Positions 1 through 64,000 of a DNA stretch of 64,000 nucleotides are shown here, one piece after another. Positions within the stretch are counted from its first letter, which is position 1, and every line of letters begins with the position of its first letter. The notes beneath the pieces were generated by a model. The model saw only the letters and a program-made list of their open reading frames with translations. It was not told the origin of the DNA and ran no database searches. The stretch spans positions 357,430,001 through 357,494,000 of the forward strand of contig OZ024740.1 in the NCBI GenBank assembly GCA_964016885.1, given 5' to 3'. The DNA comes from Eledone cirrhosa. Lineage: Eukaryota. Position numbers and translations under genes: made by a program.

Positions 1-167
1 GTAGACAATTCTGTCTGGTCCTCTGGGAGTTAGGTGAGAAAGGTGACTTGTGGCTTTGTGAAAGATAATATAATGCAATGTGAGGTCAGGTTGAGTATGT
101 ACATGGATCTCAGCTCTCTCACAACTATCCATTGGGTAGAGGAGGGAATAAAGTTGCCATTTGAGTT

Positions 168-665
168 TCATCATCATCATCAACATTTAACGTCCGTGTT
201 CCACGCTTGCATGGGTTTGGACGGGGGTTTTCCCACTTGAGGCAAGAGTGATTGTCTTGCTCGCATAGGACTGTCTGGCAGGTTTTCTACAGTTGGATGC
301 CCTTCCTAACACCAACCACATTTACAGTGTGGGGCTGGGAGGTTTTTACCGTGTTGCCTACACGGCCACATTACAGCGTGGACTGTGTTTTTTTGTCGTG
401 ACACCTACACGATCTCATTTGTTTCGGCCTGGATGGCGCGGCACCAACATAACTTTACATAGAAGGGGGCGGTGTGGATGGGGCGGGGGTGTATTTTGTT
501 AGAGATGCCTACTGACTGTAGTAGGTTTTACTTTGTATTTAGGTAAGGCGGGTCTTCTCTATTACTGAGTACCGCCAAAGGTCTCGGTCCAGTGACATTG
601 TCTTGGTGAGGTGTAAGTGTGTGAGGTCGGAGTTTATCAGCTCGTCCCAGGTTTTTCTGGGTCTG
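168..665 (-). mobile_element. 5'-truncated RTE-clade LINE (last ~40 codons, 3' UTR, (ATG)n tail)
   Basis: Near-identical to 1938-2455. Encodes ...RKTWDELINSD...KTRLT* and ends in GGACGTTAAA-(TGA)n. Confidence 0.9.
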
Positions 666-717
666 ATTATCATAAATCTTGATTATCATAAATTAATGAA
701 TACATAGGACAAAAAAG

Positions 718-875
718 GTGGAGGTGCATGGCTAGTGAAGGCGCATGGCTTAGAGGTTAGAGAATTGGGTTCACAATCGTGTGGTTGCAAGTTTGATTTG
801 CAGACTAGGCAATGCAGTATGTCTTTGAGCAAGACACATTATCTGATGTTGCACCTTCTGCCAGGAGTTACAACT
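718..875 (+). mobile_element. Degenerate tRNA-derived SINE with CORE-like segment
   Basis: GGAGGTGCATGGCT head, A/B-box remnants, and TGTCTTTGAGCAAGACAC shared with 10638-11021. Confidence 0.7.
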
Positions 876-1084
876 GGTAGATAGTATCAGCAATGGAAAG
901 ACAAATGGAAACTTTGTTTCCTTGGTTTGATTTGACGAGTTTAACCTCACTTGGTAAGCGAATGAAGTCTGGGGTCTCGTCAATTGATTCCACTACAATA
1001 CAGCTCTGTTCATATTGCTAGTCTATTCTGGCTCCTATCTACCTCACACATCTGTCTATATTGCTGATCTAATCTATCCCCTAT

Positions 1085-1225
1085 GCATGGCTGGGTCGTC
1101 GGCGACCAAACCAGCAACCCCACCAATCTTGCTTGGTCAGGAGGTAATTTTGAACACTCTGCGGGATGAAAAACAAAACCTGTCAAAGGGCAGAGGAGCT
1201 CAGGAGAGTTAACGGCCATCCAACA
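1085..1225 (+). repeat. Fragment of RTE 5'-UTR-like repeat
   Basis: Reverse-complement similarity to 48030-48165 and 48540-48680. Confidence 0.6.
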
Positions 1226-1937
1226 ATTTTTTTGTGGAGCGAGAGACTCCTAGTCATCATTAAAACATCTCTTTTGGTCACTCTGATGAAAAACGTGCGA
1301 GTTTGTTTGTACCCAATGATATAAACCAATTCTTCTTTTGGGGTAAATGCATTCTATGTTCAGAGAGAGGGATTGGCCCTGAGCAAAGCCTTTCCTCACT
1401 TAAAAAAGCTTCAAGCACAGGCATCACTTGATGTGACATTTTTTGCGATACATGGTATTGTTGGCCATATGTAAGTCCCTAGCAGGACTCAAAGCCACGT
1501 CCGTGATGTTCATGCTTAAGTATCAAGCGATGGCATTACTCAAAATCAAGTTGCAGCCATCATATCATCATCATCGTTTAACGTCTATCCTCCACGCTAG
1601 CATGGGTTTATATATGTGTGTGTGTGTGTCCATGTATATACACATGTAGTGGCCAACAGCCATGTCCATATGTATCCATCTTTGGATGAGGATCAGATCA
1701 GATGGCATTAGGAAGGGCATCCAGCCATAGAAACCAAGCCAAAATCAGTTCTGTGTGAGTAAAATTTAGTCCTTCAACCTGGATCTCTCACAACAGGACA
1801 GCCCATCCTACCCATGTTAGCGTGGAAAATGGATGTTAAACGATGATGGTGTGTTTGTGTGTGTGCATTTATATAGTGTCTGAAACACAAAGACTCTCTA
1901 TATCAAGTGTTAAAGTAATATATTTCTTCTTTGCATT

Positions 1938-4719
1938 TCATCATCATCATCATCATCAGCGTTTAACGTCCGTGTTCCACGCTTGCATGGGTTTGGACGG
2001 GGGTAGTCCCACTTGAGGCAAGAGTGATTGTCTTGCTCGCATAGGACTGTCTGGCAGGTTTTCTACAGTTGGATGCCCTTCCTAACACCAACCACATTTA
2101 CAGTGTGGGTCTGGGAGGTTTTTACCGTGTTGCCTACACGGCCACATTACAGCGTGGACTGTGTGTTTTTTTGTCGTGACACCTACACGATCTCATTTGT
2201 TTCGGCCTCGATGGCGCGGCACCAACATAACTTTACATAGAACGGGGGGGTGTGGATCGGGTGGGGGTGGTGGGACGGGGTGTATTTGTTAGAGATGCCT
2301 ACTGGCTGGAGTAGGTTTTACTATATATTTAGGTAAGGCGGGTCTTCTCTGTTACTGAGTACCGCCAAAGGTCTCGGTCCAGTGACATTGTCTTGGAGAG
2401 GTGTAAGTGTGTGATGTCGGAGTTTATCAGCTCGTCCCAGGTTTTTCTAGGTCTGCCTATTCCGTGACTACCGTCTATCTTTATTGCCCTGCACTTTGTT
2501 ATACAGCTATCGACTTTCATGCGCATCACGTGTCCATACCAACGTAGCCTTCTCTCGAGTAAACAACATCTGATCCCTCTTATCTCTAATTTATTCCTTA
2601 GTTCGTTTATGCTTTGCCGTTCACGTATATTACTGTTACACATCCAGCGGAGCATGCAAGCTTCGTTCCTCTCTAGTCTGCGTATATCCTCTGCACACAA
2701 TGCCCAGGTCTCACTGCCATGCAGCATTGCTGTTCGTATGCAGGCATCGTACAACCTGCCTTTCATTTTTAGTGAGAACCCTTTAGCAGCTAATAGTGGT
2801 ATAAGCTCTCTGAACTTTTTCCAACCAGTTCTGACTCTAGCTACAGTACTTTCAGAGCACCCTCCCCCACTGCTGATTTTATCGCCCAGGTAACGGAAGC
2901 TGTCCACTATTTCTATAGAACCCTCTGCGCAATTGAAAGAGCTAGTAGTTTGTGGGCACTTGCTGCTACTTATTGCACCAGAGCACCGGCCACATGTAAA
3001 ATCTATGTTCTTAGTTAGCCTACCTGTGATCCCACTACATCTTTTATGCACCCATACTTTGCATTTAGGACATAAAATGGAGTTTCTACCTACGCCTTTC
3101 CTACACACCGAGCACGACCATTTCCCAGAAGGGACCGCCGCCTTGTTTTCTTTCCTACAAACTAGTACTTTGGTCTTAGCCAGGTTAATTTTAAGTCCTT
3201 TTGACTCTAGGCCGTGCTTCCATGTTTGGAATTTCTTCTCTAGCTCGGCCATTGATTCCGCTATGAGTGTCAGGTCGTCTGCGTATAGGAGTTCCCATGG
3301 GCAGCCTGTCTTGAACTCCTCTGTTATGGCCTGAAGGGCAATAATAAATAGTAGTGGACTGAGAACAGAGCCCTGATGGACGCCGACTTTTACGCTAAAC
3401 TCTTCACTATATTCGTTGTTAATTCTAACCTTGCTGACTGTTTCTTTATACATGGCTTGTATAGCCCTCACAAGCCATTCGTCAACGCCTAGTTTTCTAA
3501 GAGCCCACCAGATAATGGAGCGGGGGACTCTGTCGAAGGCTTTCTCCAAGTCGACAAAAGCTAAGTAGAGGGGTTTACCTTTAGCTAGGTACTTCTCTTG
3601 TAGTTGTCGTACTATGAAAAGAGCGTCTGTGGTACTTTTGCCTGACACAAACCCGAACTGCATTTCATCTAGGTCAATTCTCTCTCTGATTAGCTGCGCT
3701 ATTACTCTTTCCGTGACCTTCATGACCTGGTCGATTAATTTAATGCCTCTATAGTTACTCCTATCTAGGGCGTCTCCTTTACCCTTATAACAGTTAACGA
3801 TGATGCTGCTATGCCAGTCCTTCGGAACAACCCCGTTTTGTACGACTTGGTTAACTATGCGGGTGACCATGGTGTGTCCCACCGTGCCAGATGCCTTCAG
3901 CATCTCAGCAACTATTTCCGAAGGCCCAGCCGCCTTACCAGTCTTCATATCCTTGATTGCCTTACTTATTATACTCCCCTCGACTAACACTAACACTGCT
4001 GGTCCCTCTATTGGGTCGATATGGGGGAGACTGCCTTTCTCCCAATTATTCTCCTCATTTAGAAGCCTTTCATAGTGACACTTCCAAGCTACCTTCTTAT
4101 CAGCGTCGGTGATGGCAAGTGTGCCATCGTCGTTTAGTACACACTTCTCCCCGACAATATCACGGTTTTCCTTGACGCATTGCCTAGCAATCCTGAACAC
4201 CTCACGTTTTTGGTCATCGCGTTGTAGAACATGCTTGAACTTTCTTTCCTCAGCTTCCCTTCTTGCTAAGTACACTTGTCTCCTAGCTTCCCTCCTGGCC
4301 ACTTGATAGTCCTCTCTACTTCCCCCATCCCGCCATACTTTCCAAGCCTGCTTTTTGGCCTTAATTGACCCCTCCACCTTACTGTTCCACCACCATGTTA
4401 CTCTCCTCCTGCCTACAGGCCTGCTCCAGCCACAGACCTCGTCTGTCGCCAACAGCAGGTTTGCTTTCAGAAATTCCCACTCTCCCTCTATATTGTCCGA
4501 CTCTAAATGTTCTTCCTTACTGTCGAAAGCATCAAGTAATATGCTTTGAAATTTATTCCTGGCTGTGGGGTCCTTTAACTTCCATATTTTCCTCCTGAGG
4601 ATAGTCCTCTTCTGTTGTCGAGTACGTCTCGTCCTGACTATGAGGTCGCTAATTATCAGTCTATGTTGGGAGTTGCATTCTTCATGGGGGAGGGATTTAG
4701 TGTTAACAACAGACAACAC
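1938..4719 (-). mobile_element. RTE-clade LINE, 5'-truncated within the endonuclease, with ~390 bp 3' UTR and (ATG)n tail
   Basis: Uninterrupted 796-aa ORF, 3' UTR shared with three other copies, CAT-repeat tail at 1938-1957. Confidence 0.95.
2329..4719 (-). CDS. RTE LINE ORF: C-terminal APE remnant, reverse transcriptase, PHD-like Cys/His finger, RTE C-terminus
   Basis: SQHRLII (APE end), NYRGIKL, QFGF, FVDLEKAFD, GVHQGSVLSP, LLYADD; CxxC..CxxC..H..C..CxxC; RRLRWYGHV, GRPRKTW. The N-terminus is truncated, so the listed start is not the true start. Confidence 0.93.
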   Translation of the reverse strand: MLSVVNTKSLPHEECNSQHRLIISDLIVRTRRTRQQKRTILRRKIWKLKDPTARNKFQSILLDAFDSKEEHLESDNIEGEWEFLKANLLLATDEVCGWSRPVGRRRVTWWWNSKVEGSIKAKKQAWKVWRDGGSREDYQVARREARRQVYLARREAEERKFKHVLQRDDQKREVFRIARQCVKENRDIVGEKCVLNDDGTLAITDADKKVAWKCHYERLLNEENNWEKGSLPHIDPIEGPAVLVLVEGSIISKAIKDMKTGKAAGPSEIVAEMLKASGTVGHTMVTRIVNQVVQNGVVPKDWHSSIIVNCYKGKGDALDRSNYRGIKLIDQVMKVTERVIAQLIRERIDLDEMQFGFVSGKSTTDALFIVRQLQEKYLAKGKPLYLAFVDLEKAFDRVPRSIIWWALRKLGVDEWLVRAIQAMYKETVSKVRINNEYSEEFSVKVGVHQGSVLSPLLFIIALQAITEEFKTGCPWELLYADDLTLIAESMAELEKKFQTWKHGLESKGLKINLAKTKVLVCRKENKAAVPSGKWSCSVCRKGVGRNSILCPKCKVWVHKRCSGITGRLTKNIDFTCGRCSGAISSSKCPQTTSSFNCAEGSIEIVDSFRYLGDKISSGGGCSESTVARVRTGWKKFRELIPLLAAKGFSLKMKGRLYDACIRTAMLHGSETWALCAEDIRRLERNEACMLRWMCNSNIRERQSINELRNKLEIRGIRCCLLERRLRWYGHVMRMKVDSCITKCRAIKIDGSHGIGRPRKTWDELINSDITHLHLSKTMSLDRDLWRYSVTEKTRLT

Positions 4720-4884
4720 ACATTATTCTTGCTAGCAGGGAAAACAAATATTAAATCATGATGATGACAATGATGATATATACATATATAGATAGATATA
4801 CATATATATATGTATGTATATATATAAATATATTTAGGGAGAGAGAGTGAGAAAATATGAATTAAAGGTAATAAAAGAACTTAC

Positions 4885-4980
4885 TTTCCAGCTGTTATGT
4901 GAAAATTGCCTGCAACCCGGTTGACATTTAGTGAACCATGAATACGGCAGGCATCAGGTGGTGTATCTCGTTTAAACCCA
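4885..4980 (-). CDS. ERGIC2: ERGIC2 coding exon 5 (96 nt)
   Basis: ttttag|TGGGTTT...GGAAA|gtaagt. Translates GFKRDTPPDACRIHGSLNVNRVAGNFHITAGK, matching the Erv41/ERGIC2 motif ACRIHG.L.VN.VAGNFHIT.GK. In phase with the previous exon. Confidence 0.95.
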
Positions 4981-5421
4981 CTAAAACAAAATACAATATA
5001 TGGGTAAATGTGCCTATACTAATCATCAACATTATTTCTAACAAAGGCACAAGGTACAAAAGAGTAAACAAATTCCAATTAACATTGTATATTAGTTGTA
5101 TTTATTTTGCCGACTTCCAAAATTGAACTCAGAAAATAATGAGCTTGCAAGACACAAAATTCAGTGTTCAACCAATGCAGCCATCCACTAGCCTTGAATT
5201 GATATTAGAATATATAATGACGATTTAGTTAGTATTTATTTTATCAATTCAGAAAGCATGTAATACTAAATGAGCAGCATTAGGATTTGAACTCAGAATG
5301 TAAAGAGAAAATGTGATTAGAGACATTGAGACATTTAGTTCAGCACATTACAATTTCTATCACACCAACCATAAAATAATAACAACTTATAATTAATTAA
5401 CAAGGGAGACTTTATGCAGCC

Positions 5422-6026
5422 ATTAGCCCTTTCATTAACATATTTCTGATGAAATACACTGCCCATGGTTTATAAGTCATTTTGAAAATAATCAATAATT
5501 TAAAGAAATTTAGTAATATAAATAACTTTCTCATTATCCAGCTGGTGGTTTGTAATGTAACAAAGATTCATCATCATCATCATCATCATTTCATTTTACG
5601 TCCGCTTTTTCCCTGCTTGCAAGGGTGGGACGGGAACTGATGCTGGCTTGATTTCTACAGCTGGATGCCCTTCCTAACACCAACCTCATTTACAGTGAGT
5701 GTTGGGTGCTTTTTTGCCGTGGCACCTCCACGACCACTTTGCAGTGGAATGATATGGATCCCAGTCCCTATCATCTCATTTCTACAGCTGAGTAAACTGG
5801 AGCAATGTGAAATAAAGTGTCTTGCTCAAGGAAACAACACATCACCAGGTCTGAGAATTGAACTCACAACCTTTCGATTGCAAGGCCAATGCTCTAACCA
5901 CTAAGCCATGTGCCTCCATAAAATTATGATGGAAGGCTTTTAGATAAATTTAAACACTTTAAAATATACAGTTTTATATCACAGAACCAGGGGTGGTTTC
6001 AAGCAGTTTGGTATCAAAAAAGTTAA
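5422..6026. mobile_element. Degenerate piggyBac-like MITE interrupted by a SINE
   Basis: TTA(G)CCCTTT...AAAAGTTAA ends. Similar to 31679-31934, 49860-50096, 50510-50748 and 51970-52227. Confidence 0.55.
5568..5917 (-). mobile_element. tRNA-derived SINE with CORE-like body and RTE-type tail
   Basis: Reverse complement of 10638-11021 with one fewer internal subrepeat; (ATG)n tail. Confidence 0.88.
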
Positions 6027-6340
6027 ATCTGCTCAAAATAATGAGAAGATCATGACTGGAATGTGTTTTGTTATTTATTTGATCGTGGCTGACCTGGGCC
6101 TAAACCACATAATGATTTATAACTCAGGCACAAGGGCAATAATTTTGTGGGAGGAAGGGGGAAAACAGTTGGTTAAATTTACCCCAGTATTTGACTTGTA
6201 CTTATATTATTGTCCCCAGAATGATGACAGGCAAAGTTGACACTGATAGGATTTGAAATCGTAATGCAAGTAGTTAAATCGTGGCGTTTAGCTCACGCAC
6301 TCCACTATTCTAACTACAATAATTCATAAGATATACATAC

Positions 6341-6560
6341 GCTTCTGGCATGGCAGCAGCAAGAGATGATATCCCAGATGTAAGCCACAAAACCTCCTGG
6401 ATAGCATGATAATCTTCTCTTAAATATTGATTAAATTCCTGAAGCATAGTATGGTAATGTTGTTGCTGTGGTGTGAGATCAAAGTAGGCATCATCTTGCT
6501 GTAACTGACCAAAAGCTTGAACATCTTGACCAGTGATGTCTAAACAATCAGCTCCAACAC
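6341..6560 (-). CDS. ERGIC2: ERGIC2 coding exon 4 (220 nt)
   Basis: ttctag|GTGTTGGA...GAAGC|gtatgt. Translates VGADCLDITGQDVQAFGQLQQDDAYFDLTPQQQ...LREDYHAIQEVLW...MPE (cf. VGADVLD...FDLSPQQ). Phases 1 and 2 are consistent with neighbouring exons. Confidence 0.95.
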
Positions 6561-7097
6561 CTAGAAGATAAAATAAATCAGTAATAATTCAGAGGAACGT
6601 TATGGTCGTGGTTATAATAAAAATCTTAATAACTTTGAGCAAAAAAGGAGTGCAATTGCTCGAATTAATAGTACGACAGTGTAACCAGTTTTATATCCCA
6701 CCCTAACCCACTCTGTATCATATATATAAATAAGATACTCAACTATCTGTGTCTTAGTCCACATAGTTATCAGAAAAAAAAAGATCAATCTGACTAGCTT
6801 CAGTTATTTCTGGCTTCAGAGAGAATATTTGCTTATAACTATTTATAATATATGCACACTCAGACAGAATTGAATTGGTTTGTCTAATTTGCATAGCAGT
6901 GCAAAAGCCGGCCATGTAAATTAATTAATTAAAGTGTTACATAACAATATAATTAGAAATGTAGAATAAGGTAAATTTATAATAATGAAAATTATTTTGT
7001 ACTGTGCTCAGGTGCACTGCAACTCATCAAAAGTGCATGTATAGTACACAGAATAATGTACAAAAGTCAGGAAAGTGAACAGTGTATGAGACATGAT

Positions 7098-7537
<440 letters not shown>

Positions 7538-8074
7538 ACACACACATATATATAACCTATGCTAGCCTAGAAAAATGGATGTAAAATGGTGATGATGATA
7601 AATATTGGTTTACAAAGCTAGTCAAAAGGAATCAGTGCAGCTCCAGCCATCTCTTACTTAATGATATAATAAGCTTTGTACATTAGAAACACAACCCCAT
7701 TACTCAGACTGCACACAAACATTAATCAGTAAGTTAAATGACTTTGTGTGGGTAATGATATTTGTATATCTTATATACCTGAATTGATAAGCAGTTTCTC
7801 TACTCCAGTCTGTCAACAATAGTTCCAACTGGAACCATTATTTACAGTAATTAGGCAATATCTGTAGACATTACATAATTAGGTGCTGGATGTAGTTCTT
7901 CAGCAAGTGAAAACTTTCCAAGAATGGAAAAGTTTATTTAGATGGCTCATACAAGTCTAGTCGCAACCATCACAAGTGTAACAGTTCTAGGCCTGTAGTG
8001 ACACATGACTGCTCCCAAAGAGGAGGGCAGTCAAACTGACCACTGTTAGGGAACACATTGGCAGCAAATATATA

Positions 8075-8151
8075 TAGGGTGTCCCCAAAAAGTATATACA
8101 CTTTTATTAGGATGCTGTTAAAATGTGTACACATTTTTGGGGGACACCCTG
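8075..8151. mobile_element. ~77 bp Tc1/mariner-type MITE
   Basis: TIRs (C/T)AGGGTGTCCCCAAAAA..T.TACAC / GTGTACACATTTTTGGGGGACACCCTG, flanked by TA. Confidence 0.8.
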
Positions 8152-8306
8152 TATATATACACAATGGGCTTTTGGACAGTCTCTGTCTACTAAATTCAAC
8201 TCACAATGTATTTGTCAATTCAATAGTAAACCAAGGTGCTAAAATATGTGATCAAACCCCAAATCACATGGTTGCAAATCACATTTGCCTGCACCTATTA
8301 ACTTTA

Positions 8307-8941
8307 TCTATATATATAAAGCTGTGGTTGTCTGTCTGTCTATCGATTTTTGGCACACATCTCCTCTTAGAATCTCTGATGGAATTGCACCGAAATTGCT
8401 ATACTTGTACATTGAGCCCTAGCGAAGACATCGGAAAAAAAATATTTCAAATTGACCCACCCTATGTGACGAAATCGAATCTAATGTATCGATTTTTGAG
8501 CGTAAGTGACGAGTTATTTCCCTTTGTTCTGTTTACATTTTCTGCGTGCAAAAATTAAAAAAATTACGCTGGCTTTCTCAGCGTTTAAAAGGACATTAAC
8601 ACAATACACGAACAGTTGTCGAGCCAGCAAAATTTTGACCTGCAAAATTCATCAGTTCAAACACTAAGCTTCTGTTTTGCTTCATTTCCATTTAAAAGCC
8701 TTTTAAAACAATATTTTTACTTGAAAACAAGTCTATTTAAAGACTACGTAAAACAAGCAAATATTTTGTAAAAAAAAGCAAAATTTATATAAGTTTATTT
8801 AAAATATATGTATCTGTAAATTTCGTTAGGCGTGCAGACAGACAATCGTGCAGACAGACTTTAAGCCAAAAAAGAAACTTAACATTGTAACTTTAACACA
8901 GCTACTGAGCGACCCCGAGCAACGCCGGGCTTTACTGCTAG
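8307..8941 (+). mobile_element. Non-autonomous Helitron
   Basis: A|TCTATATATATAAAGC 5' end, (GTCT)n, 3' hairpin CCCGAGCAACGCCGGG about 11 nt before terminal CTAG|T, inserted in an AT dinucleotide without TSD. Confidence 0.88.
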
Positions 8942-9244
8942 TTCACATTAAAAGAATACTGAGCTGATACTTTAAAGTTGTCCATGTACAATAAACGCAT
9001 GGGGTATCACTTGTTTCATGGGATTCTGTATATATTTAAAATATGTTAAAATATGTTGGTTGCTTGTTGAATGCGTTGCAATAATCGCATAGGAAGTATA
9101 ATACTAGCAGTTTAAAACATTTGTCACCATATTTCTTAAAATAATATACTGCCTTTGTGTTTCACATATCAGAGTAATCAATAACTATAAGAGGTTTAGT
9201 GAAGTAACTTTCAGTTTAATGATTAGAGACTATTATTTATCTAC

Positions 9245-9430
9245 TGGATTGGCAGTATCGGTAGAGGGTCGGACGCCATGCTTTCCAGCATAGTTACGTC
9301 CCTTTACGATCTGAGTTCAAATCCCGCCGAGGTTGACTTTGCCTTTCATACTTACGGGGTTGATAAAATAAAGTACCAGTAATGCACTGGGTAATTGCTG
9401 GCCTTGTGCCTAAAGTAGAAACAATTATTT
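9245..9430 (+). mobile_element. tRNA-derived SINE, second family (Meta-domain-like body)
   Basis: GAGTTCAAATCCCGCCGAGGTTGACTTTGCCTTTCAT...GATAAAATAAAGTACCAG. Many other copies (15280-15710, 15975-16440, 17300-17412, 17645-17757, 42430-42617, 56640-56800, 63790-63890). Confidence 0.82.
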
Positions 9431-9495
9431 ATCTACTGAAATCTAATATCATCTAGTATTTAGATAAATCTAATGAATAGAGAATCACAACTTAC

Positions 9496-9542
9496 TAGGG
9501 CATCTCATTGCCACTGTAATGTCAACATTGATTTGGAGAGAG
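9496..9542 (-). CDS. ERGIC2: ERGIC2 coding exon 3 (47 nt)
   Basis: tttttttcag|CTCTCTC...CCCTA|gtaagt. Translates SLQINVDITVAMRCP (cf. KLRINIDITVAMKC). Confidence 0.95.
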
Positions 9543-9819
9543 CTGAAAAAAAAAGTAGCAGGAGCAAAAATAAAATCCATGAAGTCAATAATAAATAATT
9601 CATGAGGAATCTTTTTTTTTTCAAACATAAAAAGTTAATGGTAAAAATCAAAACATAAATTAACCAAGGAAAACTTAGGAGCAGTTAGATTTTAATAAAT
9701 GAAACCTCATTGAATTGATAGTGTACAATAGTAGAGTTGCATTTCTGATATTCCAGTATAGCAACATAAAAAAAAAATGCATGTTGCTGATTATGATGAC
9801 AATGATAGCAACAATATGA

Positions 9820-10280
9820 TCATCATTATATTTATATTCATATTTCTATATTTGCATGGGTCGGACGAGTCTTCTCTGTGTTTTGCTATTTGTTGGTGCA
9901 TTGTTATCTCTTTCGTGAGGTTCAACCTTTCATGATCAGCTTTTACTACATGCTCAAATGCGTTCCTTGCTCTTATTCTTCCACATGATCATTCCACTTG
10001 AATCATTTAGCACTGTCATCTTCCATATACATGTCTATAACAACAGTCTCCTCTTGTACATTATATTTCATTCCTTTTAAACCTAGTTTTTCTCTAAGCT
10101 GGTGTGATTGGTCAGTTATGCATGCTAATATTAAGCATCCAGTAGAGCATCCTCCCCTGATTTCTTCACAACCTTCACACTTCCTCTGAATTTATTAACC
10201 ATGTTTCACTACTACACAGCATCACATTTTACACAGAGGCATCATACAATCTACCATTTATTTGAAGAGAGAGTCTTGAC
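9820..10280 (-). mobile_element. Old degenerate RTE LINE 3' fragment
   Basis: Decayed homology to the RTE C-terminus (GRLYDASV..VM..SETW...GRIRARN) and TTGCATGGGTCGGACG tail. Confidence 0.6.
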
Positions 10281-10349
10281 ATTTTTCATTCCATCACCAT
10301 TTTTATGACACTATATGAAAACAAACATCTTTAAAAGGTAACTAAATCT

Positions 10350-10560
10350 TGTTCTTCGCCCACTTATTCCTGAGAGGGTCGTGGGGCAAAGTCCACAAAC
10401 ACTCCCTCCAGTGGGTCCTGTTAGAAGCAACTGATCCAGCAGGATCCCCTAGTGTGACCAGCCAAGCTTATGGATGTTATCCAACCATCTTGCTCAGGGT
10501 CTACCCCTGGGTCTCATAGCTGTTGGTTATGGCTGTAAAATCTGCCCAGGGATTCTTTCC
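10350..10560 (-). mobile_element. RTE-type 3' fragment (different family)
   Basis: Minus frame reads RPRGRP*ARWLDNI...VASNRTHWRE. Confidence 0.55.
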
Positions 10561-10637
10561 TGAGAATTCTAACCAGAGTAACTAAATGATGACTCATTAA
10601 TTATCACAAAAGGTGGTTTTAATTTGATTAACAATTT

Positions 10638-11021
10638 GGAGGCACATGGCTTAGTGGTTAGAGCATTGGCCTTGCAATCAAAAGGTTATGAGTTCAATTC
10701 TCAGACCGGGTGATGTGTTGTTTCCTTGAGCAAGACACTTTATTTCACATTGCTCCAGTTTACTCAGCTGTAGAAATGAGATGATAGGGACTGGGGTCCC
10801 TATCATTCCACTGCAAAGTGGTTGTGGAGGTGCCACGGCAAAAAAAGCACCCAGCCCACACTGTAAAGTGGACGTGTAGGCGCCACAGAAAAAAGCATCC
10901 AGCACTCACTGAAAATGAGGTTGGTGTTAGGAAGGGCATCCAGCTGTAGAAATCAAGCCAGAATCAGTTCCCGTCCCACCCTTGCAAGCAGGGAAAAGTG
11001 GACGTAAAATGATGATGATGA
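10638..11021 (+). mobile_element. Full-length tRNA-derived SINE: head, CORE-like segment, subrepeats, RTE tail
   Basis: A box TGGCTTAGTGG, B box GAGTTCAATTC. The 3' end CCCGTCCCACCCTTGCAAGCAGGGAAAAG(T/C)GGACGTAAAATGATGATG is shared with the LINE at 46035-46630. Confidence 0.9.
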
Positions 11022-11668
11022 TTTAAGGGTCGAGAAGACTCTTTAGTTGTATCAAAAGCATAACAAGCTCTCTAGAGCTGGCTCCAGAATAAAATGCATC
11101 TGGTGTACTCTATAGAGTATTGGAATGTATGTAAGCATGGTGCAATGTGCCTACCCCAACATATCCAACCCTTGCTAGCAGAAAAGAATTATGTTAAATG
11201 ACAATGTTGCTGATGATGATGATGTTATGTTCCCAGCAAGCCAAATCTGTGACATAGTTTTGATACCTGGCTAAACCATTTCACTTCACTTATTCATATC
11301 AGCAATTTCTGGCTATAATCAAAGACTTGAAGAGAGTTGGACTCTATGATAATTGGCTGTGGACAGATTATATGAAGACAGTCTTTACTAGTGACCGAAT
11401 GAACCAGTGTAACATACCTTATTTATAACCCATCTTTAAGTATGACCAATTCCATGCCAATTAGCAGTTCAGTAAGGGCTGGTTGGAGGTTTTTCAATAA
11501 TACTCATGTCTGAGTATTCATTTAATTAACAGTAGAAAAATTGATGTAAAAACAATTTAATAGAAAAAGAAAAAAAAAAAATTTGAGATTGAGAAGAATG
11601 GAATGTAAAATAAGAAAATAAAATAAAAACGGAAGAATGGAGAGGGTGAGGGAGATTGGGCTCTGGGC

Positions 11669-12060
11669 CTAGGGGATGGCTGTATTGGAGCCACACCTCG
11701 TGGACAAAACTTCAAAAGCATTCCCACGGACTATAGCCAGCAACAGCCACCCCAACTTGTGGGGCTCCTTCCTCAAACAGGCCACCAACGTTCCGATCTT
11801 GCAGAGGAGCTCGACAGTGCAGGGTCCAAATATGCATGAGGTTTCAAGAGCGATTGGTGCGAAGAGGAAGCAGCCAGACGATCCCCAGTATTTGTTTATC
11901 TTCCTTTCTTCTGCATAGCAGGCTGCAGTACCAGGGTTTTGGGCTGAAGCGACTAAGTTGGAGGCAGAGAATATGTCACAACATGTGGCGTCCCAGATGA
12001 GGGATCTACCTCTTTCGAATGGGAAGAGTGTGATTCCAATGGGGGTGTTTTCCGTCTCCA
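11669..12060 (-). mobile_element. 3' fragment of CRE-type non-LTR retrotransposon (restriction-like endonuclease domain)
   Basis: P.GITLFPFERGRSLIWDATCCD...AA.YAEERKINKY...FAPIALETS...LAIVRGNA matches the REL motif (RPDG..L.WD.T...AE..K..KY...GNA) of CRE elements. Confidence 0.8.
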
Positions 12061-12127
12061 AAGTCCCTAAAGATAAAAGGAAAGATATAAAAAGCAAAAT
12101 GTTCTAATGAAGATAGCCATTACTTAC

Positions 12128-12236
12128 CCATCTACACTGGTATCCACCATATAGTCAAACTCCAATTCTGACTCTGTGTAGTAGTTGATTTCTGATATAG
12201 TGAGGAGGATGATGATGATAAATGTAATGATTGAGA
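12128..12236 (-). CDS. ERGIC2: ERGIC2 coding exon 2 (109 nt, first TM helix)
   Basis: tttgtag|TCTCA...GATGG|gtaagt. Translates VSIITFIIIILLTISEINYYTESELEFDYMVDTSVDG. Confidence 0.95.
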
Positions 12237-12644
12237 CTACAAACAAGAGAGAGAGAGGGGAGACAATCATCAATTATACAATGATGCTGGCTCTTCTATA
12301 GAAATTATAAGTTATATATATATCAATGTTCTACTAATGTAATAGTTAATATGTTGGTGTAGTTAACAGAAGGTAGATAATTTGATTTCAATCAAAGAAA
12401 ACATTGCAGATTCTTTTAAAAATATGGCAGCAGAGATGGCTGTGACTAGATAGATTTAGATATTTTGGTTTAAATCTCATCAAATATTCATATCAATTCA
12501 GCTAACTACACAAACCAACTTATCATACACCATATGGAATTTCCACCTACTCCTTTCTTGCCTATTAAGTACAGCCATTTCTACACACATTAATTTCATT
12601 TTGAACTATCTTTATGAAATACAAAATTTTATGTTTAATATTCC

Positions 12645-12678
<34 letters not shown>

Positions 12679-12778
12679 TATATAGATATTCTTGAAATAA
12701 TTCTTCCTAGCATAAAAATGGCAGTCATCCTACAAAGTTTAATATATGAATCATGAGCAAATATAACATACTACATAC

Positions 12779-12893
12779 CTCCACCACCAGTGGCAGTAGT
12801 TTCTTTGTAATTCTCAGGAATTTTGGGGAATGCATCAAGCTCCTTAACAACTTTCAAGGTTTGTTTCCTATTAACAACGTTCAAACGTCTCAT
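12779..12893 (-). CDS. ERGIC2: ERGIC2 first coding exon (exon spans 12779-12928, ATG at 12893)
   Basis: tttcag| acceptor at 12929 and AAAATG start. Translates MRRLNVVNRKQTLKVVKELDAFPKIPENYKETTATGGG|gtatgt (cf. MRRLNRKKTLSLVKELDAFPKVPE). Confidence 0.96.
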
Positions 12894-13259
12894 TTTGTTT
12901 ATAGTTAAGAAAATATATCACAAAAATCCTGAAATAATTAGAAACAAAAACCAGAAATTAATGCTTATATTAAACATCTGTTAAAATTGAATACGAAATA
13001 TGTAAAAACAGAAATAAAGAATTACATAAAAAGGTGATTGATGCTGTTGTTGAGTAACTCCATTCAATTTTGCATGAGTTGACCTATGGCATTAAGACAG
13101 CTTATATATTTACAAATATAATACGTTTAGCATAAAAGTCATCTTTTTTACTAAAATCCATTGTTTTACTTTCTCTTTTTTTTTTTTTTTTTATTTTTTT
13201 ATTGTATGGAGATAATCATCCTGCTTTTCTTGTAAGTTATATTATTCTAAGATTTATGG

Positions 13260-13482
13260 TTTCACCCATTAGCATTTACATTATTCTATATATGATATAT
13301 TTTCATGATAAAAGCTTTGCCTTACATAATTATCTCACATAATATCAAATCTATGATATTTTGATATTATTTATTTTGAGAACCTTAACATCAATATGAA
13401 TGGGCCAGTTACAGCCAGTTTGAAGGGAAAGAGGTGAGAGAATTCTGGCCAGATACAGCAAGTTTAAATGCTAAAGTGTTAA
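13260..13482. mobile_element. piggyBac-like MITE
   Basis: Same family as 22482-22712; ...AAATGCTAAAG(T/G)GTTAA end. Confidence 0.65.
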
Positions 13483-13544
13483 ACACATGGCCTTTCATTT
13501 TATATGTAGAAACATTTCTGTGAAGGAGCAGATTAAACAAATAC

Positions 13545-14562
13545 AAGTAGCAGTAAGTGCCCACAGAATACTAGCTCATTCCATTGCACAGATGGTTCTA
13601 TAGAAATAGTGGACACCTTCCGTTACCTGGGTGACAAAATCAGCAGTGGGGGAGGGTGCTCTGAAAGTACAGTAGCTAGAGTCAGAACGGGATGGAAAAA
13701 GTTCAGAGAGTTTATACCACTATTGGCCGCTAAAGGGTTCTCTCTAAAAATGAAAGGCAGGCTGTATGATGCCTGCATACGAACAGCAATGTTACATGGC
13801 AGTGAGACCTGGGCATTGTGTGCAGAGGATATACGCAGACTGGAGAAGAACGAAGCTTGCATGCTCCGCTGGATGTGTAATAGTAATATACGTGAACGGC
13901 AAAGCATAAACGAACTAAGGGAGAAATTAGGAATAAGAGGGATCAGATGTTGTTTACTCGAGAGAAGACTACGTTGGTACGGTCACGTGATGCGCATGAA
14001 AGACGACAGCTGTATAAAAAAATGCAGGGCGATAAAAATAGACAATAGCCACGGAGTAGGCAGACCCAGAAAAACCTGGGATGACTTGATAAATTCCGAC
14101 CTTACACACTTACACCTCTCCAAGACAATGTCACTGGACCGAGATCTTTGGCGCTACACAGTAATACAGAAGACCCGCCTTGCCTAAGTACAAAGCGAAA
14201 CCTACAGTCAGTAGGCACCTCTAACAAAAATACACCCCCGTCCCACTACCCTCACCCCATCCACACCACCCCCTTCAATGTGAAGTTATGTTGGTACCAC
14301 AACATCCAGTCCGAAACAAATGAGGTCGTGTAGGTGTCACGACAAAATACACACAGTTCATGCTGTAATGTGGCCGTGTAAGTAACACGGTAAAAACCTC
14401 CCAGTCCACACTGTAAACGTGGTTGGTGTTAGGAAGGGCATCGAGCCGTAGAAAACCCGCCAGACAGTCCTATACAAGCAGGACAACCAATCTTGCCTCA
14501 AGTGGGAAAACTCCCGTCCAAACCCATGCAAGCGTGGAAGATGGACGTTAAATGATGATGAT
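13545..14562 (+). mobile_element. 5'-truncated RTE LINE (same family as 1938-4719)
   Basis: ORF 13609-14187 is nearly identical to the C-terminus of the 796-aa ORF, with the same 3' UTR and (GAT)n tail. Confidence 0.93.
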
Positions 14563-17534
14563 AAGTTTTTTCAGTCTTCTATGAGGTTGATGTGCAAGAA
14601 AACAGCTGGGTACACTTAAACCTACTATTACAATAAAAAAATAAGTAATAAGTATTCTAGAGCAAAGTCTGGTTCCAGGCTATGTTTATAAGATTCTCTA
14701 CTGAAATCAACAGGATAATCTTTTCAACAAGAGACCCTTTATATGTTCACTAAATCTGCAAGAATACTAGCCAAATTTCCATCACATCCTACAATCTTAA
14801 GGGTATGTTGGATAATATAGTCAGGCACAGGGCACACAATATCTGAAATACTCATGACAGGAATGCCTTTAATTGTAGGTTCAATGAACCAGGATTAATC
14901 CCCAGCACCAATTAGAGAGTGCCAGGCATAGTATTTACCAGGGGTGCTAGGCACTATTAAAAAAAAAAAAAAAAAGAATTATGAAAAACACATTGAATTT
15001 GTGTATATATCTTTCAGTTGTCTCATACATATAAATGAACACAGCCTTGTACATTCAGTACAGTTTGTGATATTTAATGATACTACAATATTTTTACACA
15101 TATTACCAGGGTGCTTTTGATTATCTATTTTGATTATCTATGTCAGTGTTAATCATCCACTGAGATATGAATGAAGATGAAATTAAGGTACGTGTCAGCA
15201 AATAATCATCCAGAAAGTGAGGAAAAAGAAGTCTATCCGGATTTTCCATTTTATGAACTGTTTGTATAATTAATTTAGTGGATTAGTAGAGTCATTATAT
15301 TGCTGAATAAAATGTTTTGCGGTATTGAATTATGACCCTGTACTTTCTGAGTTCAAATCCCATCAAGGTCAACTTTGAATTTCATCCTTCTGGCAGCTGA
15401 TAAAATAAGGTACCAGTAAAGTACTGGGGTTGATTTAATCAACTTGCCCTTCTTCTGAATTATTGACCTTGTGCCTAAATTATAAATCATTATTAATTTA
15501 GCTAAGAGTGGTGGATTGGCTGTATCAGTAGAGCATCTGACACCATGCTTTACAGCATAGAGTTATGGTCCTTTACGTTCTGAGTTCAAATCCCACCAAG
15601 GTTAGTTTTACCTTTTATCCTTACAGGGTCAATAAAACAAAGTACCAGTAAAGTACTGCGATCGATTGAATCAACTTTCCCTTCTCTTAAATTATAAATC
15701 CTTATTAATTTAGCTAGCTATCAACCTCGCCAATAAACAAAATCATCAACATTTCAAGCTATCTATTCAAGATATCAATCAATCCACCTAACTAGTTGTC
15801 AACTAGTTTTCCCATCAAGCAATCATTAGAGCAAGCTTGCTAGCTGTTAGTATCTGTTAATCTAACCACAATGTCATGTGGTTATAGAAATCATCAAAAG
15901 AAAAAGAAAAAATGAATCTGACAGTTATTAGAGGGTTCAGTTAGGTGCCTTTGAGTGTTCTGGATCTCTGCACTCTGAGTTCAAATCTTGCAGCGGTCAA
16001 CTATGCCTTTCATCCTTTAGGGGTCAATAAATAAAGTACCAATGCAGAGTAGTGGATAGACAAAATTGCTAGAGCATCAGATGGCATTACAGTATCTATT
16101 CTGCTGTGTGTTCTGAGTTCAGATCATGCCACTAGTCACCAGAAAAATTGTAATTAAGTCATTTATAACCATCATTTTAATTTTTAAAAACTGCCTATGG
16201 TTTGGGAAACAATCAAGAATTTGGAGGGAATTAGTAATATAACTTTCTCATTATAACAGGTTTTTAGATAGATACTTATAGTCTGAAGATAAAGTAGTGA
16301 ATTGGCAGAGTTGTAAAGGCAATGGACTGAAAATGCCTCAGTATTGGTTCCAGCTCACTGCACTCCAAGTTCAAATCCTGCCAAAGACAACTTTACCTTT
16401 CATTCTTTTGTACCAGTCCAGTACTAAAGTCAATTCTTCCTCCCCCTAGAAGAAATTGGTTATGTTATAAACTGAAGAGAGATGGGTTCCATCAGGTTTG
16501 AAATTCCTAAGACATGCTGTGTGTCAGGATGGTGCTCCTATAATTCCATCAAGAGTTAAGGGCCATTTACCATTACTTTATTTTTAATAATCAGATGGTA
16601 TATCAAAACAGTGGCCATGACAAAGTGGGAAAGGATTATTCTTAGGCTCAGATGCAAGTTAATTTTAGACACAACCATTGTATACTCCTGAGTTGCATTG
16701 GATCTGAGATCATATACTGGAACTAAAACATGAATCTTTTGGTGGAGTCAAACACAGAATACATGAGACTTTATTCATAACTACAAAGAGTGATGGTGGA
16801 ATGACCACTGAGACATATGTGTAGTCCGCTGATTTAATCTGTCTAACTCTTAACATCCACAAATGATCTAGCAGAAAAAAATCTATAAAATCGTTTGTTA
16901 ATTCAAATGTTTACAGTATCTTTATGTGTGGTTAAATCGTTGTGAAAATGTTTTTACATTATTAGAATAGAGACTTAAGTGTTTGAATGATGAAGTTACA
17001 GTACTATTTTGCTAATGTGTTTTTAAGTGGTACAAGATGTTACATAAAAACCTAATGATCCCAAAATGAAACAAATGTTATAACAACATTTGGTTAGTGA
17101 CCATAACTCTTCCACAGTGTAACCATCACGTCTATTGTATTATTTTGTAATCATATACATTATTAAGTATCAAAATATTTGGTCATACATTTACGACTTC
17201 GTTATTTTAAATCTACTTAAGCAGTATCAGCGACCAAGAGGCGAATGTACGACGAAAGGCATTTATACTTAATAGAATATATAATTACAAAATAATAACT
17301 GTTTCTACTTTAGGTACAAGGCCAGAAAATACCCAGTACATTACTGGTACTTTATTTTATCGACCCCGTAAGGATGAAAGGCAAAGTTAACCTCGGCGGG
17401 ATTTGAACTCAGACTGTAATAATAATAACTTACAAAATAATAACAAGACGAAGATAGATACAGCAGTGTATTTGTTCCTTTTAGGAATATGACTCTAACC
17501 AGATGCAGCACATACACAAATATACACTCAAACA

Positions 17535-17610
<76 letters not shown>

Positions 17611-18448
17611 TGGGGGTATTACCTTGGTTAATATAAATATATAATTGTTTCTACTTTTGGCACAAGGCCAGCAATTACTCCGTGCATTACTGGTACTTTA
17701 TTTTATCAACCCCGTAAGGATGAAAGGCAAAGTTAACCTCGGCGGGATTTGAACTCAAATGTTAGTACATAAATAGATGAAAATTCGTATGCTAGTCAAC
17801 GAAAATGGAGGCATTATTGTGATTCGAAGAATCACATTCATAAATGAAAATAACACCTGTTTGTCACAAAACCTTATCCATACATCTCCAATATTAATTA
17901 GTAACAGCCAAATTACTATAATTAGCAATTTTGACAAACTTATGACACAAGCCGGACATAGACGTATGCACATGACTCGGTGATCACCGGTCTTTCGGTT
18001 GTGAATAAAACCCTCGTTTGTTCAGGGTTTTATCCCTACATTTTTCTTCCCCTTCATTCAAGTGCTCAAAATAGGTTTCTTTTTTTGTTTACACTATTAT
18101 GCTCTCAGTCCACCTTATGGACCGGACCCTCCAGTGAAATACATACACATCAAAAGGACAGCTTATTCACCCAGCCACATAAATATCAATCAAAATGTTA
18201 TAGTTGTTTTTTAATAATTACTTTTATATTCAATATAATTCATAATCGTATCTATATTTAATCTCAATAATGTTCACACATTTCTGTGGTATAGAAATAG
18301 TTATTTTCTATTTGTTAAATCTATAGTGCTTTCAAGCGTCAAACTACAACTCAGTCGAATTGACTTAAAGTGGTTGAGATAGTCTGAATTTATTTTAAAA
18401 ACAACAATTACTATACCACCATAATAATATTATATTATCATAACTCAC

Positions 18449-18600
18449 CGGTATTTTGAATTAAAGCCTGGTAAGGCATGTGTCTGAAGCCGTTAATAAA
18501 TACAAAACCGGCCAGCGGAAAATATCAGCTTGTTGACATAAATATGTATTTTACACGTCACCATTTTGAAACAGGGGGAATAACTTACCTTAAACTTCTG
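18449..18600 (-). promoter_or_regulatory. ERGIC2: Probable ERGIC2 non-coding exon 1 and promoter
   Basis: The first coding exon has an acceptor upstream of its ATG, so an earlier exon is required. Strong donor CG|gtgagt at 18448, local CpG enrichment, YY1-like CAAAATGG at 18561-18568. The TSS position is a guess. Confidence 0.55.
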
Positions 18601-19267
18601 TAAATTGAAAAAAAAAAACTTTCTGGAATGAAAAAGAAATTAAGATTCCTTCATTTTCAGTTTTTCATTTATCCCCGATTTGTTAGTTGTCGTATTTAAA
18701 TAAAATTGAAATATTTTCGTAAGCCGTAATCGAATAGGATTCAAAAATACATAATTGATATTAAGATACAAGCTTGATTTGTTAGTTCCAAAAAATGATA
18801 AATTGACTCAGAGAGTTTGGAACAATTTACAATCAAAATATTTTTCCGGTTCTCTTTTTGTTAATTTGGTAAATATTCAATATATCACCTACTTTCTACG
18901 AGTGCCACATTTTCTAAGTAATGGGTTCATGCTTTGCCAGTGCTCAGCATTGGTAGCTTACTTAATCGGGATGATCTTCCCATTTTTATTGCTCTCAGAA
19001 TCCAAGGTAATTTATGTGGATGGATAGAAGGGTTGATGTGGTACGGCCAGGACCAGCGCTACCATTATAGCCATGCTGCAACGTGGGAGAGGGTGGTATG
19101 TTGTTATGACCTGTCAAATGATTTGGCGTAGGTGAGTGTGAACTGTGTAGTGGAAAATGTGGGCTTAGTAATTTTAGTGTGGTCAGAGCAAAACGTGTCA
19201 AGAACACTAGGTTCGACAGCTTACCAAACTAAGTTGAAGTTTTATTTGGCAGAACAAAATGCACCTT

Positions 19268-19422
19268 GTAGAGTAAGCTAATGGTGCTAAATACCCAGTT
19301 ACACACAGTAGAGCTAGCTTAGGGTGCTAAATCCCAGGTACACACAGTTGAGCTAGAGTAGAGTGCTTAATACCTAGGTACACATTGTAGAGCTAGCTTA
19401 GAGTACTAAATACCCAGGCACG
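19268..19422. repeat. Minisatellite, ~39-40 bp x 4
   Basis: Unit ~GTAGAGCTAGCTTAGGGTGCTAAATACCCAGGTACACACA. Confidence 0.85.
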
Positions 19423-20879
19423 AGCTCTGAGGAAGTCTTGATTCTGGAGTCTTTATGGATTGTCATGTCAATACAGGTTACTTTGCTCTCTACACTAAAT
19501 TGAAATTAATTATAAAATGAGCCCTTGCAATATTCTGGAGTTGGTTTGATTGCCCAAGGGTGATAGAAAGAGACCCAATGAACTTATCCTTTGCTCATGG
19601 GCTAGTGGTCGATGCCTCATATAATATCACTGGTAATAGCTCTTTTGCTCCATTCCATGTGAGTAGAGTTTACATATTCAGAGTCTAATCGTATAAGTTA
19701 CTGAAATACTGCAATTTGTTAGTAAATTATATTTTTTAGCTCTTTCAGTTCCTTTCACTGAAGTATCAAGTGATTTCATCAAGGTGCTTGGCTGTTGCAG
19801 CACCCAAATCTTGCGCTTACCCTTGATAATGTCATGTGTATTTTGAATCGTATCAATAATGTTTAGAGGGAAAGACCAGTATTCCCTGTTGTAGTGTGTA
19901 ATTCAGGAAGGGTGCATACCTTTTCTTCTTTTCTTTCAGACTAATCTTTATTGTTATTGTCCCTTTGCTTTGTTAGTCATATGTGTATGCTTTTCAAAAC
20001 TTTTCAAGTAATTTAGATACAAACTCAAAGCAAAGTTTCTTAGATATTTGAATTTCATATGAAATTATTTTGTTTTTACTGTAGTTTTACTAGTTCAAAT
20101 TGTATTTCCAGTCTTGAAAGTTCCTTTTGATTTGGTGCCTTTGTCCAGTCCTGATTTTTAAAAACAGCCAGGCTTATCAATATGAAAATGTAATTAAAAA
20201 AAAAAATTTTTTAATAATTAAATCAAAATTCTCATCATTGAATGTAATCCTTATTACTCTCTAGAACGTTGTGAAATATTTTCGTTGAATCAACATAATT
20301 ATCATAATCATCATTGTCTTTATGTCTACTTTTCCATGCAGCCATGGGTTGATAAATGTGTTTTAAGACAATGTTTTACATCTGGATGTCCTTCCTGAGA
20401 CCAATCATTTTAGTTTTATCTTATGACATGCAGGGGTACAGTGTATCTATTCTAAACACGGGGATACATGTTAAGAATAAATATAAGAGGCTTTAGCAAA
20501 ACATGTCAGGTGTAATAGCAGATGTGTCAAATAGCTATGTCCTAAATTCATCTCACCAGAAAATAACCACCACTCTTTAGAATCAAACCACTTTATTTAT
20601 GTCATTAATACCTTTGAAAAGGCATAAATTCGGCAATCTCCCATTTCACTTTCTAATAATCTAAAGTCTAAGCTAATGTAACAAACTCTATGTTAGGTAA
20701 TTCTATGTAATATAAGATTAAGAGAATGAATATTATTGAAAAGTGGAGCTCAACTAAAAACTTTACATTATGCAACTTTCAATATCCCACTATTTCAAGT
20801 TCAAATATTGCTTTGTTTCAATAAGTTAACCAGAAGAAAGGAGGCAATGTCCATGACCTTTGAATACTAATTAGGAAGT

Positions 20880-21260
20880 TATGCCTGATGCCCAACTGAC
20901 TCCCCATTATTTTCATCTCCAACATTTTAAAGGTGATAGAGACAGTTATTAACGACTATTTTCTCAAACAAGTTGAGTTCTTTCCCTTCTTAATACAAGA
21001 GTCTACAAAAGCTATAGGCATGAGCCCTTCTTCCAGAGTAATCTAAAATGTAAACTACAGCTTTTGTAAAGTTAGATCCACAAGAGACCTCATCTATGTC
21101 ACTTACCAATGGGTTCCTATTAATGATAAATTTGGGTGAAAACAGTATTGTTGCACTTGACACAAGCAATGCATTCAACCATGTCTGGTATGTAAATCAT
21201 CTAATTAAATTGCCTGTATATGGAGTCCATCCATTTCTCATTTCTTAGATCAAAGGCTAA
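20880..21260 (+). pseudogene. Decayed CR1/Jockey-type LINE RT fragment
   Basis: Remnants ..ISNILKVIETVIN.. and VALDTSNAFNHVWY..LIKLPVYG (cf. LDISKAFDRVWH..LL.KL..YG). Confidence 0.6.
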
Positions 21261-22481
21261 ATGCTATGTGCTATCTTGTATCTGTTTTCTGGAGGATCTC
21301 AATGATCATTGAATTTAGTGACTCCCAGAAATTAACCTACTTACTTACACATGAGAAATGTCAAGATTAATTTAATAGAACAATGAGTTAGTAAAAAATA
21401 GAGAAACCCAGATTAAATAACATAAAGTAACTTTGTTAGGAGTTCAAATTCCACTGAGTTGTCTTTGCCTTTCAGACATTGATTTGGAAGCCCGTTGAAT
21501 AAACTGTATGTGCATATCAATAGGTAAACTTTCCAGTACACTGTGTCATGTTAATTCTGCTTGAAATGACTTTAAGAGTACATGTGTCTATGGAATATTC
21601 AACTTTTTTTTGCAATCTTATTCCATGGGCAAGCCATTTCGTTTGGAACACCTATTGTTAAAACCAACAGATTTCTATTTACATTTTTTGCATTCCTAAA
21701 AGCAATAGCAAACATTCCTTTAATAGTAAAAAAAACATTATTTTTCTAGCAAATATGATATAAAAACAGACCAATGGATACATGGTTGGATGGATGAACA
21801 GATAGAAAGATATATAAACTAGCAGTATACAGAAAGACAGATGCATAGATAGATGGCTTTGAAATAAGCCATGGTACATACTATTTCCAAGCCTTATACT
21901 ATCTATCTGCCAGAAAACTTATTTGAGTTGGTACATTATGATAGCCAAGTTATATGTTTACTATCCCCGTAGAAATTGGTATACACAGAAGTAACCCACA
22001 CATCTAAATATTGGGAAAATGTTAGCAATATTCACAAAAATATTTGAAATTTGAGACAATACATATGTGTATGTTAGCTTTTGAAGATGGCAGATCACTT
22101 TCAGATGATGCATTTAAATAAGGAAAACAAATATGTTCATTGATTGAAAGGTATATATAAAGTCTAATCTTAATGTGAGTTTTTTTTATGTTGCCATCTC
22201 ATATTTAAATAATGAATGAAGACTTCTTACAATATATCTTTTAACATAACAAAGAACTGCCACATACAGTTAGAGACAATTTTATTATAGAAGCTGTGCA
22301 AAAAGGCACAGAAACTGTTAGAATGAAAGAATATGAAATTATTCTTAAGATTTTTTCCCGTGTGTAAAAATATAGTAAAACATTGTGTCTATATGACTGT
22401 TGAAAAGATGATAATCTCGCCCAAGTAGATCAGAGCAGGATTTGAATTCAGAATTCAAATGAATAAAGGAATTCTAGTCTT

Positions 22482-22712
22482 TTAACCCTTAAGCATTTAC
22501 ATTACTCTATATTTACTATTGTATTTTCATGGTAAACACTTTATCTCACATACTTATCTCACATTATATCGAATCTATGAGATTTTGATATATTATTTAT
22601 TTTGAGAACAATACCTTAACATAAGTATGAACAACCAGTTATGGCTGATTTGAACAGAAAGAAGGGAAAGAATTCTGGCTGGATATAGCTGGTTTAAACG
22701 TTAAAGGGTTAA
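22482..22712. mobile_element. piggyBac-like MITE
   Basis: TTAA-CCCTT(A)AGCATTTA ... TAAACGTTAAAGGG-TTAA. Confidence 0.8.
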
Positions 22713-22839
22713 AAGTAATTTTTATCTAAAATAAATTAAAATTTAGCTTTTGGGATTTGTATAGAATTTGCTAGTAAGCTTATTACCAAGTAGCCATATG
22801 ATGACAATAGCTGCTAAACTTATGTAGCAATCACGATCA

Positions 22840-23062
22840 TTAACTCTTTAGCATTTAAAACGGCCATATCTGGCCAGAATTCTCTCACCTCTTTCTCTTA
22901 AAACTAGCTGTAACCAGCAACTCCTACTGACGTTAAGATATTGTTCTCAAAATAACATCAAAATCTCATAAATTCGATATTATGTGAGATAATTATGTAA
23001 GATAAAGCCTTTTTCCACAATATAATAGTATATATAGAGTAATGTAAAGACTAAAGGGTTAA
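22840..23062. mobile_element. piggyBac-like MITE, inverted relative to 22482-22712
   Basis: TTAA-CTCTTTAGCATTTAAA ... CTAAAGGG-TTAA. The body is the reverse complement of the neighbouring copy. Confidence 0.8.
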
Positions 23063-23337
23063 CATAGGCTCTCCAAAACCACACAATTTTAAAAGGATGA
23101 TATCTGCTAATGAAGCCCCATCTAATCCATTTGCTTATGCAATTGCCGTAAATGTGTTATGCATTTGTCCATATATACAGCTAAATATAGCAGAAACCAA
23201 CAGTGATCAAGATAAATGAATTTTCCCAAGGTATTTATTGATGTTATTCTCTGTCTGATTTCTACATGACATCTATGCATTCTGATGAGGCTCTTTCAGT
23301 ATCAAATTAAAGTTGCTGTTCTAAGACAAGGATGATA

Positions 23338-23632
23338 TTATCATCATCATTATCATTTTACGTCCGCTTTTCCCTACTTGCAAAGGTGGGATGGTCCTAT
23401 TCAGCACAGCATCTCTCCACTTGTCACGGTCCTTCGTCATCTCCTCCGTGAGCTTCAGCGATCTGAGGTCTGCTCTCACCACCTTCACCCATGTTTTTTG
23501 TGGTCTTCTTCTACTGCGTTTTCCTTCTACTGGGATTTCTTGGCACTTCTTTACCCAGCGGTCATCCTCCATGTGCATCACATGTCCATACCATCTCAGT
23601 CTTCTCTCCTGCACACTACAACTTATCCTTCT
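23338..23632 (-). mobile_element. RTE LINE 3' fragment (family of 46035-46630)
   Basis: ERRLRWYGHVMHMEDDRWVKKC...RPQKTW; (ATG)n tail. Confidence 0.88.
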
Positions 23633-24265
23633 TAAACACATATATATTTCCCTTTTTTAAATATATATATATATATATATACACCCTTTACTTTTGTAAA
23701 TGTATATGTGTGTACATATGTATGTATGTGTGCTTGTTGTGTATTTAGATGTGTAGGTGTATGGTGATGTAGCTGTGTAGTGTGTATGTGCCCACAAGTG
23801 AGTAGATGTTATTATGTGTGTGTGTGTCTGTGTGTATGTGTGTATGCGTGTGTGTGACCTAGATGTTTGAAACTGTACTTCTCACCTAAAGATTTTTTTT
23901 TATTGACAACTGTTGCAACAAACATTGTATATAAAGAAAAACTGTTTGCTTTCAAACAAAATGCAACGCTTCAGTGAACTCCTCTTAGGTCTGTTTCATT
24001 TTTTTTTACTGCATCACCCATTTTTCTATACTATATAATATTAATTGATATAATATATGTTTGTGTGGGGGAGATGGGAGTATATCTTTTATCTTTGCTC
24101 TATATGTGAACACCTGCAAGTGTGTGTTTGTGTGTGAGAGAGAGGTATTACTGAGGACATATATAGTTTTATACATATGTACACACATATATACATATAA
24201 ATATATATATATGTTAGTTAGGTGTGTAACAACAGTAACAGGTGACTCTTTTAAATATATATATA

Positions 24266-24297
<32 letters not shown>

Positions 24298-26585
24298 GTG
24301 CTCAAATTATTATAACCTATATTCATGTACGCAACAAATATGATCATATATAGAAAAAAGTGGAGAAATTCAGAAAAGATAGGCGTGGCAACAATATCAA
24401 ATTGCTCCAATAAGATTCATCCTCATTCTTTTTGTTTGCATGGCAGAATATGACCCCAAATAATACAAAACAATGAAAATACAAAAGTTCTCTCCCACTC
24501 ATGCAGAGATCTTTATACTATTGAAGGTTTCCTCTATGCCGTCATCTGACCTGCTAAAAATAGCAGCCAAATTTTCCCAAATCTTACCACCCCATCTTTA
24601 AAAAAATGGAAGGACACGTTGGATAATTCATGGTCTGAAATAAAAGACTGGATGGTGACCATTTGAATGCGTTTAGCAACTGGTCCACTTAATCAAGGCT
24701 AATCTAAGATTAAAAAACAACAGCTGTTATATTTTTTAGCAAGACAACATCTTAACCAAAGATCTATAATATATTTTATTAAAAGAATTTTGATATAAAG
24801 AAATTCTATATATATAGGAGATTGCCATTCATAGAATACACTGGGAAACAAAAGCCAATCTAACCAACTGCTTCCTTTTCATGTTAGTTACTGTCAAAAC
24901 CTCTGGTCTCCTTGTTCCCTGAACTGCCCTTTTGCTTTGAAAAATTGGAAGGTGTACATCCTACATTAGGAAGACGCCCCTCAAAATGAAATAGCTGATG
25001 CTGTGGGTGTTGCTGGCTGATCTCTGCAACAATGATTTCCCCATCTTGTCCACAGAGCGTAACTGTGATATATTTCCTACAAAGAGCTGTAGAGTCTGCT
25101 CTTTGGCCCCACTTCACTTTACTTTCATTATATTTTATTTTATTATGATTTATAATAAAGTAGATGCTTGCATATAAGATGTAGTAATCTGAGAAATTAT
25201 TAATAGATAAATTTCTTCTGTGTCTCAAGAATGAAAACATTTGATTTTTATAGTATGTTTTGTGCTAAATCCAAATATGTTTGTAGCAGTGCTCTATTTG
25301 GAGATGTTTTTGTGCAGCAGACAATTCAATTTTCAATTTTGCTAGGCAAGTTTAACAAAATAAGATTGAAGAGACATAACTGTAGTTTAAAAAGTATCTT
25401 GGTTTGATTTTTTTCTGTGCTTTCCTACAGACATGTCTTTTATAAGATTCTAGCAGTACTCAGCAAGGCTATTGGAACCCCAGTTGCCTTGGTAGCACTT
25501 TTCCATGGTAGAAATATCCTGATGAGAATGCTTATCACATTCAGGTTTTCCAGAAAAATATTTGATTGAGAATCCAAGAAATGAACTTTTATATTTGATC
25601 CCTCACTATTTCAGAATAGTTTTCCATTTTCAAAAATGGAATGGACCTCTGTCTGTTTTAATGATGAGTGGTCTGTTTGTTCAATCAACAGAACAGCTTG
25701 CTCAAGAAATTAATAATTAAGCATTCCACAGATATTCTTAACATTATTCTCAGGGAGATTCAGCATGACACAGTGTGTAACAAGGCAGGCCCTTTGAGTT
25801 ACAGATACAGTCTGTCTGACAGGCTTTCAAACTGTTTCCCTCTACCAAATTTCACTCACAAAACATTGGTCGAGTCAAGGATACGGATGAAACTTGCCTA
25901 AGATATCAGGCAATGAGATCTAACTTGGGACCTCATAATTGAGAAACAAACTTGTTCATCCTTTAACCATACTGTCTCCACTTTACAAAGTTTCCACTTC
26001 AGACATTTTACCATACAGCTTTTACAATTTCATTCAACTCTCCTTCACATTTCTCATATCTTAATCTTCTGATTTGAGGACCATCAAAATGCATTCTTTA
26101 ATCTTGGCATTGCTGATCAGGGGAAATTTATTTTTAAAGATTTGTTTAATTCCAAGCTTGATGTGAAAAAGCAGAAGGAACACCTTCCCAGAGTCAACAA
26201 GTAAACTGATGAAGACGTTTTTCTTGCCTGAAACAAATAAAATATAGTTTGACCAATTCTTCAGTAGTACAAATATAATTCACTACCCTCACTTAATTCC
26301 AATAAATGAATGAATGACAATATAAAAGTGTATCAATCATCATGGAGCCTCTGGAAATAGGGAAGTAGATACAGAAGATAGATTTCTGTTTAACTGTTAC
26401 ACTAATTTCAATCTCTATTTCAACAGGTCAGTATTCACCACTATGGGCTCTACTGATCATAGTCTCAAGTTCTTTACTATTGAGCCCCTCCCCAACATTT
26501 CACCCTGCAGGAGTTAACCCACTATTCACACACTTTACACTCCAATTACTATGAATGTTCAAAGTTTAAACTAAGCATTAATCAC

Positions 26586-26746
26586 ACTAGAAGAGGAAGA
26601 CCAAGGTTAACGTATGTTGATGCCCTAAGGACAGACACTGGTCTGTTGGAGACGCAGGGCATGGCAGCGATAATGAGGGACAGAGACTGCTGGAGAGAAC
26701 TCGTCCATGGATCTCGGGAATTTTACCTGCCTTAGATAGATAGATT
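26586..26746 (+). mobile_element. RTE-type 3' end with (TAGA)n tail
   Basis: RRGRPRLTYVDALRTDTGL...MRDRDCWRELV..* then TAGATAGATAGA. Confidence 0.7.
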
Positions 26747-28329
26747 AATCACATTCACTTTACATATGTCTCTAATTATTGGTGCAAAGCAGGCTAGAAA
26801 AGCAATTGAGCTGAACATCGACTATATCAATGTCACCAATCTAGAAGGATGTGCATGTGATATTAACACTCCTTCCTACTGACTAAGCTATAAAGAGAGA
26901 AAATATATGCATAGTACACTTTCCTTTCCCAAAATCAGCACAACTGGTTGATAACATTAATTATACTATGACTAGTAGCAGAACCTGGCCTTTCCTAGAT
27001 TTATAGAAAATAGTAAGAAAGAATAACATACTCTATGACTTTATTCTTTGAAAATAAGTGCCACTATGCACAATTTTAGAGACTTAGATACAAGGCTGTG
27101 GTCTCCAATTCAGAATATAAATATATTTACTTTTATATATTAAAATATCCCTACAGATAGTACCCTATACTATAACTATTTATGGTGTCTATTTGCAGCT
27201 AAGTGGAATAATTTGGATTTTTGCTGAAAACAAGCCAGCACAAAATGGCTGATATGGTACATATAATTGATTTCATTCATAATACCAGCAACCACCCTGA
27301 TAACACTGTGCAGTAACAAGCTTGTCACAAATATTTGATGGATACTTTAAGAGTGTTGAATCTAAAAATGTCAGATTGTTCTTAGCAGGATGAATGTTCT
27401 TTTATTGCTATGTTTATTTTTTTCCTCACTTATTCGATAATAAATAGCATAGTAATTAACTCTTAACACCCTGCAATGATTTACAAGAAAATATTGAAAT
27501 AACAAGTTTGTTAATTGAAATGTTTATCATACATTTTCATTGTGAAAATTTGCAGTAAACTAAAGACTTTATTTTCTAATATGACACAATCATAGCGTTG
27601 TTTTGAACTTTCTAAGAATGTCTTGCTAATGTGGTTTCATGTGGTACAGGACAATAACAGTCAATATAACTATGATTAACGATTTTTATATTAATATGCT
27701 GTATTAATTTTTATGTATTAATGTTCATGTATAATTATTACTATATATTCCTTTATGGAGACAGTTATGGTAATGCTGTCAGGTTAAATTCGGTCTGGCA
27801 GCAGACTGTGCCAGTTAAATTATTGCAATATGCTTAGTAGACTTGAGCCTAGAACGTATGTAAAGCAGCTCTAAGTCAGTTTGCTTTTTTTTTTCCTTTT
27901 TTTTTTAATGACCAAATGAGGTTTATTTTTAACCATAGTCCCTGGAAAGAAACAATGCAGTTATTAATAAGAAGAGTCGAAATGGTGTGGTAAATAAATA
28001 TATACATATACATCAGGTCCAAACACAATGGAACCAAACTCCCACTGTCACTGCTTCTGTCTCCCCTGTTCTCCCCATCTCTCATAGCTTTTAAAACCAT
28101 GACTTGTAAGTGCCATAGTGTCAACAGCTAGTGTGTGTAGCTCCTTGTTGATTTTCTACCAGTGCTGTATTCATACAGATGCTTTGTCATGTCATAGAAA
28201 TGTCTGGATCACTCTAAATCACTACTCCTACTGTTATATAAGTGTTAATCTACCTTTAAAATCCTTGAAACATAACATTAAATCATTAGTCAAAAATGTT
28301 ATGAACATCATTTCGAATGTAAAGTGAGA

Positions 28330-29020
28330 GATCAGAACAAGAATTGGGCTCCTCATATTTGTCGTCTGACAAATTAAGGCAACTAATAGAATAGTTAAAC
28401 AGTTCACATTTCATGCTAATTGTTATTCCAATGATTTGGAGGGAACCCAAAGATCACACAATGAAGCTGGAGCATATGATGTGAAAACAATGAAGACATT
28501 TCTGATCTAACATTCCAGGTTACTTGTTACTCTAATAAAACTTCTGTACTGTCACAAGAAGATTTAAAGGATCTTCTCCATGAACTGAACTTTTCTAAGG
28601 AGCAAACTCAACTTTTAGGTTCAAGATTGAAAAGTTGGAATCTACTGCAATGTAATACTAATATATCACATTTCTCACATGAAGAGGGACTTGGGCTTTG
28701 TAAAAATGTTAATTCAGTGATGTAGTTCTTGTTTATTAACGTGAGATAGATAAGTAGTAATTGTTCCTTGATTCCTCAAAAGTCAGCATGAAAACAGTCC
28801 TTCTGTATTACAGAAATAAATTCTTTCCTATCCCCATAACATTGTGAATATAAAAGAATCATGCAATATAGAATTTCTTTTAGAAAAGGTTCAGTATCAG
28901 AAACTGGAATGGAATATCTGTGTCAATATTTACATTACACTTTTACTATGGTTGCAACTCAGTTAGACCAAGTATTGAAGGTTTTTTGTATGAGTGGGAC
29001 AGCACAGACAAGCAAAACTC
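28330..29020 (+). pseudogene. Decayed DNA-transposon transposase (WAPH/WREP..DH/FIDSSK..LKAVLL family)
   Basis: Fragments DQNKNWAPHIC, IPMIWREPKDH, SQEDLKDLLHELNFSKEQTQLLGSRLKSWNLL, LFLDSSKVSMKTVLL, YQKLEWNIC, FLYEWDS, with many stops and frameshifts. Superfamily assignment uncertain. Confidence 0.75.
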
Positions 29021-32000
29021 CACTCTTCATACCCAAATCATGTTTTTATTTCTAATAGAAGTGAACTGTATCCTTTCATACAATACATATATACTCTTAA
29101 TGAAATGTATCACTCCATAGTATATATATACTACTAGATGAACAGGATCTCATGGACTACATTTATGTGCTAGGAAGACAATGTAACATTAATGACAGAA
29201 TACATATCCTTGATATTTTTGTTTTAACAGCCTAACAACCCAGTCAGTTGTAGCTCTCTTATTTCTGAACTAATTTAAGTAGATCCCCCTACCAGTATGG
29301 TTTAGAAGTTCACTTTTAAAGCATGTAGATCCTGATTTAGTCCTACAAGTGTCTTCTACTATAGCTTCAGGCCGGTCAATGCCTTGTGACTGAATTTGGT
29401 AAATAGGAACTCTGTGAAAGCCCATCATTTGAATGTATGTGTGGGTTTATGTATGTATTCACCTCTAAAACTAATACACTGGAAACTATAGGTTGATATC
29501 AGGAAGGGCATCTGACTAGAAATTTGCCTTGCATACAGCAAAGCAGCAAGCAGGATATAGTTCACTTATTCCTGACCATCTCCTTTCCTCCTTCTCCTGA
29601 TTCCTACCAAATTTTGCACTTATTTTATTTCCTTCATGAACCTGGAGCTCCCCTGATAGCCACGTATGACTGTGTATTGTTATGATATTATTTAAAAACT
29701 CAAGAAAATTTAGATCAACCTTACATATTCTCACACGTAGCCCAAAACCCGAGTGTTTCATATTTTTAACCAGAAACCTGTCCTCGCTTCTTTTCTTCCT
29801 TTCTTTATTTCATTTGTTTTTATTGTGGGTTAAATAAATGTGCTGTGAAGTTAACATCATTGATTACAAAAAAGAAGTTTGGGAACCACTGACCTAAATA
29901 GATGACTCATCTCAATCAAGTTATTTTATCTGGCTTTACAACTTGTAGAAAACAATTTCCCCCCTTTTATTTAATTTTACACCTACCTTATATATTTATT
30001 TATTTATTTATTAGTAGTGTTAAGTGTTTTACCGGAGTGTAACAAGATAATGCAGGCTCAGAAGATTAGTCTAGCAATAATAGTTGCTTAAAAGTTATCT
30101 CAAGTCAATAATCCAGATTCTGAGAAATACATTACCACTAAATACTTAATTTTATTCACAACTTCATACAATATACATACTATAATCCCACAATCATGGC
30201 TTAATGGTGAAGAAGTTTGTTTTGCAAGCATGCTCTGCAAGATTCTAGGTTCGATCTCATTGTATGACATATTAGGCAAGTATCATTTACCATAGCTTCA
30301 TGTCGAACCAACCCTTCTAGGTGAAATTAAGTAGAGAGAAACTGTATGGAAACCCATTTGAGGGATTGAACTTATAGTTCAAAGATACAGCTTTGTCACC
30401 CTGATTCAGCCTAAGAATTACATGAATGGTAAATATCTGCAGAATTCTCAGCCACTTACAATTTAATTTATCCAGTAGGAATTCAGTTAGTCAGGCAACT
30501 GAATGTTCATCATAGAAACTGGTGGAGGGCCCATCAGTCAACTGTAACAACAGGATAGAGTTTTAGAAGATTAGTCTTGTATTAATTGTTGTTTAAATGT
30601 TTTATGAAGTCACTAATCTTTATTTGATGCCATCAAAGGGTAGTGAGGACTTGACAACTGTGTTAAAGACATGACATGACAATCTCCCTAATCTTGATGA
30701 GCTATACAATAAATGTACGCAGTACATTCTGTGGAGAGGTTGATGATAGGAAGGGCATCCAGCTATAGAAAAAACCTGCCAAACAAAGGGCCAAGAGGAC
30801 TCTTCAGCTTTGTGAAAGACATGATACACTCTAGTGTTGATGCCATGATAAAATGCACTCAGTAATGTGTGGAAATGTATGTAAATGAGATGCAGGTCCC
30901 AGCCCTGTCCAAGCACTTGTTAGAGTGTAGGGGCACATGAAAGCAAGATTAAGGCCCCTGACCCATCTTAGAGCACTGTGGCTCTTATTAAGTACTAAGT
31001 TGATCTGTGACGACCTATTCATCTTGCTAGGAGGGAAAACAGACGTTAAATGATGATAAAGATAATCATGATTATTGGTATCAGGTATGCTATCATATTA
31101 CCATATCCCCATATCACCATATTATGATATTGTAATACAAGCATTCAATCATACTGTAATTTCATCAAACTGTTATACAGTCATGTAGTTGTTCAATCTT
31201 GTCATCATACAATTATACCATCATACCGTTAGCCCATCAAATTGTCATGTCAATATTGTCACACCCATAGCGTATGTAAATCGTAGAGCATTACAGCAGT
31301 GTTTTTTTGTTGTATCATGTGTTTGAGTGGTGTTGCTGGTGTCTTTGTTGTTGTAGTTGGTGGGAGTTAATGAGGTGGTACCAACAGTAAATGTGGTAGT
31401 GGCAGTGGTGGTGTTGGTGTTGGTGCTGTTTGGTGTTAATGGTGATGGTGGTGGTGGTGGTGGTGGTAGTGGTAATAGTTATGTAACATCTTACGTCATC
31501 TTAGTAGGTTCAATGTAAGATATAATGCAATTGTGCATTATATCAATAGTGCTTGGTATATTTTTTAAATATACTTATCAGGCTTATTGTAACAAATTTG
31601 CTCTCACTTTGATCATGTTGTGTTCTCAATAGCTTCTCAATATGCTCAAATCAGAAATAGAGACCCTAACACAGATGGTTAACCCCCTTCACACCAAACT
31701 TTTGAAACCACCCTGGATCTGATGATGCAAGACTGTTCATTTTAAAACATTTATCCTTAAATTCTGTCATAATTTTATTTTAGACCTTTTTATAAGGTTA
31801 TGTCCTAAATATCTGCTTACAAATGAAAAACTTAGTTATTTTATGAAATCCTTCCAAATTTTTGGTTATTTTCAAAATTAATTGTAACACATAGGTAGTT
31901 CATTTCATTAGAAATATGGTAATAAAATGGTTAAAGGAATGCCCGTTGTTGTTTTTACCAGTATTTCTTTCAATTTCACTGTTGCTATTCACTTTGGTAT

Positions 32001-32170
32001 TATTCATAAATTTCAGTGCTATTTCTAACTTAAGCACAAAAGCCACAAGGTATGGTTAATTTCATATACTCCAGTACTTCTTTCTTTCTTTTCCTGTCAT
32101 ATAATGCCTGATTGTCTGCAAATACATGATAAACAGTTATGACATATGTGTATGTATATATAAAAGCTAA

Positions 32171-32269
32171 CAGAAGTCTGATGAGGTTTTGATTCCAGAG
32201 TCGAGCCTGATCGATAGAGATCAAACCTTGAGCTGATCAATCATGAAACGCCTGTCACACCTGAATAAA
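32171..32269 (+). ncRNA. Degenerate type I hammerhead ribozyme motif (Penelope-like remnant)
   Basis: CTGATGA(32178)...GAAAC-GCCT-GTC followed by AATAAA. Stem I (CAGAAGT/ACACCTG) is only partly paired. Confidence 0.5.
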
Positions 32270-32551
32270 CACAATGAAAATTTGACACCTCATCCATGCT
32301 TATATATATATAATACAGATTCTCCTTTGATTTTCCTTCACAATTTTCTGCTTATAATCGCTCTGCTTATATCATTTGCATATTAATTCTTCTTAAATAC
32401 TAATGTTGCTTTAATAAGCATTTAATATTGCAACTTCAAGCATTGAACATACTTTGCTTACGTATAAGGCATGTAACATAATATATCGTTCTATACACTC
32501 CGGCAAATTTGTGATATAATACTTCTATTTTATATATATATATGTGTGTGT

Positions 32552-32782
32552 GTAGGTGTCACAAAAAAAACACACAGTCCACGCTGTAATGTGGCCGTGT
32601 AGGTAACACGGTAAAAACCTCCCAGTCCACACTGTAAACGTGGTTGATGTTAGGAAGGGCATCCAGCCGTAGAAAACCCGCCAGACAATCCTATACGAGC
32701 AAGACATCCAATCTTGCCTCAAGTGGGAAAACTCCCGTCCAAACCCATGCAAGCATGGAAGATGGACGTTAAACGATGATGA

Positions 32783-32787
<5 letters not shown>
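32552..32787 (+). mobile_element. RTE 3' UTR-only copy
   Basis: Matches 14330-14562; (GAT)n tail. Confidence 0.85.
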
Positions 32788-32828
<41 letters not shown>

Positions 32829-32865
32829 GATATTAAACAAATGGAAACTATATTTATAAAACCAT

Positions 32866-32940
32866 ATTTATTTCATTATACATATTTCAGGGATACCATA
32901 TTAAAAATATGGCATGCCTTCGTCAGATAAAATACAATAT
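32866..32940 (-). ncRNA. Type I hammerhead ribozyme motif in outer 3' pLTR
   Basis: TATTTTAT-CTGACGA-AGGCATGCCATAT(TTTTA)ATATGGTATCCCT-GAAA-TATGTA-TA-ATGAAATA. Confidence 0.8.
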
Positions 32941-33304
32941 ATAAACAGTTTTATAAATAATTTTGACGTACCATAAATATAAGTGACCATTAAGGTAGGA
33001 AGCTGGCTTGGTAGTGAAGTGTTTATAATTATTTAGTTATAGTGTTAAGCACAGTTAGAAAGAAAGACGGAGAGAAAGAAGAAATCTATGTAAAGAAAAA
33101 CAGAGAGAAATAGAGAGAAATAGGAGAGAGAGAAAGAAGGAGGAGGTGAAAAAAGAGAGGCAACCGAAGACAACAGATGAATAATAATAATTCACCATAC
33201 AAATAGAGAGATTTAAGAGAGAGGGAGTACGGTAATTATTTAGTTATAGTGTTAAGCACAGTTAGAGAAGAGACGGAGAGAAAGAAAAAAATGGAGATGA
33301 AGAG

Positions 33305-33358
<54 letters not shown>

Positions 33359-34058
33359 AGGAAAAGAAAGAGGGAGAAAAAATAATAATAATTATATAGG
33401 GAGAGGTGAAAACCAAGAGAGAAATAAGAGAGAAACATGAGAGGCAAAGTCAAAGCGACAGATACATAAACTTCATCATATATAAAGAGAGAGGAGAAGA
33501 AAGAGCTATATCTAGAGAGAGGAGAAGAAAGAGCTATATCTAGAGAGAGGGATGATACAGTTACATCTTTACGTCATGTCCTATCAATTTGAATTATCAA
33601 TTCATATGAACTGGGTAATATAATGTAAATATCAATATTCATGAATGAGACATAGATATATAATGTGTGAAAATAATTTTGCTCAATAATGACCATATGT
33701 TTAGTTTAAAACTCTGAGGTCAATGTACCAAAATCTGAGATAAATCTTCAAAAAAATTACCCTATTTATAAAAATACGGAGATATATATGTATATATATA
33801 TATACGTATATGCACTTTCTGAAAAAAGAAAAAGAGAAAGTTATGTCAAGCTCTAGTCGATAATATAGACATACACATGACTTTACGTGATCAACTCTAT
33901 AATTTCTTATGTCATAAAAAAATTTCCTTGTGTTATAAAAAATTTCACTATATATATATACATAAAAAATAAACGATTAATATTCATGCCCTCACACATA
34001 TGATTATCGTTCATGTATATAATAGTATGCATATCTGTAACATATACAGAACTATACC

Positions 34059-34131
<73 letters not shown>

Positions 34132-34276
34132 TATTTTCCGTTGTGTTGTAATATAAATATTACACACAGTAGATTATCAGCTCACGTAGAGTTTGCTCGA
34201 CGGTTCCAGTTGTAGTTCCAAAAGTAATCCGGAGAAAAATAGAAAGATTTGAATGGATACAGTTTAGTTGAAAGGA

Positions 34277-34401
34277 ATTTATTGACACGTGTTTCTATAA
34301 CAGTTACATAACCTAAAACAGCTGCTATCTACAAACTTTTAGTTATGCAGACATTCAATATTTCAATGTTATTATTTACTGTCATTTCATCAGAATAATA
34401 T
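34277..34401 (-). ncRNA. Hammerhead ribozyme motif (inverted copy, inner PLE)
   Basis: Reverse complement of 37317-37441. Confidence 0.78.
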
Positions 34402-34954
34402 TACTGAGGACCTATTTAGTTTTTATAGAGAATATTAGGAGGGAGGGGTGAAGTTGTTAGAAGAATAGTTGAAGGAGTGGTTTTTCGATAGCAGTGAGAA
34501 TTCTTGGTGGCAGTGAGTAATTAGATTCCCATCTGTTGTTTTGACATTTTTTATAGAATATATTATTGGTTATTTTTCTAAATCTATAGAAGGATTAGAG
34601 ATAGTAAAGATATGCGTGGTTGGTTTTGTGTTTGCACTTAATTAACATTCAGACTTAAATTTTTCTTTCAAGTGTACGTATCCTTTCACCCACGCATTCA
34701 CACACAAATATATTTGCACACCTCTACAAAATACATATACTCACAATTCACATATTCATACTTACATATATATACACATGCATACACATATATATACACA
34801 CATGTATTCATGTACATACATACGCGCTCATGTGTATACATTTTCATACTCAACTTATCTTTATATACACACGTATAGACACACACATATATACATACAT
34901 ACTCTAGTCCATGTGTACACACATACACATACATACACATCTATATACACATAT

Positions 34955-35035
<81 letters not shown>

Positions 35036-35260
35036 CACTTTAATACATGAATACACTTACATCTAACTATACACATCAAACATATATATATATTTACTTA
35101 TTTATATACATTTTCACATATATATTCATACTTATGGACGTTTTTAGACACATTCATTATCGCATATTTGCACCTATTCTCATCAGCATATCTTTCCATT
35201 ATTAGTGTGGTAATTTAAGGTTATTAATATATGTTGAGAAGAGATTGTTTTTATATTTTT

Positions 35261-36383
35261 AAAACTCAATTTAAACTCTGGTTTGATTAAACCGTTTCAT
35301 AAATTGAATGAAAATCTCAAATACGTAAATGTTGGGTCTAACCACCCCATCTCTATAATTAAATCTATCCCTAAAAATATTTCCCTTAGAATCTCGGGTC
35401 TATCTTCTAACATACAAGTATTTAAGGAACACGCCGAGTACTACGATAACGCCCTTAGTAAAGCAGGCTACCTCAACAAAATAGAGTACATAGATGGGAA
35501 CAATCAAAACACCCAAAATAAATCCCACATAGGTAGATATAATAACACAACACCAAACCACACTTACTACCATAGTATGCACACCAGTAAACCAACAAAC
35601 AAAACTAATAGAAAGCGATGCAAAGAGTACTTATGGTATAACCCCGAATACAATAGTTCCATTAGTACAAATTTACCAGTACTCTTCTTTAAAATAATTA
35701 AAAGACATTTTCCTACATCACACAAATACCACAAAATCCTAAACCCTACCACTATAAGACTGTCATACTCTACAGCGTTAAACCTTGAACAACACATAAA
35801 AAAGATCAATACTAGAAGGTTAAACGAAAACACTAAAAACTTAAGTACAAAGAACACAAAAAAAACAGTAGACAATACACTACAGAACATAAATAAACCA
35901 CACCTAAGTTCGTCCGCAATACTACTCCAGAGAAAACCCAACGTACACAACTGTAACTGCACCTATCCTGACAACTGCCCCCTCGGCAATAACTGCCTGG
36001 AAAAAAATATTATTTATAAGTGTACCATTAAATTCGGAGGCAACGAGTGGTATTACGTGGGATCAACGGCAACATCGTTTAAATCTCGATTGTATAGGCA
36101 TTCTTACTCAATAAAACACCAGAGCCAAAGAAATGTAACAACTTTAGCAGAAAAAGCTTGGACGCTCAGGGATAGCGATCAAAAGTTTACCCTAAAATGG
36201 GAGAAATTAGCTAAAACCCAAAGCTTTTCCAGGAGCCAAAATTTCTGCAAATTGTGTAATCTTGAGATTTATTACATAATCACACACAAGAAGAAACTGC
36301 TGAATAACAGAATTGAACGAACATTATTCTGCCGTCACAGAACTAAAACCGTTTTTTCCCACTACAAGCCGAATATTACATAA
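35261..36383 (+). CDS. PLE ORF remnant: RT thumb, linker and GIY-YIG endonuclease (5'-truncated, open)
   Basis: PFHKLNENLKYVNVGSNHP, LWYNPEY, HFP..HKYHKI, CNC..CPLGNNCL, NIIYKC..WYYVGST, FKSRLYRH, CKLCNLE, CRH. Confidence 0.9.
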
Positions 36384-36650
36384 AAGAGGGACATCCCCCA
36401 ACTATATAAACCTTAATCTAGTTAGAAAAATATAAAAACAATCTCTTCTCAACATATATTAATAACCTTAAATTACCACACTAATAATGGAAAGATATGC
36501 TGATGAGAATAGGTGCAAATATGCGATAATGAATGTGTCTAAAAACGTCCATAAGTATGAATATATATGTGAAAATGTATATAAATAAGTAAATATATAT
36601 ATATGTTTGATGTGTATAGTTAGATGTAAGTGTATTCATGTATTAAAGTG

Positions 36651-36763
<113 letters not shown>

Positions 36764-37316
36764 ATATGTGTATATAGATGTGTATGTATGTGTATGTGTG
36801 TACACATGGACTAGAGTATGTATGTATATATGTGTGTGTCTATACGTGTGTATATAAAGATAAGTTGAGTATGAAAATGTATACACATGAGCGCGTATGT
36901 ATGTACATGAATACATGTGTGTATATATATGTGTATGCATGTGTATATATATGTAAGTATGAATATGTGAATTGTGAGTATATGTATTTTGTAGAGGTGT
37001 GCAAATATATTTGTGTGTGAATGCGTGGGTGAAAGGATACGTACACTTGAAAGAAAAATTTAAGTCTGAATGTTAATTAAGTGCAAACACAAAACCAACC
37101 ACGCATATCTTTACTATCTCTAATCCTTCTATAGATTTAGAAAAATAACCAATAATATATTCTATAAAAAATGTCAAAACAACAGATGGGAATCTAATTA
37201 CTCACTGCCACCAAGAATTCTCACTGCTATCGAAAAACCACTCCTTCAACTATTCTTCTAACAACTTCACCCCTCCCTCCTAATATTCTCTATAAAAACT
37301 AAATAGGTCCTCAGTA

Positions 37317-37441
37317 ATATTATTCTGATGAAATGACAGTAAATAATAACATTGAAATATTGAATGTCTGCATAACTAAAAGTTTGTAGATAGCAGCTGT
37401 TTTAGGTTATGTAACTGTTATAGAAACACGTGTCAATAAAT
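37317..37441 (+). ncRNA. Type I hammerhead ribozyme motif with long branched stem II
   Basis: TTATT-CTGATGA(37325)-A-ATGACAGT...ACTGTTAT-A-GAAA-CACGTG-TC(37434)-AATAA, with palindromic stem III. Confidence 0.82.
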
Positions 37442-37473
37442 TCCTTTCAACTAAACTGTATCCATTCAAATCT

Positions 37474-37519
<46 letters not shown>

Positions 37520-38084
37520 ATATATAAGATATCTGCGTGAGTGTTCCAGCATCTCTATGCACACATACAGGCACATGAACAGATAAAATATACTCTGTAA
37601 TCTTTCCATATGCATGTTAATACATATGGCCTTTGTATAGAGATAACCAGATATCAATATATCAGCACAGAAATATCAAAACGTTAAAATATTTTCAACA
37701 GACCCTAGGGTATCTCAGGCCACAAAGACAGTATGCTTCATATATTTACCACAGAAATCTATCCTTCCAATTTTTCAGACAATATATTGCAAAGTTCTTT
37801 AGAAGCAATCAGAATCAAAAAGCAAATAAAAAACCAAAAATTATTTAACAAAAATTATTTAAAGGATTTAGAAGACCCTGTGGTTCTACGGATGCTCTTA
37901 TATTTAGTATAGAAATTTATCTTGCGTAAAATTTATTTAATACATTGGGAGCATCTACATTTTAGAGTAGTTTAATTACATCATTTGTTTATATTTATGA
38001 AGAAGATTTAAAAGAAAAAGTTGAAGGAATCGAAAGATTTATCGTCAGGTTTCATACATTAATTAAATTTCTTAATTAATTATA

Positions 38085-39328
38085 CTACATTTTAAATTTA
38101 TATTTATATTTAAACGTTGAATTCAATCTATGTCTGCAGCAACTGAATAAATTGCTCCTTAGATTAAGGGAATTTTTGGATTTTAATATAAAGAATATCT
38201 CCTCCACACAGAGATCACATGTCTCAGATGAGGAATTAAAAGGAATCCCTCTTGAGACAATATTCCAAAACATCGAGTACCCAACATTATCACGTTTAAG
38301 TTGCCAGAGTAAGCTTGATAGCGAAGTTGAAGATTTTTTGTTTGGATCTGTGAAAGAATTCTTATGATTATTGAAGCGAAGTTTAAATTCTGTCGAGGTG
38401 GAACCAACATAGTTGAAAGAATTTAAGTTAGTTTTAACATTACAATTGTATATTATATTTTTAACTAAGCAATTGTTATTTAACGGACATTTAGATTTAT
38501 TTCTACAGTTACAGTTATTTAATTGAATATTGTTTGGGTTATTATTGGTATTTTGGTTAGGTTTTAAATTCCTATTATTAATTCTGTTAATATTTTGTGC
38601 TAAATGTTTGGTGGACGAGTAAGTTAATTTTATAGTATGTCTATTAAAAATTGAGTAATATTTATGTGTTCTAGGGAAGCGTTTGTCAAGAGCATTAAAG
38701 AATAGTTTAGCAATGTGGGTTTTAATATTTAGTGAGAAAGGAGGGGGGGGGGCAACCATATTATATTTCTAGTTCTATTTCTTTTCCGGCTTTTGGAATT
38801 ATTGTAATGTTTTCTATTATAGTTGTTAATGTTGTTACCGTAATTAAAATTGTTATTATTTTGGTTAGTTTGCTTATTATTATCGATGTACTTAATTTTA
38901 TCACTATATCCTGCTCTAGCTAACGCTTCATTGTAATACTGCGCTTTTTCGTCGAAAATATTTTTATTAGATGAAATTCTTGAGATTCGTTCTTGAACAG
39001 AGTTCACTATAGTATTTTTAACAGATCTGGGGTGATTAGAGTTAAAATTGACATAATTCAAGTTTTCATTTAGTTTGTGAAATGGATAGTGAAGACATGT
39101 GTTGAGATTTAGTGTTACATCTAGGAAATTGACTATTCTATGGTTATTCTCTATTTCTATTTTTAGATTAAGGTAATTAAAAAATTGTATAATTTGTTTT
39201 CTTTTTCTATTTAGTTCAAAGTTATTATTTTCAATAAGTAAAAGCATGTCATCACGATATAATCCTCCGGTTACACCTGGTATTTTTCTATGCAGCGAAT
39301 TAATTATAAATAGGCCCACAAGGTCCGT
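38085..39328 (-). pseudogene. PLE RT (YRDD) and GIY-YIG ORF, 5'-truncated, one frameshift at a homopolymer (~38743-38752)
   Basis: TDLVGLF, GGLYRDDML, VNFLDVTLNL, SNHP, IIW.PPFS, CNCR..CPL..CL, IIYNC..NYVGST, FKLRFNNH, CDLCVEE, CRH. Confidence 0.9.
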
Positions 39329-40150
39329 AAGTGCATATACGTATATATATATATACATATATATCTCCGTATTTTTATAAATAGGGTAATTTTTTGAAGA
39401 TTTATCTCAGATTTTGGTACATTGACCTCAGAGTTTTAAACTAAACATATGGTCATTATTGAGCAAAATTATTTTCACACATTATATATCTATGTCTCAT
39501 TCATGAATATTGATATTTACATTATATTACCCAGTTCATATGAATTGATAATTCAAATTGATAGGACATGACGTAAAGATGTAACTGTATCATCCCTCTC
39601 TCTAGATATAGCTCTTTCTTCTCCCCTCTCTTTATATATGATGAAGTTTATGTATCTGTCGCTTTGACTTTGCCTCTCAAGTTTCTCTCTTATTTCTCTC
39701 TTGGTTTTCACCTCCCCCTATATAATTATTATTATTTTTTCTCCCTTTCGTTTCCTCCCACCTCTCTCTCTCTCTCTCTCTGTTTTCTCTTCATCTCCAT
39801 TTTTTTCTTTCTCTCCGTCTCTTCTCTAACTGTGCTTAACACTATAACTAAATAATTACCGTACTCCCTTTCTCTTAAATCTCTCTATTTGTATGGTGAA
39901 TTATTATTATTCATCTGTTGTCTTCGGTTGCCTCTCTTTTTTCACCTCCTCCTTCTTTCTCTCTCTCCTATTTCTCTCTATTTCTCTCTGTTTTTCTTTA
40001 CATACATTTCTTCTTTCTCTCCGTCTTTCTTTCTAACTGTGCTTAACACTATAACTAAATAATTATAAACACTTCACTACCAAGCCAGTTTCCTACCTTA
40101 ATGGTCGCTTATATTTATGGTACGTCAAAATTATTTATAAAACTGTTTAT

Positions 40151-40226
40151 ATATTGTATTTTATCTGACGAAGGCATGCCATATTTTTAATATGGTATTC
40201 CTGAAATATGTATAATGAAATAAATA
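40151..40226 (+). ncRNA. Hammerhead ribozyme motif (inverted copy, outer PLE)
   Basis: CTGACGA at 40165, GAAA at 40203, stem I TATTTTAT/ATGAAATA. Confidence 0.8.
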
Positions 40227-40350
40227 TGGTTTTATAAATATAGTTTCCATTTGTTTAATATCGTATATCTACTCCAAAAACTTGTCGAGTGCTTTATTTC
40301 GGTTATAAAATATTTACTTGTTGTAACCCAACAATTTTAAATAAAACTTT

Positions 40351-40399
<49 letters not shown>

Positions 40400-40879
40400 T
40401 CATCATTTTACGTCCGCTTTTCCCTGCTTGTTCATAAACATATTTTTTTATGTACATAGCTTGTATGTATGGGCCTATGTCTGTATGTATGTAAGTATGT
40501 ATGTATGTTTGTATGCTTGTATGTATGTATGTGTGTGTGTATCAATATTGATTATTGATACCTTATGGAGGGTGCATGTTTTACTACGATTGTGTATCAG
40601 CAATGACAAATAAGATGTAAAGATAATAAGAGAGAATGCTTGTGCAAGTACCCAAACTTTAGTCAGAGCATTACTGAATCCAAGGTCGACAGTATGTTGT
40701 AGTTGAAGGGCTGCTCTTATTGGTTATTATCAGTCAACAGTATGTAGTAGTTGAAGGGCTGCTCTTATTGGTTATTATCGGTCAAACATACATTTAATTG
40801 TGTTGTGTCATCTTGACATTTTCCAAAGAAAAAAGTATGAGTTATTGTTGAATGTTTACTGCTTTGTTTCTAATAATAA

Positions 40880-41426
40880 AGTAGTGGTGCTGGTGCCCCC
40901 CCCCCCTCCCCACAAAAAAGCACCCAGTCCACCCTTAACAGAAGTAGTGCTTATGACACAACAAAAAGCACCCAGTCCCACTGTAAGGTGGCAGTGATGA
41001 AAAGCACCCAGTCCCACCTATATGTTTGTAGTATTGGTGCCATGATGAAAAGCACCTAATTCTCCTTGTAAGATGGTATTACTGGTGCCATAACAAAAAC
41101 CACCCAATTCCCCCATAAAGTGACAGTGCTGGTGCCTTAATAAAAATCACCCAGTCCTCCCTGTATGGTGGTAGTACTGGTTCCTCTTCAAAAGCACCCA
41201 CTCTACTGTGGCAGTAATGTGACAGTGCTGGTGTCATGAAAATACCCCTAGTACACACACTAAAGTGGTTGGCATTAGGCAGAATATCTAAACATAGAAA
41301 CCAAGCCAGAAATGAAACATATAGGCAAGATGTGGTCACTGGACCTGTCTAGCCTCAGAATGAGACAAGCCATTTAACCCTTGCAAGCAAAAAAATAAAT
41401 ATTAGGTGGTGATGATGATGATGATG
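40880..41426 (+). repeat. SINE/RTE-tail remnant with tandemly expanded ~45 bp subrepeat (~9 units)
   Basis: Repeated GTGCTGGTGCCA..AAAAGCACCCAGTCC..CTGTAAG, then GGTTGGCATTAGG... and (GAT)n. A similar array lies on the minus strand at 44230-44435. Confidence 0.7.
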
Positions 41427-41534
41427 AAATGTCTGTGCAACTGGTATCGCTATGTCACTGTCATTTACTTTAACCTGGATGCAGAAGCAGGTAACAATTT
41501 CATCAACACACTCCAGCTTCTAATCCACAAAAGT

Positions 41535-41580
<46 letters not shown>

Positions 41581-44500
41581 GTCTTTCCAAAAGCTACTAC
41601 ATTGACCTCTGCTCCTTGGTATAGGCTAATTTCATACCACCTCTTCTTAGGCATTCTCAATCCCTTTGTCTCTCCATCTTTTGACATCTATATTGTATCT
41701 CCCCTCACAGGCTCTAACAACCATGCCCAGTCTTCAGTACCCAGAACATCAGCCCTCTGGAATTCCCATGCCTTAAGTGTTTCCTGCAAGTGTTGACAAC
41801 TATCTGTTCAAAAGAAGCATTAATAACAGTGACTTCACTAGTCTCAGAAAACCTGTGAATCTTATGAGCTTTTTGTTAGATATGCTAACTTCTTGCTGTT
41901 AGCTAACATTTTCCAATCTTTGCTTTTACTTTATTGAACTCTGTTGATATAGACCACCATTAATACTATTTCACTCATAATCGTGAATTTAAGGTAGCTG
42001 TAATTCCTGGTCTTTATATTAACCTGCAAAAATATTAATTGGTTTGATGGCGATTCTAGCTCCTCATTTAAATTAACCAACACAGCTAACACGTGTTACG
42101 CATTCCTGTACAATATTTTGCATTTAATTAGTAATTCTTTTATCACTATTCCAGCATGTACAGTGAAGTACATTTCATGATAAGGTTAATAAGAATGAAA
42201 CATGCCAAATGTTGTCTCCCATATTTGACAAAAGGATTACATTTTTTGTCACTAAACTAATGTTTTTCTCCCAATACATGGTTCAATGAAATAGATCCAC
42301 TATTTGAATTAAAATTTTTCAATAAGAACCTTTTGTTAAATTTTGTTACAAATATTATTGTCATAATGAAGTAATTAATATTTTTAGTCAATCCCCAAAA
42401 TTCTTACATTGATTAATTCAAATTAAGGCAGTGGATTGGCAGTACCAGTAGAGAGTCGGACACCATGTTTGCAGCATAGAGTTATGGCCCTTTACGTTCT
42501 GGGTTAAAATCCCGCCAAGATTAACTTTGCCTTTCATCCTTATGGGGTCTATGAAATAAAACACCAGTAATGCACTGGGGTTATGGCTGGCCTTGTGCCA
42601 AAAGCCGAAACAATTAATTAATTCAAATAGAGTGTATTTCCTAAGAAATACAGTTATGAAAAGCTTAAATATATTAATATAATACAAACCCCCAGTTTTC
42701 CTGATGCAACATGTTGACTGAATAATTTGTTATTTATTAATATTTTTATTTGTTTTATAATAATTATACCAGTGTATTGATTTACATTTTACTATATATC
42801 TAATTGTCATTTGCCTCATGCTATTTTGTCAACTTATCTAGGACTGTCATCACACAAGACTGAATCATATATATTTATGAGTAATCCAAACTTACGTCAA
42901 TAAAGAAATATTCAGGTCAGTCTTATAGTTCATTATTTCTCCTTTTCTTCTGACTGTGCTCAATAAAATTAGTATGTATGGAGCGTAGTTGAGATGAAAG
43001 TCAATCAATGCCCACATAACACTATAAAATTTCTGAATTCTGCCATAACTAGTACAAAGTCCAAAATTAATAAAGATCATCTGATGCGGGTATGTCAAAG
43101 TTTCAGACATTGTTCTGAAACAGTCATCAAGGATAATGGCTGATTCATTGAATAGTTGCATCAAGAAGAGTTTCAAATAAACTTCCTTTCTTTCATGACT
43201 TATGTGTCTTTATTAAATTCATGCAAATGTCCTCAAATAACTAAGCAACCCTGAAATATGACCACTACAATAACTACCTATATCATGAACAGAGAAATAT
43301 TGTTGAATAATGCTTAACATAACCTAGTTACCACTTAAACATGCTGCTGTTAGGTATATTCATTATCCAATGTATTTGTTACATGTTATTTGAGAGAGAT
43401 TTGGTTGCTATTTAAAGCAGGTTGAACTACCACACAGAAGCACCTTGATTGATTGAAGATTTTCCCCAGATTTAAAATGGCCATGTAGTAACTACCTCGA
43501 AATAAAAAGTATACATCATATAAATGTGTGTCATAACAAATTCTCTTATATTTCTACTTGAAAGCAGAAACTGTTCTCTATTAATAATTTCTTTTCTTAT
43601 TATTTGTTCTATTCAAATTTGTGAGAGAAATTTTTTTTCCCATGGCAAAAAATATTCTTTTGTTCACACCAAAACATAAAGTTGCTGGATCAACTTTTCT
43701 GCACTTTACTACCACTAACGCCAATTTCACTTATCAAGCTATCTATTTTTATAATTTTTAGTTTTTCTTTTACATTTTTATTTATTTATCTATTTATTTA
43801 ATTGAACATTGGCATAAGACTGCAAGTGTGTGATAGCATACATGATTTAGTAAGTAAAGATATTTTGATTAATTAAAATAACAACGTTAGTAATGAGAAC
43901 AATCATTATCTAAATGACTATGGCTGTATAATTAAGGAGTTCAGTTTGAAGTCGTCCCATGGTTTCAGGTTCACTCTTACTGACTTGCACCTTGGGTGCC
44001 AATCTTCTACAGCAGGCTCAGGTTGACCAATGGGTTGTGAGTGAAATTTGGTAGGTGGAAGCTGCAGAAATCTGTTGTACTATCACCATCATCATCTCCA
44101 TCATCATCACTGTTTAACGTTTATTTTCTATGCTTGCATGATTTAGATAGGTTGTTATGTTATGAGATAAGTCAGGTCAGGTAACCCATCTGTATTTTGG
44201 TTTAGTTTCTACAACTGGATACCCTTCCTAATGCCAACCATGTTACAATGTGGACTGAGTGCTTTTTACCAAAATGACCATCCAACAGAGTGGACTGAGT
44301 GCTTTTTCATCAAGTCACCAGCACAAACACCTTACAGGGTAGACTGGGTGCTTTTTTGTGTCACCAACAAGACTGCCTTACAGGATGGACTGGGTACTCT
44401 GTTGTTGTGGCACCAGATCACCTAACAGAGTGGATTTTGCCTTTTTTGTATGCATGGTTTCACAGGAGAAGTGTATCAGGGGTGAGGAGTGAGAGTTGGA

Positions 44501-45014
44501 GGGGAACAATTGAACAAGTTCTACATGGGTTATCTAGCTGAAAGGGTTGGTGCATGAGGATGTGGGTATAAAGACTGTAGTGGGGTAAAAAGCAAAAGAT
44601 TGGTGCAGACTAGTATCTTCTATATATTTATTTCATACTGTGCACTTTAGAAGATGGCTCTTCTGAATATAGCATACTACCAGACATCTTAATCCTGCGT
44701 CATTGCCCTTGTAAGGTTTAATTGTTCATCAGCTTTTATCACTTCATCCCAAGGAAAGACTGTGCACTGAGCTAATCCCACTCTCTGAGCGACAGTAGCT
44801 ATAACCCGAAAAGAAGAATAGATCAACATCGGTAACTATTGAGCCGCAGGTTTTATGTCGGAGTTATCCCAGTTTCCTGAGTTGCCTTCTCCTAGAAGAA
44901 TGCCCCGACAAAGGCTAGGGGTCCTTCACTCCTAGTGGTTTAACCATGTGATCGGGTATCCAGCCAGATTATTTCTATGTCCCCACGCATATACACACAC
45001 ATGCATACATGTAT

Positions 45015-45045
<31 letters not shown>

Positions 45046-45104
45046 TATGTATAGAATAAGGAAAAGCGAAGTAGTTTCAGATGTTCAAGTCCTTTAATAA
45101 TAAT

Positions 45105-45179
45105 GCTGTGATATATATTTCAATGACGACACTGGCCACACTGTTCTGTGTGCGAGTGTCGTGACATCATCAGACAGCT
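45105..45179 (-). ncRNA. Type I hammerhead ribozyme motif
   Basis: GCTGT-CTGATGA-TGTCACGACACT...AGTGTCGTCATT-GAAA-TATATA-TC-ACAGC. Confidence 0.8.
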
Positions 45180-46034
45180 TGTTACATAATAAGGTTATGT
45201 TTCTGAGGCAATCCAAATTGAATCGACATGGGAACGGATGAAGTGTGTGCTTTTGGGTTCTTCATCCGTTCCCCTGTGAGTACCAATTCACCCCCACCGG
45301 TCTGCGCAGGCGCATGTCCGAAGGAAGTTGACCATTAGCTACCGCAGATTTCAACGAAATTCGCTTAGTCAGTTCACCCTCTCAGCCAAACAATGGCCCA
45401 CCTAGGCCTGTACCATAGTTTACTGCTACCCATCCCGACTGTGGCAGTCAGCCGAAAGCCAGAGGGGATGGGAGAGTGTTAGTTTTTACAGGTCACAATA
45501 CCTCTCACCAAGCGTGGACAGTATGACTGACCATCAGCTCATAAGAGAAAATAAACTTAATTCTAGGTATCATGGTTTTACATTGGAAGTTAAGAGTGAG
45601 AGTTGGAAATAAAAATTAAAATCCTAAATCAAATATCAGAAATTATAAATTAAACAATTAAAAAGTTAACAATTGGAAATTAAAAAATTTTTCAAGTGAG
45701 AATCCGGATTGAGGTGAGTAAAAAAATATAGATTGAAGTGAGTAAATAATATGGAGAGAGATATTTAAGTAAGAAGTTCTGAGAGGGGTTCTAATGTCAC
45801 AGTTACTCTATCCACATATTGAACGACAGTACCGTACATTAGAATGGAGGGTAAACTACAGTATTCAAGGCAGTAGTCAATCTGGTACACAGTCATAATT
45901 TCCATCTCATGGAACAAAACCAAAGAAAAACAGACATAAAGTACACAAAAGAAAAGAACCAATAATGAATAAATGCAAAAACACAGAGTACATATATGCA
46001 AAATGATCCATATGATTGTCAATCTGTTTATGTC

Positions 46035-46630
46035 ATCATAATCATCATCATCATTTTACGTCCGCTTTTCCCTGCTTGCAAGGGTGGGACGGGTCTTATT
46101 CAGCACAGCATCTCTCCACTCGTCACGGTCCCTCGTCATCTCCACCGTGAGCTTCAATGATCTGAGGTCTGTTCTCACTACCTCCACCCATGTTTTTCGT
46201 GGTCTACCTCTACCACGTCTTCCTTCAACTGGCAATTCCTGGCACTTCTTCACCCATCGGTCATCCTCCATGCACATCACATGTCCATACCACCTCAGTC
46301 TCCTCTCCCGTACACTACATTCTATCCCTCTCAGACACAGTTTCTCTCTCAACACATTTATGCTGGGTCGTTCATGCACATTTACACTGCACATCCAACG
46401 GAGCATGCTTGCCTCATTTCTCTCCAGCCGTCACATATCCTCTGCAGTTGCTGCCCATGTCTCACTACCATGCAGCATCGCGCTCCTCACACAGGCATCA
46501 TACAACCGGCCTTTCATACGCAGGGAGAAACCCTTCTTCGTCAACAGAGGAAGCAGCTCCCTAAACTTCTTCCAACCCGTCCTTATTCTAGATACTATGG
46601 CCTCGGAACACCCTCCTCCCATGCTAATCT
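46035..46630 (-). mobile_element. 5'-truncated RTE LINE inside the hammerhead element
   Basis: GGGCSEAIVSRIRTGWKKFRELLP...RRLRWYGHV...GRPRKTW with one internal stop; (ATG)n tail. Confidence 0.92.
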
Positions 46631-46999
46631 GATGTATAGATTGAATTGAGGGGGCTTCTGTTCAAATGCGATTTGGTGCAGGAAAATAGGGGTTTATCTT
46701 AGTTTTTGTTTCCGCTTATTTATCCTGCCGAAAGTTATTATTATGTCCGTCCAGTGTCAGGGGTTTCCATCCCCATGGTAGAGGGAATTTCCAGGGGTAG
46801 CTCATGGTTGGTTCCTCTCTTCTCCACCATATCGGTTACATCATAGAGCGCTCAACTAATTGGAGCTAAATTATTAGGGTAAACATTGATGCAATTCAAT
46901 TCAAGCACTCAACGTACTTTTTCCACATAGGAGTGACGGAGTAAATATCGATAAGGAAAAGCGAAGTAGTTTCAGATGTTCAAGTCCTTTAATAATAAT

Positions 47000-47074
47000 G
47001 CTGTGATATATATTTCAATGAGGACACTGGCCACACTGTTCTGTGTGCGAGTGTCGTGACATCATCAGACAGCT
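47000..47074 (-). ncRNA. Type I hammerhead ribozyme motif (second tandem copy, one stem II change)
   Basis: Same motif as 45105-45179. Confidence 0.78.
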
Positions 47075-47760
47075 TGTTACATAATAAGGTTATGTTTCTG
47101 AGGCAATCCAAATTGAATCGACATGGGAATGGATGAAGTGTGTGCTTTTGGGTTCTTCATCCGTTCCCCTGTAAGTACCAATTCACCCCTACCGGTCTGC
47201 GCAGGCGCATGTCCGACCATTAGCTACCGCAGAAGTTGACCATTAGCTACCGCAGATTTCAACGAAATTCGCTTAGTCAGTTCACCCTCTCAGCCAAACA
47301 ATGACCCACCTAGGCCTGTACCATAGTTTACTGCTACCCATCCCGACTGTGGCAGTCAGCCGAAAGCCAGAGGGGATGGGAGAGTGTTAGTTTTTACAGG
47401 TCACAATACTACCTCTCACCAAGCGTGGACAGTATGACTGACCATCAACTCATAAGAGAAAATAAACTTAATTCTAGGTATCATGGTTTTACATTGGAAG
47501 TTAAGAGTGAGAGTTGGAAATAAAAATTAAAATCCTAAATCAAATATCAGAAATTATAAATTAAACAATTAAAAAATTAACAATTGGAAATTAAAAAATT
47601 TTTCAAGTGAGAGTCCGGATTGAGGTGAGTAAAAAAATATAGATTGGGGGTGAATTGGTACTCACAGGGGAACGGATGAAGAACCCAAAAGCACACACTT
47701 CATCCGTTCCCATGTCGATTCATTTGGATTGCCTCGGAAACATAACCTTATTATGTAACA

Positions 47761-47835
47761 AGCTGTCTGATGATGTCACGACACTCGCACACAGAACAGT
47801 GTGGCCAGTGTCGTCATTGAAATATATATCACAGC
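47761..47835 (+). ncRNA. Type I hammerhead ribozyme motif (inverted copy)
   Basis: CTGATGA 47767, GAAA 47819, predicted cleavage after C47830, stem I GCTGT/ACAGC. Confidence 0.8.
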
Positions 47836-48029
47836 ATTATTATTAAAGGACTTGAACATCTGAAACTACTTCGCTTTTCCTTATTCGATATTTACTCCGT
47901 CACTCCTATGTGGAAAAAGTACGTTGAGTGCTTGAATTGAATTGCATCAATGTTTACCCTTATATATATATATATATATATACACATATATACACATGCA
48001 TACATGTATATACATATTTACACATTTTT

Positions 48030-48730
48030 GGATGGCCGTTGACTTTTATGAATTCTTACGCCCTTTGTCAGGTTTTATTTTTTGTCCTGCAGGGTGTCCA
48101 AAATCACCCTCCTCACCAAGTGAACTTGGTAGGGTTGCCGTTTAGTCGCCGACAACCCAACTATGTGACTGGTTGTACTGGGTTACATGTTATAAGTAGT
48201 ACTCAAGAGTAACCCAACATACATACATGATGGCTGTATCCTCATTAGATGATCATGACCATCATTAACAGGGAGTCACCAATGCCTGTGCAAGGGTTTT
48301 AAGTCAAGTGTGGCTTGCACAACACTACAATGACTCTCACTAGTAATGCCAAGTTAGCCTAGAGACAAGAAAAGTGCAAAATATCAGGTTCAGTAGTGCA
48401 GTGGGTTTTATATACGAGTTAGTCTTCTCCTAGAGGAATGCCTTCACAAAGACTAGGAGTCCATCATTCCCAGTGAGCTTACTGTGCCCTTGGACACTAG
48501 CCTAAGTGTTTCTACAACTCAGTATATGTACATACTATTGGATGGCCATTGACTCTTATGAGCTCCTTTGCCCTTTTAGGGGTTTTATTTTTCATCCCAT
48601 GGAATGTCCAATATCACCCTCCGCACCAAGCTAGCTTGGTGGAGTTGCCTGTTTAGTTACTGCTGACCCAACTATGTGACAGGATGTACTGGGTTACATG
48701 TTACCAGTAACACTTACAGATGACCCGAAA
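48030..48730 (-). repeat. Two copies of an RTE 5'-UTR-like repeat (48030-48215, continuing at 44830-44990; and 48400-48730)
   Basis: Mutual similarity. Contains CTAGGAGAAGGCAACTC, resembling the RTE leader motif. The first copy is split by the (TA)n/PLE insertion. Confidence 0.6.
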
Positions 48731-48777
48731 TAACACAGATACATACAAGCTTACCCATGCTAGCGTGAAAGATAAAC

Positions 48778-48809
<32 letters not shown>

Positions 48810-51800
48810 GGCTGCATTTCTGTTGTTTACCAGGATGAGAGATCAATTTTCAAGTGACTGAGCATTCCGCAGACACGTGTACCATGAGGGAGATTCAGTA
48901 GGATACAGTGTGACAAGATTTTCCCTTTGAATTACAAGTACAACTCATTTTTTTTTTTCTGTTGAGTAAAGTGAAGCAACATGAAATAAAGTATTTTGTT
49001 CAAGAAAATATGTCATTGGGCGTCAAATTCTTGAACTTATGATTATGAGCCAAACCTTCTAACAACTAAGTAACATTCCTTTATAGTAAACTATGTAAAT
49101 TATTCATAATATTCATAATATTCTGTGTTAAAAAACATGCAAATAAGGAAAACTAGAACATTGAGCTTGGCTCCATAGTATTGCTCTTTTTAAATGCTCA
49201 TGTATTAAACTACCTGTTGCTGACAAGTAAACACCGACAGATTTGATTTAATAGTGAAAATAATTTAGCTTTAATTGTCAGGGATTACATCGAAACTGAA
49301 ATTCAAGTCATGACGACCATTAGAACTGAGATATGAATTTGTTCACACTCTGATTAGGTGGGAAATTATTAGGATATAAGATAGTATGCCTCACTATATT
49401 TTTTCCAGGTGTTTAAGTTCAAACCCCAGTTGGGTTAACTTTGACTTTCAGCTTTGATAAATATAGTATTAAGGCAGCAAATTAACAGGGTCTTTACAAT
49501 GTTGGATTGCTTTGTAGTTCTGGCTCTCTGAGATCAAATCCCACCATGGTCAACTTTCCTTTTTATCTTTTCGAACCCAATAATAAAAGTACTAGTCCTG
49601 TACTGGAGTCAGTTTTTTCTTTACATCCCTTTCTTATTTCCCCCTTTTCTCCTTCTCTTGAAGAAATTAACTGTTCAGACCTAGTATAGGATAGGCTCTG
49701 CCAGGTTTAAAATGTCCAAGACACTTCATATATCAGTAGTTACTGGGCCATACCTACAAATATAGTATTAGAGAAATAAATTATGTTCCCTTGTTTTATT
49801 TTTTCTGCTCAAAATTTTACCTGTAATTCAATGATCACTGATTTTGCCTGAGAATTGTGTTATACCTTTTGTAACTGTATTACAAATGAATACCCTGTAT
49901 TTTGATAAATTAATAAAAAATTTGGAGGGATTTACTAAATTTATAAATAATTTCATTAAGATTGTATTTGTAACCAAAGGTTTTCATATAAAATTGTGTT
50001 TAAAAGTTTTAATTTATATAAGAACCTTTTAAAATGGGTAGCTTAGTTTGATAGAACCAGAGTTAGTTTTGGGTGGGTTGGTATCAAAAGATTAAAGGTA
50101 TCTATTGAATATTTCACCATTTACACTTTCATTCCACGAGTAAGAGACCATTTTATTACACAACTGAATGATAATTGGTGAGGAAGATGGAGAATCCCAC
50201 ACATTCTAATGTTGATGAGTTATATAAGAGCTACAGTGTATTAAAAGCTATACACTACCATAAGGGCCGGCTTTTAAAAATATTTTCCTTGATATAACTA
50301 TAACTGTACAGTTATAATAAGTCAGTACATGTATTGAGTGTGTGTGTGGAAGGAAAACAGAACTACTGGATCTCAGTGAATGCAGCTCTATATAAAGGCT
50401 ATGTATCTTTCTACATAGTTACGTAAACCTCATCTGTTATGGGTGATGTGAGTTTCAACCAATGAGTACTGGGTGACAATATTCATAGTGCCTAGACTAC
50501 ATATGTCGTAACCTTTTGCTGGCCATATTTCTAAAGAAATATACCCTATTTTAATTAACCAATAAAGGATTTTGGGGGAATGAGGGTACAAAAATTATCA
50601 ATTATGTCATTAAGATGCTATTTGTAACATAATATAACAAAAGGTTCTTATATTAAACTATGTTGGACAATTTTAATGTAATTAGGAACCCTATAATACG
50701 GGTGGTTTTGCTTCACAGAAACAAATGGGTTGGTGTCAAAAGGGTTAATTTACTATTTCCGAATCTTACAATTCTCTTAATTTTAAAGTTTTAATCTAAA
50801 CATTTCTTCCTTTCAGTATACTTCCACCTTTGAATGTACTCATTCACATTAGTAAGGCTACATCTTTGGTAGATGATGGTCTGTAGATTATTAACTTATA
50901 CAAAAGTAAATTTTCCTCACTAATGATCCTATAACTCCTTAGCAAATATTGTTAACTTTTTTCATTTCTGAACTGGCTGAGCAGTGTCCAAGAATAACAT
51001 AGATGAAACTGATAGCAATAAAAATCACAAAATTTGTGTTTCACCAGCTTCTTGTTCAAATTTTCTAAGCAGGACTAAATGCAGGTCTTAAAGTAATGAG
51101 ATTACAAGTTGAGCTTTTATTTTTGTTCAGGTGTTTGGACTGAAGAAATGTAGAAGGGAAGGAAATTTATCCATGGTTAAACCTCAAAGAGGATAAACCT
51201 AGGTGTAAATTATGTACAAATATAAGCAATTTGAATGGCAGATGTACTAAGTTTCATATTATAGAACTGATTGAAGTACATGCTTAAAGTCTGCCAGAAA
51301 AACATTTGTTGATCACAAACTAACAAAACCCCAACTGTTTCTTTAATTGCTGAATACAAAGATATTGGATGTGCTCTTTAAAAATATGACACCATAAATG
51401 CTTTTCATCTAAAAGCAAATCATTCAGTTTTTCCTCCTGTATATTATTTAGCTTGGAATGACAGATCATACTCTGATCCCTTTATTTTACTAGAATTTCA
51501 AAAGAAAAGTGGTATTGAAATAGGAATTGCTTTACATTGTTTCACAAGTAGAACAGAGATAATTAATCATATAGCCCCATCCCCCAGCCTCATTTATTTT
51601 CATTAATATGAAAGTGAAAAAATCTATCACAGCATATCAATGAGATAAATGACAAACTTTCTCTACTCAATGAGGAAATAACAAGCCTGGGCATGAAGAC
51701 CACCTTTATACTTTATTTGAAATGTAAAAGTGATAAAGAAGGTTATCTACATTTTATATTTATAGAGTTAATTGAATTATCTAATCAATAAGCTGCTCTT

Positions 51801-54539
51801 TTCTCTGTAATAAATGCCTTCAGAGATCATGTGGAGGATCATGGACACTGCACTCCCCAGAAGATTTACATCCATTAGTTCTGCTGAGTGTAAAAGAGGA
51901 TTCAGTTAGATAGACATTATCATAAAAACATGTTTAAAAATTCTCATAAATTAAGTATCATTTATACTTGTTAATCATATGGATACCAAGCCACCTGAAA
52001 CCACCCTGGTTTTATAAAACAAAACTTCCCATTTTGAAATATTCATATTTGTATTAAAAACTTCCCTCTGTAGATTTTTAAAAGAAATTCGAAAGTAATG
52101 TTCCAAACAAAAGCTTAATAATGAAAAGGTTATTATCAAATTCCTCCAAATGTTTTTATGATTTTCAAAATTTATTGAAACACATAAGTAGTGTTTTTCA
52201 CTGGAAATACAGTGATGAAAGGGTTAAACACATGAACAGTTTCTAGTTCAGTGAAATCCTGAACCATATGTCATATCATGGCCAAGACACCACAGATCAA
52301 CAGATGACACCAGGACAACAATTGTTTCAGAATTCCACCCATCAAACACAAATTACACTTGACCCTTTGTGGAAATTATTGGGATATTTCTCATTGATGG
52401 CATTTGGTAATTGCTTTTAAGTTGGTAAAATATATGACTATCATGCTTTCCTCTATTTGAATGATAATTATATTTGTTGATAATTAGTGAGTGCAAGCTG
52501 CATTATTCAACTATGCAACTCTTTGTCATATAATTAACTGAAATATTATGTTATTTTTTATTGTAACATTTATACACGGGAAAATAGTGATAGTCTATAT
52601 AATTTTGTTAATGTTTTAACTATCATTGATAGTTGGGTGTGACATATATAAAAAAAAAAAAGGATATAGGAAATTACATGCATTTTGATAGCTGCAGCAC
52701 CTAAAAAAATAATACTGCACCCCTTTATGTGTAGGTTTTATAAGTTAATGAAGATTTGCATTGCTCTCAATAATTTTAAAGCAATGCTTCTGAGGCTGAG
52801 ATATATAAATATTTCTAAAGAGAGTTGCAGGCTTTAACTTGCCATATATACTTGAATATATGCTGCAAAGTATGTGACAAAAAATCGATGGTAAAATGGG
52901 GGTCAGCATATATCTGAGGTCAACACTCTGATTTTTACCAACTTCAAGTTCTACATAAATAAAGTGCTAAAATATCTGGAGTAATTATTTTACAACGAAC
53001 CACTGTTTTCTACATTTACATCATCATTAGTATTAGTTATGCATTCACATGAAAATATTTCCAACAAATGTTCGTAATTTGATATGAAAAAGATTAACCA
53101 AAATTAAAACAAAATTTATCAGGATTGTGTCTGATCTCTTGCAATACAATGTCTACTCTTGGCATATTTCAACTGTATTAGACCTTATCAGTTAATGAAC
53201 GCTGTATAATGTTATAAATGGAAAAAGTAACTTAAAGAGAGGTAAGTAGAGACAACTGCTGCATGAAGAAAAATTTATAAAATACACAATGCAGTGCACT
53301 AAGAAATATTTCCTAAATTAAAATAATTGAGCATTGGATAGTATATTCTTTGGGGTTTGATCCAGCTTTCTTGATTCTGAGTTCAAATGAGGTAAACATT
53401 GTGATTTGTTATATTGGGTTTGATAAATAAAATACCAGTCCAGTGTAGCAAGCATCAAGTGGAGTGCCTTGTGGTATAGGTTCTAGCTTTTTGCTGTGCT
53501 TCTTAAAAAACAACCCACCTTGGCCTACATCTTGAGAAGGAACTTTCCCGAGGCAGATCCATGGTCTCACAAGACAAGAAAAAGCTTGGGATAAATGGAG
53601 GGAAAATGATGGACTAAGAATGATATCACAGTAGTATTATGGTGCATTATGAATATATCTAGATCTTTGCAAGTGTTTGGACATTTAATATGATCCACTT
53701 AAATTAGAATAGACTTCTACCCTGGGAAAATGCTCAAAATTTAGCTCCCATGGCTTGTCCTCTAATGTGTTCCCCCTTCTCCCAGTTATGCGCCCCATCC
53801 CCCCAATCCCCAAAAAATGTTTTCAACTTACAGTTTGGCAATCTAACAAACCTAGTTTTTGACACTTCTTTCTCTGATCACACTAAGAAAATTACTACAT
53901 CTGCATTTTCTACTACACAGCCCAGAGTTCACACTCACCCATACCAAATCGTGTTACAGGTCATAACACCATATGAGCCTCTCCACTGCTTTGGCGATTT
54001 CTGCAATGCTGCTACATGATAAAGGGGTTCAGTGATTTATTTATGAATTAAAGTAAATTATTATATATCTAAGTTAAGTACACACATTGATATACATCAG
54101 TGATCTTGAAGTTTCAGTAATGCACTTCTCTGAAGCCTGTGCTCTATGGGCGCTGCCTGGTGGCCTAATGACAGCAACATCCCAGCTTCTACCACAAAAT
54201 GTATGCTTCAAACATTTTCAGGGATCTTTAAATTTAAGTGTTTTGGTTTTTCTTGGTTAGAAAATAGTTTAAACTGAAGGCTATAAGTTAAATTTGAGCC
54301 TATTTATAAAGTGTATGGCATGTATGTAAATGACAGTGGGATATCTTTTTAAAGAGTGCAAAAAATGTAAAATAGGTAGGCATAGTGCCAAAGCCACCTC
54401 CTCCCCTTTGGTCATGGATGATCGAGTGTTTTGAAACTAGAAAGTTCCCCTCTCTGAGGCACAAGCCTCAGCATGGTATTTTTGTGGACGATCAGCAGTC
54501 ACCCATACATGCCAATATCTCCTCTCCATGCTACCGATG

Positions 54540-54735
54540 CCGTCCAAGAAAAAAAACAAAGACCGATATAGTTTGACACCAATAACGTCACAACTCATTT
54601 ATTCAGCTGACCAAACTGGAGCAATGTGAAATAATGTGTTTTACTCAGGGACACAATACACCACCTGGTTCGGAAATTGAACTCACAACTTCAAAATTGT
54701 GAACCTAACACTAACCACTAAGCCACATGCCTTCG
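54540..54735 (-). mobile_element. CORE-like SINE (another at 57110-57299)
   Basis: Reverse complement of GG(C/T)ATGTGGCTTAGTGGTTAG...GAGTTCAATT...TTTCACATTGCTCCAG. Confidence 0.75.
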
Positions 54736-54979
54736 CAGATATAGTGTAGAATATATATAATTTCGCCAACTTAATGCCACATCAACTGAAAATATTAATT
54801 TCTAAACATATTTTCCAATTATCACTAATATGTTAATTGAGGGGCATTTTCAATGACAAGATTTGTGTAAGCTATTTCCTTTTATAGCTGTATGTGCCAT
54901 AGGGTATTCCACCAGTTTACATGAACACATACACACTCAAACATACAAATCTATATGTATGCATATGTGTGCCTGTATG

Positions 54980-55125
<146 letters not shown>

Positions 55126-55136
55126 GTGTGTGTGTG

Positions 55137-55609
55137 TGTAACGAAGGGTATTAGTAGTAGTTGTTAGATGAAATAACAAGAATAGCTGATTTACTTTATA
55201 TATAAAAAGGTTTACTTCACTTCAGTCAAAAAGAACAATAAACAAGTTACCACGAGTTGCGAAGGTTGACGATGTTATTTTGTTGTTGGTTCATGAGGCT
55301 GGTGTAGTTTGAGACCAGGAGAGAGAGAGAGTAATGGTCTGTAGTTGTCTGTAGACCTCAGCGGCCTGTAGGCAGAGGTGAATCTTTACATAGCTTGTCT
55401 ATAGCGTACTGCTCCGATCTCTCTGTCCTGGTCTCAAACTACACCAGCCTCATGAACCAACAACAAAATAACATCGTCAACCTTCGCAACTCGTGGTAAC
55501 TTGTTTATTGTTACTTTTGACTGAAGTGAAGTAAACCTTTTTATATATAAAGTAAAGCTGCTATTCTTGTTATTTCATCTAACAACTACTACTAATACCC
55601 TCCTTTACA
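55137..55609 (+). mobile_element. LTR (TGTAA...TTACA) with ~190 bp terminal inverted arms
   Basis: 55137-55328 is a near-perfect reverse complement of 55417-55609. It is immediately followed by a PBS. Confidence 0.85.
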
Positions 55610-55610
55610 T

Positions 55611-55628
55611 TGGTGACCCCGACGTGAT
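55611..55628 (+). other. tRNA-Trp primer-binding site
   Basis: TGGTGACCCCGACGTGAT is 18-nt complementary to the 3' end of tRNA-Trp (same PBS as avian leukosis/sarcoma viruses). Confidence 0.9.
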
Positions 55629-55795
55629 TGAATTCTCTCTCTCTTGGTACTGGCTATTTATATCCCTGGCTTCCTGTCCCCTGCCTCGAGGGATCGGCCA
55701 CGCATCAACTTGTTTAAGCCAAAAGGGTTATGACCTAGAATTTGACTTTTAGGTGTCACTCAGGGTTCGAGGTGTGGACAGGTTTCGCTATTCGC

Positions 55796-55840
<45 letters not shown>

Positions 55841-55940
55841 TTCCCGTATGAGCAAGACAAAGTCCCCCAACCTAACATAACCCACAACAGGACAACCCAT
55901 CTAACCCATGGTAGCGTGGAAGAATGGACGTAAAACGGTG

Positions 55941-55976
<36 letters not shown>

Positions 55977-57884
55977 CACTTAACTCTTCACGGAATCCTA
56001 GTGGACCCATCATGACATAAACCTGGCAAAGTTGAGCTCAGTGGAATTTGAACTCAGAGTGCCGAGATCTGGAAGAAATACCATAGATTCTATCCAATAT
56101 TTTATCGACACTGCCAATTCGCCTTATATATGCAAATATGACCGTTGATTTCTCAAACCCGTAAACAAAATACTCGGAAAATACTGTAAACCTTACTACT
56201 GACTTGCACTCATAAATTCAGCTAAACCAACACCTAATCCAAGTCCCTAAATTCTGTAAACCAAACACCAGCCACAGGAAAACATGTTATAAAACTTCTG
56301 CTGTAATAAAATAAATAAATTCTACTAAATAAAAGGCGCTGCTTCACCCTTTCCTTGCGTCTCTGACTTTTGTTCAACCAAATTCACGTACATATCATTA
56401 GTAAACCCTATGTTATAGTAGAAAATACACAAGGTGTCACCCATTAGGATCGAATCTAAAACCACGAACTTGTGAATTGAATTTCTTAAACACTTGGCCA
56501 TTACAAGGATCTTTTTTTTTATGCTGTTCATCTTTTAGTATTTTCTTCAATGAAACTTTATATGATCAGATATATTTTAATATTTAGCAGAAACCTAGGG
56601 TGGTTAATTTGTAGAGTTTCCGATAATTCGTCATTGCAGTATTTGTTCTGGCTCTTTACATACGAAGTTCAAATCCCACTAAGATCATCTTTGCCTTTCG
56701 TAATTCCAGAGTTGATAATATAATGTGAAATTCAAGTGCGGGGGGTGAGTTAATCAACTTTGCCCTTCCTCCAGCTTTTCTGGCCTTGTACGTAAATTAG
56801 AGATAAATATTTAGCAGAAACCGTAGAACAACACATTGAATTTTTACAGCATTTATGGTCGTGGAAGTAAGTTCTAGTTATATGCTAGGCTGGATACAAT
56901 TGACAATCTCTTTTCCTACAATATATGACTGTGTCAATGTGAAATAATCGTTTCTGATTTAGGCACAAGGCCAACTATTTTGAGGGAGGGGTAAATCGAT
57001 TAAATCGATCCCAATACTTTATCTTATCAATCCCGTAATTCTCAAAGGGAAAGCTAACATCAGCGGGATTTGAACCGGTGCTTATTCAGTTTCATGGCGA
57101 CAGAGAGTACAAGACAGGAGGCCAGTCCATCGCATTGTTAAACCCCCAGCTATTGCTGGTACACATTTTCAGCTGTGTATGCTGGAGCAACATGAAATTG
57201 AGTATTTTGCTCAAGAACACAACACGCAACCCAGCCCAGGAATCGAACCCACATTATGATCGTAAGTCCAACACACTTACCACTAGGCCACGCGCCTCTA
57301 AATTAGTGCTGAATTAAATGTCTGGATTTATTTTGTTTCATCCTTGTGAGTTCAAATCCATCTTATGTTAGCTCTGGCTTTCATATGTTGATGAAACAAT
57401 TAACAGTAAACCTACAATTCACCGAATTACATTTAATCGTCTATATATCTTCTTGAAGTAAAACTATAACCCATCAAATAACAGCAAACTCGAAGAAAGC
57501 TGGAGAGAAGAGCATTATGAATAAATACATTTTCATATTATTTTCCGGCATAGAAAACAAGTATATACAGGATGGGTCGTTGATGACTTTGCATGAGATC
57601 AACCCAAATAACCAGTCTTCCGGTTCTTCATTTAAATATTCATTATATGAGATAGAAACAATTATATGAGGAAATGTGATTGAAATATTTTGTGCCAGAG
57701 CGATATTTATAGAATGTTATACGCAGAGAGCTTCATGGAAATTGTGGTGCACAGGCATTTAAACCGTATTCGTAAAGAATTAATATTCTAGTGTTTATGT
57801 TAATGTTCAGTTGACCCCTGCTTTTGCAATTCTAAATCTAATTTTGTGCAGTAAGTTTACGTTTTGTGTCAAATACTATATGCG

Positions 57885-58020
57885 CTTACTCCAGGAAAAA
57901 TACCAGGAGCAGTACATTAACCTATTTGTGACGTTCGTCGATTTAACTAAGGCAGAGATGGCCTATGGAAAATAATGGAGAAGTTGGGCTGCCCTAGTAA
58001 CTTCATCACGGTTGTTCGAC
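57885..58020 (+). pseudogene. Short RTE (BovB/AviRTE-like) RT fragment
   Basis: LQEKYQEQYINLFVTFVDLTKA..GLWKIMEKLGCP. Confidence 0.7.
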
Positions 58021-58272
58021 TTATAAAAAATGCTAAAAATGACCATAACAAATTCTTCTCAGATTTAGAGAATATCAAATACTTGGTTATGGTAGCTACC
58101 CCAAAGATTTGTGCAGGTCAAAAGTTTCCGTAAAATAAACCTGTTGTATTCCTTAAGAATATAACGATTGACAAATAATGTATTTAGAATTATGCATATG
58201 AACAAGCATTGCTTCATTTTGATAGTCATCTTGACAATTTAATTGACCCATACAATATTAAACTTGCTCCAC

Positions 58273-58315
<43 letters not shown>

Positions 58316-58562
58316 GTATGTATGTGTGTGTGCGTGTGTGTTTTTATATGAGGAACCTACCAAACTTGAACTGACCCGGGCCCTCCAAAGTCTAAATCTG
58401 GCCATGTGTATGTGCATATGTACGTTTATATGTATGTGTGTATGTATACTTGCATGCACTTACACACACACATACACACACATATAACGGGCTTCAGCAT
58501 AGTTTCCGTCTTTCACATTCTGCGATGCTACAGAATTTTTGCATGTGAAACATGTATACACT

Positions 58563-58996
58563 TTTAGAATGTTAGTATCAGTGTATATATATTATCAAGA
58601 ATTACAATAAATGCAGGTGAGTGTTGTGACATGGTTTTACTTCACAGAAGTCAAATAAATTAATATAAATAATTGTTACCACATGTTGATGGTCAGTTAG
58701 TCACAACTCCCAGACTGGAGTGTGTAGAGAAGAACAGAAATCTTCTCTTGGTAAGGTTCAAGTGTTTTTTTAGGCTGTCGGCGCAGGAAGCGAGACAGGA
58801 GTCGTCTCTTGACAAGGTCTGATGTGTTCTTCTTGTTGCGGCGAAAGTGAGAGTGATGCCTTGATGTTCTCAAATATATAGTCCCCAGGGGGACGCAACA
58901 CCATTTAGTACATGGATCTGCCACTGGGAGTCGCGACCGTCACAAAGGGACGCAACTCCTATACGTGCTGAGTTACAGCCGTAAGGGGCCGCTACA
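58563..58996 (-). repeat. 3' LTR of Gypsy element
   Basis: Direct repeat of 63242-63726, preceded by the PPT. Confidence 0.93.
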
Positions 58997-59182
58997 GTAC
59001 CCTCCTCCAGACGCTAGGCGAAAAGCCCGAAGGTAACTGTAGCGAACCCACAAGCATGGGCTCCCAGCGCAGGCATGAAATGGTAACGAAAAGGTACATG
59101 TATAAATCAGGCATGAAATAGTAACGAAAAGGTACATGGTAATACAATAAAGAGAAAAACAAAGAAGGCTCCAGTGGTCAGT

Positions 59183-61911
59183 TCACATGAAAACAGTTTG
59201 GCAGAGTTTTGGGGGCCAGTGGACTCTTTGACCGGAACGGGTCGCGGTCTTATATGTAGGTGAAGGTGGGGAAGAAGGAGCAGGTGTATGCACAAGAGAG
59301 AAAGAATGGGGTATTTGTGACTCGGGTGTATGAGCGTCATTGTATACCCTTTTTAGTCTATCCACCGAAATTGTCTCTCTGGACCCCTTAATGTCTACTG
59401 TGAAATGTTTGTCAGTACGTGCTAACACACGGTAGGGTCCAGAGTGCGGTTTTGTGAAGGGTGGAGTAACCGCATCGTTTCTGACGAATACATGTGTCCA
59501 CGAGGCAATATCCCTCGGGACTGCAGCTTTAATAGTTTGTTTCCTAGTATTAATGGGCGGTAAGTCCTGAAAATAGGAGCGCAAACGAGATACGTAGGAA
59601 ACAGGGTCCTGGAAAGCAAGATCAACAGGGGCAAGCATTTGCCCAGCAAACGCTAGAGGAGCACCATACAGTAATTCGGCCGGGGAGAACCCAAGGTCCT
59701 CCTTTATTGATGACCGAATTCCTAACAACACAATAGGAAGGTACTCGCTCCAACGTTGAGAGTCGGGATAGGCGCGAAGAGCGGCCTTTAATTGGCGGTG
59801 GAATCGTTCCACTATTCCGTTTGAAGCAGGATGATAAGCTGTGGTCCGAATCCGTTGAACGCCAATGATCTTTGTGAGCTCAGAGAAAAGATGAGACTCA
59901 AATTGTCTACCACGGTCTGTGGTGACTGTAGTTGGTACCCCAAAGTGGGTAATCCACCCTGATACCAGGGCACGCGCTACAGTCTCGTGGTGAATCCGTA
60001 GATACATCACATAGAATCTGCCTGTCGGTGGTCGACAATGGCAGATATTTGAAGATGCAAGTCGCAAATTCGGCAGAAAGAGTATCCAACGATTGGAGTG
60101 CAGGTTGGTCTGCAGCTAAACGACTTAAGTCGATCACCTGGGATGACGAGATGAAGCTGATTGGCAAACGTGACAATGCGTCTGCAGCTATGTTATGCGA
60201 GCCAGCAATGTGCTGGATATCATTTGTAAATTGCGAAACGTAATCCAGGTGCCTTGTCTCTCTGGGCGAATATCTGTCGGCTTTAGCCCTCAAAGCGAAG
60301 GTCAGAGGTTTGTGGTCGGTTAAAACAGTAAAATTTCTCCCCTCAAGAATATGAGAGAAATGTTTCACCGACAGATATATGGCTAATAATTCCAGCACAA
60401 ACGTGCTGTAACGCGTTTCTGCTGGTTTCAGCTTCCTTGAGAAAGATGCCAAAGGTTGTTGGTTTCCAGCGTTGTACTGCTGTAAAACTGCTCCCACAGC
60501 GGTATCAGATGCATCAACACAAAGCGAAAGCTTGGCCTCTGGTACCGGGTGGGCTAGCAAAGATGAACTAGCGAGTGCTGTCTTGGCAGTCTGGAAGTCT
60601 TGAAGCTGTCCTTGTATAAAGGAAATATCCTCATTCTTCTTACGACGATTTTTCAAAATTTCAGTAAGGGAAAATAGCAAATTAGCACAATGAGGAACGA
60701 AACACCTATAGAAATTGATTAGGCAACTGGTGAAGTGTAGTAGGCGGAGGTAAATCCTGTATGGCTTCGTTGTTGATGAGGTGGCCTAAAAAATTTAGCG
60801 AAGTGGAACCGAAAACACATTTTGCGGGATTCACACGAACGCGGTAATCCTGAAGTCGCCGAAATAAGAGATGCATGTGGCGCATATGCTCTTCCGGAGA
60901 GGAACTAGCGACCAGAATATCGTCTATATAAGCATAAACGAAGCCCAGACCACGAGTGACTTCATCTATGAACCGCTGAAAAGTGCTAGCGGCGTTCCTG
61001 AGTCCGAAAGGCATGGTCAAAAATTCGAAGGATCCGAAAGGAGTTGTAATCGCCGTTTTCGGAATATCCTCCTTCCTGACCGGAATTTGGTGGTAGGCTC
61101 GCACTAAATCTAGTTTTGAGAAAATCTTACACCCCTGCAATGAAGATGCGAAATCCTGGAGATGAGGAATGGGATACCTATCCGGGACGGTCATAGCATT
61201 TAACCTCCTATAATTCCCAGTGGGTCTCCAGTCGCCGGAAGTCTTGGGCACCATGTGTAACGGTGAAGCCCAAGTACTCGTAGATGGGCGAATAATGTCC
61301 AGCTGCAGCATATGGTCGAACTCGGACCGTGTGGCCTTTAATTTGTCCGCCGGTAAGCGGCGTTTTCGCGAAAACATTGGAGTACCGGTGGTGGAAATGA
61401 AATGTTCAGTTGAGTGTGTTGGCTCAGTGACTCGAAAATTTCCATCGGTGAGCTCCGGGAAAGAACCTAACAACGAATGGTAGGCGTCTCTAGCGGCAGC
61501 GATGAAGAATATGGGGCTGACTGTTGGAGCATTGGCTTTCCGGCCACGAATTGAAAAACCGGTGATGTCATCCACCAGACGTTGGCCACGGACGTCCACA
61601 GTCAAAGAGAAGTTGTGGAGGAAATCCGCTCCTAAGATAGGGTATGGCAAATCGGTAACCGTAAAAATCCACTTAAAATCCCTACGAAGATTTAGGAATT
61701 TGAGAGGAAGCGAGATTTGTCCGTACGTCTTTATAGACGAGTGATTAACGGCCTGCAGAGTAACGGATGACTCCACTCTATCTTTCAGGCAATGGACCGG
61801 CCAAATACTACAGGAGGCTCCTGTATCCCCGAGGAAACCTCTTCCCGACATAAGGTCCTTAATGAAGAAATGGTGGTTTGGTGGCTTTATGTTGAGGTCA
61901 ACTGCCCCCAT
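59183..61911 (-). pseudogene. Gypsy pol (protease, RT, RNase H, integrase) with frameshifts and deletions
   Basis: [85 protein letters not shown]. The integrase HHCC and first Asp region is missing at ~59985. Confidence 0.93.
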
Positions 61912-62674
61912 CAGCGGACCTCTTTCGCGTTTCCCGCCTTATGAAACGAGCAAGGTTGCACGCAGTGGTTCGCGCTCTGGGCAAATCGCTCATGGTACCA
62001 GCATAAAGATGAAGCTAGTGACCTGGGGCGGCGTCTAAAAGATTGAGATCTCGTACGGGTACCACACCAGACCTTCATCTTCTGGAGCTCCAGGGTGAGT
62101 TCCTGAATGGCCCTCTGTAGGAGCTGCCGCGCAGATGGCATGGCCAGCTGTGGTCTGAGCTGGTTGGGAAACAGCGGCAAGGGCTTCGCTGCCTCCAGCA
62201 CCCGTAACTTCGAAAACTTTTTCCGCAGAGGCGGCAAGCTGATCCACCGTGCAAGTATCCCTAATGGGGGCCAAAGTTTCCTGTACGTTGGTCGGTAGGT
62301 GCGAGAAGAACAACTGCTTCAGCATGGCAGTTTCCGCTACCGACCCCTCCGTTAAGTCCTTCATTCGCCTTAGGAGGTTCGATGGGGTGCCATCACCGAT
62401 ATGCTCCAGATGGACCAGAGCCCTAAATGTTTTTTTCTGCGGACTGTGCAGTCCTGCTGAGTATTTCAGCCTTCAGAGACTTGTACATCGCGTCGGTGGG
62501 TGTCTCTAACACCAGGTCCTTAATCGCTGGGATAAGTGCCGGCGGAATTGCACTAAGGACCAGAGGACGTTGTTGTGCCTCATCAATTCTGTTCGCCTCG
62601 AAAAATGCTTCAAGTTGGGCGAACCATAACCTTACGTCGCCCGTGTACATAGGTAGAACAGAATGAGATGCCAT
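61911..62674 (-). pseudogene. Gypsy gag (two frameshifts)
   Basis: MASHSVLPMYTGDVRLWFAQLEAFF..., HIGDGTPS.LL..M, CWYH.RF...A..C..PC knuckle. Confidence 0.88.
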
Positions 62675-63241
62675 TGGTATACCGTAGGTAATTTGAAAAA
62701 AAAAAAAAAATCGTCTCCGTTTGAAAAAATGTCTCCAACACAAGGGAAAAGGAAAACAAAATCGTTTGTTTTTCTCTGTCAAACAACTGGACAGGAAAAA
62801 GAATGCATCCGAGACAATATGCAAAGGAGCGACTAACCGAGCGATGTCATTAATAAGGTATAGGCAGGGAATTTAAAACTAAAACCAACATGGCGGACTA
62901 TTTCGCGCCAAAAACACTATTGATGGAGAAGAAAGCCGTCACCTTGTCATCCTCCAAAATTTTAGCCAGAGAAAAGAAGAAAAGAAGAAAAGGAGAAAAA
63001 AAAATCATTCATACAATTGCTGTTTGTTTGTGTGTAAATACTTTGGATGTTCGTTTTGCACATATGAAGAGTTTGATGTTAAGTGTTACAGAGAAATATG
63101 TTTAGATCGGTCAATACAGCCATATCAGAATCAAGTGTGTTGTTCTGTATTAAATGTTTTTTTTTCTTCTCTTTTTTTTTTATATACACATGGTACCATT
63201 TGCCATTCTTTTTTTTTTTTTTTTAAACGTCAGGTCACCAA

Positions 63242-63726
63242 TTTAGAATGTTAGTATCAGTGTATATATCAAGAATGACAATAAATGCAGGTGAGTGTTG
63301 TGACATGGTTTTACTTCACAGAAGTCAAATAAATTAATATAAATAATTGTTACCACATGTTGATGGTCAGTTGGTCACAACTCCCAGACTGGAGTGTGTA
63401 GAGAAGAACAGAAATCTTCTCTTGGTAAGGTTCAAGTGTTTCTTTAGGCTGCCGGCGCAGGAAGCGAGACAGGAGTCATCTCTTGACAAGGTCTGAGGTG
63501 TTCTTCTTGTTGCGGCGAAGGAAGTGAGAGTGATGCCTTGATTGTCCTCAAATATATAGTCCCCAGGGGGACGCAACTCCATTTAGTACATGGATCTGCC
63601 ACTGGGAGTCGCGACCGTCACAAACGGACGCAACTCCTATATGTATCTACCACTGGGAGTCGCGACCGTCGCAAAAAGGGCACAACTTCTATACATGCTG
63701 AGTTACAGCCGTAAGTGGCCGCTACA
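63242..63726 (-). repeat. 5' LTR of Gypsy element
   Basis: Followed by the PBS. About 50 bp longer than the 3' LTR because of an internal tandem duplication. Confidence 0.93.
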
Positions 63727-64000
63727 CACTTTTATGGTGATGATCTTGCCAAGTGGTGGATATGTAGAATTTTTAGTGTGTCGGAGAAATACTTAGCCGT
63801 ATTTGTTCCAGCTCATTACATTCTGAGTACAAATCATACCGAATACAACTTTGCCTTTCATCCTTCCGAGGTCGATAAAATAAAGTACCAGCCAAGCAGA
63901 TCTGTCAACTCTCCCCGTCCGACGGGGACATCTCTCACCCACCCCAAATTGAAAATGGCTGGAGTTTACAGTGGCCATCGAATTAATTATTGTAAAAAAA

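What the first reader, a model, noticed from the sequence alone, without database searches (positions are those of the whole stretch)
45056..47959. Protein-free, triple-hammerhead Penelope derivative: candidate large retrozyme / circular RNA system
Seen: two ~690 bp direct repeats and a partial inverted copy, each with a hammerhead core (CUGAUGA, GAAA, AUC, 5-bp stem I, palindromic UAUAUA stem III), bounded by (TA)n, with no RT or endonuclease ORF. The two same-strand cleavage sites (45110, 47005) are 1895 nt apart, or ~1.3 kb if the RTE is removed. Known: Penelope-like elements carry hammerheads in their pLTRs, and retrozymes are non-autonomous hammerhead retroelements that yield circRNAs, with metazoan ones usually only a few hundred nt. 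Inference: a non-coding parasite of the Naiad-type machinery that could release a >1 kb self-cleaved monomer or circle. The 10.1-11.1 pair is U-U, so activity is not guaranteed.
Basis: partly seen in the sequence, partly recalled or inferred. Interest (0 to 1): 0.75.

Follow-up and report, generated by a model that had tools for sequence, protein, structure and literature searches.

The report
Large hammerhead retrozyme with Penelope ends
This is one copy of an abundant, protein-free 1.3-kb mobile repeat with a hammerhead-ribozyme motif, two fixed ends and a small hairpin signal shared with Hydra-type Penelope jumping genes, whose enzymes likely copy it from an RNA that may be circular.

Summary
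There are three hammerhead cores, two direct repeats, an inverted arm and (TA)n flanks. The 598-bp RTE piece is a later insertion, so the true unit is about 1.3 kb. It is one copy of a young family: 1,564 exact core matches genome-wide, several subfamilies, compensatory changes in stem II, and no similarity to six Penelope proteins tested. Insertions end at two fixed sites, about 56 and 133 nt past the predicted cut; 49 of 52 two-armed copies use one of each. A bulged hairpin follows each site and recurs at both ends of an intact Hydra-clade Penelope family, but not at the Neptune or 1,270-aa-family ends tested. So Hydra, not Naiad, is the likely helper. Arms run through the cut site (97 of 108), which fits a circle or uncut RNA. 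Against an obligatory circle: DNA-level unit duplications exist, and one copy has a dead ribozyme at both sites. Cleavage, expression and circularity are untested. The proposed junction-read test cannot discriminate, because that junction is genomic. The kind is published (retrozymes as non-autonomous Penelope derivatives, units up to 972 bp). This scan had already noted the two-arm rule and twin hairpins in smaller families on other DNA of this genome.

The parts
45054..47960 (.). Whole two-armed insertion between (TA)n runs: main arm on - (short end at 45054, about 1,980 template nt without the RTE) and inverted arm on + (long end at 47960, about 317 nt)
45054..45735 (-). Terminal pseudo-LTR copy, ending at the short end 56 nt past the predicted cut
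45105..45178 (-). Hammerhead 1 (type I, palindromic minimal stem III); predicted cut after 45110
45230..45274 (-). Strong hairpin upstream of the hammerhead (45196-45296 folds at z -3.99); copies at 47125-47169 (-) and 47667-47711 (+); role unknown
45303..45316 (-). GC-rich motif resembling an NRF1-type promoter site (resemblance recalled, untested); second copy 47198-47211
   Evidence: name from recall
45736..46033 (-). Non-coding body of the unit, part 1
46034..46631 (-). Secondary insertion: truncated 3' end of a LINE (RTE type by recall of its peptide and ATG-repeat tail), specific to this copy
46632..46870 (-). Non-coding body, part 2; within the first 400 nt after the cut, which differ by only 1-4% between subfamilies A and B
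46850..46866 (-). Bulged hairpin GCTC-loop-TT-GAGC just past the long end (+141)
46907..46942 (-). Bulged hairpin ACTC-loop-TT-GAGT just past the short end (+65); second copy 47894-47929 (+)
46871..46950 (-). 'Tail' of about 76-80 nt between the two fixed ends (internal copy)
46951..47646 (-). Internal pseudo-LTR copy, 5'-truncated at unit position 676
47000..47073 (-). Hammerhead 2; predicted cut after 47005; private change in stem II
47645..47960 (+). Inverted arm from unit position 1111 across the cut to the long end (+130)
47762..47835 (+). Hammerhead 3; predicted cut after 47830

Best explanation
This is one insertion of an abundant, protein-free 1.3-kb repeat with a conserved hammerhead fold and two fixed ends, which is likely mobilised in trans by a Hydra-clade Penelope reverse transcriptase-endonuclease that would nick both strands of a (TA)n run and start copying at two hairpin-marked sites, one per strand, on an RNA that is continuous across the ribozyme site, most likely a re-read unit-length template such as a circle. 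Shown: copy number, no ORF, the two ends, the one-of-each rule, (TA)n target, shared hairpins, arms crossing the cut, homogeneous repeats within an insertion. Inferred, with odds: Hydra partner about 0.75; a unit-length template re-read (circle or end-to-end jump) about 0.55; hammerhead cleavage in vivo, probably as a dimer or protein-assisted, about 0.55; transcription from a promoter in the repeat, untested.
For: 1,564 exact core matches, reversed-pattern control 0; best 42 of 2,254 candidates 98-100% identical. Of 149 termini mapped, 76 short, 68 long, 5 other; 139 of the 144 abut a microsatellite; 49 of 52 two-armed insertions have one short and one long end, none two of a kind, 3 unclassifiable. 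Contigs of four public runs (one study) show TA-repeat loose ends at both sites. Stem II over 31 distinct hammerheads: 88.8% of cells paired, 17 double-sided changes against 5.9 shuffled. The hairpin occurs only twice in the unit, at +65 and +141 (about 0.002 per end by shuffling); the same motif sits 7 and 9 nt past both ends of an intact family with RWK, DKT and CxCX5C motifs. 97 of 108 arms cross the cut, 16 twice. Terminal and internal repeats disagree at 53 of 762 variable sites, opposite arms at 72 of 1,035, different loci at 26-38%. Three-copy insertions are symmetric: 32, 25, 27 odd sites in 1,695. Two-site start and two-strand extension are shown in vitro for Poseidon_Ac (PMC11167929).
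Against: No autonomous element sharing the repeat was found: blastn against 50 GIY-YIG loci gave only a neighbouring family copy and a 29-nt chance hit; none in 15 loci of the 1,270-aa family or 10 Hydra loci; no ORF was found joined to older relatives. The partner rests on a short motif in one Hydra family, against three ends of two other families. In 2 of 22 same-arm pairs the units are near-identical (0.2%), so DNA-level duplication makes arrays and could homogenise linear sources. In L124 a SINE piece destroys the ribozyme at both sites. Four of 81 single-crossing arms stop 6-27 nt short of the second cut. Main arms were selected by queries spanning the cut or body. Two of five covariation measures do not beat shuffles, and sequences are related. 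The lowest-energy fold buries the core. PAc copying does not need its ribozyme in vitro; PLE hammerheads cleave weakly; 8 of 9 Xenopus dimers did not cleave.
Confidence: 0.6

Rival explanations
1. Same non-autonomous Penelope derivative, but copied from linear uncut read-through RNA of tandem source loci; arrays and repeat homogeneity come from unequal crossover and conversion, and the hammerhead is incidental to copying.
For: Recent DNA-level unit duplications in L027 and L125, and a two-unit periodicity in the L052 array; dead ribozyme at both sites in L124; uncut RNA is the main substrate for PAc in vitro and no reads ended at its cut.
Against: No separate upstream and downstream repeat lineages: the only allele biases are at the TA junctions; symmetric triplets; 5' ends of twice-crossing arms spread from 228 to 1178 with no pile-up; ribozyme core kept across lineages 70-85% alike.
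Confidence: 0.3
2. The helper is a Neptune (or Naiad) element rather than Hydra.
For: Several Neptune-like families with long open frames insert in (TA)n here; Naiads also prefer (TA)n.
Against: The one Neptune end tested and both ends of the 1,270-aa family lack the hairpin; Naiads lack canonical hammerheads; no shared sequence.
Confidence: 0.08
3. A one-off decayed autonomous element or chance motif.
For: No Rfam hammerhead match.
Against: Thousands of copies with the same unit; no PLE protein similarity in 25 complete units at E<=0.05; covariation.
Confidence: 0.02

Closest known systems
Metazoan non-LTR retrozymes (Cervera and de la Pena 2020, PMC7229834: part 2 of 6, section 14 and passages seen; Li, Clavereau and Pollet 2026, 10.64898/2026.07.22.740005: parts 1-3 of 5 seen, supplements closed; review PMC7761336: passages)
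   Same: Non-coding, type I hammerhead once per unit, monomers to arrays, GC under 45% (38.7%), proposed PLE mobilisation.
Hydra-clade Penelope-like elements (Craig et al. 2021, PMC8557442: sections 10, 11 and passages seen)
   Same: (TA)n target, hammerhead, tandem plus inverted arms, one-sided tail; twin hairpins shared with the Hydra family of this genome.
   Different: No ORF and no alignable sequence; tail about 76-80 nt against the 30-40 bp given for PLEs.
Poseidon_Ac two-site internal initiation (Frangieh et al. 2024, PMC11167929: parts 1-2 of 4 seen)
   Same: Two start sites 3' of the hammerhead define the tail; both strands extended; AT-rich target.
   Different: Autonomous, other clade; starts in an AC-rich stem-loop inside the ORF; the one-of-each rule was not in the parts read.
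Non-autonomous Chlamys PLEs such as MRC1 (PMC8557442 section 10) and trans-mobilised pLTR-flanked DNA in Adineta vaga (PMC3846280, passages)
   Same: ORF-less, pseudo-LTR-forming, head-to-tail copies moved in trans.
   Different: Those resemble their autonomous partner at the 3' end, and most Chlamys lack hammerheads; here only a structural signal is shared.

Membership tests
Metazoan non-LTR retrozyme | Type I hammerhead in every repeat unit | tested here: met
   no Rfam model matched
Metazoan non-LTR retrozyme | Non-coding, tandem units with at least two consecutive hammerheads | tested here: met
Metazoan non-LTR retrozyme | Small unit (150-450 bp; up to 972 bp reported) | tested here: not met
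   25 complete units of 1,262-1,347 nt (extraction window 1,200-1,420)
Metazoan non-LTR retrozyme | Highly self-paired RNA | tested here: not met
   only a local hairpin is significant
Metazoan non-LTR retrozyme | Self-cleavage and circular RNA in tissue | not testable with these tools
   needs bench work or raw RNA reads
Non-autonomous Penelope-like element | Partial-tandem pseudo-LTR, inverted arm, 5' truncation, one-sided tail | tested here: met
Non-autonomous Penelope-like element | Sequence shared with an autonomous partner | tested here: inconclusive
   none in the loci examined; only a small part of about 10,600 GIY-YIG candidates was seen
Hydra-dependent element | (TA)n target and canonical hammerhead | tested here: met
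Hydra-dependent element | Same end signal as an intact Hydra family (feature from earlier scan notes, not from a paper) | tested here: met
Hydra-dependent element | Mobilisation by Hydra protein | not testable with these tools
   needs an in vitro assay
Naiad derivative | No canonical hammerhead | tested here: not met
Plant LTR retrozyme | Type III hammerhead, true LTRs, 4-bp target duplication | tested here: not met
   type I fold and variable repeat length; definition

The most novel reading that the evidence does not exclude
A 1.3-kb non-coding RNA circle, larger than any animal retrozyme in the papers read, is closed at its hammerhead and copied round by a Hydra enzyme dimer that recognises only two portable bulged hairpins, so any RNA carrying them could be inserted into (TA)n sites.
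Probability: 0.3. Interest if true: 0.75.

Novelty: new variant of a known kind. Interest (0 to 1): 0.5.

Why it matters
How Penelope elements make their pseudo-LTRs, inverted arms and one-sided tails, and what their hammerhead does, is open in the papers read. A protein-free 1.3-kb passenger that shares only two small hairpins with an intact Hydra family isolates the likely cis signal. It gives a defined substrate for testing two-site initiation and circular against linear templates. It also shows that searches capped at a 1-kb period miss large retrozyme-like families.

Tried and rejected
Rfam: no hammerhead hit. Sequencing runs: no RNA holder listed; the four runs laid are contigs of unknown kind from one study and say nothing on expression. 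RNA-editing scar: no A-to-G excess among 47 rare variants shared by both arms (6 A>G) or 30 shared along an arm (6 A>G). My first guess of a Neptune helper was dropped. The very active 1,270-aa PLE family has two ends but neither the hairpin nor shared sequence. Hydra ORF pieces beside older relatives are separated by TA runs or point the other way. The first SINE control was faulty and was redone. In one search the automatic short-end lookup for this element and the count of short-end hairpin variants failed; the +65 position comes from the whole-unit scan and the end. No target-site duplication could be read in the TA runs. A look-up of earlier findings by this sequence gave nothing, nor by place nearby. 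Paper searches listed no paper on cephalopod retrozymes or a Hydra end hairpin; the library lacks most subscription papers, and the preprint's supplements were closed. Lunse 2017 on dimeric PLE hammerheads was seen only as a cited title.

Full report
Observation. The repeats, the three hammerhead cores, their spacing and the (TA)n flanks are as described. The element reads on the minus strand. The 598-bp LINE piece at 46034-46631 is missing from the other copies that span the site, and the natural period is 1,297 nt. The insertion probably split an older repeat: both flanks match an uninterrupted neighbour at about 48416-48709 at 79-82%. Rfam finds no hammerhead here, so the ribozyme call rests on motif, fold and comparison.

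Family. A query across the first hammerhead drew 2,254 candidates, and the 42 reported matches are 98-100% identical; a body query drew 1,444. The exact core pattern occurs 1,564 times, control 0. Complete units differ by 2-9% within subfamily A and 8-14% from subfamily B. Older lineages C and D align at about 70-90% near the hammerhead and keep ends of the same kind. No unit of 25 matches any of six PLE proteins taken from this genome. The first 400 nt after the cut differ by 1-4% between A and B, against up to 22% in the body, which suggests a constrained cis region or exchange between subfamilies.

Hammerhead. Over 31 distinct copies from A, B and C, stem I is 98.7% paired, stem II 85.3% with four pairs changed on both sides, and stem III is two pairs with a palindromic loop. 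Three of five measures beat all 500 shuffles and two do not; relatedness inflates such counts. The 10.1-11.1 pair is G-U in 6 of 31 and non-standard, mostly U-U, in 25. PMC3088659 (passage) reports natural U10.1-U11.1 hammerheads and calls it the best-tolerated mismatch. The palindrome fits dimer activity as described for PLE hammerheads, which cleave weakly in vitro (PMC4209133, parts 1-2 of 4). The computed lowest-energy fold pairs part of the core. Activity is therefore plausible, not shown.

Ends. Copies end at about +56 or +133 from the cut, nearly always on a microsatellite. In 52 two-armed insertions 49 have one end of each kind, none has two of a kind, and 3 could not be classed. The window copy follows the rule. 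This is the Penelope tail, which PMC8557442 describes as 30-40 bp at one end and PMC11167929 explains as the stretch between two internal start sites of an enzyme that nicks and extends both strands. Six long-end arms stop at +34 to +54, near the other start site, which may mean both primings sometimes share one RNA (inference).

Partner. I first expected Neptune. Earlier notes of this scan pointed to a twin bulged hairpin in Hydra elements, and I tested it. The motif CTC-pair-loop-pair-NN-GAG occurs exactly twice in the unit, at +65 and +141, about 8-10 nt past each end; shuffles give about 0.002 per end. An intact family (785-aa frame; RWK, DKT and CxCX5C motifs, meeting the Hydra description) has the same motif 7 and 9 nt past its two ends. 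One Neptune end and both ends of a 1,270-aa family lack it. No sequence is shared with Hydra beyond this, and no ORF-bearing relative was found. Naiad is unlikely.

Template. 97 of 108 arms cross the cut, 16 twice. Of the 11 that do not, seven are long-end arms stopping at +34 to +94, and at least three of the four short-end cases are breaks in my chaining caused by insertions. Main arms were selected to cross; companion arms were not. So the template is continuous at the ribozyme: uncut or rejoined. Repeats within an insertion share rare variants at 30 of 8,248 (same arm) and 47 of about 11,000 (opposite arms) sites, against 0.00006 between loci. They agree equally at subfamily sites, with no separate upstream and downstream lineages, and triplets are symmetric. 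This fits one unit re-read each cycle, the circle model that PMC4209133 proposed. It is not proof. Units in L027 and L125 are 0.2% apart, so DNA-level duplication also builds arrays. L124 has the ribozyme destroyed at both sites, which a ribozyme-closed circle cannot give but a template jump or gene conversion can.

Comparison. It works like a metazoan non-LTR retrozyme and a non-autonomous PLE, a link proposed in PMC7229834 and argued in the 2026 preprint. It fails the size and self-pairing features of retrozymes and cannot be tested for circles. The scan has noted the two-arm rule and hairpins in 310-600-nt families elsewhere in this genome but not this sequence. That the host is a cephalopod comes from those notes and was not tested.

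Verdict. Real, and a new large variant of a known kind. The anatomy is well shown, the Hydra helper is likely, and the circular RNA is about even odds. Interest 0.5.

Noticed in passing
5-20 nt past the hammerhead cut in family copies, e.g. L033:6144-6346: A roughly 190-nt SINE-like repeat has inserted at the ATTATTATT tract in 19 of 120 hammerhead sites, always in the same sense and mostly with different 5' junctions, against 0 of 39 at another ATT tract of the unit (p 0.004). Probably target preference; capture during copying is not excluded.
   Followed up: partly
window 32828-40353: A second, unrelated two-armed hammerhead element (cuts at 32877 - and 40214 +) with short and long ends on (TA)n and the same bulged hairpin 8 nt past its short end.
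   Followed up: partly
window about 34130-37479: Truncated two-armed Hydra-clade element nested inside the element above; its family has many intact 785-aa frames.
   Followed up: partly
L178:2868 to L177:4894 (G000 C1 about 130.88-130.89 Mb): A 12-kb two-armed array of this family with eight complete units, partly made by DNA-level duplication.
   Followed up: partly
L087:6720-7420, L096:7750-8850, L047:5900-6520: Other tandem hammerhead units of 459, about 500 and 525 nt; the 459-nt one shares stem I and an upstream motif with this family.
   Followed up: no
L195-L209: A very young Penelope-like family with a 1,270-aa frame, two fixed ends about 60 nt apart and no bulged hairpin; clade not determined.
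   Followed up: no
L086:2480-2510 (-): A Neptune-like family carries the U3-A8 core variant of the hammerhead, a variant described in PMC4209133.
   Followed up: no
window 44236-44447: Five degenerate 32-nt repeats spaced 40-49 nt; similar arrays near 10809 and 41000.
   Followed up: no
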